Assembly: GCA_003222275.1 (NCBI GenBank)
Contig: QHVJ01000150.1
Span: forward strand, 10,518-74,517
Reading direction: 5' to 3'
DNA: 64,000 bases
DNA from: Acidobacteriota bacterium
Lineage (GTDB): Bacteria > Acidobacteriota > Vicinamibacteria > Fen-336
Part shown: one piece after another, positions 1-64,000 of the stretch
How positions within the stretch are numbered: the stretch's first letter is position 1
How the letters are laid out: each line of letters opens with the position of its first letter
Made by a program: the position numbers and the translations under genes
The notes under the pieces: model-generated
What the model was told of the DNA's origin: nothing
What the model saw: only the letters and a program-made list of their open reading frames with translations
Database searches by the model: none

Positions 1-257
1 ATCGCGGCGGGGAGCTGCGGGTGGGCGTTCTGGATGAGGAAATGGTCGACGACGCTTTCGCCCGCCACCTCCCGGCCGGCCGCCATCGACGACTCGACGT
101 CGGCCACCATGCCGCCGATCATGATCAGGTACTTGCCGCGCGGTACGATGAGGGTCATGAGCAGCTCGACGCCCGCCGTCTTCATCATGGCGTCGGTGGC
201 TTCGATGCCCCGGGCGATGGAGCTGGTCTCCAGGAAACCGATGGCAGGCCCGTTCAT
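1..257 (-). CDS. Bacterial microcompartment shell protein, BMC-H domain (PduA/EutM-like). Partial: the 3' end runs off the left window edge.
   Basis: Hand translation of the minus strand from the ATG at 257: MNGPAIGFLETSSIARGIEATDAMMKTAGVELLMTLIVPRGKYLIMIGGMVADVESSMAAGREVAGESVVDHFLIQNAHPQLPAA. This aligns along its length with the BMC domain of PduA (IGxxETxGxxxxIEAxDAMxKxAxVxL ... GDVxAVxxAxxAG ... VHVIxxPH). The ORF track omits it because no stop lies inside the window. Confidence 0.6.
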   Translation of the reverse strand, partial: MNGPAIGFLETSSIARGIEATDAMMKTAGVELLMTLIVPRGKYLIMIGGMVADVESSMAAGREVAGESVVDHFLIQNAHPQLPAA

Positions 258-282
258 GATCGGAGAAAGGATACGCTGAACC

Positions 283-2109
283 ATGGCCGTTGACGACGAC
301 ACCCTGCACAAGATGGCCCAGCGGCTGCGCCGCGATTGCCTCGAGTCGACCGCGGAGGCCGGTTCGGGCCACCCGACGAGCTGCATGTCCGCGGCGGAGC
401 TGGTCTCGGTCCTCTTCTTCGACGAGATGCGCTTCGACCCCCGCGATCCGAGCGGGCGGGACCAGGACGTCTTCGTGCTCTCCAAGGGCCACGCCGCCCC
501 CGTGCTCTGGGCCGTGCTGAAGGAAGCCGGCGGCATCGACGACGACCTCAAGACGCTGCGCCGCTTCGACAGCCGGCTGGAAGGCCATCCCACGCCGCGC
601 GTGCCGTGGGTGAGGGTCGCCACCGGGTCGCTCGGCCAGGGCCTGTGCGCGGGCGTGGGCATGGCCTGGGCGCGCAAGCTCGACCGCTCCGAGGGGCGCG
701 TCTACGCGCTCCTCGGCGACGGCGAGGCCGCCGAGGGCTCGGTGTGGGAGGCGGCCGAGTTCGCCTCGTTCTACGCCCTCGACAACGTGTGCGCGATCTT
801 CGACGTCAACCGGCTCGGCCAGAGCGGCCCCACCATGTACGAGCATCACCTCGAGCCGTACCTCTCACGGCTGCGCGGGTTCGGTTGGGAGGCGGTGGGG
901 GTGGACGGCCACGACGTGAAGGCGGTGAGAGAGGCGTACGCCCGCGCCCGTGCCACCAAGGGCAAGCCCTTCGGCATCGTGGCGCGGACCTTCAAGGGCA
1001 AGGGCGTGTCCTTCCTCGAGAACAAGGACGGCTGGCACGGCAAGGCAGTCAAGAAGGGCGAGGAGCTGAGGAAGGCCCTCGCCGAGCTGGGCGATACGTC
1101 GGTCACGATCAAGGTCGAGCCGCGGCGCTATGCGCCCAGCCAGGCGCCCTCGCCCAGCGAGCCACGCGTATCCCCCGCCTACGAGCTGGGGCAGGAAGTC
1201 GCGACCCGGGAGGCCTACGGCAGTGCGCTGGCCGCCCTGGCGCGGACGGCACCCCAGGTCGTGGCGCTCGACGGCGACGTCAAGAACTCCACCTTCAGCG
1301 AGAAATTCAAGGAAGCGGCCCCCGAGCGCTTCGTCGAGGCGTACATCGCCGAGCAGAACATGGTCGGCGCGGCCCTCGGCATGTCCACCGAGGGCAAGGT
1401 CCCGTTCGCGTCCACCTTCGCCTGCTTCCTCACCCGCGCCTACGACTTCATCCGCATGGCCGTCTACTCGCGGCCATCGCACCTCGTGCTGTGCGGCAGC
1501 CACGCCGGGATCTCGATCGGCGAGGACGGCCCGTCGCAGATGGCCCTCGAGGACCTGGCGATGATGCGCGCGCTCCTCGGCACGACCGTCCTCTACCCGA
1601 GCGACGCCGTGAGCGGCGAGCGGCTCGTGGAGACGGCCGCCCGCACACAAGGCATCGTCTACATCCGCACCTCACGTCCCAAGACGAAGGTGCTCTACGA
1701 CAACGGCGAGGCCTTCCCGGTGGGGGGTTCGAAGACGCTGCGGTCCGGCCCCAAGGACCGGGTGACGATCGTGGCCGCGGGGGTTACGGTGGCCGAGGCG
1801 CTGAAGGCGCACGAGGTGCTCGGCAAGGACGGGATCGCGGCCCGGGTCATCGATCTCTATTCGGTGAAGCCCGTCGACGAGGCCACGCTGCGCAAGGCGG
1901 CGGAGGAGACGCGCGGGATCGTGACCGTCGAGGACCACAGCGCCGCGGGCGGCATCGGCGACGCGGTGGCGGCGGCGGTCGCGGGTCGGACGCGCGTCGA
2001 GATCCTCGGCGTGCGCGACATTCCCCGCTCGGGCAAGCCGGAGGAGCTGATGAAGGCCTACGGGATCTCCGCGGAGTCGATCGTCGAGGCGGCACGTCGT
2101 TTAAGCTGA
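283..2109 (+). CDS. tkt: Transketolase (single-polypeptide short form, 608 aa)
   Basis: TPP-binding N-terminus (GSGHPTS, GDGEAAEGSVWEA) plus transketolase pyrimidine-binding and C-terminal domains. The start may instead be Met11 (313). Confidence 0.85.
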   Translation: MAVDDDTLHKMAQRLRRDCLESTAEAGSGHPTSCMSAAELVSVLFFDEMRFDPRDPSGRDQDVFVLSKGHAAPVLWAVLKEAGGIDDDLKTLRRFDSRLEGHPTPRVPWVRVATGSLGQGLCAGVGMAWARKLDRSEGRVYALLGDGEAAEGSVWEAAEFASFYALDNVCAIFDVNRLGQSGPTMYEHHLEPYLSRLRGFGWEAVGVDGHDVKAVREAYARARATKGKPFGIVARTFKGKGVSFLENKDGWHGKAVKKGEELRKALAELGDTSVTIKVEPRRYAPSQAPSPSEPRVSPAYELGQEVATREAYGSALAALARTAPQVVALDGDVKNSTFSEKFKEAAPERFVEAYIAEQNMVGAALGMSTEGKVPFASTFACFLTRAYDFIRMAVYSRPSHLVLCGSHAGISIGEDGPSQMALEDLAMMRALLGTTVLYPSDAVSGERLVETAARTQGIVYIRTSRPKTKVLYDNGEAFPVGGSKTLRSGPKDRVTIVAAGVTVAEALKAHEVLGKDGIAARVIDLYSVKPVDEATLRKAAEETRGIVTVEDHSAAGGIGDAVAAAVAGRTRVEILGVRDIPRSGKPEELMKAYGISAESIVEAARRLS

Positions 2110-2151
2110 TGTGCCGCGCTCCGCTGCGCGCGGCAGACGCTGAGCTCGGAA

Positions 2152-3384
2152 CTACGCCCCCGGGGTGGCCGGCGTCTCAATGCGCCGTATCACGACCGCG
2201 GTGGCGTCGTCCTCCCACGACCCGCCGTCACCGAAGGCGAAGGCGGCGGTGAAGATGCGGTCGAGCAGCTCGGCGGCGGGACGCCCGTTCGACTCCTCGA
2301 CGACGCGATGCAGTTGGGTCTCCCCGAAGAACTCGCCCCCCTTGCTCCGGCGGTCGAAGATACCGTCCGTCAGGGCGACGAGCACGTCCTCCGGTTCCAT
2401 CCGCACGACGCCCCGGTTGAACTTCACCTCGGGCAGCGGCCCGATGACCGTCCCCCCGATCGTCAGCTCGCTCACGCGGCCGCGGGAGAACAGCAGCGGC
2501 GGCTGGTGGCCGGCGTTGACGTAGATCAGGTTGCCCGACGCCTCCAGCTCGCCGTAGAAGACCGACACGAAGCGGCTCGACAGGCGACTGCGGTGGATCA
2601 CGCGGTTCAGCTTGGTGAGCACGGGCGCCACCTTCAGCTCGCGCTCGATCCCCATGCGCAGCCCCGTCACCAGGTCGCGGACGAGCAGCGCCGCGGGCAG
2701 GCCGTGGCCGCTGGCGTCGCCGATGGCGAGACCGAGCATCTCGCCGTCGAAGGGTATGAAGTCGAAGAAGTCGCCCCCCACCTCCTCCGTCGGCACCGAG
2801 CGCGCGGCCAGCTCGTAACCGGGGAACTCGGGCAGCTCGTCGAGGAGCAGGCTCTGCTGGATCTCGGCCGCTTCGCGGAAGCTGCCCCGCGCGCGCTCCT
2901 CCATGAGCCGGGAGCCGAGGGCGGCGCGGACGGTGTTGAGGGCGAAGTCCAGCTCCTCGCGGACCCAGCCCTCGCCCACGAGCAGGAAGATGAGGTGGCG
3001 GTCGCCGCGGGAGCCGACGGCCAGCGCCGCCGCCGGGCCTCTCGGAAGGATGCCGGTCCGGGCCGGCGTGCCTTCCGCCCCCGGGTCGGGGAAGATGTAC
3101 ACGCCGTGCTGCAGGACGAGCGACACCGGCGGAGCGCCCCGGTCGAGGGAATCGCGGGTGGGGTTGCGCAGGTCGCCGACCGCTTTTACGAAAGTGAAGC
3201 CCTCGCGCCCTTCCGCGTAGAGGACGGCGGCGCGCAGGCGCAGGTCTTCCCGCAGCGTGCGAAAGGCCTCTTCGAGGAAAGACACCACGACCTTCTTGCC
3301 GGGGCGGGAGACGTCGAGCGCGGCGAGCACGCTGTCGAGCCGCCGGTAGAGGAGCTTGGCCTCGAGTCGGGAAGAGCCGTCCAT
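2152..3384 (-). CDS. PP2C-family (SpoIIE/RsbU-like) protein serine/threonine phosphatase with an N-terminal sensor-like domain
   Basis: PP2C/SpoIIE motifs GGDFFDF...LAIGDASGHGLPAAL...VNAGH...LTDG. Start chosen at MDGSSRLEAKLLY (3384); the ORF extends to 3495, but the extra N-terminus is low-complexity. Confidence 0.7.
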   Translation of the reverse strand: MDGSSRLEAKLLYRRLDSVLAALDVSRPGKKVVVSFLEEAFRTLREDLRLRAAVLYAEGREGFTFVKAVGDLRNPTRDSLDRGAPPVSLVLQHGVYIFPDPGAEGTPARTGILPRGPAAALAVGSRGDRHLIFLLVGEGWVREELDFALNTVRAALGSRLMEERARGSFREAAEIQQSLLLDELPEFPGYELAARSVPTEEVGGDFFDFIPFDGEMLGLAIGDASGHGLPAALLVRDLVTGLRMGIERELKVAPVLTKLNRVIHRSRLSSRFVSVFYGELEASGNLIYVNAGHQPPLLFSRGRVSELTIGGTVIGPLPEVKFNRGVVRMEPEDVLVALTDGIFDRRSKGGEFFGETQLHRVVEESNGRPAAELLDRIFTAAFAFGDGGSWEDDATAVVIRRIETPATPGA

Positions 3385-3886
3385 GAGAACCCGTAATCGT
3401 AGCAGACGTGCGGGCCTGCTCTTTCTCGCCTTCCTCGTGCCGGCCTCCGCGATGGCCGAGGAGCTGTCGCGGACGCTTCCTCGCGAGACTCCCACCGCCG
3501 AGACGCTGGCGGCGTGGGAGCGCGCCGGCGGGCAAGCGGAGGACGGAGAGCAGGTGGTCGTCTATGCGCTGTTCGTCAACCCGCTCCGGCCCGGGCTCTA
3601 CGAGGTCACCCGCTTCCGGATCGATCGCATCGAAGGGCGCCCCGGAGGCCGGGAGCGACGGGTGAAGGACACCGAGAAGCTGATCTGGAACGCGCGGCCC
3701 GGTACGCGGGAGCCCCTCCTCTGCTACGAAAGAACGGCTCGTCGCGGGTGGCGGACGCTCTGGCTCCGCCGGTGGGAGTGGCGGCGCCTCGCACCGGGCT
3801 CCGCCGAATACCGGGCGGCGATGTTCACCGCGCTGCGGGTGTACGGCCTCCACCGCGCCCGGCTGGGCCTGCCCCCCCTGGGCTAG
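3383..3886 (+). CDS. Hypothetical secreted protein
   Basis: Start at MRTRNRSRRAGLLFLAFLVPASAMAEE (signal peptide); no recognisable family. Overlaps the divergent PP2C start by 2 nt. Confidence 0.4.
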   Translation: MRTRNRSRRAGLLFLAFLVPASAMAEELSRTLPRETPTAETLAAWERAGGQAEDGEQVVVYALFVNPLRPGLYEVTRFRIDRIEGRPGGRERRVKDTEKLIWNARPGTREPLLCYERTARRGWRTLWLRRWEWRRLAPGSAEYRAAMFTALRVYGLHRARLGLPPLG

Positions 3887-4371
3887 GCGAGTCTCCGCAA
3901 TATTCGCGGGGGAAGGTACCATGCGAGCGTGCCGCCGTCGGCCAGCGATCCGGGTACGTCGACGAGGGCCACCCCCCCCTTCTTGAAGGTGAGCCGCTCA
4001 CCGTGCGAGGTCCCGAGCAGCCGCCCCAACAGGGTGGAGAGATCGGGCTCGTGCCCGACGATGGCTACCGTGGATTCCGCGGGAAAGCGCCCGAGGGCAG
4101 TGGCGATCTCGTTATAGCTGCCTCCGGCCAGGGCGGGCTCCTCCTCCACCTCCACCTTTCCCCACGCCTTGGCCGCGATCTCGGCCGTCTGGACGGCGCG
4201 AGGCAACGGGCTGCTGAGGAGCGTATCGGGACGCTTCATGAGCCGGGCCAGTCCCTCGGCGGCCCGCCGGAACCGCCGTACGCCCCGCTTGGTGAGGGGT
4301 CTCTCGTCGTCGGGCATGTCGGGGGCGCCGCGGGGTACAGCGGTTGCGTGTCGGATCATCAGCAATCGCAT
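3883..4371 (-). CDS. sixA: Phosphohistidine phosphatase SixA (histidine phosphatase superfamily)
   Basis: MRLLMIRHATA...LTKRG...SSPLPRAVQTAE...GHEP motifs; 162 aa. Confidence 0.75.
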   Translation of the reverse strand: MRLLMIRHATAVPRGAPDMPDDERPLTKRGVRRFRRAAEGLARLMKRPDTLLSSPLPRAVQTAEIAAKAWGKVEVEEEPALAGGSYNEIATALGRFPAESTVAIVGHEPDLSTLLGRLLGTSHGERLTFKKGGVALVDVPGSLADGGTLAWYLPPRILRRLA

Positions 4372-4450
4372 GGCGATGCTCCCTCCTCGGGTGTCAGGTC
4401 TATCTTCTATTCTAGTCCCCGGTTCCGCGGCGGGGGGACGCGGAAGCGCG

Positions 4451-5338
4451 TCAGGCCGCGGTCCGCGAAGCGCCCATGGCCTCGAGCCCGCGGCGCACCG
4501 TGGCCGAGGGAGACAGGGCCAGGAAGGAGCGGTGATGCTGGTGGCTCCTTTCGAGGAAGAACGCCTCCTCTTCGCGGGCCGCGGCGGCGAGCGACGCCTG
4601 GCCCCGGGCGACGGCGGCCGACGCCTGGCGGCCCATCCAGCACGAGAGCACGTGGGCGTCCCGGACGTGGCCGAGCGCGTCCTGGAGCTGCCGGAAGAGC
4701 GCCGGCGCCTCGCTCGTCTGGCCCGTCATCTTCTCGGCCAGCTCGGCCGCGTAGCGAAGCCGGCGCAACCGGATCCGAAGGCGATGCAGCGGGGCGGGGT
4801 CGAAACCGTCGCCCAGGGCCTCGAGCGACTCCAGGATGGCGGTGCCGCGCACGTCCCGCGCGTCGCGCAGGCGAAGAAGCGCGGTGAAGACCAGCTCCGC
4901 CCGGTGGGAGACGACGACCCGCAGGTCGCGCCGCACGCGAGCGATGTCGATGTCCATGAGGGCCTCGGCCATCCGGACCCGGCTCCGGCTGCGCGCCGAC
5001 CGCAGGCGCTGGCGCAGCGTGCGCCGCTCGGCCTCCGTCTCTCCGCGCTCCCTCAGCCGCTCGTCGAAAAGGGCGACGCCGACGTCGAGGTCGCGGCTCG
5101 TCCCCGCCGAGCGCGTCAGCTCGCGCAGGATCCGGCGGGCCCGGCGCACCCGCCGGCCGTTGGGCTTGCGGGCGAGGAGCGGCAGCGCCACGCGCAACCG
5201 GCGGCCCGCCACCCGCATCTGGTGGATCGCCTCCTCGTCGCCGGCCAGGGCCGGCGGGAGCTGGCGGAAGAGGGCCCGGACGTGTGCCTTCAGTAGGGGA
5301 GTGGCGTGATCGACGATGGTCGTGGGCACGGCAGTCAA
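4451..5338 (-). CDS. CHAD domain-containing protein (polyphosphate-granule associated)
   Basis: CHAD signature with conserved His/Arg: HQMRVAGRRLRVAL, RLRIRLRRLRYAAEL. Basic helical protein of 295 aa. Confidence 0.8.
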   Translation of the reverse strand: MTAVPTTIVDHATPLLKAHVRALFRQLPPALAGDEEAIHQMRVAGRRLRVALPLLARKPNGRRVRRARRILRELTRSAGTSRDLDVGVALFDERLRERGETEAERRTLRQRLRSARSRSRVRMAEALMDIDIARVRRDLRVVVSHRAELVFTALLRLRDARDVRGTAILESLEALGDGFDPAPLHRLRIRLRRLRYAAELAEKMTGQTSEAPALFRQLQDALGHVRDAHVLSCWMGRQASAAVARGQASLAAAAREEEAFFLERSHQHHRSFLALSPSATVRRGLEAMGASRTAA

Positions 5339-5389
5339 TCCCGAAAGGGGAGAGGGTATACCACGTCCCCTCGTCCGAACTCAACCCTA

Positions 5390-5425
5390 TTGTCGCAGAG
5401 TCGTCACCCGGGCAAGGCTTACAAT
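5390..5425 (+). promoter_or_regulatory. Possible Pho box (TTGTCGC-agag-TCGTCAC) followed 12 bp later by -10 TACAAT, upstream of ppx
   Basis: Two 7-mers with a 4-bp spacer occupy the -35 position relative to a good -10 hexamer 8 nt before the ppx ATG. It matches the porin box CCGTCAC at 6/7 in the second half-site only. Confidence 0.3.
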
Positions 5426-5433
5426 GAGCAAAG

Positions 5434-7002
5434 ATGAGGATCGCCGCCATCGACATCGGCAGCAACTCCTTTCACATGGTCATCGTAGAGAGCCGCTCCG
5501 GCGGGTTCCACGTGATCGACCGCGAGAAGGAGATGGTCCGCCTCGGCGAGCGCACGCTTTCGCGGGGCCGGCTGTCCGCGGCCTCCATGCGGCGGGGACT
5601 CGACGCGCTGCGCGAGTACAAGCGGCTGGCGGACATGCACGGCGTCGACAAGCTCCTGGTCGTGGCCACCTCCGCCGTGCGCGAGGCCGCCAACGGCGAG
5701 GATTTTCTCGAGCGTGTGGGCGGGGAGATCGGCTTCTATCCGCAGGTCGTCTCGGGCGAGGAAGAGGCCCGGCTGATCTATCTGGCCGCGCTCCACAGCG
5801 TCAACCTCGAGGGGCGGCGTACCCTGGTGGTGGACATCGGCGGGGGCAGCGTGGAGCTGGCCATGGGGGTGGGCCCCCAGGTGGAGTGGGCCGTCTCCGA
5901 GAAGCTCGGCGTGCTGCGAATGACCGAGCGCTTCGTCCACAGCGACCCCCTGGCCGCCCGCGACGAGCGGCGCCTGGTCGGCTACGTGAGGCAGTTCATG
6001 GTGCCGCACGCCGCCCGGGCGCGGGACGACGGCTTCGACCTCGTGGTCGGGACCTCGGGGACAGCCTTGGCCCTGGGGGCCATGGCCACTGCAGCGGGAA
6101 TACTACCCGAATCGCTCCACCACCTGACGGTGCCGGCGGCCGCTCTTCACGCCCTGCGCCGGCGCCTCGTCGGGACCACGCTCAAGGGGCGCCGGCGGCT
6201 GCCCCTCATGGACGAGCGGCGCACCGACATCATCGTGGCCGGCGCCGTCGTGCTGGACGAGATACTCGACGCTCTCGAGGCGAAGGAGATCGTCCTCTGC
6301 GAGTGGGCGCTGCGCGAGGGGTTGCTGCTCGACTACTTGACGGGCCACAAGCGCGCGGTCGCGCGCGCCGAGGCGTACCCCGACGTTCGCCGCCGCAGCG
6401 TCGTGGCCCTGGCCGAGCGCTGCCATTTCCACGAGGCGCACGCGCGGCAGGTGGCCGCCCTCGCCCTGGGCCTGTTCGACGCGACGGCGTCGCGGCACGG
6501 TCTGCAGGCACCGGAGCGCTCGCTGCTCGAGTACGCCGCGCTCCTTCACGACGTCGGCCGGCACATCTCCTATCCCGACCGGCACCGGCACACCGAGTAC
6601 CTCGTCCGCAACGGCGGGCTGCGCGGCTTCGATCCCCGCGAAGTCGAGATGATGGCGCTCGTGGGGCGCTATCACCGGCGCGGCGTCCCGCGGAAGAAGA
6701 ACCTGGCCTTCGCCGCGCTGGCCCGTCCCGACCGCGAAGCCGTGCGCATGATGGCGGGGCTCCTGCGGCTGGCCGACGCGCTCGATCGCAGCCATCGCGG
6801 CGTCGTCAAGGCGGTGGCCGTCTCCGAGACGTCACGGGGCCTGCGCTTGCGCTGCGAGGCGGAGGGCGACGCCGGCCTGGAGCAGTGGGCGTCGGGACGG
6901 CGGGTCGATCTGCTGGAGCGCGCGCTCGACCGGGCGATCCAGGTCGAATTCGCGCCCGTGCCCGCGGCCACCGCGGTGCGCGCGCGAGCGGCGGGCGCCT
7001 GA
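5434..7002 (+). CDS. ppx: Exopolyphosphatase / guanosine pentaphosphate phosphohydrolase (Ppx/GppA) with C-terminal HD domain
   Basis: Ppx/GppA N-terminus IAAIDIGSNSFHMVIVE...VATSAVREAANGEDF. HD region LLHDVGRHISYPDRHRHTEYL. Confidence 0.85.
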   Translation: MRIAAIDIGSNSFHMVIVESRSGGFHVIDREKEMVRLGERTLSRGRLSAASMRRGLDALREYKRLADMHGVDKLLVVATSAVREAANGEDFLERVGGEIGFYPQVVSGEEEARLIYLAALHSVNLEGRRTLVVDIGGGSVELAMGVGPQVEWAVSEKLGVLRMTERFVHSDPLAARDERRLVGYVRQFMVPHAARARDDGFDLVVGTSGTALALGAMATAAGILPESLHHLTVPAAALHALRRRLVGTTLKGRRRLPLMDERRTDIIVAGAVVLDEILDALEAKEIVLCEWALREGLLLDYLTGHKRAVARAEAYPDVRRRSVVALAERCHFHEAHARQVAALALGLFDATASRHGLQAPERSLLEYAALLHDVGRHISYPDRHRHTEYLVRNGGLRGFDPREVEMMALVGRYHRRGVPRKKNLAFAALARPDREAVRMMAGLLRLADALDRSHRGVVKAVAVSETSRGLRLRCEAEGDAGLEQWASGRRVDLLERALDRAIQVEFAPVPAATAVRARAAGA

Positions 7003-8612
7003 TGCCCAGCCCCCGCCGGCGCAGCCTGACCCCCAAGACCGCCCCCCCCGTGCCGGTCCCGGCGGAGGCCCCGCGGCCGGTGGCCGTGATCGACATGGGC
7101 GCCAGCGCCATCCGGCTCCTCGTCGCGGAGGCGGCTCCCGGCCAGCCCGTACGCATTCTCGAGGAGGCCTCCCGCGGCGTCCTGCTCGGCAAGGACACCT
7201 TCACGCACGGACGGCTCGGCGCGGCCACGGTGGAAGCCACGCTCAAGGCCCTCGAGGGCTTCCGCCGGATCATGGACGGCTACGGCGTCGTGCGCTACCG
7301 GGCGGTGGCGACGAGCGCGGTGCGGGAGGCCCAGAACTCCGACGCGTTCCTGGACCGGGTGCGCCTTCGCACCGGCATCGACGTCGAGGTGATCGACGGC
7401 TCGGAGGAGAACCGCCTCACGTACATGGCGGTGCGCGAGACGCTGCGCGACCACCCCGCCCTCACCAGCGGCGACACCCTCCTCCTCGAGGTCGGCGGGG
7501 GGAGCGCCGACATCTCCTTCCTGCGGAAGGGGCAGCCGATCAACTCCGGGACGTATCCCCTCGGCTCGATCCGCATGCGGCAGAGCCTCGCCTCCTGGCA
7601 CGGCAGCCAGGAGCAGGGGATGCGCCTCCTGCGCCGGCACATCCACAACGTGGTCGACGACATCCGCCGCGAGATCCCGCTGCGCGAGGCGCAGCACGTC
7701 ATCGCCCTCGGCGGCGACGTCCGCTTCGCCGCGCAGCAGATGGTGGGGGATCGGGCGGACGGCGCCCCCGCCATCCTCGGGCGCGAGCCCTTCGTGGCCT
7801 TCTGCGACCAGGTCACCTCCTGGGACGTCGAGCAGCTCGTGGAGCAGTATCACCTGCCGCAGGCGGAGGCGGAGACGCTCGTGCCCGCGCTCGTCGCCTA
7901 CCGCGAGCTGCTGCAGGAGACGGCGGCGCAGGAGGTGATCGTCCCCGACGTGTCCCTTCGGGCCGGCCTCCTCCTCGACGTGGCGCAGGTGGACGCCGGC
8001 CAGGGGATCGAAGACTTCAGCCGGCAGGTGCTCTCGAGCGCGGTCGCGCTCGCCGAGAAGTACCGCTGGGACGCGCCGCACTCGAAGAAGGTCGCGCAGC
8101 TCGCGACCCGGATCTTCGACGAGCTGAAGGCGGAGCACGGCCTCGGCGATCGCGAGCGGCTGCTCCTGGAGGTGGCCGCGCTCCTGCACGACATCGGCAA
8201 CTACGTCAACCTCCGCGGCCACCACAAGCACACCTGGTACCTGCTCTCGGTGTCGGACATCTTCGGCCTTTCGGGTGACGACATGGCGCTGGTCGCGAAC
8301 GTGGCCCGCTATCACCGCCGCGCCCTGCCCCAGAAGTCGCACCTGCCCTACATGGCCCTCGACCGCGAGGCCCGCGTGGTGGTCAACAAGCTGTCGGCCA
8401 TCCTCCGCCTCGCCAACGCGCTCGACGCCGACCATCTCCAGAAGGTGAAGGACGTGCGGGTGCTGTCGGAAGAGGGGGACTGGGTCCTGGACGTGGATGG
8501 GGCGGGCGACCTCACCATGGAGCGGCTGGCTTCCCTCGCGCGCGGCGATTTCCTGACCGAGGTGTTCGGCCGGAAGCTCACCTTCCGGGAATCGAGGGCC
8601 CGCGCATCGTGA
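7002..8612 (+). CDS. ppx: Second Ppx/GppA-family exopolyphosphatase with HD domain (paralog)
   Basis: Start MPSPRRR at an ATGA overlap with the upstream ppx stop. VAVIDMGASAIRLLVAE...VATSAVREAQNSDAF and HD region LLHDIGNYVNLRGHHKHTWYL. The 5316..8612 ORF upstream of 7002 is antisense/frame noise over the first ppx. Confidence 0.8.
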   Translation: MPSPRRRSLTPKTAPPVPVPAEAPRPVAVIDMGASAIRLLVAEAAPGQPVRILEEASRGVLLGKDTFTHGRLGAATVEATLKALEGFRRIMDGYGVVRYRAVATSAVREAQNSDAFLDRVRLRTGIDVEVIDGSEENRLTYMAVRETLRDHPALTSGDTLLLEVGGGSADISFLRKGQPINSGTYPLGSIRMRQSLASWHGSQEQGMRLLRRHIHNVVDDIRREIPLREAQHVIALGGDVRFAAQQMVGDRADGAPAILGREPFVAFCDQVTSWDVEQLVEQYHLPQAEAETLVPALVAYRELLQETAAQEVIVPDVSLRAGLLLDVAQVDAGQGIEDFSRQVLSSAVALAEKYRWDAPHSKKVAQLATRIFDELKAEHGLGDRERLLLEVAALLHDIGNYVNLRGHHKHTWYLLSVSDIFGLSGDDMALVANVARYHRRALPQKSHLPYMALDREARVVVNKLSAILRLANALDADHLQKVKDVRVLSEEGDWVLDVDGAGDLTMERLASLARGDFLTEVFGRKLTFRESRARAS

Positions 8613-10765
8613 TGAAGGCCCCCGGACGGCCGCGCAAGAAGGAGCCCGAGCTCTTCATCAACCGGGAGCTGTCCTGGCTGGAGTTCAACGGCCGCGTGCT
8701 CGAAGAAGCGATGGACCCCGCCACCCCGCTGCTGGACCGGCTGAAGTTCGCCATCATCGTCTCGACGAACCTCGACGAGTTCTTCATGGTCCGGGTGGCG
8801 GCTCTGAAGCACGCATTCGCGGAGGGCGACAACGAGCCCGACCTCGCCGGGCTGCGCCCGCGCCAGCAGCTGCACGTGATCGCCGAGCGCGCTCATGAGA
8901 TGGTGGACACCCTGGGCCGGACCCTGACCGAGCAGATCCTGCCCGCGCTCGCCGAGCACGCCGTGCGCATCGTCCCCCTGGCCACGCTGGAGGAGGCGCA
9001 GCGCACGTTCCTCGCCCGTTACTTCCGCGGGGAGGTGCTTCCCGCCCTCACGCCGCTGGCCACCGACGCCTCGCGGCCCTTTCCCCGGCTGGCCAACCTC
9101 AGCCTGAACCTCGCGATCCTCCTCGCGCCCGGCGAGGGCGAGGAGCAGCCGCGGCTGGCCCTCGTCCAGGTTCCGGGCGGGCTGCGGCGGCTGGTGCGGC
9201 CGGTCGGAGGTGAGGGCAGCACCTACGTGCTCCTCGAAGAGGTCATCCGTGCCGAGCTGGCCGAGCTGTTCCCCGGCCAGCGGGTGCTGGCCTCGGCCGC
9301 CTTCCGCATCGCCCGCGACGCGGAGATAGAGCTGGACGACGAGGGCGGCCGGCCCTACCTGGAAACGGTGGAGGAGGAGCTGAAGAAGCGTCGCAGCAGT
9401 CAGATCGTCCGCCTGGAGGTCGAGTCGGAGGCGGACGACGCGCTGCTCGCCCTGCTGCTGGAGCGCCTGGGGGTAGAGATCCCTGACGTCTACCACGTCC
9501 GCGGCCCGCTGGACATGCGGGCGCTGCAGCCGCTCGTCGACATTCCCTCCCTGGAGCACCTGCGGGAGCCGGCCCTGAAGCCCCTCCCGGTGCTCGACGA
9601 GCACGAGCTGCGCAACATCTTCTCGGTCGTGGCCGAGCGCGACGTGCTCCTCTACCACCCCTTCGACTCGTACGAGCCGGTCCTCGCCTTCCTGTCGACC
9701 GCCGCCTCCGATCCCGACGTGCTGGCCATCAAGCAGACCCTCTACCGCACGAGCGGCGATTCCCCGGTGGTGCAGGCGCTGGCCCGGGCGGCGGAGAACG
9801 GCAAGCAGGTCACGGTGGTGGTGGAGCTGATGGCCCGCTTCGACGAGCAGTCGAACATCCGGTGGGCGAAGAGCCTCGAGGAATCGGGCGCCCACGTGAT
9901 CTACGGCATCCAGGGGTTCAAGACGCACGCCAAGGTCTGCCTCGTCGTCCGTCGCGGCCGGCAGGGTATCGAGCGCTACGTCCACATGGGCACCGGCAAC
10001 TACAACGACCGCACCGCGCGCGTCTACGCCGACTTCGGCTCCCTGACCGCGGACCGGGTCGTGGGCGAGGACGTGTCGGCCTTCTTCAACGCGCTCACCG
10101 GCTACTCCGACCCGCCGAAGATGAAAAAGCTGGCCATGGCTCCGACCAACCTCCGCGAGCGCTTCCTTCGCCTCATCGAGCGCGAGCGGCGCCGGGCGGA
10201 GGAGGGGCAGGCGGCGGAGATCCGGGCCAAGATGAACTCCCTCGTCGACGAGGAGATCATCCGCGCCCTCTACGATGCGTCCGGGGCCGGCGTGCGGATC
10301 CGGCTCAACGTGCGCGGCATCTGCTGCCTGCGTCCGGGCATCAAGGGCGTCAGCGAGACGATCGAGGTGATCTCCATCGTGGACCGCTTCCTCGAGCACG
10401 CGCGCGTCTACCAATTCCGCAACGGCGGCGACGAGGAGGTGTACCTCTCCAGCGCCGACTGGATGCCCCGGAACCTGGACCGCCGGATCGAGCTGCTCTT
10501 CCCGGTGACCGCGCCCGAGCCGCGCCGAAAGGTCCTCGAGGTGATGGACGCCATGTTCCTCGACAACGTGAAGGCTCGGCGACTCATGCCGGACGGGACC
10601 TACAAGCGCAAGCGACCGCCCAAGGGCGAGGAACCCTATCGCGCCCAGATCCAGCTCTACCGCGAGTGGAAGAGGACCCTGGAGCGCACTCGGGCCGCGA
10701 CGAGCGTTGCGTTCGAGCCGGCCCCCGCCCCCGGACCCGTCGAGAAGGTATCGTCGACCGGATGA
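8609..10765 (+). CDS. ppk: Polyphosphate kinase 1
   Basis: 718 aa; PPK1 N-terminus FINRELSWLEFNGRVLEEA and PLD-like C-terminal domains (HAKVCLVVRR). ATGA overlap with the upstream ppx. Confidence 0.9.
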   Translation: MMKAPGRPRKKEPELFINRELSWLEFNGRVLEEAMDPATPLLDRLKFAIIVSTNLDEFFMVRVAALKHAFAEGDNEPDLAGLRPRQQLHVIAERAHEMVDTLGRTLTEQILPALAEHAVRIVPLATLEEAQRTFLARYFRGEVLPALTPLATDASRPFPRLANLSLNLAILLAPGEGEEQPRLALVQVPGGLRRLVRPVGGEGSTYVLLEEVIRAELAELFPGQRVLASAAFRIARDAEIELDDEGGRPYLETVEEELKKRRSSQIVRLEVESEADDALLALLLERLGVEIPDVYHVRGPLDMRALQPLVDIPSLEHLREPALKPLPVLDEHELRNIFSVVAERDVLLYHPFDSYEPVLAFLSTAASDPDVLAIKQTLYRTSGDSPVVQALARAAENGKQVTVVVELMARFDEQSNIRWAKSLEESGAHVIYGIQGFKTHAKVCLVVRRGRQGIERYVHMGTGNYNDRTARVYADFGSLTADRVVGEDVSAFFNALTGYSDPPKMKKLAMAPTNLRERFLRLIERERRRAEEGQAAEIRAKMNSLVDEEIIRALYDASGAGVRIRLNVRGICCLRPGIKGVSETIEVISIVDRFLEHARVYQFRNGGDEEVYLSSADWMPRNLDRRIELLFPVTAPEPRRKVLEVMDAMFLDNVKARRLMPDGTYKRKRPPKGEEPYRAQIQLYREWKRTLERTRAATSVAFEPAPAPGPVEKVSSTG

Positions 10766-11292
10766 GGCTCTTTGCCGGCCGCGCGTGGCCGGGCCTCGGC
10801 CTGGCCGCGGCCGTCATCGTGTCGCTCGGCGTGGGCGCGATCGAGCCGGTGGCGGCGGCTCCGCGCGCCGCCCGGAAGACGGTGGCGAAGAAGGCCCCGG
10901 CGAAGAAAGCGCCTCGGAAGAAGCCGGCGCCGAAGAAGAAGAAGGTCGTGGGCCTCGACCTGCCGCCGCTGCCGCCCGGCCGGAGCTGTTACCGGGCGGA
11001 CACCGAAGTGCCGGAGCCGCCGCTGCTGAAGACGGCCGAGATCAAGGTGGACGACAAGGCGCGGGGTGGCCTCCTCAAGTCCGTGCTGCTCGTCTACGAG
11101 GTGACCGTGGACAAGAGCGGGCGCATCTCGGAGGTGAGGACCATCGGCGAGCGGCCAAAGGAGCCGCCGTGGCCACAGCTCCATGACGCGGCCATCGCGG
11201 CCCTGAAGCAATACAAGTACGCGAAGACGGTCGTGCGGGGGGCGGCGGCTCCGGTGTGCCTCATGATCAGCCTCAACGTGGACCTTCGATGA
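10762..11292 (+). CDS. TonB-like energy-transducer family protein (signal/TM anchor, Lys/Pro-rich linker, TonB_C-like domain)
   Basis: Start MRLFAGRAWPGLGLAAAVIV at an ATGA overlap with the ppk stop. KKAPAKKAPRKKPAPKKKK linker, then a C-terminal domain resembling TonB C-terminus. Confidence 0.45.
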   Translation: MRLFAGRAWPGLGLAAAVIVSLGVGAIEPVAAAPRAARKTVAKKAPAKKAPRKKPAPKKKKVVGLDLPPLPPGRSCYRADTEVPEPPLLKTAEIKVDDKARGGLLKSVLLVYEVTVDKSGRISEVRTIGERPKEPPWPQLHDAAIAALKQYKYAKTVVRGAAAPVCLMISLNVDLR

Positions 11293-11302
11293 GCGAGACC
11301 GA

Positions 11303-11785
11303 ATGAGCAACTCGGAGGAAACGAAGAAACGGGCTGCGCGCGGAGGCGAATTCATTTCGCCGGAGCGCGCGGGGGGTCAGGGGGGGTGCGACGCAGCACC
11401 CCCCCTGCTCAGTGACGAACAGCGGGTTGCCTTCGACCGGGGGGTGGCCGAGTTCAACACCGGGTACTACTTCGAGTGCCACGATACGCTGGAGGACATG
11501 TGGACCGGAATCCGCGGCCCGTCCCGGGACTTCTTCCAGGGGCTCATCCAGGTCTCGGTCGCGTTCTACCACCTCAATGGAGGCAACCTGCCGGGGGCGG
11601 AGAGCATGCTCCGGCGCGCGCTCAAGCGCTTCGCGCGCTACCCGGACCGCTACTTCGGCTTCGACCTCGCCGCCCACCGCGAAGAGCTGCAAGCGTGGCT
11701 CGACCGGATCGTGTCGGCGCGCGTGGAGGGCCTCACCGTCGCCGACCTGCCCAAGTGGAGCTTCGGTCCTCCGGAGCCCGGATGA
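11303..11785 (+). CDS. DUF309 domain protein
   Basis: FNTGYYFECHDTLEDMWTG...GLIQVSVAFYHL motif block. The N-terminal 35 codons contain the 45-bp G-run repeat element, so the true start may be the internal GTG near 11444. Confidence 0.55.
   Translation: MSNSEETKKRAARGGEFISPERAGGQGGCDAAPPLLSDEQRVAFDRGVAEFNTGYYFECHDTLEDMWTGIRGPSRDFFQGLIQVSVAFYHLNGGNLPGAESMLRRALKRFARYPDRYFGFDLAAHREELQAWLDRIVSARVEGLTVADLPKWSFGPPEPG
11365..11410. repeat. G-run hairpin element GCGGGGGGTCNGGGGGGGTGCG-N-AGCACCCCCC (copy inside the 5' region of the DUF309 ORF)
   Basis: About 90% identical over 45 bp to 54441..54486 (intergenic). A more diverged relative lies at 51452..51484. Confidence 0.45.
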
Positions 11786-13314
11786 AATGGCGCGTCGCCG
11801 TTCCGCTGCTCGGCCTGCTCCTCGCCGCCTCGTCGTTCGTACGGGCCGCCGAGCCCGAGGTGAGCGTGATCCTCTGGTTCGACACCGAGGACTACCTCCT
11901 TCCGGCCAGCGACGACGCCGCGAAGCGGGTGGCCGAGATCCTCACCGGCCGCGGTATCCGTGGCACGTTCAAGGTCGTCGGCGAGAAGGCCCGCGTCCTC
12001 GAGCAGCGCTCCCGCGCCGACGTCATCGCGGCCCTCCGGAAGCACGACATCGGTTACCACTCCAATCTCCACTCCGTGCACCCGACGCCGGCGGAGTACC
12101 TTTCCGAATGTGGCTGGCTCGACGGCATCGCCGAGTTCGTGCGTCGTGAGCGCGCGGGGGCCGGGGACGTGAGGCGGATCTTCGGGGTCCCCGGCCTCAG
12201 CTGCTACGGGCAGCCGGGCTCGTCCTGGGCACCGCAGGCCCACGCTGCCCTGCTGCAGATCGGCGTCGTGACTCCCGGCGGCATCTCCGTCTATCTCGAC
12301 GAGGGCAGCCAGGTCGGCCTCGACGAGAAGCCGTTCTGGTACGGCGGCGCGCTGAACGTCTTCAACATGGGACGCAACCAGCTCCGCATGGACCTCCACG
12401 AGACCGGCGGCCTCGAGAAGGGCTGCGCGGAGTTCAAGGCCGCCTACGACCGGCTCCGGGGTGAAGGCGGCGGGCTCGTCAGCATCTACTACCACCCCGC
12501 CGAGTGGGTGCACCAGGAGTTCTGGGACGCGGTGAACTTCCGCCGCGGCGCGAACCCGCCCCGCGAGGAGTGGAAGCGGCCACCGCAAAGGCCGCCCGCG
12601 GAGACCGAGGCCGCCTATGAGCGCTTCGGGGCGTACCTCGACTTCCAGCGCTCCCTTCCCGGCGTCAGGCACGTGACCGCCTCGGAGCTCCCGGCGATCT
12701 ATCGCAACCGCATTCGCGAGGAGGGCGCCGACCTCGCCACCGTAAACGAGATCGCGGAGCGCCTCGCGCGCGGCGGCGCGGTCGACATCCTGCGCGACCG
12801 GCGCGGCCGGTTCGTCTCGCCGGCGGAGCAGTTTGCGCTGATCACGAGCTTCCTCGAGCGCTCGATCGGAAATGGCCGGCTCCCCGCGCTCGTCGAGGTG
12901 AGTGGACTGCGGGGCCCCTCGGAGAGGCCGCCCGTGACCGAGGTCGCGGAGCTGCCGTGGCGCGCCTTCCGCGACGCTCTCCTCGACGCGGTCGACGAGG
13001 CGCACGTGCGCGCGCAGGTGCCCGCGCGCGTCTTCGCGGGCGCGAAGAAGATCGCACCCGCGGACTTCCTCCGGGCGGCGGCCGCGGTGGCCTTCGCCCT
13101 GATCGAGGCCGGACCGGGCGCGCCCCCCCGCTTCCCGGCGGCGGTCGCGATCCCGAGCGGCACTGCCGTCGCCACCGAGCGTTTCGTCGCCGAAGACTCG
13201 CCGGACCTCTTCGGCGGCTGGATCATCCACCCGGAAGGCTTCCGCGCGCCGCGCATCGTCGAGATGGCGAAGCTCCAGGCGTGGACGCTCAAGCCCGCGG
13301 AGAGAGCTCCGTAG
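11782..13314 (+). CDS. Secreted hypothetical protein, possibly carbohydrate deacetylase/esterase-like
   Basis: Start MKWRVAVPLLGLLLAASSFVRA (signal peptide) at an ATGA overlap with DUF309. Weak similarity to the NodB-like fold (LWFDTEDY). Function uncertain. Confidence 0.45.
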   Translation: MKWRVAVPLLGLLLAASSFVRAAEPEVSVILWFDTEDYLLPASDDAAKRVAEILTGRGIRGTFKVVGEKARVLEQRSRADVIAALRKHDIGYHSNLHSVHPTPAEYLSECGWLDGIAEFVRRERAGAGDVRRIFGVPGLSCYGQPGSSWAPQAHAALLQIGVVTPGGISVYLDEGSQVGLDEKPFWYGGALNVFNMGRNQLRMDLHETGGLEKGCAEFKAAYDRLRGEGGGLVSIYYHPAEWVHQEFWDAVNFRRGANPPREEWKRPPQRPPAETEAAYERFGAYLDFQRSLPGVRHVTASELPAIYRNRIREEGADLATVNEIAERLARGGAVDILRDRRGRFVSPAEQFALITSFLERSIGNGRLPALVEVSGLRGPSERPPVTEVAELPWRAFRDALLDAVDEAHVRAQVPARVFAGAKKIAPADFLRAAAAVAFALIEAGPGAPPRFPAAVAIPSGTAVATERFVAEDSPDLFGGWIIHPEGFRAPRIVEMAKLQAWTLKPAERAP

Positions 13315-13317
13315 TTA

Positions 13318-13438
13318 CCTTTAAGCAGAGGACGCGGAGGGAACAGAGAGGACGCGGAGGGAAAAAGCAGATGCTCTCTTCCTTCTCTGCGTCCTCGAAC
13401 CAGTGTCGCCTTACTCCGCGTTCTCCGCGTTGAAAGGC
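13318..13438. repeat. GC-rich palindromic MITE-like element, family CGCAGAGG (copy 1, diverged arms GCAGAGGACGCGGAGGG)
   Basis: Shares termini cttt-a-gcagagg ... ctccgcgttgaaagg and the internal ttctctgcgtcctcgaacc block with copy 3. Sits between the convergent secreted-protein gene and ggt. Confidence 0.55.
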
Positions 13439-13449
13439 AGTTCGCTCGC

Positions 13450-15138
<1,689 letters not shown>

Positions 15139-16589
15139 TCGTCCGCTCCTCCCTTCTCCACCGGGTGGCCGGCCGCGATCCAGGCGCTCGTGCCCCCGAT
15201 GACGTTCACGAGATCGGCAAAGCGATGACGCTCGAGCAGGCTCGTGGCCGCGCTCGATCGGTAGCCGCCGGCGCAGATCGCGGCCGTCGGTCGCGACGGA
15301 TCGAGCTGGCCCACGTCCCGCTCGAGCCGGTCGAGAGGGAGATGCCGCGCGCCCGGCACGTGCCCGGCGGCATACTCGCCCTTGCGGCGGACGTCCACCA
15401 CCTGCAGGTCCGGGACCTCGAGCCGGCGGGCGGCGAGCTCGTCGACCGTGATCTGCGGCCGCGCGACGAGCGGCAGCCCGGCGTGGTGCCAGGCGGCGAC
15501 GCCGCCGGCGAGATGGCCCGCCACCTTCTCGAGTCCCACCCGCGCCAGCCGCATGGCGGCCTCGCGCACCTCGTCCTCGTCTTCGGCCACGAGGACGATG
15601 GGGACGGCGGCCGGAACGAGCGTGCCGGCCCAGGACGCGAACTGGCCCGACAGACCGAGATTGAGCGAGCCGGGGAGGTGGCCGGTGCCGTAGGCCGCGC
15701 TACGCCTCACGTCGAGAAGCGTCGTGCCCGCCGCGGCGCGCACCGTCTCGGGAGAGAGCGCCACGGGCCGGACGTCGGCCAGGGGGGGCGCTCCCGCGCG
15801 GTTGATCTCCACGTCTTTCGCGAAATAGGCGGGAAGCTCCGGCAGGTCGGCCGTCATCATCTTTATGAAGACATCGCGCGCCATGGGCTGAACCGCGTAA
15901 TTCGACCGCCGCTGCTCGCCGATCGTGGAGGAGGTCTGGGTCGAGATGTTCCGGCCGCACAGCGAGCCCGCGCCATGGGCGGGATACACGAGAACGTCGC
16001 CGGGCAGCTTCATGAGCTTGCCGTGCAGGGAGTCGTAGAGGAGTCCCGCCATCGTCTCGGGCGTGCCGCCGCGGCCGGCCGCGAGGTCGGGCCGGCCCAC
16101 GTCGCCGATGAACAGCGTGTCCCCGGTGAGGACCATCCTCGGGCTCGGCGAGGCCGCGGTGTCGATGACGAGGATGGACACGCTCTCGGGCGTGTGACCC
16201 GGCGTCTCGAGGAAGCGCAGCACGACCGCGCCCACACGCAGTTCGTCGCCGTCGCGGACCGGACGATGAGGGACCGCCGCTCGCGCCTGCGCGCCGAACA
16301 CCACCGTGGCCCCGGTGCGCTCGGCCAGCTCACGGTGGCCGCTCACGAAGTCGGCGTGGAGGTGCGTCTCGACGACGTAGCGGATGCGCAGGCCCTGCGC
16401 CTCGGCCTCGGCCAGGTACTCCTCCACGTCGCGGCGCGGATCCACGACCGCGGCCTCGCCCTCGGAGCCGATCAGGTAGGACGCGTGGGCCAGGCAACCC
16501 AGATAGAACTGCTTGAAGTACAAGCCAGGGCCCTCGCCGGATTCTCGGACCGGCGGCGCCGGAAAGCAAGGCTGGGGTAGGATTCCTGC

Positions 16590-19091
16590 ATGTTTGCCAA
16601 GACCCGGATCAGCGCCCCGCTCGTTCTCCTTTTCGCCGCCGTGCCCGCCCTGGCCGGCCCGCCCGGTCCCGAAGGCGGCGGCGTGACTCTGCTTCCCAAC
16701 GGCTGGCGCATCGCGCCCGCGGGGCGCCACATCACGGTGGGGGACCTTCCCCTGGCGATGGTGGAGTCCGCCGATGGCCGCTACCTCATCGTGAGCAACA
16801 ACGGCTACGCGAAGCCGACGCTGGTCGTGGTCGACACCGCACGGATGATGATCAAGTCCAGGGTGTTGCTGGACAATGCCTGGCTGGGCCTGGCCTGGCA
16901 TCCCGACGGAACGCGGCTCTACTCCTCGGGCGCGGGAGAGAGCACGGTGAAGGAGCTGGGGTGGGCCAACGGGAGGCTGACCCCCGGGGCAAGCTTCGTG
17001 CTGCGGCGGCCGAGCAAGGAGAGCTTCGTGGCGGGCATCGCCGTCAGCCCCGACGGCACGCGCCTGTTCGCGGTGCACGCGCTCGGCGAGCTGCTCTCGG
17101 CCGTCGACCTGACGCGGGAAGAGCCGACGTCCGCCGACATCGGTCTCCCCGCCGAGGCCTACGCGGCCCTCGTCTCGTCCGACGGCCGCACGGTCTACGT
17201 CTCGCTGTGGGGAGGCGCGAAGATCCTGGCCTTCGACGCGGCCACCCTCGAGAAGCAGGCAGAGATCGCGGTCGGGGAGCACCCCAACGCGATGGTCTTC
17301 TCGAAAGACGGGACACGGCTGTTCGTTGCTTGTGCCAACACGAACGCGGTGTGGGTGGTGGACGTCGCGTCCCGCACGGCGAAGGAGCAGGTCTCGGTGG
17401 CGCTGCATCCGGGCGCGCCCGCAGGCAGCACGCCCAACGCGCTCGGCCTCTCGCCCGACGGCCGGACGCTGCTGGTGGCCAGCGCCGACAACAACGCGGT
17501 CGCCGTCGTGGACGTGAGCCGGCCCGGCACGAGCACGGTCAAGGGCTTCATCCCCACGGGCTGGTACCCGACCGCCGTCCAGTTCAGCCGCGACGGGAAG
17601 CTCATCTATGTGCTCAGCGGCAAGGGACTGACCTCCCAGGCCAACCCCCGCGGCCCCCAGCCCGGCATCGGCTCCGGCGACGGCCAGTACGCCGGATCCA
17701 TGCTCCTCGGCTCCCTGTCGGTCGTGCCCGTGCCCGACGACGCGCAGCTCGCGGCGTACACGAAGAAGGTCATCGAGATCACCCCCTACACCGATGCCGC
17801 CCGGCTGGCGCCGCTGCGCGCCCCCGCGGGCTCGCCGATCCCCCGGAAGGTGGGCGATCCCTCGCCGATCAAGCACGTCTTCTACGTCATCCGCGAGAAC
17901 CGTACGTTCGACCAGATCCTCGGCGACATGGAGAAGGGCAACGCGGACCCGACGCTGTGCCTGTTCGGGGAGGACGTCACGCCGAACGCCCACGCGCTCG
18001 CGCGGGAGTTCGTGCTCCTCGACAACTTCTACGTCGACGCCGAGGTCAGCTACAGCGGGCATGCCTTCTCCACCGCGGCCTACGCCACGGACTTCGTGAA
18101 CAAGGTGTGGCCGATGAACTACGGGGGCCGGGGCGGCAAGTACCTGAGTGAGGGCGGCGGCACGATGCGCAACGCATACGGGAACATCACCGCCCCCGAG
18201 CAGGGCTACATCTGGGACGCCTGCAAGCGCGCGGGCGTCAGCGTGCGCAGCTACGGCGAGTTCGCCACGCGCGACTCGGGTCGCCTGAGCCAGGCCGCGG
18301 AAGCGAGCCGCGCCGGTGGCCAGGGACCGATCGAAGCGACGGTCCCGGGCCTGGCGGGTCTCGTGAGCCCGGACTACCCGCCGTGGGACCTGTCGCTCCC
18401 GGACAACCGCCGCGTGGACGTGTGGCTGAAGGAATTCGCGGAGCTCGAGGCGAACGGCAAGCTGCCCGCGCTGTCGATCATCCGCCTCGGCAACGACCAC
18501 ACCGCGGGCACGCAGGTCGGGTACCCCACGCCGACGGCGATGATCGCGGAGAACGACCTGGCCCTCGGGCGCGTGGTGGAGGCGATCAGCAAGAGCCGGT
18601 ACTGGAAGGAGTCGGCGGTCTTCGTCCTCGAGGATGACGCACAGAACGGCCCGGATCACGTGGACGCGCACCGCTCGGTGGCCTTCGTCGCCAGCCCCTA
18701 CGTCCGCCGCGGTGCGGTCGACAGCGCGCTCTACACCACGTCGGGGATGCTCCGCACGATGGAGCTGATCCTGGGCCTGCCGCCGATGAGCCAGTACGAT
18801 GCGGCCGCGGCGCCGATGTACGGCTCCTTCCAGCCGACGCCGGTCCTCACCCCGTTCACGCACCGGGAGGCGCGGGTGAGCCTCGACGAGAAGAACGACG
18901 CGAGCGCTCCCGGAGCCGCGGCGTCGATGGCGATGGACTGGGACGAGCCTGACCGGGCCCCCGACCTCGAGCTGAACGAGATCATCTGGCGCTCGGTGAA
19001 GGGGCCGGCCTCGTCGATGCCCCCGCCCGTGCGGGCCGCCTTCGTCCGCCCGCACGACGACGACCGGGAAGCGGAGGAAAAGGACCGCTAG
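16590..19091 (+). CDS. Bifunctional YncE-like beta-propeller / phosphoesterase (PlcN-AcpA family) protein, secreted
   Basis: Signal peptide, then repeated beta-propeller blades (SPDGTRLF, SKDGTRLFVA, SPDGRTLLVA), then phosphoesterase family block HVFYVIRENRTFDQILG...DHTAG...GPDHVDAHRS. Confidence 0.8.
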   Translation: MFAKTRISAPLVLLFAAVPALAGPPGPEGGGVTLLPNGWRIAPAGRHITVGDLPLAMVESADGRYLIVSNNGYAKPTLVVVDTARMMIKSRVLLDNAWLGLAWHPDGTRLYSSGAGESTVKELGWANGRLTPGASFVLRRPSKESFVAGIAVSPDGTRLFAVHALGELLSAVDLTREEPTSADIGLPAEAYAALVSSDGRTVYVSLWGGAKILAFDAATLEKQAEIAVGEHPNAMVFSKDGTRLFVACANTNAVWVVDVASRTAKEQVSVALHPGAPAGSTPNALGLSPDGRTLLVASADNNAVAVVDVSRPGTSTVKGFIPTGWYPTAVQFSRDGKLIYVLSGKGLTSQANPRGPQPGIGSGDGQYAGSMLLGSLSVVPVPDDAQLAAYTKKVIEITPYTDAARLAPLRAPAGSPIPRKVGDPSPIKHVFYVIRENRTFDQILGDMEKGNADPTLCLFGEDVTPNAHALAREFVLLDNFYVDAEVSYSGHAFSTAAYATDFVNKVWPMNYGGRGGKYLSEGGGTMRNAYGNITAPEQGYIWDACKRAGVSVRSYGEFATRDSGRLSQAAEASRAGGQGPIEATVPGLAGLVSPDYPPWDLSLPDNRRVDVWLKEFAELEANGKLPALSIIRLGNDHTAGTQVGYPTPTAMIAENDLALGRVVEAISKSRYWKESAVFVLEDDAQNGPDHVDAHRSVAFVASPYVRRGAVDSALYTTSGMLRTMELILGLPPMSQYDAAAAPMYGSFQPTPVLTPFTHREARVSLDEKNDASAPGAAASMAMDWDEPDRAPDLELNEIIWRSVKGPASSMPPPVRAAFVRPHDDDREAEEKDR

Positions 19092-19100
19092 CGCCGGACC

Positions 19101-21230
19101 CTACTTGCCCCTCTTGCTCTCGGCCGGCACGGGAAATCCTCGCTTGCGCATCAGGGCGGCGATGCCGGGGTCGCGGCCGCGGAACGCGCGGTACGCTTCG
19201 GCGGGGTCCACGGTATTGCCGGCGGAGAACACGTTGTCGTGGAGCCGCTTGGCCACTGCCTTGTCGTAGGGACCGCCGGCCTCGGTGAACGCCTCCCAGG
19301 CGTCGGCAGACAGCGTGTCCGACCACAGGTAGCTGTAGTAGCCGGCCGAGTAGCCGTCGCCCGAGAACACGTGGCCGAACTGGGGCGTGCGGTGGCGCAT
19401 CACGATCTCGGACGGCATGCCGAGCGCCTTCAGCGTGTCGCGCTCGAACGCGTCGGGATCGATCGTCTGTTCCCCCGCCAGGTGCAGCTTCATGTCGACG
19501 AGCGCGCTCGCCAGGTACTCGACGGTCGCGAAGCCCTGGTTGAAGGTGGAGGCCTTCTCGATCTTGTCCACCAGCGCGGGCGGGATCGGCTGGCCGGTCT
19601 GGTAGTGGAGCGCGAAGCGGTTCAACACCTCGGGCGTCGACAGCCAGTGCTCGAGCAGCTGCGACGGGAACTCCACGTAGTCGCGGGCCACGCTCGTGCC
19701 CGACAGCGACGGGTAGCGGACCTTCGAGTTCAGGCCGTGGAGCGCGTGGCCGAACTCGTGGAAGAGCGCGATGGCGTCGTCCCACGAGATGAGGATCGGC
19801 TCGCCGGGCGGGCCCTTCACGAAGTTTGTGTTGTTGGAGACGATGGTGGTGATCGGGCGCTCGAAGCTCTCCTGGTTGCGGTAGGCGTTCATCCAGGCCC
19901 CGGAGTTCTTGCCTGTCCGCGCGTAGGGGTCGAAATACCAGAGCCCCACCAGCGTGCCGGACGGGTCGGTGACCTTGAACACGCGCATGTCCGGGTTGTA
20001 GACGGGGATGCCGTCGACCGGGGTGAAGGTGAAGCCGAACAGCTGCCCGGCCACCCAGAACATCCCCTCGCGCAGCTTCTCGAGCTGGAGGTAGGGCTTC
20101 ACCTCGTTCTGGTCGAGGTCGTACTTTGCCTTGCGCACCTTCTCGGCGTAATAGCGGTAATCCCAGGGCTCGATCTTGATCTTCGCGCCCTCCTTGTCCG
20201 CGACCGCCTGCATGTCGGCGACTTCCTCGCGGACGCGGGCCACCGCCGGCTTCCACACCGCCTCCATCAGCTCCAGGGCCCGCTCCGGGGTGCCGGCCAT
20301 CGTGTTCTCCAGCCGCCAGTGGGCGTGGGTCCGGTAGCCGAGCAGCTTCGCCCGCTCGGCGCGCAGCTTCAGGATCTCCGTGATGATCGCGTTGTTGTCG
20401 TGGGCGTCGCCGTGGTCGCCGCGGCTGTAGAAGGTGCGCCAGACCTTCTCGCGCAGGTCGCGGCGGTCGGAGTAGGTGAGGAACGGCTCCATGCTCGACC
20501 GCGTGTTGAGCACGGCCCACTTGCGCTTCTGGCCCCGCTGCTCGGCGGCGGCGGCCGCGGCGGAGCGCAGCGAGTCGGGCAGGCCGGCGAGGTCGGACTC
20601 CTGGTCGAGGAAGAGGACGTAGTCCGCCTCGTCGGCGAGCAGGTTCTGGCTGAACCTCGTGTAGAGCGCGGCCAGCCGCTGGTTGATCTCCGAGAGCCGC
20701 TTCTTGGCCGCGGGGTCGAGCCGGGCGCCCGCGCGGACGAAGTTGGTGTAGTCGAGCCACGCCAGGCGCTTCTGCTCCGAGGTGAGCTTCGCGGCGTCCC
20801 GCGCCCCGTACACCGCGGCGATGCGCGCGAAGAGCTTCTCGTTCTGCGTGATCTGGTCGGAGAACGCGGCCAGCTTCGGGGCCATCTCCTCCTCGACCTT
20901 CTGGAAGTCCGGCGTGCTCATGGTCCCGCTGTAGACGCCGAAGATCGTTCCCACGCGGTCGAGGGTGCGGCCCGAGCGTTCGAGCGCGGCCAGCGTGTTC
21001 TCGAAAGTCGGCGGTGCGGGGTCGTTCGCGATCTTGTCGACCTCGGCCAGCTGCTCCGCCATCGCCGCCGCGAGGGCGGGCTGGAAGTGCTCGACTTTCA
21101 CCTTGTCGAAGGGCGGAACGCCCCCGTAGGGTCCGGTCCACGGCGCCAGCAGCGGGTTCTGCACGGTGGCCTCCGCGGCCAGGGATGCTATCGCGACCGC
21201 ACCGGCGGTCGCGATGAGGACTCTGATCAT
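19101..21230 (-). CDS. dcp: Peptidyl-dipeptidase Dcp (M3 family zinc metallopeptidase), secreted
   Basis: Start MIRVLIATAGAVAIASLAA (signal peptide) with RBS GGAGAGG. HEFGHALHG zinc motif; M3A family length. The ORF track's longer N-terminus (to 21542) is unsupported. Confidence 0.85.
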   Translation of the reverse strand: MIRVLIATAGAVAIASLAAEATVQNPLLAPWTGPYGGVPPFDKVKVEHFQPALAAAMAEQLAEVDKIANDPAPPTFENTLAALERSGRTLDRVGTIFGVYSGTMSTPDFQKVEEEMAPKLAAFSDQITQNEKLFARIAAVYGARDAAKLTSEQKRLAWLDYTNFVRAGARLDPAAKKRLSEINQRLAALYTRFSQNLLADEADYVLFLDQESDLAGLPDSLRSAAAAAAEQRGQKRKWAVLNTRSSMEPFLTYSDRRDLREKVWRTFYSRGDHGDAHDNNAIITEILKLRAERAKLLGYRTHAHWRLENTMAGTPERALELMEAVWKPAVARVREEVADMQAVADKEGAKIKIEPWDYRYYAEKVRKAKYDLDQNEVKPYLQLEKLREGMFWVAGQLFGFTFTPVDGIPVYNPDMRVFKVTDPSGTLVGLWYFDPYARTGKNSGAWMNAYRNQESFERPITTIVSNNTNFVKGPPGEPILISWDDAIALFHEFGHALHGLNSKVRYPSLSGTSVARDYVEFPSQLLEHWLSTPEVLNRFALHYQTGQPIPPALVDKIEKASTFNQGFATVEYLASALVDMKLHLAGEQTIDPDAFERDTLKALGMPSEIVMRHRTPQFGHVFSGDGYSAGYYSYLWSDTLSADAWEAFTEAGGPYDKAVAKRLHDNVFSAGNTVDPAEAYRAFRGRDPGIAALMRKRGFPVPAESKRGK

Positions 21231-21312
21231 GTATGCCTCTCCATTATTGCCGCCCATCCAACCCCCCATTTTAGCGCGAGCCGTTGTTAAAGTTGGTGAA
21301 GGGGGAGGAACG

Positions 21313-21804
21313 ATGGCCGAGCAGGCGGAGGGCGACGCGGTCCGCGCGGGCCTGAGCGAGGCGGAGATGCGCGAGCGGGTGATCCGGCTCGCCTTCGGCG
21401 GAGATCCCCGCCGGCTGGACCAGTTCTGCGCGGCGGTCCGCGAGGCCCTCCCCCCGGACACGGCCGCCGTCCTGCGCGGGAGCGCCGTCACCGGGTACCG
21501 CCACGACGACCACGCGCCGTTCGACGCCGACGGCGCCGGCACGAGCGACCTCGACCTGACCCTGGTGGGCGACGAAGTCGTCGGGCTCTACAGCGCGTTC
21601 TGGATCCCCGGGATCAACAGCCGCCCGCTCAGCGACGAGGACCCCGACATCTGTCCCGCGCTGGTGCCGCTGCGGCGCCGCCTGATGCAGATGGTCGGGC
21701 GCCCGGTGAACATCCAGGGCACGCGCGACTGGATCATGTTCGTGCGCGAGCACCTGATGGGCCAGCCGTACCTCATGCTCGTGGGCAAGCTCGAGAGCCC
21801 GTGA
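21313..21804 (+). CDS. Minimal nucleotidyltransferase (Pol-beta superfamily)-like hypothetical protein
   Basis: Start MAEQAEG with RBS GGGGGAGGA. Pol-beta NTase signature RGSAVTG-x13-GTSDLDLTLV (GS...DhDh). Confidence 0.45.
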   Translation: MAEQAEGDAVRAGLSEAEMRERVIRLAFGGDPRRLDQFCAAVREALPPDTAAVLRGSAVTGYRHDDHAPFDADGAGTSDLDLTLVGDEVVGLYSAFWIPGINSRPLSDEDPDICPALVPLRRRLMQMVGRPVNIQGTRDWIMFVREHLMGQPYLMLVGKLESP

Positions 21805-21805
21805 G

Positions 21806-22552
21806 GTGCGGCTGCTCACCTACAACATCCGCTTCGGGGGAGCAGGGCGCGTGGGGGCGCTGGCGGCCGTCGTCAACCACTGCGCCCCCGACGTGGTGGT
21901 GCTGCAGGAGGCGACCCTTCCGCCCGTCGTCGAGCAGCTGGCCGCGGCGACCGGCATGACCGCCTGGGGCGCGCGGCCGCGGCAATCCCTCGCCTTCATG
22001 AGCCGCGTGCCCATCGCGCACCACGAGTGGCACCGCCCGCGGGCGAGCCGCCGTGCTTTCCTCGAGATCGTGCCCGCCGCCGGCTCCCTGCGGATCTTCG
22101 GCGTCCATCTGAGCGCCGTCCATTCCAACTGGACGGAGCGGCGGCGGGTGAGGGAGCTGCGCGCGATCCGGCAGGGCGTCGCTCGCTACCAGGGCGATTT
22201 CCACGTCGTCGCCGGCGACTTCAACACCCTCGCCCCCGGGGAGGAGCTGGACCTGCGCAAGCTGCCCCCGCGGCTACGGGCGATCGTCTGGCTCACGGGC
22301 CGACGGATCCGGTGGGAGACGATCCAGATCATGCTCGACGCCTCGTACGTCGACGGCTACCGTTCCCTGCACGGCCACGACCCCGGGTACACGTTCCCCA
22401 CCTGGGACCCCCACGTGCGCCTCGACTACGTGTTCGTCCCTTTCGCCTGGTCCCGGCGTCTCGCCGACTGCGCGGTCGTGAGCGACCATCCCGCGCTCGC
22501 CCAGGCCTCCGACCACCTCCCCCTGCGGGCGGAGGTGGAGCTCGAGCCTTGA
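21806..22552 (+). CDS. Endonuclease/exonuclease/phosphatase (EEP) family protein
   Basis: EEP motifs LLTYNIRFG, VVVLQEA, GDFN, SDHLPL. GTG start 2 nt after the upstream NTase stop. Confidence 0.75.
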   Translation: MRLLTYNIRFGGAGRVGALAAVVNHCAPDVVVLQEATLPPVVEQLAAATGMTAWGARPRQSLAFMSRVPIAHHEWHRPRASRRAFLEIVPAAGSLRIFGVHLSAVHSNWTERRRVRELRAIRQGVARYQGDFHVVAGDFNTLAPGEELDLRKLPPRLRAIVWLTGRRIRWETIQIMLDASYVDGYRSLHGHDPGYTFPTWDPHVRLDYVFVPFAWSRRLADCAVVSDHPALAQASDHLPLRAEVELEP

Positions 22553-22584
22553 CACCGTCCGGTTTTAGACTTAGTCTAAACAGC
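22549..22584 (+). promoter_or_regulatory. Putative sigma70-like promoter (TTGACA-17-TAGTCT) with embedded 8-1-8 palindrome TTTAGACTtAGTCTAAA (22564..22580) immediately upstream of the perR-like ATG
   Basis: Perfect inverted repeat in an AT-rich island of a 70% GC genome. The -10 lies about 7 nt before the ATG at 22585, implying a leaderless mRNA. Confidence 0.45.
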
Positions 22585-22998
22585 ATGACGCGGGACGTGC
22601 CGGGCATCCTCCGGCAGCACGGCATCCAGCCCTCGGCGCAGCGGGTGGCGGTGGCGGCCTTCGTGCTCGAGACCGAAGCCCACCCCTCGGCCGACCAGGT
22701 CTTCGCCGCCGTTCGCAAGAGGCTGCCCGTGCTGTCCCGGGCCACCGTCTACAACACGCTGCACCTGATGGTGAAGAAGGGCCTGCTGCGCGAGCTGGTG
22801 CTGGCGCCGGGCCGGGTGGTGTTCGACCCCAAGACGGGCCCCCACCACCACTTCATCGAGGAGAGGACGGGCCGCATCCACGACATCCCCTGGGAGGCGG
22901 TGGACGTGTCGCGGGTGGGCTCGCTGAAGGGGTTCGAGGTGCACGAGTACCAGGTCGTGATGAAGGGCCGCGCGGCGGGCGCTCGCCCGCGCCGGTGA
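22585..22998 (+). CDS. Fur-family transcriptional regulator, PerR-like (peroxide-responsive)
   Basis: Fur family DNA-binding and metal-binding regions (HHHF, C-terminal dimerisation domain); directly upstream of ahpC-ahpD. Confidence 0.8.
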   Translation: MTRDVPGILRQHGIQPSAQRVAVAAFVLETEAHPSADQVFAAVRKRLPVLSRATVYNTLHLMVKKGLLRELVLAPGRVVFDPKTGPHHHFIEERTGRIHDIPWEAVDVSRVGSLKGFEVHEYQVVMKGRAAGARPRR

Positions 22999-23062
22999 CG
23001 CTCTCTTTTTGGCCGCTTGATTGGACGCTGTCTAGAACTGGAAGAAGTACAAAGGAGGATCC

Positions 23063-23602
23063 ATGCTGACCGTTGGCGACAAGTTCCCGCCCTTCAAGCT
23101 CCAGGCGGTGGTGAGCCGCGAGAAGGGCCGCGAGTTCCAGGAGATCACGGAGAAGAGCCACCCCGGCCAGTGGACGGTGGCGTTCCTGTGGCCCATGGAC
23201 TTCACGTTCGTGTGCCCGACCGAGATCGCGGAGTTCGGCCGCCGCCACCGCGACTTCCAGGACCGGGACGCGCAGGTGCTGGGGATCAGCACCGACACGC
23301 ACTTCGTCCACCTCGCGTGGCGCAACGATCACGAGGACCTCCGGGACCTGCCCTTCCCGATGGTGGCCGACACGAAGCGCGAGCTGTCGTCCGCGCTCGG
23401 GGTGCTGCACAAGCAGGAGGGAGTGCCCCTGCGGGCGACCTTCATCGTCGATCCCGAGGGCACGATCCGCTTCGCCTCGGTGAACGACCTGTCGGTCGGG
23501 CGCAACGTGGACGAGGTGCTGCGGGTGCTGGACGCGCTGCAGACGGACGAGCTCTGCCCCTGCAACTGGAAGAAGGGCGAGCCCACCCTCGAGGTGGCGT
23601 GA
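23063..23602 (+). CDS. ahpC: Peroxiredoxin AhpC
   Basis: FTFVCPTE peroxidatic Cys motif; C-terminal resolving Cys (ELCPCNW). Confidence 0.85.
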   Translation: MLTVGDKFPPFKLQAVVSREKGREFQEITEKSHPGQWTVAFLWPMDFTFVCPTEIAEFGRRHRDFQDRDAQVLGISTDTHFVHLAWRNDHEDLRDLPFPMVADTKRELSSALGVLHKQEGVPLRATFIVDPEGTIRFASVNDLSVGRNVDEVLRVLDALQTDELCPCNWKKGEPTLEVA

Positions 23603-24150
23603 TGGGAACGGAGCTGGAGGCGGTCCGGGACATGCTGCCGGAGGCGGCCAAGGACATCCGCCTGAACCTGCAGTCGGTGCTGCAGGGCGGGCCGCTCACC
23701 CCGGCCCAGCGGTGGGGGACGGCCGTCGCGGCCGCCCTCGCCGCCCGCAACCCCCGACTGCGCGATGCGCTCGTGGCGGAGGCGCGGCGGGAGGTGGAAG
23801 AGGCCGTGATCGAGGACGCGCGGGCGGCGGCGGCGATCATGGCGATGAACAACGTCTACTACCGGTTCCGGCACATCGTGGGCAAGGCGTCCTACGGCGA
23901 GAAGCCGGCGCGCCTGCGCATGAACCGCCTCGTGCAGCCGGCGGGCAGCAAGGTGGACTTCGAGCTCTACGCGCTGGCGGTGAGCGCCCTCAACGGGTGC
24001 GAGACCTGCGTGCAGGCCCACGAGCGCACGGTGCTCGAGGGCGGGCTGACCGAGGACCACGTGCACGACGCCGTCCGCATCGCGGCCACGGTCAAGGCCG
24101 CGGCCGTCGCGCTGGAAATGGTGGAGGCGCCGGCGGCGATGACGGCCTAA
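23602..24150 (+). CDS. ahpD: Alkylhydroperoxidase AhpD (carboxymuconolactone decarboxylase family)
   Basis: ATGA overlap with ahpC. AhpD core LNGCETCVQAH (CxxC-H). Confidence 0.8.
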   Translation: MGTELEAVRDMLPEAAKDIRLNLQSVLQGGPLTPAQRWGTAVAAALAARNPRLRDALVAEARREVEEAVIEDARAAAAIMAMNNVYYRFRHIVGKASYGEKPARLRMNRLVQPAGSKVDFELYALAVSALNGCETCVQAHERTVLEGGLTEDHVHDAVRIAATVKAAAVALEMVEAPAAMTA

Positions 24151-25145
24151 GAGCCCGTGACGGCGCGAATCGCCAGGTAGCTGATCGCCGCCACCAGGGC
24201 GGCGAGGGGGATGGTGAGGATCCACGCCCACACGATGGTTCCCGCCACCCCCCATTTCACCGCGGAGATCCGCCGCGTGGCTCCCACCCCGATGATCGCG
24301 CCCGTGATCGTGTGCGTGGTGGACACCGGGATGCCGAGATGCGTGGCCAGGAACAGCGTGATCGCGCCGGAGGTCTCGGCGCAGAAGCCGCCGAAGGGCT
24401 GAAGCTTCGTGATCTTGGTGCCCATCGTCTTGACGATGCGCCAGCCGCCGAACATCGTGCCGAGCGCGATGGCGGCGTGGCAGGTGATGATGACCCAGAA
24501 GGGGATCTCGAAGCCCTGGTGGTAGCCGGCGGTGACGAGCAGGCCGGTGATGATGCCCATCGTCTTCTGGGCGTCGTTGCCGCCGTGGCCGAGGCTGTAG
24601 AGCGCGGCGGAGACGAGCTGCATCCGCCGGAAGAGCTGGTCGAGCCGAAAGGGGTGCCAACGCCGGAAGATCCACGTCACGGACACCATGAGGACGAAAC
24701 CCAGGAACGCGCCCATGACCGGCGCGAGCACGATGAAGATCAGGGTCTTCGTCCATCCCGAGAGAAGGATTGCGCTCGTCCCCGCCCGCGCCACGGCGGC
24801 GCCGGCGTAGCCGCCGATGAGCGCGTGCGACGAGGAGACTGGCAGCCCGTAGTACCACGTGAACAGGTTCCACGTGATGGCGCCGATGAGGCCGGCGAGG
24901 ATCACGTGCTGGTTCACGACCGTGATGTCGATCATCCCCTTGCCCATCGTCTTGGCCACGGCGGTGCCCATGACGAAGGCGGCCACGAAGTTGAAGAAGG
25001 CGGCCCACAACACCGCCTTCTGCGGAGAGAGCACGCGCGTGGAGACGACGGTGGCGATCGAGTTGGCGGCGTCGTGGAAGCCGTTCAGGAAGTCGAAGGT
25101 GAGCGCGACCAGGATGATGAAGACGACGCCGAGGTCGAAGGTCAA
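24147..25145 (-). CDS. pit: Inorganic phosphate transporter, PiT family
   Basis: PiT signature LTFDFLNGFHDAANSIATVV and internal repeat GGNDAQKTMGII. TTG start inferred at 25145, just after the upstream DUF47 stop; the ORF track's longer N-terminus would overlap DUF47. Confidence 0.8.
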   Translation of the reverse strand: MTFDLGVVFIILVALTFDFLNGFHDAANSIATVVSTRVLSPQKAVLWAAFFNFVAAFVMGTAVAKTMGKGMIDITVVNQHVILAGLIGAITWNLFTWYYGLPVSSSHALIGGYAGAAVARAGTSAILLSGWTKTLIFIVLAPVMGAFLGFVLMVSVTWIFRRWHPFRLDQLFRRMQLVSAALYSLGHGGNDAQKTMGIITGLLVTAGYHQGFEIPFWVIITCHAAIALGTMFGGWRIVKTMGTKITKLQPFGGFCAETSGAITLFLATHLGIPVSTTHTITGAIIGVGATRRISAVKWGVAGTIVWAWILTIPLAALVAAISYLAIRAVTGS

Positions 25146-25153
25146 GGCCTGGC

Positions 25154-25807
25154 TCAGGCGTTCTTCACGAGCACGTTGCCGAGGGCGTGGGTGAAGTCCT
25201 TGCACTCGTCGCAGGCGTCTTCCAGGCCCTGGTAGATCTCCTTCCACTTCATGATCTCGAGCGGCTTCTTGCCCTCGCCGCCGCGGAAGAGCTCGGCGAT
25301 CACGCTGAAGTAGACGGTGTCGGCCTCGTTCTCGAGCTGGGAGATCCGGACGATCGACTCCCGGATGACCTTGTCGTTCCCGAGGTCCCAGATGAGGGAG
25401 GTCGCCTTGTGGATCTCCTCGACCATCGACACGATGATCTCGGCGAACTTCCGCAGCGGCGGCGGGCTCTCGCCGATCTCGAACAGGATCAAGAACTGGG
25501 CCACCCCCTCCAGGTAGTCGAGGATGTCGTCGAGGTCGCTGGCGATGACGCGGATGTCCTCCCGGTCGAGCGGCGTGATGAACGTCGAGTTGAGGGCGTC
25601 GAAGATCTCCTTCGTGATCTGGTCGCCCTCGTGCTCCAGCGCCTTCAGCTCCGCCACCTTCGTCCGGCGCACGTCCAGGCTCTGGCTGGCCGCGATCTCG
25701 CCGAAGAGGCGCGCGGCCCGCAGGAGGTGCTGGGTGTCGCGGTCCAGCAGCTCGTGAAACCGCTCCTCCTTCGGCATGAAGAACTTGACGATCTTGTCGC
25801 CTCGCAT
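25154..25807 (-). CDS. DUF47 (PhoU-like, TIGR00153) Pit accessory protein
   Basis: DUF47 family organisation, upstream of and co-directional with pit. Confidence 0.8.
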   Translation of the reverse strand: MRGDKIVKFFMPKEERFHELLDRDTQHLLRAARLFGEIAASQSLDVRRTKVAELKALEHEGDQITKEIFDALNSTFITPLDREDIRVIASDLDDILDYLEGVAQFLILFEIGESPPPLRKFAEIIVSMVEEIHKATSLIWDLGNDKVIRESIVRISQLENEADTVYFSVIAELFRGGEGKKPLEIMKWKEIYQGLEDACDECKDFTHALGNVLVKNA

Positions 25808-25988
25808 GCCTCGACCCCCCTCGATACCGACGACAATGACATCGACGCTACTTTTTGGTGATGTTCCCGTGATCGTAGCACGGCCGCAATTCCTCTTGCG
25901 TTCCGGCCCCCGCCCTGCACTCGTGCCCCTGGCTCGAGCCGTCGTCGTTCCGAATGCGGCGTGCCCCGAATGCGGCTCCGCTTGATCC

Positions 25989-26024
25989 TTGACAAAACCT
26001 ATAGTTCTAGTATATTGGAACTAT
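25989..26024 (+). promoter_or_regulatory. arsR promoter/operator: TTGACA-16-TATATT with inverted repeat ATAGTTC-N10-GAACTAT overlapping the -10 and the arsR ATG
   Basis: Near-consensus sigma70 hexamers in an AT-rich island. The -10 is about 7 nt before the ATG at 26023 (leaderless); the dyad typical of ArsR/SmtB operators overlaps -10/+1. Confidence 0.5.
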
Positions 26025-26352
26025 GGATGAGAAACGGGCAGTGGCCGCCCTCGGGGCGCTGGCCCAGGAATCGCGCCTGAAAGTGTTCCGCCTCCTCGTG
26101 CGCCGAGGGCCGTCGGGCCTGGCCGCGGGCGAGATCAGCCAGCGTGTGGGCGTGCCGCCTACGACGCTTTCCTTCCATCTGGCGCAGCTGAACCGCGCCG
26201 GGCTCGTGACCTCGCGGCGAGAGGGCCGCTCCATCCTCTACGCGGCGGACTACGACGGCATGCAAACCCTGATGGGCTTCCTGGTCGACCACTGCTGCCA
26301 GGATGGAACCGGTTGCGCGCCGCCCGAAGCGGCGCCAAGGAGACGAAGATGA
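26023..26352 (+). CDS. arsR: ArsR/SmtB family metalloregulator
   Basis: HTH ArsR family (ESRLKVFRLL...GEISQRVGVPPTTLSFHLAQL). C-terminal Cys cluster CCQDGTGC. Confidence 0.85.
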   Translation: MDEKRAVAALGALAQESRLKVFRLLVRRGPSGLAAGEISQRVGVPPTTLSFHLAQLNRAGLVTSRREGRSILYAADYDGMQTLMGFLVDHCCQDGTGCAPPEAAPRRRR

Positions 26353-27167
26353 CCGAAGAGCTGGTACGGAAGGTCCGGGAGCGCTATGCCCAGATTGCCG
26401 AAGGACAGGTCAGCGGGTGCTGCGGCCCGCAGACTTCGGGGTGCGGGTCCGAGTCCGCGGTGACCCTCGGCGTCGGGTACGACGCGAGCGAGCTGGCTCT
26501 AGTGCCCGCCGAGGCGAATCTGGGCCTGGGCTGCGGCGCCCCCATCGGCTTCCTGTCGCTGAAAGCCGGCGAGACCGCTCTCGACCTCGGCTCGGGGCCG
26601 GGCCTGGACACGTTCCTCGCCGCCCGTCAGGTCGGGCCGGAGGGCCGCGTGATCGGGGTCGACATGACGCCGGCGATGCTGGAGCGCGCCCGCGCGAACG
26701 CCGCCAAGATCGGCGTCTCGCACGTGGAGTTCCGGGAGGGCCGGCTGGAGGCGCTGCCCGTCGAGAGCTCCTCGATCGACGCCGTGACCAGCAACTGCGT
26801 GATCAACCTGGTGCCGGACAAGCGGGCGGTTTTCGCGGAGATCGCGAGGGTGCTGCGGCCCGGCGGGCGCGTGGTGATCTCGGACATCCTGCTCGACGGA
26901 CGGCTTCCGGCGGTGGTCGAGCAGGACCTGCTCGCCTACGTGGGCTGCGTCTCGGGGGCGATGAGACGCGAGGAGTATTTCGCCCTCGTGGGCGCGGCCG
27001 GACTCGAGAAGGTGGAGGTCCTTCGGGACGTGGACTACCTGGCCACGCTCATCGAATCCGCCCCCGATGAGGTGGGCGCGCTCGAGGCGCGAACGGGCGT
27101 CACCCGAGAACAGGTTCTCGGTCGCGTGCACTCCGTGACCTTCCGCGCCGAGAAGCCGGCGCGCTGA
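26349..27167 (+). CDS. arsM: Arsenite S-adenosylmethionine methyltransferase ArsM
   Basis: ATGA overlap with arsR. N-terminal Cys pairs (GCCGP...GCGSE); SAM-MTase motif LDLGSGPGLD; ArsM C-terminal region. Confidence 0.8.
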   Translation: MTEELVRKVRERYAQIAEGQVSGCCGPQTSGCGSESAVTLGVGYDASELALVPAEANLGLGCGAPIGFLSLKAGETALDLGSGPGLDTFLAARQVGPEGRVIGVDMTPAMLERARANAAKIGVSHVEFREGRLEALPVESSSIDAVTSNCVINLVPDKRAVFAEIARVLRPGGRVVISDILLDGRLPAVVEQDLLAYVGCVSGAMRREEYFALVGAAGLEKVEVLRDVDYLATLIESAPDEVGALEARTGVTREQVLGRVHSVTFRAEKPAR

Positions 27168-27319
27168 AGGAGATCGTCGCCCCGCCCGCGGGGACCGGGC
27201 CGTCACCACGTCGCCTCTCGACGGTCACGCTCCGGTCGGGCCGGCCACCGATGCTCTGGCCCATGAGCTTCGCCGGCGTCCTCGATTCAGACGAGAATGC
27301 GGTTCAGGGAGCCGCCACC

Positions 27320-27730
27320 GTGGACAGGGTGATCTTCGCCTGCGTACGCAGCGCCGGCCGGTCGCAGATGGCGGCCGCGTTCTTCAACCGGCTCGCCGAT
27401 CCTGAGAAGGCGCGCGCCGTGTCGGCCGGCACCGAGCCCGCGGAGCGCGTCCATCCCGAGGTCGTCGAAGCGATGCGCGAGGCCGGCTACGACCTGTCCG
27501 GTGCCCGGCCCTCGCTCCTGCAGAAAGAGCTGGCCACCCCCGCGAGCCTGCTCGTCACGATGGGCTGCGGCGAGGCCTGCCCCTACGTACCGGGGCTCCG
27601 CCGGGAGGATTGGGCTCTCGATGATCCCAAGGGGCGGGACAAGGACGAGGTGCGCCGGATCCGAGACCAGGTCCGCGGCCGCGTCGAGAGGCTGGTCGCC
27701 GCGAACCGCTGGGCAGGTCCGTCGTCCTGA
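27320..27730 (+). CDS. arsC: Arsenate reductase ArsC (LMW-PTP / thioredoxin-coupled type)
   Basis: GTG start after RBS AGGGAG. P-loop CVRSAGRS (CX5R) and downstream Cys residues. The ORF track's longer N-terminus (27251) lacks an RBS. Confidence 0.7.
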   Translation: MDRVIFACVRSAGRSQMAAAFFNRLADPEKARAVSAGTEPAERVHPEVVEAMREAGYDLSGARPSLLQKELATPASLLVTMGCGEACPYVPGLRREDWALDDPKGRDKDEVRRIRDQVRGRVERLVAANRWAGPSS

Positions 27731-27766
27731 TCCGGCCGCGGCCGGCCCCGCCGCTTCTTTACCCTC

Positions 27767-27799
27767 CCGTGATCTGCCCGTCACACTACCGTCACACCG
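27767..27799 (+). promoter_or_regulatory. Putative Pho box: three tandem 11-bp units CCGTGATCTGC / CCGTCACACTA / CCGTCACACCG about 40 bp upstream of the porin-pst operon
   Basis: 7-bp direct repeats (CCGTCAC) separated by 4 bp match the PhoB box architecture CTGTCAT-N4-CTGTCAC; located upstream of a pstS-containing operon. Confidence 0.5.
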
Positions 27800-27837
27800 A
27801 GAGCACATCTTGGGGCTGTTCCACCGAGGAGGCTGAT

Positions 27838-28953
27838 TTGAACGACGCGCTGAGATCCGCTGTTCGCCTGGCCACGCTCGCCGGGGCCATCGCCCTCGCC
27901 GCCCCCGCGTTCGGCCAGGTCACGCCCGCCGCGGGCGGCACCCCCCCCGACGACACCCCGAGCGTGCGGGTGGGGACGACGATCTTCACCGACTACACGT
28001 ACACGGACCAGCCGACCGCGAAGGATGCCGACGGGAACGTCATCCACCCGAACGCATTCAACGTCGGGCGCGCCTACATCAACGTCACCGGCAACCTCTC
28101 GCACCTGGTCGCGTTCCGCGTCACGCCCGACGTCACCCGGGAGAGCGGGACCGGCAGCAGCCTGTCGGGCAGCCTGACCTTCCGGCTCAAATACGCCTTC
28201 GGCCAGCTCAACTTCGACGACTGGCTCACCCACGGGTCGTGGATCCGCATCGGGGTGCAGCAGACGCCCTACGTCGATTTCATGGAGGGCATCTACCGCT
28301 ACCGCTTCCAGGGCACGATCTTCGCGGAGCGGGAAGGCTTCCTCTCCTCGTCCGACTTCGGCATCTCCGGTCACTACAACCTGCCCGGCAACTACGGCGA
28401 CATCCACGCCGGCGTCTACAACGGCGACACCTACAGCCGCGCGGAGCCGAACGACCAGAAGGCCTTTCAGGTGCGGGGCACGCTGAGGCCGCTGCCGCTG
28501 GGGGGGTTCTGGAAGGGACTGCGCCTGTCGGCCTTCTACGACGCGGACCACTACGTCAAGAGCGGGGCCCGCAACCGGTTCATCGGGACGGCCACGTTCG
28601 AGCACGCGCACCTCAACGCCGGGGTCGATTACCTGGCGGCGAAGGACCGGACCGCCGTCACCGCCGCGGAGGTCAAGAGCGACGGCTGGTCCGTGTGGGC
28701 GGTTCCCAGGCTCGTGGCCCTGGCCGAGAGCAAGTCCGGGTTCGAAGGCCTCTTCCGCTACGACTCGCTCCGGCCCAACAAGACCGTCGATGCGCGCCGC
28801 CATCGCCTGATCGTGGGCCTGGCCTACTGGTTCCCGCTGCTGCGGGGACCGTCGGCGGCGCTGCTCCTGGACATGGACCGCGACACCTATGACAAGGCGT
28901 TCAACCGGCCAAACGGGCGGCGCTACTCGCTGCATGCGCTCTTCAACTTCTGA
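27838..28953 (+). CDS. Outer-membrane beta-barrel porin, putatively phosphate-selective (OprO/P-like)
   Basis: TTG start with RBS GAGGAGG. Signal peptide; alternating beta-strand pattern; C-terminal ...ALFNF terminal Phe. First gene of the pst operon. Confidence 0.55.
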   Translation: MNDALRSAVRLATLAGAIALAAPAFGQVTPAAGGTPPDDTPSVRVGTTIFTDYTYTDQPTAKDADGNVIHPNAFNVGRAYINVTGNLSHLVAFRVTPDVTRESGTGSSLSGSLTFRLKYAFGQLNFDDWLTHGSWIRIGVQQTPYVDFMEGIYRYRFQGTIFAEREGFLSSSDFGISGHYNLPGNYGDIHAGVYNGDTYSRAEPNDQKAFQVRGTLRPLPLGGFWKGLRLSAFYDADHYVKSGARNRFIGTATFEHAHLNAGVDYLAAKDRTAVTAAEVKSDGWSVWAVPRLVALAESKSGFEGLFRYDSLRPNKTVDARRHRLIVGLAYWFPLLRGPSAALLLDMDRDTYDKAFNRPNGRRYSLHALFNF

Positions 28954-28986
28954 GCGTGAGCACGCTCCTTTCCGAGAGGTAGACCG

Positions 28987-30009
28987 ATGAGAGCTCGAGA
29001 CGCGGCCGTCGCCCTGGCCCTCGCCGCCGCCGCGGCCGTGCCCGCGGCCGCCCAGAACCTGCAGATCAACGGGGCGGGCGCGACGTTCCCGTATCCGATC
29101 TATTCCAAGTGGTTCTCCGAGTACAACAAGCTGCACCCGACGATCCAGATCAACTACCAGTCGATCGGGTCCGGCGGGGGCATCCGGCAGCTCACCAACC
29201 AGACGGTGTTCTTCGGGGCCAGTGACGGCCCGATGACCGCCGATCAGATCCAGGCGGCGGGGGCCCGAATCCTGCACTTGCCGGCCGTGCTGGGCGGCGT
29301 GGTTCCCGTCTATAACATCCCCGACCTTTCCGGCGAGCTCCGTTTCAGCGGGCCGCTCCTGGCCGACGTCTTCCTGGGCAAGGTCACCAGGTGGAACGAT
29401 CCGGCCATCGCCCGCGAGAACCCCGGAGTGACGCTTCCGGGGAGCGACATCACGGTCGTGCACCGGTCGGACGGATCCGGCACCACGTACATCTGGGTCG
29501 ATTACCTCGCGAAGGTGTCGCCGGAGTGGAAGCAGAGGGTCGGGGTCGCGACCTCCGTCAACTGGCCGGTGGGAGTGGGCGGCAAGGGCAACGAGGGCGT
29601 GGCGGGCCTCGTCAAGCAGACACCCGGATCCATCGGCTACGTCGAGCTGATCTACGCCCTGCAGAACAAGATCGCATATGGCGCGGTCAGGAACATGGAC
29701 GGCAATTACGTGAAGGCGTCGCTCGACACGATCACCCAGGCCGCGGCCGCCACTGAAGGAAAGATGCCGGCCGACTTCCGGGTCTCCATCACCAACGCAC
29801 CCGGCAAGAACGCGTATCCGATCGCTTCTTTCACCTGGCTGCTCTTCTACGAGTCGCCGAAGGACAAGGATCGGGCGCGGGCGATGGTGGACTTCATGAA
29901 ATGGGCGCTCGGCGACGGCCAGAAATACGCCGCGGATCTGGGCTATGCCCCGCTGCCCGCCAGTGTGGTGAAGCTGGAGCTGGCCGCGCTCAGCCGGATC
30001 AAGATTTAA
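28987..30009 (+). CDS. pstS: Phosphate ABC transporter substrate-binding protein PstS
   Basis: GAGATFPYPIYSKWF...SIGSGGG...HRSDGSGTT PstS motifs; signal peptide. Confidence 0.9.
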   Translation: MRARDAAVALALAAAAAVPAAAQNLQINGAGATFPYPIYSKWFSEYNKLHPTIQINYQSIGSGGGIRQLTNQTVFFGASDGPMTADQIQAAGARILHLPAVLGGVVPVYNIPDLSGELRFSGPLLADVFLGKVTRWNDPAIARENPGVTLPGSDITVVHRSDGSGTTYIWVDYLAKVSPEWKQRVGVATSVNWPVGVGGKGNEGVAGLVKQTPGSIGYVELIYALQNKIAYGAVRNMDGNYVKASLDTITQAAAATEGKMPADFRVSITNAPGKNAYPIASFTWLLFYESPKDKDRARAMVDFMKWALGDGQKYAADLGYAPLPASVVKLELAALSRIKI

Positions 30010-30081
30010 CGCAGCGTTAACCGGGGCGCAATGCGTCGTTTACCTCGGCGGCCTATTGTTGGGTGATCCCAGGAGACGCCA

Positions 30082-31164
30082 ATGACTCGCTCCCTCCGTC
30101 GTCTCGTCGTCCTCTGGGCCGGCCTGGCCGCCGCCTGTTCGGGCGGCGGGGCGCCCCAACGTCAGACCTCGACGCTGCCGGCCGGCGAAGCGTCCGCCGG
30201 TCCCTCGGCCGCTCCGGGGCAGATCAACGGCGCGGGCGCCACGTTCCCGTACCCCATCTACTCGAAGTGGTTCTCGGAGTACAACAAGATCCGTCCCGAC
30301 GTCCGGATCAACTACCAGTCGATCGGCTCGGGCGGCGGCATCCGCCAGCTCACCAACCAGACGGTCTTCTTCGGCGCCACCGACGGGCCCATGACCGAAG
30401 AGCAGCTGAAGGCCGCTCCGGGCCCGATCGTCCACCTGCCCACGGTCCTGGGGGGCGTGGTGCCCGCCTACAACCTGTCCGGCCTTTCCGCCGAGCTGCG
30501 CTTCAGCGGGCCCCTCCTCGCCGACATCTTCCTGGGCAAGGTCAAGAAGTGGAACGACCCGGCCGTGGCCAGGGAAAACGCGGGCGCGAAGCTTCCCGCC
30601 ATGGACATCACCGTCGTGCATCGTTCGGACGGCTCGGGCACCACCTACATCTGGGTGGATTACCTCTCGAAGGTCTCGCCGGAGTGGAAGGACCGGGTCG
30701 GGGTGGCGACGTCGGTGAACTGGCCGGTGGGCGTGGGCGGGAAGGGCAACGAGGGCGTGGCCGGCCTCGTCAAGCAGACGCCGGGATCCATCGGCTACGT
30801 CGAGCTGATCTACGCCACCCAGAACAACATCGCCTACGGCTCGGTGAAGAACGCGGCCGGCAAGTACGTGAAGGCCTCCCTGCCCTCGGTGACGGCGGCG
30901 GCCGCCTCCAGCGTCGACACGATGCCGGCCGACTTCCGCGTCTCGATCACGAACGCTCCCGGGGAGGACGCGTATCCGATCTCGTCCTACACCTGGCTGC
31001 TCCTCTACGAGCATCCCGCGGACAAGGAACGCGCGCGCATCATCGTGGACTTCATGAAGTGGGCCCTCACGGGCGGCCAGAAGTACGCGCCCGAGCTCGG
31101 CTACGCGCCCCTGCCCGAGAAGGTCGTCGGGCGGGAGCTCGAAGCCCTCACGAAGATCGGATAG
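30082..31164 (+). CDS. pstS: Phosphate ABC transporter substrate-binding protein PstS (second paralog, lipoprotein-type signal)
   Basis: About 80% identical to the upstream PstS over the mature domain; lipobox LAAAC. Confidence 0.9.
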   Translation: MTRSLRRLVVLWAGLAAACSGGGAPQRQTSTLPAGEASAGPSAAPGQINGAGATFPYPIYSKWFSEYNKIRPDVRINYQSIGSGGGIRQLTNQTVFFGATDGPMTEEQLKAAPGPIVHLPTVLGGVVPAYNLSGLSAELRFSGPLLADIFLGKVKKWNDPAVARENAGAKLPAMDITVVHRSDGSGTTYIWVDYLSKVSPEWKDRVGVATSVNWPVGVGGKGNEGVAGLVKQTPGSIGYVELIYATQNNIAYGSVKNAAGKYVKASLPSVTAAAASSVDTMPADFRVSITNAPGEDAYPISSYTWLLLYEHPADKERARIIVDFMKWALTGGQKYAPELGYAPLPEKVVGRELEALTKIG

Positions 31165-31167
31165 CCT

Positions 31168-32112
31168 TTGTCCAAGCACGACGACAAGCTGTTCCGGCTC
31201 GTCACGGCGATCGTGGCCGCCAGCGTGCTTCTCGTCGTCGTCGGCATCGCGGCGACGCTCATCCAGGGATCCTGGCTCTCCCTGCGGCAGTTCGGCTTCA
31301 GCTTCTGGCGGACGCGCACCTGGGACCCGGTGGCCGGGCAGTTCGGCGCGCTGCCCTTCATCTGGGGCACGCTGTACTCCTCGCTCCTCGCCCTGCTCCT
31401 GTCGACGCCGGTGGCCCTCGGCATCGCGGTCTTCCTCGCCGAGCTGAGCCCGCGTCTCCTGCGCCAGCCGCTCATCTTCCTCACGGAGCTGCTGGCCGCC
31501 ATCCCGTCGATCGTCTATGGGCTGTGGGGCATCTTCGTGCTCGTTCCCGTGGTGCGCAGCCTGGAGGCCGCGACCCCGGAGTGGCTCCGGCGCGTGCCGC
31601 TCTTCTCGGGACCTCCGCTCGGGGTGGGGATGCTCGCGGCCGCCCTGATCCTCGCGGTCATGATCACCCCGTTCTCCGCCGCGGTGGCCCGCGAGATCCT
31701 CCGCGCGGTTCCCACCTCCCAGCGCGAGGCGGCCTACGCGCTGGGTGCCACCCGGTGGGAGGCCATCCGCCTCGCGCTCTACTACGGCCGGACCGGGATC
31801 ATCGGGGCGGTGATGCTCGGGCTGGGCCGCGCGCTGGGGGAGACCATCGCCGTGACCATGGTCATCGGAAACAACCCGCAGGTCTCGGCCTCGCTCTTCG
31901 CTCCGCAGTACACGATGGCGGCGGTCATCGCCAACGAGTTCACGGAAGCCGCCGACGACCTCTACCTCCACGCCCTGGTCGAGATCGGGTTGGTGCTCTT
32001 CCTCATCACCATCGTCGTCAACGCGCTGTCCCGGCTCCTCCTGTGGCGGGTGGCGGACAAGCCGGTGGCGGTGGCGCCTTCGGCGGCGGCCCCGGTCGCC
32101 GCGGCGGCATGA
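31168..32112 (+). CDS. pstC: Phosphate ABC transporter permease PstC
   Basis: ABC permease EAA-like loop; PstC family; TTG start. Confidence 0.9.
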
Positions 32113-32972
32113 AGACGACCGCCTACGACCTGCGCCGGCGCGCCACCTCCCGGGCGGTGGAGATCTTCTGCGCGGCCTCGGTCGTCCTGGCCCTGGTGCC
32201 GCTCGGCCTCATCCTGTTCTTCGTCGTGCGCCAGGGGCTGCCCGCCCTGCGTCCGGCTTTCTTCACCCAGATGCCGAAGCCGGTGGGCGAGCCCGGGGGT
32301 GGGATGGCCAACGCGATGGTGGGCACCCTGATCCTCCTCGGCCTCGCCGCCGCGCTCGCGGTGCCCGTGGGGATCGTGAGCGGCGTGTTCCTCTCCGAGT
32401 ACAAGGGCAGCCGCATCGGCTCCGCCGTCCGCTTCGCCGCCGACGTTCTCAACGGCGTGCCCTCCATCGTCATCGGGATCTTTGCGTACACCGTGGCCGT
32501 GCTCCCGTTCCAGCGCTTCACCGCGCTGGCGGGAGGCCTGGCCCTGGGAGTCATGATGCTGCCCCTCATCGTGCGCACGACCGAGGAGCTGCTGCGCCTG
32601 GTGCCGGAATCCTTCCGGGAAGGGGCGCTCGCCCTCGGCGCCACCCGCTCCCGGGCGGTCTGGACGGTGATCCTGCCCGCCGCCCTGCCCGGCATCCTCA
32701 CCGGTGTCCTGGTGGCCCTGGCCCGGGTGGCGGGGGAGACGGCGCCGCTGCTCTTCACCTCGCTCAACAACCGTTTCTGGTCGACGCGCCTCGACCAGCC
32801 GATCGCCTCCCTGACGGTGCAGGTCTACACCTACGCCAACTCCCCCTACGACGACTGGCACCGCCAGGCCTGGGCGGGAGCGACGGTGCTCATCGCCTCC
32901 GTCCTGACTTTCTCCCTGCTCGCCCGGTTCGTCACCCGGCGCCTGGAGCGAATGCATCGAGGGACCGTATGA
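32109..32972 (+). CDS. pstA: Phosphate ABC transporter permease PstA
   Basis: ATGA overlap with pstC; PstA family TM pattern. The 30063..32972 ORF upstream of 32109 is alternate-frame noise over pstS/pstC. Confidence 0.9.
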
Positions 32973-33808
32973 GCCGCGACGTCGAGACGCCCGCCGATCC
33001 CGGCATCCGGATCCGGACCGAGGTGCGGGCGTCGGAGGCGCCGCGGGCGGCGGCCAGCACCGCCATCACGCTCCAGGGGGTCAACTTCAGCTACGGGCCG
33101 AACCAGGTCCTGCACGACGTCTCCCTGGACGTGGACGAGAAGCGCGTGACCGCCTTCATCGGGCCGTCGGGGTGCGGGAAGTCCACGCTACTGCGCTGCC
33201 TCAACCGCATGAACGACCTCATCGAGAGCGCCCGCCTCGCGGGCAGCGTACGGGTGAAGGGCCAGGACATCTACGCCCCCGGCACCGACGTCATCGCCGT
33301 CCGGCGGCGGATCGGGATGGTGTTCCAGAAGTCCAACCCCTTCCCGAAGTCGATCTTCGACAACGTGGTCTATGGGCTCCGCATCAGCGGGGTCCACGAC
33401 CGCCCGACGCTGGAGGCGGCCGTCGAGAAGAGCCTCACGCTGGCCGCGCTGTGGGACGAGGTGAAGGACCGGCTGCACCAGAGCGCGCTGTCGCTGTCGG
33501 GCGGCCAGCAGCAGCGGCTCTGCATCGCGCGCGCCATCGCGGTCGAGCCGGAGATCCTCCTCATGGACGAGCCCTGCTCGGCCCTCGACCCCATCGCCAC
33601 CCTCAAGATCGAGGAGCTGATCTACTCGCTCAAGGAGCGCTACACGATCGTGATCGTCACCCACAACCTGCAGCAGGCGGCGCGCGTCTCGGACAAGACC
33701 GCCTTCTTCTGGCTGGGACGGCTGGTCGAGTACGGCCCGACCGTCGACCTCTTCACCAACCCGAAGGAGAAGCTGACCGAGGACTACATAACTGGCCGAT
33801 TCGGCTAG
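32969..33808 (+). CDS. pstB: Phosphate ABC transporter ATP-binding protein PstB
   Basis: Walker [10 protein letters not shown]; LSGGQQQRL signature; Walker B LLMDEP. Confidence 0.9.
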
Positions 33809-33818
33809 AGGAGTGAAT

Positions 33819-33873
33819 GGCAGCACTCAGCAGTCAGCACTCAGCAAATGCTGAACGCTGATCGCTGAGCGCT
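33819..33873. repeat. Heptad-periodic palindromic repeat element (CAGCANT x4 / GCTGANC x4 arms), copy A
   Basis: Intergenic between pstB and phoU. The left arm is tandem 7-mers and the right arm is their inverted complement; the same architecture recurs at 38791..38877. Confidence 0.5.
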
Positions 33874-33889
33874 ACCGAACGAGGAAGAC

Positions 33890-34600
33890 ATGGAGGAACG
33901 TCGAGCGAGCGACCAGCGCCGCCATTTCGAGCGGCATCATTTCGAGGAGGAGCTGCAGGCGCTCAAGAACCGCCTGCTGAACATGGGCGCCCTCGTCGAA
34001 GAACGGGTGCACGACGCCACCCATGCCCTCATCGAGCGCCGGCTGGATACGGCGGAACGCATCATCGGCTCGGACCAGGACGTCAACGACCTGCAGATCG
34101 AGATCGACGAGCGGTGCCTGCGCCTGCTCGCCCTCCAGCAGCCCATGGCCTCCGACCTCCGGCTGATCACCGCGGCCATGAAGATCAACGCCGACCTCGA
34201 GCGGATCGGCGACCAGGCCGTGAACATCGCCGAGCAAGCGGTGCGCATCCTGGCCCACCCGCCGCTCAAGCCCATCATCGACCTCCCGCGCATGGCCGAG
34301 ATCTCCGAGCGGATGACCCGCGAGAGCCTCGACGCCTTCGTGCGCAAGGACGCCAAGCTGGCCCGCGCCATCCTGGCCCGCGACGACGAGGTGGACCAGC
34401 TCAAGGACCAGGTGTTCCGGGTGCTGCTCACCTACATGATGGCCGACCCCGGCACCATCGAGCGGGCCCTCGGCCTCATCCTGATCAGCCGGCACCTGGA
34501 GCGCATCGCCGACCATGCCACCAACATCGCCGAGGACGTGATCTTCGTGGTGGAGGCCAAGGACGTCCGGCATCACCACGAGGAGAGGCCGGGCTCGTGA
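33890..34600 (+). CDS. phoU: Phosphate signalling complex protein PhoU
   Basis: Two PhoU repeats with (D/E)xxxD motifs (ADLERIGDQAVNIAE, LERIADHATNIAE). Confidence 0.9.
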   Translation: MEERRASDQRRHFERHHFEEELQALKNRLLNMGALVEERVHDATHALIERRLDTAERIIGSDQDVNDLQIEIDERCLRLLALQQPMASDLRLITAAMKINADLERIGDQAVNIAEQAVRILAHPPLKPIIDLPRMAEISERMTRESLDAFVRKDAKLARAILARDDEVDQLKDQVFRVLLTYMMADPGTIERALGLILISRHLERIADHATNIAEDVIFVVEAKDVRHHHEERPGS

Positions 34601-35346
34601 AGGCCGGAGGAGCCGGCCGGGCCGACGCCCCGCCCCCGCCCGCCGACGCTCGCCGCCGCGTCCTGCTGATCGAGGACGACCGCGACATCGCGGAGGCCAT
34701 CGCATACCAGCTCGACAAGGCCGGACTGCAGGTCCGACGGGCCTTCACCGGCGAAGAGGGCCTGGAGGCCTCCCGCCGGGGAGTGGACCTGGTGCTCCTG
34801 GACCTCAACCTGCCGAGCATGGACGGGCTCGAGGTCTGCCGGATGATCCGGCGGCAGGCCGCCACCGCCCACGTGCCCATCATCATCGTCTCCGCCCGCA
34901 GCGACGAGGTGGACCGGGTGCTGGGCCTGGAGATGGGCGCGGACGACTACATGGTCAAGCCATTCAGCCTCAAGGAGCTGGCGGCCCGGTGCCGCGCGGC
35001 GTTGCGCCGGTCGGAGACGGCGTCCGGTCCCGCGGCGGCGTACGTGGACGACAACTTCGAGGTGGAGTTCGACGCCTATCTCGTGCGTTATCGCGGGCAG
35101 GAGGTGCGCCTCACCCCCAAGGAGTTCGAGCTGTTCCGCTACATGGTCGAGCGGCCGGGGCGCGTCGTCACCCGCGAGCGAGTGCTCGAGCACGTCTGGG
35201 GCTACGACACCGACATCGAGACGCGGAGCATCGACGCCCACATCCGGCGGCTGCGCATGAAGCTGGGCCCCGCCCGCGACCATGTCGAGACGATCGTGGG
35301 CCTGGGCTACCGCTTCGTTCCCAATCCCCACCCGCCTTCGTCCTGA
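34597..35346 (+). CDS. phoB: OmpR/PhoB-family response regulator (PhoB-like)
   Basis: GTG start overlapping the phoU stop. Receiver domain (LLIEDD...D...LVLLDLNLP...K) and winged-helix trans_reg_C (GLGYRF). Confidence 0.8.
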   Translation: MKAGGAGRADAPPPPADARRRVLLIEDDRDIAEAIAYQLDKAGLQVRRAFTGEEGLEASRRGVDLVLLDLNLPSMDGLEVCRMIRRQAATAHVPIIIVSARSDEVDRVLGLEMGADDYMVKPFSLKELAARCRAALRRSETASGPAAAYVDDNFEVEFDAYLVRYRGQEVRLTPKEFELFRYMVERPGRVVTRERVLEHVWGYDTDIETRSIDAHIRRLRMKLGPARDHVETIVGLGYRFVPNPHPPSS

Positions 35347-35353
35347 ACGCCGT

Positions 35354-37141
35354 TCACGCCGTCCGGCCCGCGCGCCCCGGCGGCACCGTCACCGTGAAGC
35401 GCGTGCCGCGGCCCGGCTGGCTTTCGACGCTCACCGTCGCGCCCATGCCTTCGGCCAGGTGCTTGGCGATGGAGAGCCCGAGGCCCGTGCCCCCCAGCTC
35501 GCGGCGGCGGGCCTTGTCGACGCGGTAGAAGCGCTCGAAGATGCGGGGGAGATGCTCGGGAGGGATGCCGGGCCCGTCGTCCGCCACGACCACCTCCGCC
35601 CCGCCATCGGCCGCGCGCCTGGTCGTGATCTCGATCCGGCCGCCAGCCGGCGTGTACTTCACCGCGTTCTCCACGAGGTTCTCCAGGATCTGCCGCAGGC
35701 GGTCGGCGTCGCTCACCACCGTCGGCGCGCCGTGGTCCGCGCGGTGGAGGGCGACCCGCTTCCGCTCGGCCGCACCGGCGAGGGAGGCCGCCACGTCTTC
35801 GGCCACCTCGGCGGGGGCCACCGGCTCCCAGCTGGGGGCGCGCTCCCCGGATTCCAGGCGCGACAGCTCGAGCAGGTCCGAGACGAGCCCCGCCATGCGG
35901 TCGGCGTGCAGGCGGATCTTCTCCAGGAACCGGCGCCCGGTCGCCGGCTCCTCCATCGCCCCGTCTTCCAGCGCCTCCACGAAGCCACGGATGGAGGTGA
36001 GCGGCGTGCGCAGCTCGTGCGAGGCGTTGGCCACGAAGTCGCGCCGTACGCGCTCCACGCGGTGGCGCTCGGTCACGTCGTGGAAGGTGAGCACGGCGCC
36101 CGGCGGCTGGCCTTCGGGGCCCGGGAACGGCACCCCGATGACCGCGTACGTGCGGCCCCCGCGGAGCATCTCCACCTCGTCCACGCGGCGGGCGCCCGCG
36201 CGCAGCACCTCTTCGATCAGCTCGCCCACCTCGCGCTGCCGGACGACCTCGAGGTAGTGCCGCCCCACCGGCTCGTGCAACCCTAGGCTGGCGCGCAGCG
36301 CCTGGTTGGCGAGGAGCACGGCGCCGCGGTGGTCCACCGCGATGACGCCGTCCTCCATCGCCGAGAGCATCGCGTCGATGCGCGCGCGGTCGCGCGCGAT
36401 CTCGGTGATCCGCTGCTGAAGCTGGTCGGCGGAGCGGTTGAGGATCCGGGCCAGCTCGCCGATCTCGTCGGAGCGGCGCACGGGGCTGCGGGCCGCGAGG
36501 TCGCCGGTAGCGAAGCGGCGCGCGGCGTCCATCACCTCGGCCAGGGGGCCCGCGAGCGACGAGGAGAAGGCCGCCGACAGGAGGGCGATCAGCGCGAACG
36601 CCACCGCGAGGGCGACGGTGACCGCGCGCTGCAGGTCGTCGATCTGCCCCTCCACGCCGGCCAGCGACAGCGCCACCCGGGAGACGCCGACGAGCCGTTC
36701 CTGGGAGCGGATGGCCACCGCGGCGTAGAGCAGGTCGTCGCCGACGGTCGTGCTGTGGCGGACGGAGCTGCCCGCGCCGGAAACGAGGGCCCCCTGCACC
36801 TCCGGCCGGTTACGGTGGTTCTCGACCGCGCGCAGCGCCTCGCCGGAAAGAGCGGAGTCCGCGATCACCGTCCCGTCGGGAGCGATGATGGTCACGCGGG
36901 CCCCGACCTCCCGGGCCGCCTCGTCGACGAGCGCGTCGATCTCGCCGGACGGGCGCCCCTCCGCGAGCGGCTGCGCCACGACCCGCGCCATCAGGCGCGC
37001 CTCCGCGAACAGCGTCGCCCGCACCTGCTCGACCGCCCGCCGGTGCAGGTCCGGCCCCTCGAGCGCGAGCACGACCACGAGCGCCGTCGCCGTCGCCGCG
37101 ACCGCGGTCACCGTCATGCGGCCCCGGAGCCCCAGGGTCAT
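35354..37141 (-). CDS. phoR: Sensor histidine kinase, PhoR-like (TM, HAMP, PAS, HisKA, HATPase)
   Basis: Start MTLGLRGRMTV at an ATGA overlap with the upstream response regulator. H-box ANASHELRTPL; G-boxes DDGPGIP and GGTGLGLSIA. Confidence 0.8.
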   Translation of the reverse strand: MTLGLRGRMTVTAVAATATALVVVLALEGPDLHRRAVEQVRATLFAEARLMARVVAQPLAEGRPSGEIDALVDEAAREVGARVTIIAPDGTVIADSALSGEALRAVENHRNRPEVQGALVSGAGSSVRHSTTVGDDLLYAAVAIRSQERLVGVSRVALSLAGVEGQIDDLQRAVTVALAVAFALIALLSAAFSSSLAGPLAEVMDAARRFATGDLAARSPVRRSDEIGELARILNRSADQLQQRITEIARDRARIDAMLSAMEDGVIAVDHRGAVLLANQALRASLGLHEPVGRHYLEVVRQREVGELIEEVLRAGARRVDEVEMLRGGRTYAVIGVPFPGPEGQPPGAVLTFHDVTERHRVERVRRDFVANASHELRTPLTSIRGFVEALEDGAMEEPATGRRFLEKIRLHADRMAGLVSDLLELSRLESGERAPSWEPVAPAEVAEDVAASLAGAAERKRVALHRADHGAPTVVSDADRLRQILENLVENAVKYTPAGGRIEITTRRAADGGAEVVVADDGPGIPPEHLPRIFERFYRVDKARRRELGGTGLGLSIAKHLAEGMGATVSVESQPGRGTRFTVTVPPGRAGRTA

Positions 37142-37827
37142 TGCGGCTCGTCGCTCAGCCGGTAGCCCAGCGTCTTCACGGTGAGGATCGACGGCGCGAG
37201 CTCGGGGATCTTCTCCCGCAGCCGGCGCACGTGCACGTCCACGGTGCGCGTGCCTTCCGCGTAGGAGTAGCCCCACACCTCCTCGAGGAGGGACTGCCGC
37301 GAGAGCACGCGCCCCCGCGCCTCGACGAGCGCCACCAGCAGCGCGAACTCCTTGGCGGTCAGGCGCACGGGACGGTCGGCCCACTTCACGGTGTGGCGGG
37401 CGTGATCGACGTGAAGGGCGCCGAAGGTGAGCGGCTCGTCGGAAGCGGGCTTGCGGTCCAGCCGGCGGAAGAGCGCGCGCACGCGCGCCACCAGCTCCTT
37501 GGGGCTGAAGGGCTTCACCACGTAGTCGTCCGCGCCCATCTCGAGCCCCACGATGCGGTCCGCCTCGTCACCGCGGGCGGTGAGCATCACCACCGGCAGG
37601 TCGCGGGTGGCCGCCTCCCGCCGCAGCTCGGCGCACAGGGTCAGCCCGTCGATCCCCGGCAGCTGCAGGTCGAGGATCACGAGCTGATAGCCCCCGGAGC
37701 GGGCGCGGTCGAGGGCGCGGCGGCCGTCGGCGAGGGCGTCCACCGCCCAGCCGTCCGCGGACAGGTAGTGCACGAGCAGCTCGACGATGTCGGGGTCGTC
37801 CTCGACGACGAGAGCGCGGCGGGACAT
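37138..37827 (-). CDS. OmpR-family response regulator (partner of the kinase)
   Basis: Receiver domain plus trans_reg_C winged helix; 229 aa. Confidence 0.85.
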   Translation of the reverse strand: MSRRALVVEDDPDIVELLVHYLSADGWAVDALADGRRALDRARSGGYQLVILDLQLPGIDGLTLCAELRREAATRDLPVVMLTARGDEADRIVGLEMGADDYVVKPFSPKELVARVRALFRRLDRKPASDEPLTFGALHVDHARHTVKWADRPVRLTAKEFALLVALVEARGRVLSRQSLLEEVWGYSYAEGTRTVDVHVRRLREKIPELAPSILTVKTLGYRLSDEPQ

Positions 37828-37885
37828 GCCGCATCATTCTACGCGTCGGGGGGTGGACGTCCCTCGCGCCGCCGACGTATAAAGT

Positions 37886-38788
37886 GTGCGCATGCGCATC
37901 GTGGTGACGGGGGGCACCGGCTTCATCGGCCGGGAGGTCGTGGAGCGCCTGCTGGAGACCGGCGACGACGAGGTCGTCGTGACGACCCGCCATCCCGACC
38001 GCGATCCCTGGGGCGGGCGGGTCCGGCTGGTCCAGGCCTACGCGGGTGATCACGTCAGCCTGGGGAAGGCGTTCATGGGCGCCGCCGTCGTCGTCCACGC
38101 CATTCAGTTCCCGAACCATCCCGTCGAGGATCCGGCGAAGGGACGCACCTACCTCGAAGTCGACGGGCGCGGCACGACGCTGGCCGCGCAGACGGCCAAG
38201 AAGCTGGGCGTGCGCCGCTTCGTCTATCTTTCGGGCGCGGGCGCGGGCCAGGGGCGGCCGCAGCCGTGGTTCCAGGCCAAGGACATGGCGGAGGCGGCCA
38301 TCGTCGCCACCGGCATGGAGCACGTTCTCCTGCGCCCCTCGTGGATCTACGGCCCGCGGGACCGGAGCATGAACCGCTTCGTCTCCTTCTGCCGGCACCT
38401 GCCGGTGGTGCCGGTCATCGGCAACGGCCGGACGCCGGTCTACCCGGTCTACGTGAAGGACGTGGCGCGCTGCGTCGTCGAATCCGCTCGCCGCGAGGAC
38501 GCCACTGCCCGGAAGCTGGACCTGGGCGGGCCGCAGCGGATGACGATGGACGAGGTCATCCGCGCCATCCAGGATGTCCTGGGGCGCCGCCGGCCGCTGC
38601 TGCACCATCCCGTGGGCCTGATGAAGCTGCTCGTGCTTCCGATGAAGGTCATGCCGGAGCCGATGCTGTCGTCCTCCGCCATCGACTTCATCACCCAGGA
38701 GGTCGAGCTCGATCCGCGGCCGGCCATGGACTACTTCGGGTTTCCCTTCCGGCCGCTCGCCGAAGGGCTGCGGGAATATCTGCCCTAG
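37886..38788 (+). CDS. NAD(P)-binding atypical SDR / NmrA-like epimerase family protein
   Basis: Rossmann TGGTGFIG N-terminus; complex I NDUFA9-like SDR family features. Confidence 0.65.
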   Translation: MRMRIVVTGGTGFIGREVVERLLETGDDEVVVTTRHPDRDPWGGRVRLVQAYAGDHVSLGKAFMGAAVVVHAIQFPNHPVEDPAKGRTYLEVDGRGTTLAAQTAKKLGVRRFVYLSGAGAGQGRPQPWFQAKDMAEAAIVATGMEHVLLRPSWIYGPRDRSMNRFVSFCRHLPVVPVIGNGRTPVYPVYVKDVARCVVESARREDATARKLDLGGPQRMTMDEVIRAIQDVLGRRRPLLHHPVGLMKLLVLPMKVMPEPMLSSSAIDFITQEVELDPRPAMDYFGFPFRPLAEGLREYLP

Positions 38789-38790
38789 AA

Positions 38791-38877
38791 GCAGTCAGCA
38801 ATCAGCGTTCAGCGGTCAGGATGGCAACGGAACTCCTCTGGCTGAGCTGATGGCTGATTGCTGATTGCTGAGCGCTG
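38791..38877. repeat. Heptad-periodic palindromic repeat element (TCAGCNN arms), copy B
   Basis: gcagtcagcaatcagcgttcagcggtcagg ... gctgagctgatggctgattgctgattgctgagcgctgc. Inverted arms of tandem 7-mers, immediately after the SDR stop and before ispH. Confidence 0.5.
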
Positions 38878-38892
38878 CCGTATTCTCTCTAC

Positions 38893-40092
38893 GTGAGCCA
38901 GACGTACTTCCAGAAGGGCTTCGGCCTGCGCTCCGCGGTGGGTCCCGTGCTCTCCGAGAGCTACGACAGCCGCGTCGTGGACCGGCTGCGCGAGCTGGGG
39001 CACACGGCCCGGGCGGGGGACCTCGTCCTCAAGCTCGCCCGCGAGTTCGGCTTCTGCTACGGCGTCGACCGGGCCGTCGAGTACGCCTACGAGACGCGGC
39101 AGCAGTTTCCCGAGCGCCGGATCTTTCTCTCCGGCGAGATCATCCACAACCCGGAGGTGAACGGGCGGCTGGAGGCCATGGGCGTCCGCATCCTGCCTCC
39201 CGCCCACGATCCGGGCGTGCGCTACCGGGACGTGGATGCGGGCGACGTCGTCCTGCTGCCCGCCTTCGGGGTGCCGGTCGCGGAGATGGCGCACCTGCGC
39301 GGCAAGGGCTGCGTGCTCGTGGACACGACCTGCGGCAGCGTCCTCAACGTCTGGAAGAACGTCCACAAGTACGCGCGCGACGGGTTCACGGCCGTCATCC
39401 ACGGCAAGCACCATCACGAAGAGACCAAGGCCACCGCCTCCCAGGCGCTGACCCACGGCGGGGGCCACTACCTCTGCTTGAAGGACAAGTCCGAGGCGGC
39501 GGAGGTCTGCGAGTTCATCCGCGGGGTGGGGGAAGGCGAGGACCTGCGCCGCCGGTTCGCACACGCCACGGACCCCGGCTTCGATCCCGTCCGCGACCTC
39601 GCGCGCATCGGCCTCGCCAACCAGACCACGATGCTCATGAGCGAGAGCCTGGAGATCCAGGAGATGCTCCGCTCCGCCATGCGCCAGCGCTACGGCGAGG
39701 CGGAGCTGCCCGCCCGTTTCCAGGCGATGGATACCATCTGCTCGGCGACCCAGGACCGGCAGGACGCGGTCCTCAAGATGCTCGACGAGGGCGGCCTCGA
39801 CCTGATGGTCGTGATCGGCGGCTACAACAGCAGCAACACGCAGGCGCTGGCCCGCATCTGCACGGAGCGGCTGCCCACGTACCACATCGACGGCGCATCC
39901 TGCATCGAGCCGGAGCTGATCCGCCATCAGCCCGTGGGGAGCCACGCGGAGTCCCGCACGGCGGCGTGGCTGCCGGCGGGGCCGCTGCGCATCGGCCTGA
40001 CCGCCGGTGCGTCCACGCCCAACAACGTCGTGGGCGAGGTGGTGGCGCGGCTCCTGGCGTTGCGCGGGCTCCGCCCGGCCGACCTGTCCTAG
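38893..40092 (+). CDS. ispH: 4-hydroxy-3-methylbut-2-enyl diphosphate reductase IspH (long form)
   Basis: Conserved IspH blocks GFCYGVDRAV, IIHNP, VDTTCGSV, ANQTT, GGYNSSNT. GTG start. Confidence 0.85.
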   Translation: MSQTYFQKGFGLRSAVGPVLSESYDSRVVDRLRELGHTARAGDLVLKLAREFGFCYGVDRAVEYAYETRQQFPERRIFLSGEIIHNPEVNGRLEAMGVRILPPAHDPGVRYRDVDAGDVVLLPAFGVPVAEMAHLRGKGCVLVDTTCGSVLNVWKNVHKYARDGFTAVIHGKHHHEETKATASQALTHGGGHYLCLKDKSEAAEVCEFIRGVGEGEDLRRRFAHATDPGFDPVRDLARIGLANQTTMLMSESLEIQEMLRSAMRQRYGEAELPARFQAMDTICSATQDRQDAVLKMLDEGGLDLMVVIGGYNSSNTQALARICTERLPTYHIDGASCIEPELIRHQPVGSHAESRTAAWLPAGPLRIGLTAGASTPNNVVGEVVARLLALRGLRPADLS

Positions 40093-40137
40093 CCCGCTCC
40101 GCGCGGATGGTATAGTCGCCCCTTCGGAGGCCGATCC

Positions 40138-40914
40138 ATGCTGCTCGAGGGCAAGGTCGGACTGGTGCTCGGCATCGCCAACAAGCGCTCTCTCGCCTGG
40201 GGCATCGCCCAGGCGGTCTCGCGGGAAGGCGCGCGGCTGGCCGTGACCTACCAGGGCGAGCGTCTCGAGGAGAACGTGCGGGAGCTGGCCGCGGGCCTGC
40301 GCGACCCCGTGATCCTGCCCTGCGACGTCGGCCGGGACGAGGACATCGAGGTCCTGATGCAGGGCGTGCAGAAGGAGCTCGGGGGCCTCGACTTCGTGGT
40401 CCACGCCGTCGCCTACGCGCTGCGGGAAGAGCTCGACGGCGAGTTCCTCAACACTTCGCGCGAAGGCTACCGACTGGCGCAGGACATCTCGTCGTACTCC
40501 CTGACGGCGGTGGCACGGCGCGCGGCTCCCCTCATGGAAGGGCGGGCGGGCAGCATCGTCACCCTCACGTACCTGGGCGGCGAGCGGGTGGTGCCGCACT
40601 ACAACGTGATGGGCGTGGCCAAGGCCGCCCTCGACATGTCGGTCCGCTACCTGGCCGCCGACCTCGGACCCCGCGGCATCCGCGTGAATGCCATCTCGGC
40701 GGGACCCGTCAAGACCCTCGCGGCCTCGGGCGTGCACGGCATCTCGAAGATGCTCGAGTACCACCGCATGCACGCCCCCTTGCGCAAGAACACGGAGCAG
40801 GAGGAGGTGGGCGACGCCGCGCTCTTCCTGGTCTCGCCGCTCTCCCGAGGGGTCACGGGCGAGGTCGTCCACGTGGACGGTGGGTTCCACGTGATGGGCA
40901 TGTCCAGCCTCTGA
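40138..40914 (+). CDS. fabI: Enoyl-ACP reductase FabI
   Basis: GKVGLVLGIANKRSLAWGIA N-terminus; Tyr-x6-Lys catalytic region; SDR fold. Confidence 0.9.
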   Translation: MLLEGKVGLVLGIANKRSLAWGIAQAVSREGARLAVTYQGERLEENVRELAAGLRDPVILPCDVGRDEDIEVLMQGVQKELGGLDFVVHAVAYALREELDGEFLNTSREGYRLAQDISSYSLTAVARRAAPLMEGRAGSIVTLTYLGGERVVPHYNVMGVAKAALDMSVRYLAADLGPRGIRVNAISAGPVKTLAASGVHGISKMLEYHRMHAPLRKNTEQEEVGDAALFLVSPLSRGVTGEVVHVDGGFHVMGMSSL

Positions 40915-40979
40915 CCGCGCCGCCGCGCTCACGGCCGGCCGAGGCCGCGTGGTAACCTCAGCTTCGATCGAGAGACCGT

Positions 40980-43247
40980 TTGCGATTCCCCTGGCCCGCC
41001 TTCGCCCTCTGCTCCATCTTGATGCCCGGCCTCGCGGCCGCTCAGGCGCCCGTCTCGCCGAGCCCGTCACCCGCCCCGTCGCCCGCCGCGACGGCCGTTC
41101 CCCCCGCCGAGGCTCCGTGCGACCCGGCGAAGTCCCCGGACTGCACCACCATCACCGCGAACAAGCAGGAGAAGATCGACGCGTCGCACTACCGCGCCAA
41201 CGGCTTCGTGGACCTGCAGTTCGGTGACATACGGATCCAGACCGACCAGATCGACGTGTACACGACCGTGCACGAGAACGGGACGGAGTCCAAGCGGATC
41301 GAAGCCTCGGGCAACGTCGTCTTCCTGCGCGGCGAAGAGCGCCTGGCGGGGGAAAAGCTCGCCATGGACCTCGAGACCGGCCACGGCACCTTCGAGAACG
41401 CGATCGGGTACATGCAGCCGGGCGTGTTCGTGGAGGCGCGACGCATCGAGCGCATGTCCGCCGACACCTACAAGATCGAGGGCGGCCACTTCACGTCGTG
41501 CTCGCAGCCGACGCCGCGCTGGAGCTTCAGCGCCAGCTCGGCCACCCTGCAGGTGGACGACCACATCTCGGCCCGGAACGTGATCTTCCGGGTGAAGGAC
41601 GTACCCGCCCTCTACGTCCCCTATTTCATGTACCCGATCCAGCAGGACCAGCGCTCGACGGGCTTCCTCATCCCCCACGTCGGGTACTCCTCGACCCGCG
41701 GGTTCAATACGGGCGGTGGCTTCTTCTGGGTCATGGGCCGCAGCTTCGACCAGACCTTCTACGCCGACTCCTACTCGCTGTACGGCCGCGGGTTCGGCCA
41801 CGAGCTGCGCTACCTGCTGAAATCGCCCTCGCGCGGCACCTTCCGCAGCTACTTCATCCGCCGGACCGGCGGCGGCTGGGAGCACGACCTCAACTGGAGC
41901 GCGGTGCAGATGCTGCCCGGGCACGCCCGGGCCACGGTCTACGTCCAGGATTCGAGCACCTTCAACTTCAACCAGCAGTTCCAGGACAACCTGGACCGCG
42001 CCCTCACCCGCAATCGGCGCTCGTCGATCAGCCTCCAGAAGACGTTCTTCGGCCTGACCGCCCAGGCCCTGGCCGACTCCACCGATACGATCTTCGACTC
42101 CACCGAGAACTTCATCCGCCGGCGCCACCTGCCTTCCCTGACCCTGACCCAGTCGCCGCGCAAGCTCGGCAAGAAGCTGGGGCTCGTGCTCGCCTTCGAT
42201 TCCGCCGCCGAGCGGCTCCAGCAGGGAAACCAGGACCGGATCGACGACTACAAGCGCTTCGACGTCCATCCGCGGCTCTCCCGGCCGTTCTCGCTCAGCT
42301 TCCTGCAGGTCAACCCCGAGGTGCAGTACCGCTATACCCACTACGACGCCAGCCTGGGAGCGCGCGACAAGCTGGTCGGACCGCCGCTCGACCGCCAGTA
42401 CTTCGAGGGCAGCCTGGACCTGCGCGGCCCCACCTTCTCGCGCGTGTTCAGCACCCCGGACAACTTCTACTCCGAGCGTTACAAGCACGTGATCGGACCC
42501 GAGGTGAACTGGACCTACCGCAGCAAGGTGGAGGATTTCGACGCCATCCCGCGCTTCGACTATTACGACGTGATCCTCGGGACCAACCAGCTGAGCTACG
42601 CCCTCGTCCAGCGCCTCTACGCGAAGCGCCCCGGCCGCTCGGGCAAGCTCGAGGCGTACGAGTTCTTCAACTGGCGCGTCGGCCAGACGTATTACGTGGA
42701 CATCGCCGACGGGCAGAACGAGTTCGACCCCAACTACTCCTCGGCCGTCTTCGACGCCAGCGGCAACCCGAGCCACCTCTCCCCGATCCAGTCCCGCATG
42801 CGCTTCCGGCCCACGACCGCCTTCACCACGAACTTCGACATCGAATACGACGTGAACTTCCATACGGTGAAGAGCCTCGGCTTGTCGACGAACTACAACG
42901 GGAGCCGTTTCGTGACCCAGGCCGCCTGGTCGCGGGGGAAGCGCCTGGACCCCTCCCAAACGCTCGTGAACCGCAACACGATCCGCGGCTCGGCCGCATT
43001 CTTCGTGCTGCCGCGCCGGCTGACCCTGCAGGGCTCGGCCGCCTACGACCTCATCAACAAGGAGATGGTCCAGTCGACCGCGCGCCTGCGCTACGACGTC
43101 CAGTGCTGCGGCTTCATCATCGAGACGCTGCAGAGCCGGTTCCGTGACGACCGCCAGTACCGCTTCTCGATCGAGCTCGCCAACATCGGCTCCATCGGCA
43201 GCTTCATGGGCGACCAGACGACCGGCCTCGGCGGAGGCTTCCGTTGA
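40980..43247 (+). CDS. lptD: LPS-assembly protein LptD (OstA N-terminal domain plus C-terminal beta-barrel)
   Basis: Signal peptide; OstA-like N-domain (ANGFVDLQFGDIRIQTDQIDVY...ASGNVVF); large beta-barrel region with aromatic-rich strands. Confidence 0.8.
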   Translation: MRFPWPAFALCSILMPGLAAAQAPVSPSPSPAPSPAATAVPPAEAPCDPAKSPDCTTITANKQEKIDASHYRANGFVDLQFGDIRIQTDQIDVYTTVHENGTESKRIEASGNVVFLRGEERLAGEKLAMDLETGHGTFENAIGYMQPGVFVEARRIERMSADTYKIEGGHFTSCSQPTPRWSFSASSATLQVDDHISARNVIFRVKDVPALYVPYFMYPIQQDQRSTGFLIPHVGYSSTRGFNTGGGFFWVMGRSFDQTFYADSYSLYGRGFGHELRYLLKSPSRGTFRSYFIRRTGGGWEHDLNWSAVQMLPGHARATVYVQDSSTFNFNQQFQDNLDRALTRNRRSSISLQKTFFGLTAQALADSTDTIFDSTENFIRRRHLPSLTLTQSPRKLGKKLGLVLAFDSAAERLQQGNQDRIDDYKRFDVHPRLSRPFSLSFLQVNPEVQYRYTHYDASLGARDKLVGPPLDRQYFEGSLDLRGPTFSRVFSTPDNFYSERYKHVIGPEVNWTYRSKVEDFDAIPRFDYYDVILGTNQLSYALVQRLYAKRPGRSGKLEAYEFFNWRVGQTYYVDIADGQNEFDPNYSSAVFDASGNPSHLSPIQSRMRFRPTTAFTTNFDIEYDVNFHTVKSLGLSTNYNGSRFVTQAAWSRGKRLDPSQTLVNRNTIRGSAAFFVLPRRLTLQGSAAYDLINKEMVQSTARLRYDVQCCGFIIETLQSRFRDDRQYRFSIELANIGSIGSFMGDQTTGLGGGFR

Positions 43248-44248
43248 AGATCCTCGTCACCGGCGGGGCCGGCTTCATCGGCTCGAACTTCGTGCGCCAC
43301 GTGGCCCGGGTGCATCCGGACTGGGAGATCGTGGTCCTCGACAAGCTGACCTACGCCGGCCGGCGGGAGAATTTGGCCGACCTCGAGGAGCGGCCGGGCT
43401 TCCGGTTCGTCAAGGGTGACATCGCCGACCCGCCCGCGGTGGCGGACGTGCTCCCGGGCTGCGACTACGTGGTGAACTTCGCGGCGGAGACGCACGTCGA
43501 CCGGTCGCTCTACGACGCCGGCAGCTTCATCATGACGGACGTGTACGGCACGTTCGTGCTCCTCGAGGCCGCCCGCCGGGCGCCGGGCCTGAAGCTGTTC
43601 GTGCAGATCTCGACCGACGAGGTCTACGGCAGCGTGGAGTCGGGGTCCTCGTCGGAGGGCGATCCGCTGATGCCGCGCAACCCGTACTCCGCCAGCAAGG
43701 CGGGCGCAGACCGGCTCGCCTACTCGTACTGGGCCACCTACGACGTGCCGGTGATCGTGACCCGGGCGTCCAACAACTACGGCCCCTACCAGTTCCCGGA
43801 GAAGATCATCCCTCTCTTCGTGACCCACGCCCTCGACGACATCCCTTTGCCCCTGTACGGCGACGGCCTGAACGTGCGCGACTGGCTGCACGTCGACGAC
43901 CACTGCCGCGCGGTCGACCTGCTCATCGAGAAGGGCACCCTCGGCGAGACCTACAACGTCGGCGGGGGCAACGAGGTCCCGAACATCGAGCTGACCCGCC
44001 ACATCCTCGGCCTGCTCGGGAAGCCGGAGACGCTGATCCGGCGCGTCGCGGACCGCCCCGGCCACGACCGCCGCTACAGCCTCGGCTGTGAGCGGCTGCG
44101 CGGCCTGGGCTGGTCGCCCCAGGTGCCTTTCGACGAGGGGCTGCGGGCGACGGTGGAATGGTACCGCGCGAACGAAGCGTGGTGGCGCCCGCTCAAGGAG
44201 GCCAACCCCGCCTTCCGCGAGCATTACCAGCGTCACTACGAAGGTTAG
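43244..44248 (+). CDS. rfbB: dTDP-glucose 4,6-dehydratase
   Basis: MKILVTGGAGFIGSNF; catalytic YSASKAG; extended SDR; ATGA overlap with lptD. Confidence 0.9.
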   Translation: MKILVTGGAGFIGSNFVRHVARVHPDWEIVVLDKLTYAGRRENLADLEERPGFRFVKGDIADPPAVADVLPGCDYVVNFAAETHVDRSLYDAGSFIMTDVYGTFVLLEAARRAPGLKLFVQISTDEVYGSVESGSSSEGDPLMPRNPYSASKAGADRLAYSYWATYDVPVIVTRASNNYGPYQFPEKIIPLFVTHALDDIPLPLYGDGLNVRDWLHVDDHCRAVDLLIEKGTLGETYNVGGGNEVPNIELTRHILGLLGKPETLIRRVADRPGHDRRYSLGCERLRGLGWSPQVPFDEGLRATVEWYRANEAWWRPLKEANPAFREHYQRHYEG

Positions 44249-44249
44249 C

Positions 44250-45219
44250 GATGCAGGTGCTGATCACCGGCGTGGCGGGCTTCGTGGGCGGCCACATGGT
44301 GGACTTCCTCCGCCACCAGCACCCGGAGGCCACCATCGTCGGCCTCGACAACCACCCTGGCGCCCGCGCCCGCGCCCTGGGCATCGAGATCATCCAGGCC
44401 GACCTCGAAGACGCGGCGTCGGTCCGCGCGGCGTTCGCCCGGCTCCGCCCGGACCGGGTGATCCACCTCGCGGCGCAGTCGAGCCCGCAGCGCTCGTGGG
44501 AAGACCCGGCGGGCACGCTGCGGACGAACGTGCTGGGGATGCTGCACCTGCTGGAGGCGGTCCGGTCGGGAGCGGCGGCGCCCCGGATCCTCGCGATCGG
44601 CAGCGCGGACGAGTACGGCCTCGTCTCGCCGCACGAGGCTCCACTGCGCGAGGACGCCCCCCTCCGGCCCGCGTCGCCCTACGCCGTGAGCAAGGTGGCC
44701 CAGGGGTATCTCGCCCTGCAGTACGCCCTCTCCCCGGGCCTGCACGTCGTGCGCACCCGGACCTTCCACCACACCGGTCCCCGCCGGGGAGAGCAGTTCG
44801 CCGAGAGCTCGTTCGCCCGGCAGCTGGCCGAGATCGAGGCCGGCCAGCGCCCCCCGAGGCTCGAGGTCGGGAACCTGGAAGTCGTGCGCGACTTCACGGA
44901 CGTGCGCGACGTCGTGCGGGCGTACTGGATGCTGCTGGACCGGGGCGTGCCCGGCGAGGTCTACAACGTATGCTCGGGGCGGGGCGTGCGCCTGGCCGAG
45001 TTGCTCGAGCGGCTCATCGCGCTCTCGGAGCGGCGGGTCGAGGTCCATGTCGACGTTTCGCGGTTGCGTCCGGTGGACGCCCCCATCCTCATCGGCGACC
45101 CCGGCCGCCTGCGCGCCGCCACCGGGTGGGAGCCGGGCATCCCGCTCGAGCGCACGCTCGCCGACCTCCTCGACTACTGGCGCGAGCGCGTCGGCCTGAA
45201 TGCCGCCCCTGCCAACTGA
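44250..45219 (+). CDS. NAD-dependent epimerase/dehydratase (GDP-mannose 4,6-dehydratase / GDP-6-deoxy-mannose reductase-like)
   Basis: Start MQVLITGVAGFVGGH; YAVSKV catalytic motif; extended SDR. Confidence 0.75.
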
Positions 45220-45223
45220 CCGG

Positions 45224-45370
45224 CTTTTCCACGCAGAGGCCGCAGAGGATACGCAGAGGCCGCAGAGGGCAATGAAGAAGAGCCAGATCCGCATCGAGGA
45301 TCGGCGGCCATCGTCATGCTCTCGTTCTCTGCGGCCTCTGCGGACTCTCTGCGGCCTCTGCGTGGAAAAG
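45224..45370. repeat. GC-rich palindromic MITE-like element, family CGCAGAGG (copy 2, about 147 bp, near-perfect 44-bp terminal inverted repeats)
   Basis: cttttccacgcagaggccgcagaggatacgcagaggccgcagagg ... ctctgcggcctctgcggactctctgcggcctctgcgtggaaaag. The arms are tandem 9-10-mers CGCAGAGGNN. Abuts the epimerase stop, and its right end supplies the ATG of the next gene. Confidence 0.6.
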
Positions 45371-45372
45371 CA

Positions 45373-46722
45373 ATGGTACTGACGCCGGCGGAGGCCAAGC
45401 GGAAGCTGGTCCACATGGCCGTGGGCTCCTTCGCGCTCCTCCTCCGCTTCATGACGTGGCGTCAGGCCGCCTTGATGGCCGTGGCCGCCTTCTTCTTCAA
45501 CTGGCACGCGCTGCCGCGCCTCGGCGGACGCGGGTTGTGGCGGGAGGCGGATCACGGCCGCGGCTACCCGCTGGGCATCCTCCTCTATCCGCTCGCGGTG
45601 CTCGCCCTCGTCCTCGTCTTCCACGACGAGCTGTGGAAGGCGGCCGCGGTGTGGGGCCTCCTCGCCATCGGCGACGGCATGGCCGCGTTCTTCGGCCTCG
45701 CCGCCGGAGGGCCGCGCCTGCCGTGGAACCGTGACAAGAGCTGGGCGGGATTTCTGGCCTTCGTCGTGTTCGGCACCATGGCCGCCTCGGTGCTCGCCGC
45801 GTGGACGCTGCGGCTGCCTCTCGTCGCGGGGGCCTCGGCGCGCATCCTCGCCGTGATCGTCCCCGCGGCGCTCGTTTGCGCCCTGGTCGAGTCCATGCCT
45901 ACGACGCTCGACGACAACCTCACGGTGCCCCTGGTGGGGGCGGCGGCCATCGCTCTCTTCTCGCTCGCCGAGCCGGCCCGGCTCCTCGAAGACCCCGAGG
46001 CCGGCCCGCGCCTCCTCCTCGGGCTCGTCGTCAACGGCGTGATCGCGATGGCCGCCCGCGCGACGTCTTCCCTCGACACCGCAGGAGCGGTCTCGGCCGT
46101 GATCATCGGCACCGCGATCACGGCCGGGCTCGGGCTGGCGGGCCTGCTTCTCATGATCGCCTTCTTCGTGCTCGGCAGCGCGGCCACCCGCCTGGGCCAT
46201 GCCCGCAAGACCGCGCGCGGGATCGCGCAGGAAAAGGGCGGAGCCCGCGGATGGCGCAACGCGTGGGCGAACGGCAGCGTGCCGGCGGTCCTCGCGCTGA
46301 TGGCCGCGATGGCGCCCTCCGAGCTGAGAGCGGTCTTCACGCTGGCCTACGCGGCCGCGGTCGCCACCGCCGCCGCCGACACCTGTTCCTCCGAGGTGGG
46401 GAAGGCCTATGGCGACCGGACCGTCGTCATCGCCACCCTGCAGCCGGCCCCACCCGGCACGGAAGGAGGGGTGAGCCTCGAGGGGACGCTGGCCGCGGCC
46501 GCGGCGGCGGCGCTGGTGGCGGCGATGGGGCCCGTGGGGCGGCTCTACGCCTGGACGCTCGTCCCGCTCGTCGCCGTGGCCGGTGTGCTGGGCAGCCTGG
46601 CCGAGAGCGTTCTCGGCCCGGTGGCGGAGCGCCGGGGCTGGATGGGCAACGACGTGCTGAATGTCTTGAACACGGCATTCGGTGCCGCGATCGCCGTATT
46701 GATGCTGCGAGTGCTGTCTTGA
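45373..46722 (+). CDS. Polytopic membrane protein: N-terminal CTP-dependent phytol/dolichol-kinase-like region fused to a DUF92 (TMEM19-like) domain
   Basis: Start MVLTPAEAKRK. Multiple TM helices; DUF92-like C-terminus (ARGWRNAWANGSVPAVLAL...AAADTCSSEVG). Confidence 0.55.
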   Translation: MVLTPAEAKRKLVHMAVGSFALLLRFMTWRQAALMAVAAFFFNWHALPRLGGRGLWREADHGRGYPLGILLYPLAVLALVLVFHDELWKAAAVWGLLAIGDGMAAFFGLAAGGPRLPWNRDKSWAGFLAFVVFGTMAASVLAAWTLRLPLVAGASARILAVIVPAALVCALVESMPTTLDDNLTVPLVGAAAIALFSLAEPARLLEDPEAGPRLLLGLVVNGVIAMAARATSSLDTAGAVSAVIIGTAITAGLGLAGLLLMIAFFVLGSAATRLGHARKTARGIAQEKGGARGWRNAWANGSVPAVLALMAAMAPSELRAVFTLAYAAAVATAAADTCSSEVGKAYGDRTVVIATLQPAPPGTEGGVSLEGTLAAAAAAALVAAMGPVGRLYAWTLVPLVAVAGVLGSLAESVLGPVAERRGWMGNDVLNVLNTAFGAAIAVLMLRVLS

Positions 46723-46725
46723 GCC

Positions 46726-47490
46726 CTACTTCTCTTCGTCGTCCAGCAGGCCGTCGAGCAGGGACTCGGCCGACGACGGAGGTGTGGTGGCCGCATCCTC
46801 CGCTTCCGTGCGGGCGATGATGTCCTCCAGGCTCGGCTCGCCCTCGGCCGCCGGCCTCGACGGCGCTTCGGCCGCGATGCCCGGCCCCGACCGGCCCTCC
46901 CCGGCGACGGCGCCGTCGCGGTACTCGCCCAGGACCACCCGCGAGGGCCGCGCGATGCGATCTTTCAGCCGCCAGCCGCGCTGCAGCTCCTTGACGACCA
47001 CGTTGTGGTGCTCGGACTCGGTGACCGGCTCGATGGCGACGGCTTCGCTCACATGGGGGTCGAAGGGCAGGCCGAGCACGGGGATGCGCTCCAGTCCCTC
47101 TTCCTTGAGCGTCTGCAGGAGCTGGGTGCGGACGAGGATCAGGCCTTCGACCAGGGGGGGGCTCGCGAAGTTCACCTGCGCCGCCTCGAGGGCGCGGTCC
47201 AGGTTGTCCATGATGTCGATGAACTTCAGCAGCAGGCGCTCGTGCCGCCCCTCGAACCGGCGCTCGACGTTGCGGGAGGTGCGGTCACGGAACGTTTCGT
47301 TTTCGGTCTTGAGCTGCCGGTAGGCTTCCAGCACCTCGTTCAACCGGTCCTCGGCGAGGCGGGCGCGCTGCGTGGCCGGATCGGGAGGGGGGGCTTCGTC
47401 CGTTTCGAGCAGGTCGGCGAGCCCTCCCGTGGCCTCCTCGGAAGGAGGCGGGTCCAACTCGCGGTCTTTGGCGGGCCGCTTTTCGGCCAC
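46726..47490 (-). CDS. grpE: Nucleotide exchange factor GrpE (with extended acidic C-terminal tail)
   Basis: GrpE core LLKFIDIMDNLDRAL...PFDPHVSEAV...VVKELQRGW. Confidence 0.85.
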   Translation of the reverse strand: MAEKRPAKDRELDPPPSEEATGGLADLLETDEAPPPDPATQRARLAEDRLNEVLEAYRQLKTENETFRDRTSRNVERRFEGRHERLLLKFIDIMDNLDRALEAAQVNFASPPLVEGLILVRTQLLQTLKEEGLERIPVLGLPFDPHVSEAVAIEPVTESEHHNVVVKELQRGWRLKDRIARPSRVVLGEYRDGAVAGEGRSGPGIAAEAPSRPAAEGEPSLEDIIARTEAEDAATTPPSSAESLLDGLLDDEEK

Positions 47491-47532
47491 AGTCCTCCTG
47501 AGCTCGCGACGGAAACCCTTTGGCTCCGCCGA

Positions 47533-48996
47533 TTATAGCCCGTGGCGCCGCTGCGCGCGCGTGCCCGCGACGAGCGCCGTGAGATCCATGACGTTCGTGC
47601 CCGTGGGCCCGGTGATGATCAGGTCGCCCAGCGGGCCGAGGAAGCTCCACGAGTCGTTGTCGTCCAGGAAGGCCGAGGCCGGCGCCAGCCCGAGCTGCCC
47701 GGCCCGGGCGAGCGTCCGGTCGTCCACCACCCCACCGGCCGCGTCGCTGTTTCCGTCGATGCCGTCGGTGGCCAGGCTCGCGATCACGGCGCCAACCGGA
47801 AACCCCGCCAGCGGCTCCGCCGCGGCGAGCACCAACTCCTGGTTGCGCCCGCCCCGGCCGGCCCCCTTCACCGTCACCGTCGTTTCACCGCCCGCAAGCA
47901 GGCACACGGGAGGCGCGGCGGGCCGGCCCTCCTCCACGCACTCCCGCAACATCGCCGTCAGCGCCCGGGCCACTTCCGCCGCCTCGCCTTCGAGGCGGGT
48001 GGTCAGCACGAGGGGGCGCAGGCCCTGCCGGCGCGCCTCGCGGGCGGCCGCGGCCACCGAGAGCCGGTTGCTGCCCACGACGTCGAAGGCCACCCGGCGG
48101 AAGAGGGGATCGCCCGGCTTGGGCGTCTCGGGCCGCTCGCCCCGCGCTCCCGCTTCGAGATGGCGCCGCACGGCGGCCGGCACCCTCTCGCGCACTCCCT
48201 TCCGCTCGAGCACCTCGAGGGCCGTGTCGTAGGTGGTGGGGTCGGGGGCGGCCAGGCCGGAGGCGATCGTCGATGGATCGTCGCCGACGACGTCGGAGAG
48301 CGCGAGACAGGCCACCCGCGCGGGGGCCGCCACCCGCACCAGCCCGCCGCCCTTGAGGCGGGAGAGGTGCTTGCGCACGGCGTTCAGCTCGGCGATGGTC
48401 GCGCCGGCGCGCAGGAGCGCGGCGGTGGTCCGCGCCTTGTCGTCGAGCGTGAGGCCCTCGGCCGGCGCGGGAAGGAGGGCCGAGGCGCCGCCGGAAACGA
48501 GCAGCAGCAGCAGGTCGTCGGGACCCAGGGAATGGGCGAGCGCCTCCACCTCGTCGGCGGCGCGGCGGCCGGCCTCGTCGGGGACGGGATGGCCGGCGAG
48601 CAGGCGGCGCGTCCGCGCGAGGGGAATGCGGTCGGACACGTCGACGGCCAGCGCATCGGAGAGGACGGGCCCGAGGACGTCCTCGGCGGCGCGGGCCATG
48701 GCGGAAGCCGCCTTGCCGGCGGCCACGAGGACGAGGCGTCCGTGGCCCACACGGTGGCGCCGCCGCGCCACCCGGAGGATACGACCGTTCAAGACCAGAT
48801 GGCGGCGGACGAGGCGGGCGGGATCGGCGGCGGCGAGACCGGCCGCGAGGACGGCGGCGGCGGCGCGGCGCAGGCGGGGACGGTCCCCGCGCCTGCTCAG
48901 TGTCCCTGACGCGGATCCAGCTCGCTGAGGCGGGTGAGCAGCTCGAAGTTCTGCAGCAGCGTCTCCGCCACGGCGGGGAAGTCGTCGCGACAGCAC
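47533..48996 (-). CDS. Glycerate kinase, MOFRL family (glycerate 2-kinase type)
   Basis: VAAGKAASAMARAAE N-terminal motif; MOFRL C-terminal domain GGETTVTVKG...GRGGRNQE. The start at 48996 overlaps the upstream small gene by 100 nt, so the true start is uncertain. Confidence 0.7.
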   Translation of the reverse strand: MLSRRLPRRGGDAAAELRAAHPPQRAGSASGTLSRRGDRPRLRRAAAAVLAAGLAAADPARLVRRHLVLNGRILRVARRRHRVGHGRLVLVAAGKAASAMARAAEDVLGPVLSDALAVDVSDRIPLARTRRLLAGHPVPDEAGRRAADEVEALAHSLGPDDLLLLLVSGGASALLPAPAEGLTLDDKARTTAALLRAGATIAELNAVRKHLSRLKGGGLVRVAAPARVACLALSDVVGDDPSTIASGLAAPDPTTYDTALEVLERKGVRERVPAAVRRHLEAGARGERPETPKPGDPLFRRVAFDVVGSNRLSVAAAAREARRQGLRPLVLTTRLEGEAAEVARALTAMLRECVEEGRPAAPPVCLLAGGETTVTVKGAGRGGRNQELVLAAAEPLAGFPVGAVIASLATDGIDGNSDAAGGVVDDRTLARAGQLGLAPASAFLDDNDSWSFLGPLGDLIITGPTGTNVMDLTALVAGTRAQRRHGL

Positions 48997-49199
48997 ACCT
49001 GGTCCAGGTCGGCCATGAGCTTGGTGCAGGCCCGTTTCATGACGGCGCGGTTGCCTTCGTTCACCAGCCCGTTCAGCTCGAGCTGCTCGAGGTGCCGGAG
49101 GAACTCTTCACGGTAGAAGTCGGAAAGGGCCGCTCGTACGGCAGGGTCGCTCTTCTCTGATCCCACGTCTCCTCCGCAAACGGTTCGAATTGTACTCAT
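48897..49199 (-). CDS. Small conserved hypothetical protein
   Basis: Protein-like composition (DFYREEFLRHLEQLELNGLVNEGNRAVMKRACTKLMADLDQV). Start taken at the MSTIRT Met; no family recognised. Confidence 0.35.
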   Translation of the reverse strand: MSTIRTVCGGDVGSEKSDPAVRAALSDFYREEFLRHLEQLELNGLVNEGNRAVMKRACTKLMADLDQVCCRDDFPAVAETLLQNFELLTRLSELDPRQGH

Positions 49200-49242
49200 C
49201 GTAGCCAACGCCGGCAGGGCTGTCAATTTTTGTGTCGACGCC

Positions 49243-50268
49243 TCATCCCAGCGGCAGATGGGGCTCGGCGTCGAGGTCCCACCCCGCGCGTACGCCCTTG
49301 CGGAACGCGACCTCGCCCGCCGCCGCGATCATCGCCGCGTTGTCGGTCGAGAGCGCGATCGGCGGCGCGAAGAGCGGCCGCCCGAGCTCCTCGGCGGCGC
49401 GCGCGGCCTCGCGGCGGAGCAGGCTGTTGGCGGCAACGCCGCCCGTCAGGATCAGGCTGGCCGGACAGCGCTCCTCCGCGGCCCGGCGCAGGCGCCGCAC
49501 GAGGGCGGTGACGACCGCGCGCTGGAACGAAGCGACGAGGTTCTTCACCTCGTCGGGCACGCGCGCCGGATCGGACACGGGAGCGATCCCGTTCTTGCGC
49601 ACGTGATGCAGCACGGCCGTCTTGATCCCGCTGAAGGAGAAGTCGGCCTTGCCGTCCTTGATCCGGGCCACCGTGAACTCCACCGCCCGGTCGTCGGCCC
49701 CCTGGGCCAGGCGGTCGATGACCGGCCCCCCGGGATAGCCCAGGCCGAGCAGCTTCGCCACCTTGTCGAACGCTTCGCCCGCGGCGTCGTCGCGGGTGCG
49801 GCCGAGCAGGTGGAACTCGCCCTCCGCGGGCACCTCGAAGAGGCTCGTGTGGCCGCCGGAGACGACGAGGGCGAGCGCGGGCAGCCGCACCGCGCCCGCA
49901 TGGGCGAGGAACGGGGCCTGGAGGTGGCCCGCGATGTGGTGCACGGGAACGAGCGGCTTGCCATGGACGTAGGCGAGGCCCTTGGCCGCCTGCACGCCCA
50001 CGAGCAGCGAGCCGACGAGCCCCGGCCCCTGCGTCACCGCCACTGCGTCGAGGGCCGCGTACTCCATCGCCGCCTCGGCCATCGCGCTCGAGATGACGGG
50101 GCAGATGTTCTCGATGTGGTGGCGGGAGGCGAGCTCGGGCACCACGCCCCCGAAGGGCGCGTGGATGGCGGCCTGGCTGGAGACGATGCTGGACAGGATG
50201 CGGGTCCCGTCCTCCACCACCGCCGCCGCCGTCTCGTCGCAGGACGTCTCGATACCGAGGATGCGCAT
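49243..50268 (-). CDS. tsaD: tRNA N6-adenosine threonylcarbamoyltransferase TsaD
   Basis: MRILGIETSCDETAAAVV; HHIAGH metal-binding motif; Kae1/TsaD family. Confidence 0.9.
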   Translation of the reverse strand: MRILGIETSCDETAAAVVEDGTRILSSIVSSQAAIHAPFGGVVPELASRHHIENICPVISSAMAEAAMEYAALDAVAVTQGPGLVGSLLVGVQAAKGLAYVHGKPLVPVHHIAGHLQAPFLAHAGAVRLPALALVVSGGHTSLFEVPAEGEFHLLGRTRDDAAGEAFDKVAKLLGLGYPGGPVIDRLAQGADDRAVEFTVARIKDGKADFSFSGIKTAVLHHVRKNGIAPVSDPARVPDEVKNLVASFQRAVVTALVRRLRRAAEERCPASLILTGGVAANSLLRREAARAAEELGRPLFAPPIALSTDNAAMIAAAGEVAFRKGVRAGWDLDAEPHLPLG

Positions 50269-50283
50269 GGCTAGGCCAATGGT

Positions 50284-50398
50284 CTTTCAACGCAGAGGCC
50301 GCAGAGGAACGCAGAGGCCGCAGAGAACAGTGACGTCATTTCCCTTTCTCTGCGTCCTCGAACCGGGTTGCCTTCTCTGCGTTCTCTGCGTTGAAAGG
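50284..50398. repeat. GC-rich palindromic MITE-like element, family CGCAGAGG (copy 3, 14-bp perfect TIR CTTTCAACGCAGAG)
   Basis: ctttcaacgcagaggccgcagaggaacgcagaggccgcagag ... ctctgcgttctctgcgttgaaagg. Lies between the mtnA 3' end and the tsaD start. The mtnA stop codon and last ~21 codons lie inside the element. Confidence 0.6.
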
Positions 50399-51448
50399 CA
50401 ATGCGGCGATCCGGGCCAGGCTCTCGGTGTAGGGCTCCCGGGCGATTCCGTTCTCGGTGATGATCGCGCTGACGTAGCGGTGGGGCGTGACGTCGAACGC
50501 GGGATTGCGCACCGCGACGCCTTCGGGGGCCATGCGCCGCCCGCCGTGGTGGGTCACCTCCGCGGCCGCCCGCTCCTCGATGGGAATGCCGTCGCCCGAG
50601 GGAGTGGCGAGGTCGATCGTGGAGACGGGCGCGGCCACGTAGAAGGGCAGGCCGTTCTCGTGGGCGAGGACGGCCACGGTGTAGGTGCCGATCTTGTTCG
50701 CGACGTCCCCGTTGGCGGCGATGCGGTCGGCTCCCACCACCACCGCGTCCACCTCTCCCCGCGCCATGAGGTGGCCGGCCATGCTGTCGGCGATGAGCGT
50801 GGTGGCGATCCCGTCCTGGGCCAGCTCCCATGCCGTCAGCCGCGCGCCCTGCAGGTGGGGACGGGTCTCGTCGGCGAAGACGTTCACCACCTTGCCCTGC
50901 CGCGCCGCGGAGCGGATCACCCCGAGGGCGGTGCCGTAACCTGCCGTCGCCAGCGCCCCCGCGTTGCAGTGGGTCAGGAGCCGGGCCCGAGGTGGGATCA
51001 GCTCCGCTCCGATGTCGCCCATGCGCCGGCACGCGGCGAGGTCCTCGGACTGCATCGCCAGCGCCTCGTCGAGCAGCGCCTGCCTGACGGCGGCGCCGCC
51101 GCGAGCCTGCTCGGTCTCGAACCGGCGGCGCATCCGCGCGATGGCCCAGAACAGGTTGATGGCGGTCGGGCGCGTGGACGCGAGCTCCTGGCAGATGCCG
51201 TCGAGCTCGGCGCGCAGCGCGGGCCCTTCCCCCGCCGCGTTGCGCACGCCCAGGGCGATGCCGAAGGCCGCGGCCACGCCGATGGCGGGCGCGCCCCGGA
51301 TGGCCATGTCCTTGATCGCGGCCGCCACCTCCGCGTGGCTCCGGCAGCGGATCATCACCTGCTCGGCGGGCAGCCGCCGCTGGTCGATGAGCACCACTTC
51401 GCCGTCCTGCCACTCCACGGTGGGGACCATTCGAGGATCGTAATGCAA
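50336..51448 (-). CDS. mtnA: S-methyl-5-thioribose-1-phosphate isomerase MtnA (eIF-2B alpha/beta/delta family)
   Basis: [16 protein letters not shown]-terminus and eIF2B-like Rossmann core. The start may be Met7 (51430). The C-terminal ~21 residues are encoded by the repeat element. Confidence 0.8.
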
Positions 51449-51621
51449 TTCGGGGGGGTAAGAGCATGCGAAAGCACCCCCCCGCGCGCATTCGCGCTCC
51501 CCCCCAAGTCGCTGACTCGAGTGCAGACCGAGCGTAGCGAGGTCCCGCGGGCGCGGCTCCGCTCGGCGGAGGCGCGCAGCAATCGCTTCGCTCGCTGCTA
51601 CGTGCTACCTGCTCCATCTTC

Positions 51622-52893
51622 TTGTTCCTTGCGTGTACCGATAGAATGGTTGTGGGGTACAGAGCGGTGATTCTCGTCGACAAGGCATTGGAGATCGTTT
51701 TGGGCCATACCCCGGTGCTGCCCGCCGAGGAGGTCGACCTCCCGAGCGCCGTCGGCCGCGTCCTCGCCGAGGATGTCCACGCGGACCTCGACATGCCCCC
51801 CTTCGACCGCTCGGCGATGGACGGCTATGCGGTGCGGGCGGCCGACGTCGCCCGCGCGCCCGTCGTCCTCGACGTGGTGGGTCAGATCCGCGCCGGCCAC
51901 TGGCCCGACCGCGCGCTCGAGCCGGGACAGGCGATCCAGATCATGACCGGAGCCCCGGTGCCGGCGGGAGCGACCGCCGTGCAACCGGTGGAGAAGACGC
52001 GTCCGGTGGAGGGGGGCCGGCGGGTGGAGATGCTCGCGCCGGTCGAGCCGGGCGCCCACATCGCGCGGCAGGGCGCCGAGGTGCGGGCGGGTGACCGGCT
52101 GGTGGAGCGCGGCCGCACGATCGATCCCGCCACGGTGGCGGTGCTGGCCGCGGCCGGCAAGGGGCGCCTGCGAGTGGGCCGGCGCCCGACCCTCGCGATG
52201 CTCGTCACGGGGGACGAGCTCGTCGACGTGTGGGAAACGCCCAGCCGCGGGCGGATCCGCAACAGCAATGGGTACGCGGTGATGGCCCAGGCGCGGTGGG
52301 CGGGGGCGGAAGCGCGGTCGCTGGGGGTGGTGCCGGACGTCTCCGAACGCATCGCGGACGCGGTTCGGGACGGCTTCCGCGACGACGTACTCGTGATCTC
52401 CGGCGGCGTCTCCGAGGGAGCGTACGACCTCGTGGAGGAGGTCCTCGCCCAGTTCGACGTGGGGCTCCTCTTCACCAAGGTCGCGATCAAGCCGGGCGCG
52501 CCCCTCGTCTTCGGGCGGCGGGGAGACAAGCTCGTCTTCGGGCTGCCCGGAAACCCGGTCTCCGCCCAGGTGACCTTCGACGTGTTCGTGCGCGCCGCCC
52601 TGCTCCGCATGCAGGGGGCGACGGTCGTGTCCCGGCCCCGAGTCGAGGTCGAGCTGCTCGACTCCGTGAAGAACCGCTCCGGCCGCCAGGCCCACTCGCC
52701 GGCCCGCGTCGCGTTCGAGGCCGGCCGGCTCGTGGCCCGGCCGCTCGCCTCGCAGGGCTCGGCGGACGTGGTCGCGCACGCCCAGGCCAACGCCCTCGTC
52801 ATCCTCGAGGCGGGCCAGCTCCGGGCCGAGGCCGGCGAGAAGGTTCCCGCCCTGCTGCTGGGCAATTTCCTGGAGCGCGACGGTTCCGCGTAG
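51622..52893 (+). CDS. moeA: Molybdopterin molybdotransferase MoeA
   Basis: MoeA N- and C-domains; MoCF biosynthesis GGVSEG motif ([11 protein letters not shown]); PGNPVSA. The start may be Met9 (51646). Confidence 0.85.
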
Positions 52894-52942
52894 GCGTACG
52901 GTCCCGCGGCTCACCCACCTCGACGCCGGCGGGGCGGCGCGC

Positions 52943-53371
52943 ATGGTCGACGTGTCCGCCAAGCCGGTCACGAGCCGCGAGGCGGTGGCGCGGTGCCGCA
53001 TCCGCATCGCTCCCGCCGCCCTGCGCCTGGCGCTCAGCGGGCGGCTCCCGAAAGGGGGCGTGGCCGAGGTGGCCCGCCTGGCCGGGATCCTGGCCGCCAA
53101 GCGCACGGCCGAAGCCATCCCCCTCTGTCACCCGTTGCCCCTCACCCTCGTCGACGTCGACGTGCGGCCCCGCCGGGACGGCTTCGAGATCGAGGCCCGC
53201 GTCCGCACGGAGGCCCGCACGGGCGCGGAGATGGAGGCGCTCCACGCGGTGGCCGTGGCCGCCCTCACCGTCTACGACATGGTCAAGGCCGCGGACAAGA
53301 CGATGACCATCACCGACATCAGGCTGGTGAAGAAAACCGGAGGCAAGAGTGGGGCTTACATCCGGCGATAG
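52943..53371 (+). CDS. moaC: Cyclic pyranopterin monophosphate synthase MoaC
   Basis: MVDVSAK...[15 protein letters not shown]...GAEMEAL...DMVKA. The in-frame upstream codons encode [11 protein letters not shown], matching the conserved MoaC N-terminus, but contain no ATG/GTG/TTG. The listed start is therefore a minimum. Confidence 0.8.
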
Positions 53372-54389
53372 GCGCGCGGGAAGGACGTGGCCGACGCTGC
53401 TCGGAGTCGTCGCCGCCGCGGCCGCGCTCGCGACAGGACGGGCGGACGCGCAACCCGCGAACGCCGCGCCCAATCCCTACCGCACGGTGGAGGGCTGGGC
53501 GAAGATGCCCGAGGGGCGGACGTGGGGCGCGACGAGCGCGGTCGACGTCGCCCGCGACGGCCGGTCCATCTGGGTCGCGGAGAGATGCGGCGCCAACACC
53601 TGTGCCGGCTCGACCCTGCCCGCGGTCCTGCTGTTCGACGAGTCGGGCCGGCTCCAGAAGAGCTTCGCCGCGGGGGTCTTCGTCTTTCCCCACGGCATCC
53701 ACGTCGATCGGGGCGGGAACGTCTGGGTGACCGACGCGCGGGGCCGCGACGGGAAGGGGCACCAGGTCTTCAAGTTCAGCGCGGACGGGAAGCTGCTGCT
53801 GACGCTGGGCAAGGCGGGCGTCACCGGCGAGGGTCCCGACGTCTTCAATCAGCCCTCCGACGTGGCGGTCGCCGCCAACGGCGACGTCTTCGTGGCCGAC
53901 GGCCACGACGAGAACTCCAACGCGCGCATCGTGAAGTTCACCAAGGACGGCAGGTTCATCAAGACATGGGGCAAGCGGGGGACGGCCGCGGGCGAGTTCG
54001 ACACGCCGCACGCGCTGGCCTTCGATTCACGCGGGCGGCTCTTCGTGGCCGACCGCGGCAACAACCGCATCCAGATCTTCGACCAGGAGGGTAAGTTCCT
54101 CGAAGAGTGGAAGCAGTTCAGCCGGCCGAGCGGGATCTACATCGACAAGCACGACGTGATCTACGTGGCCGACTCCGAGTCCAACCGCAAGACCAACCCG
54201 GGCGGGAAGCGAGGCATCCGCGTGGGCAGCGCGAAGGACGGCAAGGTCACGGCGTTCATCCCCGACCCGGAGCCGGACCCGGAGAAGGTGGTCACGAGCG
54301 GGTCGGAGGGCGTCGCGGCCGACGCCCAGGGCAACGTCTACGGCGCGGAGGTCGGCCCGCGTGCCCTCAAGAGATACGTGAAGAAGTAG
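53349..54389 (+). CDS. Secreted NHL-repeat (six-bladed beta-propeller) protein
   Basis: GTG start with RBS GGAGG; signal peptide. Repeated NHL-like blades ([40 protein letters not shown]). Confidence 0.7.
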
Positions 54390-54454
54390 GCGTTCCCAAA
54401 TTGCAAGGCTGCGAGCGAAGCGCGATTCACTCGCGCGCAGCGAGCGGGGGGTCT

Positions 54455-54479
54455 GGGGGGGTGCGCCGCTAGCACCCCC
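54455..54479. terminator. GC-rich hairpin (GGGGGGTGC-7nt-GCACCCCCC) between convergent NHL genes; part of the G-run repeat family
   Basis: 9-bp perfect stem with a 7-nt loop in a 94-bp convergent intergenic region. No obvious U-tract, so possibly a bidirectional factor-independent or Rho-assisted terminator. Confidence 0.35.
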
Positions 54480-54483
54480 CAGC

Positions 54484-55683
54484 TCACTTGACGCCCCAGG
54501 GCGTCCCCTGGTCCGGCTTCACCGGCCCGAGACCCTTGTAGACGAACTTCTGCAGGCGCTTCCCTTCGTAGGTCTCGGTGGTGTAGATGTTCCCCTTCGA
54601 ATCGGTGGCGATGCTGTGAACGCCGAAGAACTGGCCCGGCTGGCGCCCGCCGTCGCCGAACGCCGTGAGGATCTTCAGCGTGTCGCGGTCGAGGATGTAG
54701 ACCTTCTCGTTCTTGCCGTCGGCGAGGTAGAGGTACTTCTGCCGGGGATCCTTCGAGAAGGCGATGTCCCAGACCGAGCCGTCGCCCAGCGTCTTCTTCG
54801 CGATGAACGTCTCCTTCACGAAGCTCCCGTCCTTCTGGAACACCTGGATGCGGTCGTTCGGGCGGTCGCAGACGTACAGGAGGCCGTCGTTCGCCAGCTC
54901 CGCGCAGTGGACCGGCGTGCGGAACTGCTGAGCGGGCAGGGCCGCGGGGTCGTAGTTCCCCAGGTCCGTGTCGTCGGGCTTGTGGCCGTAGGCGCCCCAG
55001 TAGCGCTTGAACTTCCCGGTGTCGGCGTCGATCACCACCACCCGCTTGTTGCCGTAGCCGTCGGCGATGTACGCCTCGTTGGCCTTCGGATCGACGAAGA
55101 TCTTCGCGACCTGGCCGAAGTTCTCCATGTCGTTGCTGCCCTTGCCCTGGCCCTGGTGCCCGAACTGCATCAGGAACTTCCCGTCGCGCGTGAACTTCAC
55201 GACGTGGGCATCGCCCTTGGCGTTGCCGCCGATCCAGACGTTGCCCTTGTCGTCGGCGGTGATGCCGTGGTTCGAGGCGGGCCATTCGTAGCCCGGCCCG
55301 GGGCCGCCCCAGTGCCCGACCAGGTTCCCGGCCGGATCGAACTCCAGGATGGGCGGCGCGGGCAGGCAGCAGTCCTCCGCGCTCGGCGGGGTCGAGGCGA
55401 GGCCGATCTCCGTCCGCGCGTTGAGCGTGCCCGCGCCTCGATGGACGATGAACACGTGGTCACGCGCGTCCACCGAGACGCCCACGGCGGAGCCCAGGAC
55501 CCAGTGGTTCGGCAGGGGCTTCGGCCACAGCGGGTCCACTTCGAACCGCGGCGCCTGGACCGCGCCCGCCGCTTGCGCGGCCGCCTTCGCCGCGAGCGCC
55601 GCCTGGCCGGCGCCGAGGGCGGCGAGCACGGCGAGGAACGACGCTCCCACGAGGACGTTGTGCGTCTGCCTCGATCGTGCCAT
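54484..55683 (-). CDS. Secreted NHL-repeat beta-propeller protein (second, convergent)
   Basis: Signal peptide; NHL blades (VFIVHRG, VWIGGNAKGD, AYIADGYGN, LYVCDRPNDRIQVF, LYLADGKNEKVYILD, IYTTETYEG). Confidence 0.7.
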   Translation of the reverse strand: MARSRQTHNVLVGASFLAVLAALGAGQAALAAKAAAQAAGAVQAPRFEVDPLWPKPLPNHWVLGSAVGVSVDARDHVFIVHRGAGTLNARTEIGLASTPPSAEDCCLPAPPILEFDPAGNLVGHWGGPGPGYEWPASNHGITADDKGNVWIGGNAKGDAHVVKFTRDGKFLMQFGHQGQGKGSNDMENFGQVAKIFVDPKANEAYIADGYGNKRVVVIDADTGKFKRYWGAYGHKPDDTDLGNYDPAALPAQQFRTPVHCAELANDGLLYVCDRPNDRIQVFQKDGSFVKETFIAKKTLGDGSVWDIAFSKDPRQKYLYLADGKNEKVYILDRDTLKILTAFGDGGRQPGQFFGVHSIATDSKGNIYTTETYEGKRLQKFVYKGLGPVKPDQGTPWGVK

Positions 55684-55736
55684 GGTCTCTTTCCTCGAAG
55701 GGCGGCAGTATACACTCGCGCCGTATCGCGCAACCC

Positions 55737-57059
55737 ATGAGAACGCGTCTGCTTCTCGCGCTGCCGGCCGCGCTGGCCTTCGGGCTCGCGCCGCCGGCGT
55801 CCCCCCACGACATCGCGCCGGACGTGGCCGTGCAGGCGTTCCTCAAGCCGGAGGGCCAGCGCCTGCGCCTGCTTGTCCGCACGCCGCTCGCCGCCCTGCG
55901 GGACGTGGTCTACCCGACGCGCGGGCCGGTGTACCTGGACATCGCGCGAGCCGATCCGTCGCTGCGGGACGCCGCCAACCTCTGGATCGCCGGCGCGGTC
56001 GAGCTCTACGAGGAGGACGAGCGCCTGCCCTCCCCGCGCATCGTCACCGTGCGCGTGTCGCTGCCCTCCGACCGCAGCTTCGGAAGCTACGAGGAGGCGC
56101 TGGAGCACGTCACGGGCCCGCCCCTGCCCGACGACACCGAGATCTACTGGAGCCAGGCGATGCTCGACGTGCTGTTCGAGTATCCGATCCGTTCCGAGGG
56201 CTCCCGCTTCTCGATCCATCCCGCGCTCGGCCGTCTCGGCCTGCGCGTGGTCACCGCGCTCCGGTTCCTGCCCCCCGGCGGCGCGGTGCGCGCGTTCGAG
56301 CTCGAGGGCGATCCGGGCCTCGTCCGTCTCGATCCGCGCTGGCACCAGGCCGCGCTCCGGTTCGTCGGGCTGGGCTTCCGGCACATCCTCGACGGCACCG
56401 ACCATCTCCTCTTCCTGCTGTGCCTGGTGATCCCGTTCCGGCGGCTGCGCGCGCTCGTGCTCGTCGTCACCTCGTTCACCGCCGCGCACTCGATCACGCT
56501 GATCGCGTCGGCGTTCGGTCTCGCGCCGGACGCGCTCTGGTTCCCGCCCCTCGTCGAGACCCTGATCGCGGCCTCCATCGTCTACATGGCGCTCGAGAAC
56601 ATCGTCGCCCCCCAGCTGCGCCGCCGATGGATCATCACGTTCGCATTCGGCCTCGTCCACGGGTTCGGCTTCTCGTTCGCCCTCCGGCAGACGCTGCAGT
56701 TCGCCGGATCGCACCTGCTGACGTCGCTGCTGTCCTTCAACGTCGGGGTCGAGCTCGGGCAGCTCCTGGTCCTGCTGGTGCTGGTTCCGGCCCTCGATCT
56801 CCTCTTCCGCCGCGCAGTGCCCGAGCGGACGGGGACCATCGTGCTGTCCGCTCTCGTGGCCCACACGGCCTGGCACTGGATGATCGAGCGCTGGGACCGG
56901 CTCCGGCAGTTCCGCTTCCCGTGGCCGGCGCTGGACGCCGCGCTGCTGGCGAGCACGATGCGCGGGCTGATGGTGGTGGTCGTAGCGGCAGGGCTCGTCT
57001 GGCTGGTGCGCAGCGTGGTGCGGCCCGCCCGGCGGCGCGTCGCCAAGGAGGTCGAATGA
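55737..57059 (+). CDS. HupE/UreJ-family membrane protein (putative Ni/Co transporter) with N-terminal periplasmic domain
   Basis: Start MRTRLLLALPAALAFGLA (signal peptide). HupE/UreJ_2 signature HILDGTDHLLFLLCLV and second half FGLVHGFGFSF. Confidence 0.7.
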   Translation: MRTRLLLALPAALAFGLAPPASPHDIAPDVAVQAFLKPEGQRLRLLVRTPLAALRDVVYPTRGPVYLDIARADPSLRDAANLWIAGAVELYEEDERLPSPRIVTVRVSLPSDRSFGSYEEALEHVTGPPLPDDTEIYWSQAMLDVLFEYPIRSEGSRFSIHPALGRLGLRVVTALRFLPPGGAVRAFELEGDPGLVRLDPRWHQAALRFVGLGFRHILDGTDHLLFLLCLVIPFRRLRALVLVVTSFTAAHSITLIASAFGLAPDALWFPPLVETLIAASIVYMALENIVAPQLRRRWIITFAFGLVHGFGFSFALRQTLQFAGSHLLTSLLSFNVGVELGQLLVLLVLVPALDLLFRRAVPERTGTIVLSALVAHTAWHWMIERWDRLRQFRFPWPALDAALLASTMRGLMVVVVAAGLVWLVRSVVRPARRRVAKEVE

Positions 57060-58438
57060 CGGATCCGACGCGGCGGTCTTTCCTGCAGGCCATGGCGGGC
57101 GTAGGCTTCTGGGCCATGACCGACAAGCCGAGACCGGCGGGGGCCCAGGCCGCACCGGCATGGGATCCGTCGCAGCCGCTGCCCGCGGACCTCCCCGTGC
57201 CCGTCGACGACGGCGCATGCAAGCATCTGCCGGGCCTGGCGGTGCCCGCGATCAAGCTCCGGTCCACCAAGGATCGCTGGGTGGACCTCGCGGCGGTTCG
57301 TGCCCCGCGCGTCGTCGTGTACTGCTATCCGCGAACGGGGGTCCCGGGCCAGCCCCTGCTTCCCGGGTGGGACGCGATCCCGGGCGCGCGCGGCTGCACG
57401 CCGGAGACCTGCGGCTTCCGCGACCATCACAAGGACCTGCAGCAGCTCGGAGCCGAGGTGTTCGGCTTCAGCACGCAGACGACCGAGTACCAGAAGGAGA
57501 TGGCCGAGCGGCTCCACCTGCCGTTCGAGGTGCTGAGCGACGCCGACCTCGCCTTCGTGCACGCGCTCCGGCTGCCGACGTTCGACATCGAGGGCATGAC
57601 CCTCGTGAAGCGGCTCACGCTCGTGCTGTCACGGCAGCACATCGAGAAGGTCTTCTACCCGGTGTTTCCGCCCGACAAGCATGCAGCCGAGGTGATCGAG
57701 TGGCTGCGCGCGCATCCGGCCGAGGCGAAGGGCGCGGAGAAGGTCATCGCCCTGGTCGCGTTCCCGGACCTCACGCTGCTCGATCTCGTCGGGCCCCTGC
57801 AGGTCCTGAAGGCGCTGCCGGCGCCCTATCGGACCGTGGTCGTGGGGGAGCGCAAGGAGCCGATGTCGACCGACACCGGCCTCACGCTCACGCCCGAGCG
57901 GACCTTCGCCGAGGTGCCGCAGCCGTTCGCGATCGTCGTGCCCGGCGGGCCGGGATCGGTGGCGGCGATGGCCAATCCCGCGCTGCAGTCGTATCTGCGC
58001 TCGGCCGCGCCGAGCGCCGACGTCGTCGGCTCCGTGTGCACGGGCGCGCTCGTCCTGGGCGCCGCGGGGCTGCTCGAGGGCCGCCGGGCGACCACGCACT
58101 GGGCCTACTCCGGCGAGCTGGAGAAGCTCGGCGCGCGCTACGTGCGGGAGCGGTGGGTGGAGGACGGCAAGCTCGTGACGGCGGGCGGGGTCTCGGCGGG
58201 CATCGACATGGCCCTCGCCCTCGCCGCCCGCCTCAGCGATCCCGCCACCGCGCAGCGCATCCAGCTCGGGATCGAGTACGATCCGCACCCGCCGCTCGGC
58301 CCCATCGACTGGAGCCACGTGGGCGACGCGGAGCGCGAGCGGCAGCGCCAGGGCGGCACGGGCCGGCGGCTGAAGGACGCGCGCCAACTTCTCGTCGGCC
58401 GGCCCGACCTGCTCCGCCGCCTGGGGATCGAACCCTGA
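57056..58438 (+). CDS. Tat-exported fusion protein: BCP/PrxQ-like peroxiredoxin domain + DJ-1/PfpI (class I glutamine amidotransferase-like) domain
   Basis: ATGA overlap with the HupE gene. Twin-arginine motif TRRSFLQA. Prx motif GCTPETCGFRD. DJ-1/PfpI nucleophile elbow VCTGALVLGAAGLL with HWAYS. Confidence 0.7.
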   Translation: MTDPTRRSFLQAMAGVGFWAMTDKPRPAGAQAAPAWDPSQPLPADLPVPVDDGACKHLPGLAVPAIKLRSTKDRWVDLAAVRAPRVVVYCYPRTGVPGQPLLPGWDAIPGARGCTPETCGFRDHHKDLQQLGAEVFGFSTQTTEYQKEMAERLHLPFEVLSDADLAFVHALRLPTFDIEGMTLVKRLTLVLSRQHIEKVFYPVFPPDKHAAEVIEWLRAHPAEAKGAEKVIALVAFPDLTLLDLVGPLQVLKALPAPYRTVVVGERKEPMSTDTGLTLTPERTFAEVPQPFAIVVPGGPGSVAAMANPALQSYLRSAAPSADVVGSVCTGALVLGAAGLLEGRRATTHWAYSGELEKLGARYVRERWVEDGKLVTAGGVSAGIDMALALAARLSDPATAQRIQLGIEYDPHPPLGPIDWSHVGDAERERQRQGGTGRRLKDARQLLVGRPDLLRRLGIEP

Positions 58439-58456
58439 TTTGATTCCTGTGTTAAT

Positions 58457-58486
58457 GTGATACTGTGAAGAATGTCACAGTATCAC
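58457..58486 (+). promoter_or_regulatory. 12-6-12 perfect inverted repeat GTGATACTGTGA-agaatg-TCACAGTATCAC spanning the vapB start codon (likely VapB/VapBC autoregulatory operator)
   Basis: Perfect dyad in an AT-richer patch; the GTG start of vapB lies inside the left arm. Confidence 0.45.
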
Positions 58487-58707
58487 TACCGGAGCTGGTC
58501 TACCGCCGCGCCCGCATCAAGGCCGCCGAGCGCGACACGTCGGTAACTGCCCTCGTCCGCGAGTTCCTGATGAAGCTGGGGGAGGAGGAGTCGGACTTCG
58601 AGCGGCGCCAGCGGCTTCAGGACGAAGTGCTCGCCTCGGTGCGAGGCTTCAGCGCCGGCGATCGCCGGCCGCGGAGCGACGTGCACGGGCGCCGTGCGCT
58701 TCGTTGA
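58465..58707 (+). CDS. vapB: Type II antitoxin (VapB-like, ribbon-helix-helix/AbrB-like N-terminus)
   Basis: 80 aa; N-terminal DNA-binding-like region MKNVTVSLPELVYRRARIKAAE...ALVREFL. Overlaps the downstream PIN toxin by 14 nt. Confidence 0.6.
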   Translation: MKNVTVSLPELVYRRARIKAAERDTSVTALVREFLMKLGEEESDFERRQRLQDEVLASVRGFSAGDRRPRSDVHGRRALR

Positions 58708-59125
58708 CACGAACGTCCTGCTCTACGCGGTCAGCACGGCCGCCGGCGAGCGCGCCAAGGCGGATCTGGCCCGGGCGGTGTTGGAGTCCTCCGACCTCGG
58801 CCTGTCCGTCCAGGTCTTGCAGGAGTTCTATGTCCAGGCGACGCGCCCGACCAAACCTGACCGGCTCAGTCATGAGCAGGCCGCCATGCTCGTCGAGAGC
58901 TTCTTGAGGTATCCGGCGCAGGAGATCACGGCGGCCCTGATGCGCGCCGCCCTGGAAACGACGCGCCGTTTTCGTATCGCGTACTGGGACGCCGCCATCG
59001 TAGAAGCAGCCCGGGCGCTCGGTTGCCGGACGCTCCTTTCGGAAGACCTGGCGCACGGCACCGATTACGAAGGCGTCACCGTCGAGAACCCGTTCCGCAC
59101 GGGCCGGACGCGGCGCCGGACCTGA
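58694..59125 (+). CDS. vapC: PIN-domain ribonuclease toxin VapC
   Basis: MRFVDTNVLLYA N-terminus with conserved Asp residues; 143 aa; GTG start. Confidence 0.8.
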   Translation: MRFVDTNVLLYAVSTAAGERAKADLARAVLESSDLGLSVQVLQEFYVQATRPTKPDRLSHEQAAMLVESFLRYPAQEITAALMRAALETTRRFRIAYWDAAIVEAARALGCRTLLSEDLAHGTDYEGVTVENPFRTGRTRRRT

Positions 59126-59219
59126 CGCTCCCGCTCACGGTGCCCGAGGCCGTGGCCGCCGGCACGCGTAGCACGCAGGTGAACACTTCGGTCGCGCGCT
59201 TCATCCGCGAAGAGCCCGA

Positions 59220-60368
59220 TCAGGCCGCTCTCGCGGTGACCCCGAGGATCCGGCCGAACACGTCCGTGGCGCGCTTCATCTCGTCGAGCGTGCCGATCGA
59301 GACCCGCACGTGGCTCTTCTCCAGAGGCGGGAAGTCCCGCGCCACGAGCACGCCCTGCTCGCGGCAGGTGTCGCGGAAGGCCTTCGCCGGGCGCTTGATG
59401 TCGACGAACACGAAGTTGGTCTGCGAGTCCGTGGACGCGAAGCCCGCCTTGGAGAACCAGTCGATCGTGAACCGCCGGGCCTCGGTGTTGCGCGCGCTCT
59501 CGCGCTGGAGCCGGGCCTGGTCCTGGATGGACGCGGTGGCGGCGACGATGCCGGCCACGTTCAGGGCCATCGACCCCTCCCAGTCGAGCCGCTTGATCGT
59601 CTCGGGGTGCCCGATCGCGTAGCCGACGCGCATGCCCGCCATCCCGTGCGCCTTGGAGAACGTGCGCGCCACCACCACCCGCGGGTCCTTGACCGCGCGC
59701 GCCGCCTGCGTGCGGTGGGACGGATCGGTGACGTAGTCGTGGTACGCCTCGTCGATCAGGACGAGGGCGTCGGGCGCCGCGGAGTGCACGCGCTCGATGA
59801 ACGCGTCCACCGCGTCGCCGGTGAGGAGGGTGGCGGTGGGGTTGTTGGGGTTGTTGAGGAACACCAGGCCCGCGCCCTTCGCGGCCTCGGCCATCGCGTC
59901 CAGGTCGAGCTTGAGCGAGCGGTCGAGCGGGATCGCGCGCACCGGCGTGCCGATGAGGTCGGCGTAGCCCGCGCACTCCTCGTAGGTGAGCTGGCCCGCG
60001 ACCAGCGGCTTCGCGGGCGAGGTGAACGTCTGCACCGCCACCCGCAGCACCTGGGTCGAGCCGCAGCCGCTCGTCACGTTCTCGGGGCTCACGCCGAACT
60101 TCTCGGCGATGGCCTGGTGGAGATGCGCCACGTGCTCGAAGGGATAGCGGCCGGCCGGACCGCCTTCGGCGAGGGCGCGGCGCACGGAGTCGAGGACGGC
60201 CTCGCCCGGGCCCAGCGGGTTCTCGTTGTTGTGGAGGAGCAGCGGCCGGGGCGGGCGCGCCGCCCCCGACCCCTGGAAGAGCCCGGCCCAGGCCTCGCGG
60301 CGGGCCGCGAGCAGGCTGGCTCCGCCGATGCCCACCGTCTTCACGAACGCGCGGCGCGTGAACGACAT
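59220..60368 (-). CDS. Class I/II PLP-dependent aminotransferase (HisC-like) with N-terminal Tat signal peptide
   Basis: Start MSFTRRAFVKTVGIGGASLLAA after RBS AGGAGG. LNNPNNPT...SKAHGMAGMRVGY (PLP lysine) block. The 59220..62738 ORF is a read-through artefact merging this gene with antisense sequence. Confidence 0.8.
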   Translation of the reverse strand: MSFTRRAFVKTVGIGGASLLAARREAWAGLFQGSGAARPPRPLLLHNNENPLGPGEAVLDSVRRALAEGGPAGRYPFEHVAHLHQAIAEKFGVSPENVTSGCGSTQVLRVAVQTFTSPAKPLVAGQLTYEECAGYADLIGTPVRAIPLDRSLKLDLDAMAEAAKGAGLVFLNNPNNPTATLLTGDAVDAFIERVHSAAPDALVLIDEAYHDYVTDPSHRTQAARAVKDPRVVVARTFSKAHGMAGMRVGYAIGHPETIKRLDWEGSMALNVAGIVAATASIQDQARLQRESARNTEARRFTIDWFSKAGFASTDSQTNFVFVDIKRPAKAFRDTCREQGVLVARDFPPLEKSHVRVSIGTLDEMKRATDVFGRILGVTARAA

Positions 60369-60397
60369 GTCTGCCTCCTTGCGCGGCATGCCCGCCC

Positions 60398-61594
60398 TCA
60401 CCGGGGCCTCCGGGGTTCGTTCACCGACCCGGCCGGGGCCGGCCGGCCCCCGCCGAGCACCTCGGCGATGACCACCCCCGCCCGCTGCATCTCGTCGATC
60501 GTGCCGATGGAGACGCGCGCGTGGGTCTTCTGGAGCGGCGGGAACTCGCGTCCGACCAGGATGCCGCGCCGCGCGCAGTCTTCCTTGAACGCCTTGGCGG
60601 GGCGGCCGATGTCGACGAACACGAAGTTGGCCTGCGAGTCCATGACCCGGAAGCCCATGTCCTTGAAGATGCGCGTCGTGAACGCCCGCGCCTCGGTGTT
60701 GCGCGCGCGCTCGGCCTCGATGTGGGCGGGATCGTCCAGCGCCGCGATCGCCGCGGCGACGGCGAGCGAGTTCTGGTTGAACGTGATCCCCCAGCGGTTG
60801 AAGGCGTCCATCGTGTGCTTCTGGCCGATCGCGTAGCCCACGCGCATCCCGGCCATGCCATAGGCCTTGGAGAGCGTGCGCGCGACGATGACGTTCGGGT
60901 GCTCGAGGGCGAGCGGCACCGCGGTGGCGTAGCCGGGATCCGTCACGTAGTCGTGATAGGCCTCGTCGACGAGGATGGCGGTCTCCGGCGATTCCTGGCC
61001 GACGCGCGCGATGAAGTCCGCCACCGCGCGGGCCGGGTGGAGCGTGCTCGTGGGGTTGTTCGGGTTGCACAGGAACACCAGCCCCGCCCAGCGGGCCGCC
61101 TGCGCCATCGCGTCGAGGTCGAGCCGGCCGTCCTTGTCGACCGGGACCCGCCGCACGCCGATGCCGAGCTGGTCGGCCATCTTCTCGGGCATCTCGAAGG
61201 TCGGCGCCGCCGTGACCAGCGGCCGCGACGACGACGTGTAGAGACGCACCGCGATGCGCAGCAGCTCCCAGGAGCCCGAGCCCATCGACACGTTCTCCGG
61301 CTTCACGGAGTTGCGGCGGGCGATCGCCTCGCGTAGGTCGCCCATCGAGGGCCGCGCGTTGGTGGGGTAGCGTCCCGCGTCGACGAAGGCGCGCGTCAGC
61401 GCCTCCATCGCCGCCCGGCCCGGGCCGAGCGGGTTCTCGTTGCTGTCGAGCAGGATCTTGGCTTCGGAGCGCGGGGTCGGCGCGGCGCCTCCGGCCGTGA
61501 ACGCCTCGCGGCCGCGGGCGGCGACGATGGCCGGGGAGTAGGCTGCGGTCCCGGGCGAGATGGCGCCCAGGAACGAGCGTCGGGAGACCGGCAT
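60398..61594 (-). CDS. Class I/II PLP-dependent aminotransferase (HisC-like) with N-terminal Tat signal peptide, paralog
   Basis: Start MPVSRRSFLGA after RBS GAGGAGG. LCNPNNPT...SKAYGMAGMRVGY. About 55-60% identical to the downstream paralog. Confidence 0.8.
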   Translation of the reverse strand: MPVSRRSFLGAISPGTAAYSPAIVAARGREAFTAGGAAPTPRSEAKILLDSNENPLGPGRAAMEALTRAFVDAGRYPTNARPSMGDLREAIARRNSVKPENVSMGSGSWELLRIAVRLYTSSSRPLVTAAPTFEMPEKMADQLGIGVRRVPVDKDGRLDLDAMAQAARWAGLVFLCNPNNPTSTLHPARAVADFIARVGQESPETAILVDEAYHDYVTDPGYATAVPLALEHPNVIVARTLSKAYGMAGMRVGYAIGQKHTMDAFNRWGITFNQNSLAVAAAIAALDDPAHIEAERARNTEARAFTTRIFKDMGFRVMDSQANFVFVDIGRPAKAFKEDCARRGILVGREFPPLQKTHARVSIGTIDEMQRAGVVIAEVLGGGRPAPAGSVNEPRRPR

Positions 61595-61624
61595 GGTAGT
61601 CCTCCTCTAAGCGACGGATCGGGG

Positions 61625-62923
61625 CTAGGTGGGTCGATTGTACCGCACGCGCCCCAACGCCAGATACAGGAAAAACCCGGCGACGAGCGCCGCCACGCCC
61701 GTGGCGGCCTGGGAACGTTCGAGGCCGGTCAGCAGCCAGAGGGACAGGCCCGCGGCCGCCGCCGGGACGAGGAGCCCGCCCGGCACGCGGAAGCGCCGCT
61801 CCGCCGCGGGCATCTTGCGCCGGAGGACGGGCACCGCGAGACACGTCGCCGCGCTGAACACGAGGCGGGCGACCGCGCTCACGGCCGCGAGGCGGGCGAA
61901 GTCTCCGAGGAGCGCCGCTGCCCATGCCAGCAGGGTGAACACGACGACGGCGACGTGCGGCGTGCGGTGGCGCTCGTGGACGCGCGCCAGCGCCGCCGGG
62001 AGCTGCCCGCCCTCGGCCAGGGCGTAGAGGATCCGGGGGCCCACCAGCGCCAGGGCGCTCGAGCTGCCCGCCGTGGAGACGACGGCCCCCAGCGCGATCG
62101 CGAGGGCGCCCGCGGGCCCGAGGAAGCTCCGCGCCGCCGAGGCGAGCGGGGTGGGATCGCTCGCGAGGCCGGGGAGCGTGCCGAGCGCCACGATCTGGAC
62201 GAGGACGTAGAGCACGGCCGTCAGCCCGATCGCCGCCAGCAGCGCGACGGGCAGGTGGCGCTTCGGGTCCTTCGACTCGTCGCCGGGGACCGAAGCGTTC
62301 TCGAATCCGCCGAAGGCAAAGATCAGCAGCAGGCTCGCCTGCCGCAGCCGGCTCGAGTCGGGAAGGGCGAGGAGCACGTAGCGGTTCGGGTCGGCGTAGA
62401 CCAAACCCACCGAGACGAAGAGGAGCAGCGGGACCAGCTTCGCGACCGTCAGCACGTTCACCGTCCAGCCGCCGTAGCGCACGCCGACGACGTTCACCGC
62501 CGCAAGAGCGGCGAGCAGGGCCGTGATCGCGAGCGCCCGGCCGGCTCCGCCCGCCGCGGCGGGCCAGAGGTAGCCGAGGTAGGCGGCGAACGCGTTGCCG
62601 ATCGCGGCGGCGGCCGCGAGCCGGGAGAGGAAGAACGCCCAGCCCACCTGGAACGCGACGAACGGCCCGAAGGCCTTGCGGGCGTACAGGTACGGGCCGC
62701 CGGTGCGGTCGAACAGGCTGCCCGCCTCGGCGAAGCACGCCACGACGAGCGCGGCCACGAGGGCCGCCACCAGATAGGCGACGGGGCTCGCGGGCCCGAG
62801 CAGTCCCGCCACCGTCGCCGGGAGCACGAAGATGCCGGAACCGATGACGCCGTTGACGGCGATGGCGGTCAGGCCCGGCAAACCCACGACCCGGAGAAGG
62901 CGCGGGCGCGGCGGGCTCGCCAT
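61625..62923 (-). CDS. APC-superfamily amino acid permease
   Basis: 12-TM pattern; GSGIF motif (VNGVIGSGIFVLP); APC family. Confidence 0.8.
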   Translation of the reverse strand: MASPPRPRLLRVVGLPGLTAIAVNGVIGSGIFVLPATVAGLLGPASPVAYLVAALVAALVVACFAEAGSLFDRTGGPYLYARKAFGPFVAFQVGWAFFLSRLAAAAAIGNAFAAYLGYLWPAAAGGAGRALAITALLAALAAVNVVGVRYGGWTVNVLTVAKLVPLLLFVSVGLVYADPNRYVLLALPDSSRLRQASLLLIFAFGGFENASVPGDESKDPKRHLPVALLAAIGLTAVLYVLVQIVALGTLPGLASDPTPLASAARSFLGPAGALAIALGAVVSTAGSSSALALVGPRILYALAEGGQLPAALARVHERHRTPHVAVVVFTLLAWAAALLGDFARLAAVSAVARLVFSAATCLAVPVLRRKMPAAERRFRVPGGLLVPAAAAGLSLWLLTGLERSQAATGVAALVAGFFLYLALGRVRYNRPT

Positions 62924-62927
62924 CGGG

Positions 62928-63938
62928 CTAGACGTTGTTGAGGATCGAGAGCGCGGTGCCGCTGAAGATCCGCTGCTTCTCCTCGTCGGGGATCGCGAGC
63001 GCCTCGATCGAGGAGACGGCGCGGTCGATCGAGCCGAGCAGGTGCGGGTAGTCGCTGCCCATGACCATGTGGCTCGTCCCCACCAGATCGCGCGCCATGC
63101 TCAAGGTGTACGGGCTGAACGTCACCGTGTCGTAGTAGAGCTTCTTCAGGTACGTGCTGGGCAGGGCGTCGATCTTCGCGCGGCACTCGGCGAAGTCGCG
63201 GAAGCCGTTGTCGAGCCGTTCCATCAGGTACGGGATCGCGCCGCCGAGGTGGCCGACGATCCAGCGGATGTCGGGCCGATCGCGCAGCATGCCGTCGAAG
63301 CACATCCGGGCCACGGCCAGCGTCGTGTCGAAGGGGAAGCCCACGAGGGGGCCCAGCACGTACTCGCCGAACGGCTCCGCGTTCGCGGGCAGCATGGGAT
63401 GGAGCAGGATGCACAGTTTCATCCGGTTCGCCTCCTCGAAAAAGGGGCGATAGGCGGGCGCGGTCAGCGGCCGCCCGCGGATGTTGCTCAGGAGGATCAC
63501 GCCGTTCAGCTTGAGCTCGCCGATGGCGCGGTGCAGCTCGGCCAGGGCCGCGTCGGGCGCGTCCATCGGGATCGACGCGAAGGCCTTGAAGCGGCGCGGA
63601 TGCGTCGCGACGAGCTCGGCGTACGCGTCGTTGATCTGCCGCGCGACCGCGGGCTGGCGCCGCTCGTCCACGAAGAAAACGTTGGGCGTCGAGAGCGAGA
63701 CGACCTCGACGTCGATGCCCACGCGGTCCATGTCCTCGAGCCGCTGCGCCGGGTCGCTCATCGGCGGCGTGATGCCGAAGAAACGCGAGCCGCGGTACTT
63801 GATGATCGTGCGCCCGGCGGGGTCGCGGTCGAACGAGAAATCGCCGCCGCCCTCGCGGATGAGGTCGAAGTACGGGGGCGGGTAGTAATGGGTGTGCAGG
63901 TCGAGCTTCACGGCCGTTGAGATTGCCATAGAAGTCAC
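62928..63938 (-). CDS. Amidohydrolase-2 (ACMSD-like metal-dependent hydrolase) family protein
   Basis: LDLHTHY metal-binding start; HLGG and DYPH motifs. The start is the GTG at 63938 or the ATG at 63929. Confidence 0.75.
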   Translation of the reverse strand: MTSMAISTAVKLDLHTHYYPPPYFDLIREGGGDFSFDRDPAGRTIIKYRGSRFFGITPPMSDPAQRLEDMDRVGIDVEVVSLSTPNVFFVDERRQPAVARQINDAYAELVATHPRRFKAFASIPMDAPDAALAELHRAIGELKLNGVILLSNIRGRPLTAPAYRPFFEEANRMKLCILLHPMLPANAEPFGEYVLGPLVGFPFDTTLAVARMCFDGMLRDRPDIRWIVGHLGGAIPYLMERLDNGFRDFAECRAKIDALPSTYLKKLYYDTVTFSPYTLSMARDLVGTSHMVMGSDYPHLLGSIDRAVSSIEALAIPDEEKQRIFSGTALSILNNV

Positions 63939-64000
63939 CGCGATTCAGGGAAACCCTTCCCACGATTTCAGGGTCCACCTGATTGTCTCTCGACCTCCGC

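Follow-up and report, generated by a model that had tools for sequence, protein, structure and literature searches.

The 64-kb stretch of DNA analyzed here (the window) comes from a soil acidobacterium of the Acidobacteriota/Vicinamibacteria lineage and contains a run of four genes on the minus strand, separated by gaps of 4, 30, and 29 nt. In transcriptional order, the genes encode an ACMSD-like Amidohydro_2 protein of 336 residues (62928–63938; PF04909, E = 1.3e-35), an APC-superfamily amino-acid permease of 432 residues (61625–62923; PF13520, E = 4.9e-49), and two HisC-like PLP transaminases: the upstream AT2 (398 residues, 60398–61594; PF00155, E = 4.5e-47) and the downstream AT1 (382 residues, 59220–60368; PF00155, E = 2.7e-44). 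The gene coordinates agree with those of the initial annotation, which described the permease and amidohydrolase as following the transaminases. Both genes are present and their association with the pair recurs in relatives, but the transaminases come after them in transcription; the reverse holds only on plus-strand coordinates. The strong ribosome-binding sites are as described, with GGAGG (61601–61605, minus strand) 6 nt upstream of the AT2 ATG and AAGGAGG (60374–60380, minus strand) 5 nt upstream of the AT1 ATG at 60368. The host genome is Arg-rich, with a GC content of 70%. No Tat translocase gene was recognized among the predicted genes of the window.

AT1 and AT2 are paralogs with 50% identity, scoring 152.3 and 161.4 bits, respectively, against PF00155 (cutoff 19.7). 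The best curated model for both is NF006580 (PRK09105; 272.9 and 286.2 bits, cutoff 444), followed by NF051461 (PtaA), which matches over the full length with 248 and 259 bits (E-values 1e-73 to 5e-77) against an equivalog cutoff of 500. The hisC model TIGR01141 yields 224.9 and 256.5 bits (cutoff 276.55). Because all three sets of scores lie below the cutoffs, membership in these families is by resemblance only. The PRK09105 and PtaA models align from residue 2–3, and thus their profiles cover the leader. Residues Tyr55, Asn157, Asp184, Tyr187, Thr211, Ser213, Lys214, Arg222, and Arg335 of E. coli HisC are all conserved in both proteins. The PLP residues identified by this comparison are Tyr75, Asn176, Asp206, Tyr209, Ser238, Lys239, Arg247, and Arg355 in AT1, and Tyr76, Asn180, Asp210, Tyr213, Ser242, Lys243, Arg251, and Arg360 in AT2; each ortholog group conserves the PLP-binding positions to 90% or more. 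In the alignment with HisC, which the initial annotation had proposed as a check, every PLP residue is retained, but the position of HisC Asp85 holds Thr in AT1 and Trp in AT2. In a fold comparison, the AlphaFold model of AT1 (pTM 0.80) matches 3LY1 best, and every top match is a HisC-type chain (TM about 0.77–0.84). Judged from sequence and fold, AT1 and AT2 are HisC-fold PLP transaminases with all catalytic residues intact, and the earlier description of two paralogous HisC-like aminotransferases in tandem holds.

The N-termini read exactly as first reported, MSFTRRAFVKT for AT1 and MPVSRRSFLGA for AT2. The AT1 start is ambiguous between ATG 60368, ATG 60389, and GTG 60401, the last of which overlaps the AT2 stop. 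The proximal Met is missing from some homologs, and the AAGGAGG element would encode Lys-Glu-Ala if translation starts upstream; with any of the three candidates, the twin-arginine motif stays N-terminal. The predicted AT1 signal peptide, MSFTRRAFVKTVGIGGASLLAARREAWA (60285–60368, minus strand), comprises the motif T-R-R-A-F-V-K, a 12-residue core (best 12-residue Kyte-Doolittle mean 1.58), and a basic c-region, RREAWA↓G, whose putative AWA cleavage site fits A-x-A by eye. AT1, alone of the pair, reaches the cutoff of the curated Tat-signal model TIGR01409 (17.9 bits, cutoff 16.7); the Pfam TAT_signal model matches neither AT1 nor AT2. Residues 1–47 of the AT1 AlphaFold model have pLDDT values below 50. 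The leader is kept in 120/120 of the best close homologs, fragments aside, and AT1-like leaders are found in most of the top 150 distant representatives of 50% identity clusters. The AT1 leader thus has the features of a canonical, conserved Tat signal, which makes transamination outside the cytoplasm the likely reading, as the initial annotation had supposed.

The AT2 leader, MPVSRRSFLGAISPGTAAYSPAIVAA (61517–61594, minus strand), carries the twin-arginine motif S-R-R-S-F-L-G and is followed by a conserved RGRE motif. It has an uncharged run of 20 residues, rich in Pro, Ser, and Gly, but its hydrophobic core is weak and borderline (best 12-residue Kyte-Doolittle mean 1.07), and it scores 9.8 bits against TIGR01409, below the cutoff of 16.7. 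Candidate cleavage regions, assigned by eye, are RGREAFTA↓G, with Phe at −3, and IVAA↓RG. This 20-residue uncharged stretch is a feature of the AT2 leader in the window's own clade. AT2 might therefore be exported alone in this clade, in which case a heterodimer would be unnecessary.

The asymmetry between the leaders was assessed across a comparison set of 89 related Acidobacteriota/Vicinamibacteria loci. Of the 90 loci in total, 87 carry the AT2-AT1 tandem, always in this order and with a median gap of 29 nt; two of the three loci without the full tandem end at a contig edge. Average-linkage clustering places 70 of 72 upstream genes and 71 of 72 downstream genes in separate groups, and the nearest relative of a transaminase is never its own tandem partner. 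By sequence comparison, the upstream and downstream genes are two separate orthologous groups. Their conserved features near the active-site entrance also differ: AT1 has Thr105, Gln106, Arg109, and Glu131, and AT2 has an RYPTNARP insert. The twin-arginine motif is present in 87/87 AT1-type orthologs, and SRRxF in 69/70 AT2-type orthologs, with Arg5 and Arg6 invariant in the alignment. This conservation, together with the presence of the motif in nearly all full-length sequences among the top 150 representatives of 50% identity clusters, indicates that the twin arginines did not arise by chance in an Arg-rich genome of 70% GC. Loss of the N-terminal extension from orthologs had been named as grounds for rejecting the initial annotation; the orthologs keep it, and the claim is not refuted on that count.

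The remainder of the leader diverges between the groups. TIGR01409 is matched at E ≤ 0.01 by 55 of 74 AT1-type leaders but by a single one of 62 AT2-type leaders. The median uncharged run is 16 residues for AT1-type and 10 for AT2-type leaders, and the median best 12-residue Kyte-Doolittle mean is 1.43 versus 0.88. Both core thresholds, for uncharged run and hydropathy, are passed by 78/87 AT1-type and 4/69 AT2-type leaders; the latter mostly have Asp, Glu, Lys, or Arg at the expected position of the hydrophobic core. The view that both enzymes bear Tat signals is thus too simple: both have the twin arginines, and AT1 satisfies the signal model, but the AT2 group is mostly without a hydrophobic core.

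The amidohydrolase scores 124.1 bits against PF04909 (cutoff 26.4), and in the PDB it is closest to human ACMSD (4IGN, E = 6.6e-41, full length). Its DLHTH, LLHP, GHLGG, and SDYPH motifs align with the HxH, His, His, and Asp ligand motifs of the human enzyme. The position of human ACMSD Arg47, which we take to be the ACMSD-specific substrate-binding arginine, is occupied by Phe, with an Arg two residues earlier; 4IGN has Ala at this position, presumably a mutation. No curated NCBIfam family matched the protein, and the "aromatic catabolic module" of the initial annotation remains a guess despite the ACMSD-family metal ligands. An alternative start lies at ATG 63929. An in-frame TGA stop three codons upstream of the start means that the window protein cannot have a leader, although it is 79% identical to the Amidohydro_2 protein of a related locus (L001) that bears the Tat leader MDRRGFLQTVGAVGAASAAL. 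To our knowledge, Tat leaders on ACMSD-family Amidohydro_2 enzymes have not been described.

The permease, which starts 4 nt past the amidohydrolase stop, exceeds the cutoffs of PF13520 (167.8 bits) and PF00324 (116.5 bits). All scores against specific NCBIfam transporter models fall below cutoff, including that for TIGR00909 (254 bits, cutoff 556.8). A permease gene is adjacent in 13 of the 15 loci with a leaderless amidohydrolase and in none of the eight with the Tat-leader form, although the number of independent evolutionary events behind this correlation is small, at about three clades. Leaderless forms occur in two gene orders, AMID>PERM>AT>AT and AT>AT>PERM>AMID, the permeases of which are only about 30% identical. 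An amidohydrolase is near the pair in only 23 of 90 loci and is therefore not an obligate partner. At many other loci, the neighbors of the pair are instead NHL propellers, HupE, and PQQ dehydrogenase/cytochrome c.

On a slight balance of probability, these sequence patterns suggest that AT2 and AT1 work together as PtaA-like transaminases in the periplasm, may be exported as a heterodimer, and are coupled to the amidohydrolase. AT1 would fold and bind PLP in the cytoplasm and then cross the inner membrane by the Tat route through its canonical signal. AT2, co-encoded just upstream and with its catalytic residues intact, would most likely travel with AT1 as the second subunit; the dimer is obligate for the HisC-type fold. 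In the periplasm, the pair would interconvert an amino compound and the corresponding keto compound, a reaction that may be metabolically coupled to the ACMSD-like enzyme, acting as a metal-dependent amidohydrolase or decarboxylase. The latter enzyme is probably itself Tat-exported in some relatives; in the window genome, it is leaderless and hence presumably cytoplasmic, and the APC permease, whose gene separates that of the amidohydrolase from those of the transaminases, could carry the intermediate across the membrane. The sequences themselves show the gene layout, the family placement, the complete catalytic residues, the conserved pairing and leaders, the leader asymmetry, and the association between amidohydrolase leader and permease; from these we infer export itself, heterodimer formation, the direction of flux, and the kind of substrate. 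We note that a simple hitchhiker model, whose passenger needs no motif, does not predict the conserved twin arginines of AT2.

The initial annotation gave both enzymes Tat motifs; on that view, AT2 and AT1 would be independent periplasmic transaminases, homodimers with their own Tat signals and with different specificities or consecutive steps to catalyze. We consider this arrangement somewhat unlikely, although S/T-R-R-x-F occurs in both proteins, the window AT2 leader has 20 uncharged residues past the arginines, and PtaA, the characterized relative, functions as the product of one gene. The complete catalytic residues of both enzymes and the separate entrance residues of each group also fit independent function. 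The AT2 leader nevertheless falls short of TIGR01409 (9.8 vs 16.7 bits), as do 61 of 62 AT2-type leaders at E ≤ 0.01, most of them with charged residues in place of the core, and the near-absolute co-occurrence in fixed order (87/90 loci) exceeds what independence needs. The shortage of hydrophobic cores in AT2-type leaders could instead reflect a system split across the membrane, with AT1 in the periplasm and AT2 in the cytoplasm, its twin arginines vestigial, working with the leaderless amidohydrolase on compounds imported by the permease. The window does contain such a permease and amidohydrolase. Decay would be expected of a vestigial motif, but S-R-R-x-F persists in 69/70 AT2-type proteins with both arginines invariant, and the AT2-type gene, with the same kind of leader, is retained where the amidohydrolase is of the Tat-leader form and no permease is adjacent. 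A split of this kind is, in our estimation, improbable.

Still less credible is a role in tailoring a secreted metabolite in the periplasm, such as a siderophore or some other natural product that is exported, rather than in catabolism. The idea draws on the full-length match to the PtaA model, second best for both proteins, and on the PtaA homologs of species that do not make pyoverdine, homologs that have been proposed to serve other biosynthetic purposes in the periplasm (PMC6206403). However, with 248 and 259 bits the two proteins reach about half of the PtaA cutoff of 500, the window has no gene large enough for an NRPS (its longest predicted product is 833 residues), and none of the recurrent neighbors, namely the permease, amidohydrolase, NHL propellers, HupE, and PQQ dehydrogenase, is a biosynthetic gene. 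Source databases call the homologs "histidinol-phosphate aminotransferase", and the fold and PLP residues are indeed HisC-type, but we give almost no credence to ordinary cytoplasmic enzymes of this kind with chance Arg-Arg pairs in an Arg-rich, high-GC genome. Both proteins score under the TIGR01141 cutoff (224.9 and 256.5 vs 276.55), HisC Asp85 has become Thr or Trp, no histidine-biosynthesis genes are adjacent to the pair, and the full motif and hydrophobic core are conserved over hundreds of relatives; P0148 and P0264, canonical cytoplasmic HisC proteins that the same homolog search retrieved, have no leader. The initial observation is confirmed and its interpretation partly supported, the exceptions being the equivalence of the leaders, the novelty of Tat export, and the catabolic label. 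What is new is that the transaminase genes form a fixed pair in which just one partner appears to have a complete export signal.

Tat export of PtaA-type transaminases is already known, and the suggestion that export is uncommon for this family does not hold, given that the PRK09105 and PtaA profiles include the leader. PtaA is a characterized Tat-exported periplasmic transaminase (PMC6206403), and P. aeruginosa PA2531, with the signal MPALSRRSFVTLTALASSSILLSPRAFA, has been validated by experiment as a Tat substrate (PMC6085387). PtaA (P. fluorescens; PA2531 in P. aeruginosa) resembles AT1 and AT2 in being a HisC-like PLP transaminase of class I/II with N-terminal twin arginines, in PtaA as part of an S-R-R-x-F signal; it is exported folded with PLP via Tat and acts in the periplasm, and its model aligns with both window proteins from residue 2–3 to the C-terminus. 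PtaA is, however, a single gene product acting on the Glu side chain of pyoverdine, whereas AT2-AT1 is a two-gene pair with unequal leaders that has no pyoverdine or NRPS context within its 64 kb and is associated with the genes of an ACMSD-like enzyme and a permease. NF006580 (PRK09105), whose coverage likewise includes the leader, is a subfamily model with no functional assignment.

Among known structures, the putative HisC of Pectobacterium atrosepticum (3LY1), an uncharacterized structural-genomics target, is closest both by sequence (E = 4.3e-44) and by fold (TM 0.77–0.84, ~30% identity); its crystallized chain aligns only from AT1 residue 39 and is thus uninformative on the leader. E. 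coli HisC (1FG3/1GEW; ~25% identity) has the fold and PLP-binding residues in common with AT1 and AT2 but is cytoplasmic and leaderless, and the window pair is outside any his operon context. The window amidohydrolase shares its metal ligands with ACMSD and other Amidohydro_2 decarboxylases and hydratases (PF04909); orthologs in related genomes carry Tat leaders. Finally, it is established that Tat can export heterodimers in hitchhiker fashion (bioRxiv 10.1101/2023.11.02.564894), and systems such as the hydrogenase small and large subunits, DmsAB, and formate dehydrogenase likewise consist of a co-encoded pair with one complete Tat signal. The known passengers have no twin-arginine motif and their partners are unrelated redox subunits, whereas AT1 and AT2 are paralogs and the presumed passenger keeps its twin arginines.

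The four genes at 59220-63938 all lie on the minus strand of a window with a G+C content of ~70%. They encode, in order of transcription, an ACMSD-like amidohydrolase (Amidohydro_2, 62928-63938, 336 aa; PF04909, E 1.3e-35), a permease of the APC superfamily (61625-62923, 432 aa; PF13520, E 4.9e-49) and two HisC-like PLP transaminases with 50% identity to one another, AT2 (60398-61594, 398 aa; PF00155, E 4.5e-47) and AT1 (59220-60368, 382 aa; PF00155, E 2.7e-44). Gaps of 4, 30 and 29 nt give the genes an operon-like spacing. The sequence bears out the initial annotation of a Tat-leader transaminase pair accompanied by a permease and an amidohydrolase, including the quoted N-termini and the Shine-Dalgarno sites, which are genuine (AAGGAGG 5 nt ahead of the AT1 ATG and GGAGG 6 nt ahead of the AT2 ATG). 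The permease and amidohydrolase were said to follow the transaminases, which is the case only in plus-strand coordinates; both are transcribed ahead of AT2 and AT1. The AT1 start is ambiguous, with two other in-frame candidates, ATG 60389 and GTG 60401 (the latter overlapping the AT2 stop), and the proximal Met is missing in a few AT1 homologs; the RR motif is near the N-terminus with any of the candidate starts. A scan of 58400-64000 reveals no sigma-70-like promoter, and its terminator-like matches all fall within coding sequence and thus do not help to delimit the transcript.

The AT1 leader consists of TRRAFVK, 12 uncharged residues (TVGIGGASLLAA) and a basic c-region ending in AWA. It scores 17.9 against TIGR01409, the curated NCBIfam Tat-signal model (cutoff 16.7), on which the scoring rests as the sole informative model; a Pfam TAT_signal scan of both leaders at E<=10 returns no match. 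Orthologs without the N-terminal extension had been named as grounds for rejecting the Tat assignment; given the conservation of the leader, this check does not reject it. The leader is kept in the 120 closest homologs (at least 70% identity, from soil metagenomes and labelled Vicinamibacteria). Furthermore, 1.84 billion cluster representatives were searched exhaustively without a profile, which identified 961 proteins at E<=1e-30, and nearly every full-length protein among the best 150 of these has an RR leader. Two canonical cytoplasmic HisC proteins, also among the best 150, lack it.

In the AT2 leader, SRRSFLG precedes a stretch of 20 uncharged residues with a high content of Pro, Ser and Gly, and the TIGR01409 score, at 9.8, stays under the 16.7 cutoff. 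The orthologs of the two enzymes differ in the same way. Ortholog N-termini were set by the NENP motif plus a nearby start codon, as open frames in this high-GC DNA can extend a long way upstream. The RR motif is found in 87/87 AT1-type and 69/70 AT2-type proteins, but the median uncharged run falls from 16 residues in the former to 10 in the latter, and the best 12-residue Kyte-Doolittle mean from 1.43 to 0.88. Both simple thresholds are passed by 78 of 87 AT1-type leaders against 4 of 69 AT2-type leaders, and TIGR01409 matches at E<=0.01 are obtained for 55/74 and 1/62, respectively. Many AT2-type leaders carry Asp, Glu, Lys or Arg at the hydrophobic-core position (e.g., MLRSRRDFFDVLKGGRTGSGVAEWLAARGHEE). 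The AT2 leader alignment shows no variation at R5 and R6.

Directly 3' of the leader core, both groups conserve the motif (I/L)-x-A-R-G-(R/H)-E (window 60285-60300 and 61505-61520), which MAFFT aligns with A10-R11-E12 of E. coli HisC. Its possible roles are those of a c-region or Sec-avoidance element, a site ahead of which the signal is cut, or the start of a mature N-terminal arm. The AlphaFold monomer of AT1, with pLDDT below 50 for residues 1-47, neither supports nor excludes the arm. AT2-type proteins from four loci (L052, L060, L063 and L077), whose genes sit upstream of position 8001, have a long low-complexity insert rich in Gly, Gln and Arg between RGxE and NENP (e.g., QGGAGQGAGRAGGQGGRGGGRG).

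With one genome scanned per species, 80 loci were obtained at 49-82% identity, every one from an Acidobacteriota/Vicinamibacteria MAG; nine metagenome loci added by exact-protein look-up bring the total to 90 with the window. Genes were mapped by tblastn and also by a codon-usage gene caller with clustering. Counting the window, 87/90 loci contain a same-strand transaminase tandem with a median gap of 29 nt, and a contig end cuts two of the three that do not. Of the upstream genes in 72 clean pairs, 64 are nearer to window AT2, and of the downstream genes, 71 are nearer to AT1. Average-linkage clustering separates the proteins into one group of 70 upstream members and 1 downstream member, and another of 1 upstream and 71 downstream. 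The nearest relative of any transaminase is never its own tandem partner, which together with the two-group clustering indicates that the duplication is old and the gene order fixed. Every PLP residue is kept in both groups, and near the active-site entrance there are conserved positions specific to each. Two loci (L062, 6823-12246; L066, 6823-11690) feature four transaminase genes as two consecutive AT2-AT1 pairs, with the same leader asymmetry in each pair.

Among NCBIfam models, both transaminases score best against NF006580 (PRK09105; 273 bits for AT1 and 286 for AT2, cutoff 444) and NF051461 (PtaA, a transaminase of pyoverdine biosynthesis; 248 and 259 bits, cutoff 500), ahead of the hisC model TIGR01141 (225 and 256.5 bits, cutoff 276.55). 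All of these scores are under the curated cutoffs, so we claim resemblance and not membership. The PRK09105 and PtaA profile alignments begin at residue 2-3, indicating that the leader belongs to the definition of those families. The nearest solved structure, by both sequence and fold, is the uncharacterised "putative HisC" 3LY1. In the AlphaFold model of AT1 (pTM 0.80), order begins at the NENP motif. AT1 and AT2 retain the full set of E. coli HisC PLP-binding residues. In place of HisC Asp85, AT1 has Thr and AT2 has Trp; beyond this replacement, no residues that would name the substrate were identified in either enzyme.

To our knowledge, periplasmic PLP chemistry is rare, with PvdN and PtaA the sole characterised examples, and these leave open the export route, recycling and any role beyond pyoverdine producers. 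PtaA, from Pseudomonas, is a transaminase carried by Tat in folded, PLP-bound form, and its homologs have been noted in species that do not make pyoverdine (PMC6206403). Its P. aeruginosa counterpart PA2531, with the signal MPALSRRSFVTLTALASSSILLSPRAFA, has been validated by experiment as a Tat substrate (PMC6085387). Given this precedent and the leader-covering profiles, Tat export of a HisC-like transaminase is of a known kind. The initial annotation had called such export uncommon for the family, which is accurate insofar as few members have been studied; the leader-bearing family itself is large. Periplasmic transamination, the function proposed there, remains likely, and it is the unusualness that has to be given up.

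The linkage to a permease and an amidohydrolase is real and recurs in related loci, with an amidohydrolase near the pair in only 23/90. This protein keeps ACMSD-type metal ligands, and no curated family fits it. Eight loci (L001-L004, L010, L013, L019 and L056) encode it after AT1 as a protein 79-81% identical to that of the window, with a Tat leader (MDRRGFLQTVGAVGAASAAL) wherever the N-terminus is readable, and none of the eight has an adjoining permease. The other 15 encode a leaderless form that begins directly at the metal-binding HxH motif, and a permease adjoins it in 13. Two leaderless arrangements are observed, amidohydrolase-permease-transaminase-transaminase in the window's clade and transaminase-transaminase-permease-amidohydrolase in a clade at 51-57% identity, and their permeases are only ~30% identical to each other. 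The correlation between leader and permease represents about three clades rather than 23 independent events. A hidden leader on the window amidohydrolase is ruled out by an in-frame TGA three codons upstream of its start. Within the window's clade, the sole break in amidohydrolase-permease adjacency is a 536-aa ORF without a Pfam match in L008 (5765-7375). Three pathway guesses were considered for the locus, namely kynurenine or other aromatic pathways, sugar oxidation via the PQQ dehydrogenase nearby, and uptake-linked amination of keto acids; nothing observed favours any of them.

Further neighbours vary. Two NHL propellers lie next to the pair in 36/90 loci, a PQQ dehydrogenase with cytochrome c in 26/90 and a HupE-like membrane protein in 18/90; these may reflect plain lineage synteny or a different partner process. 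The window has two NHL beta-propeller proteins with signal peptides (53349-54389, plus strand; 54484-55683, minus strand), a 440-aa HupE_UreJ_2 membrane protein (55737-57059, plus) and a 460-aa Redoxin/AhpC-TSA and DJ-1/PfpI fusion with the Tat-like leader MTDPTRRSFLQAMAGVGFWAM (57056-58438, plus), the position of which is occupied in related loci by a lone Redoxin of ~225 aa. A small ORF resembling an antitoxin (weak DUF6364 match) overlaps a PIN-domain toxin gene in a VapBC-like pair (58465-59125, plus), directly beyond AT1 and on the other strand from it; close relatives (L005-L009) have a 124-aa secreted Cupin_2 protein instead. In two more distant relatives, L001 (6562-14658) and L003 (4130-14569), nearly every gene around the pair carries an export signal, including those for an FAD oxidoreductase (DAO), an arginase-family protein and Amidohydro_2; L001 adds an FAA-hydrolase-family protein and L003 adds FmdA/AmdA. 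A class V aminotransferase (Aminotran_5) has an export signal in L001; the L003 copy as called is without the RR motif. Together, these genes look like a whole periplasmic cluster for processing amino compounds.

As judged from its leader and validated relatives, AT1 would pass through Tat as a folded, PLP-loaded enzyme. AT1 and AT2 could be ordinary enzymes exported independently, and in the window's clade the AT2 leader, uncharged over 20 residues, might work alone. The HisC-type fold acts as a dimer in which both subunits give residues to each active site, and the HisC Tyr55 equivalent is conserved in AT1 and AT2. Because the genes are inseparable and the leaders unequal, we prefer a heterodimer of AT1 and AT2 that travels on the AT1 signal, which appears to be the best single reading. 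Hitchhiker export of this sort is known for other Tat heterodimers (bioRxiv 10.1101/2023.11.02.564894). Plain hitchhiking would not explain the conserved AT2 RR, which suggests a further role, perhaps in contacting the receptor a second time or in binding a chaperone. In its fullest form, the proposal is an obligate heterodimeric PLP transaminase on AT1's one complete Tat signal, with the core-less RR of AT2 as a "half-signal" having its own role, for example in a second TatBC contact or proofreading-chaperone binding; we advance this form tentatively and regard it as less likely than not. The amidohydrolase/permease pattern also argues for an intermediate common to the transaminase and amidohydrolase steps, one that has to pass through the membrane wherever the amidohydrolase is cytoplasmic (the situation in the window).

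We found no description of a paired AT2-AT1 system in the literature on periplasmic, Tat-linked PLP or HisC-like transaminases, and a fixed unit of two genes, in which one Tat leader is full and the other a "half" leader, appears to be undescribed, together with a linked amidohydrolase that switches compartment. The pair gives direct access to the question of heterodimer export and to the function of a core-less RR motif, and the exported amidohydrolase versus the cytoplasmic one with its permease offers a natural contrast for tracing a pathway intermediate. If the pair were two ordinary, independently exported enzymes, it would be just one more member of the PtaA/PRK09105 group. An obligate heterodimer with such a "half-signal", if real, would represent a new type of Tat substrate architecture. 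It would also define an uncharacterised metabolism of amino groups in the periplasm, widespread among soil Acidobacteriota, whose partner enzyme, the ACMSD-like amidohydrolase, has switched in evolution between the periplasm and the cytoplasm plus permease. The locus shows that PtaA-like transaminases are abundant in uncultured soil Acidobacteria as a fixed two-gene unit with unequal leaders.
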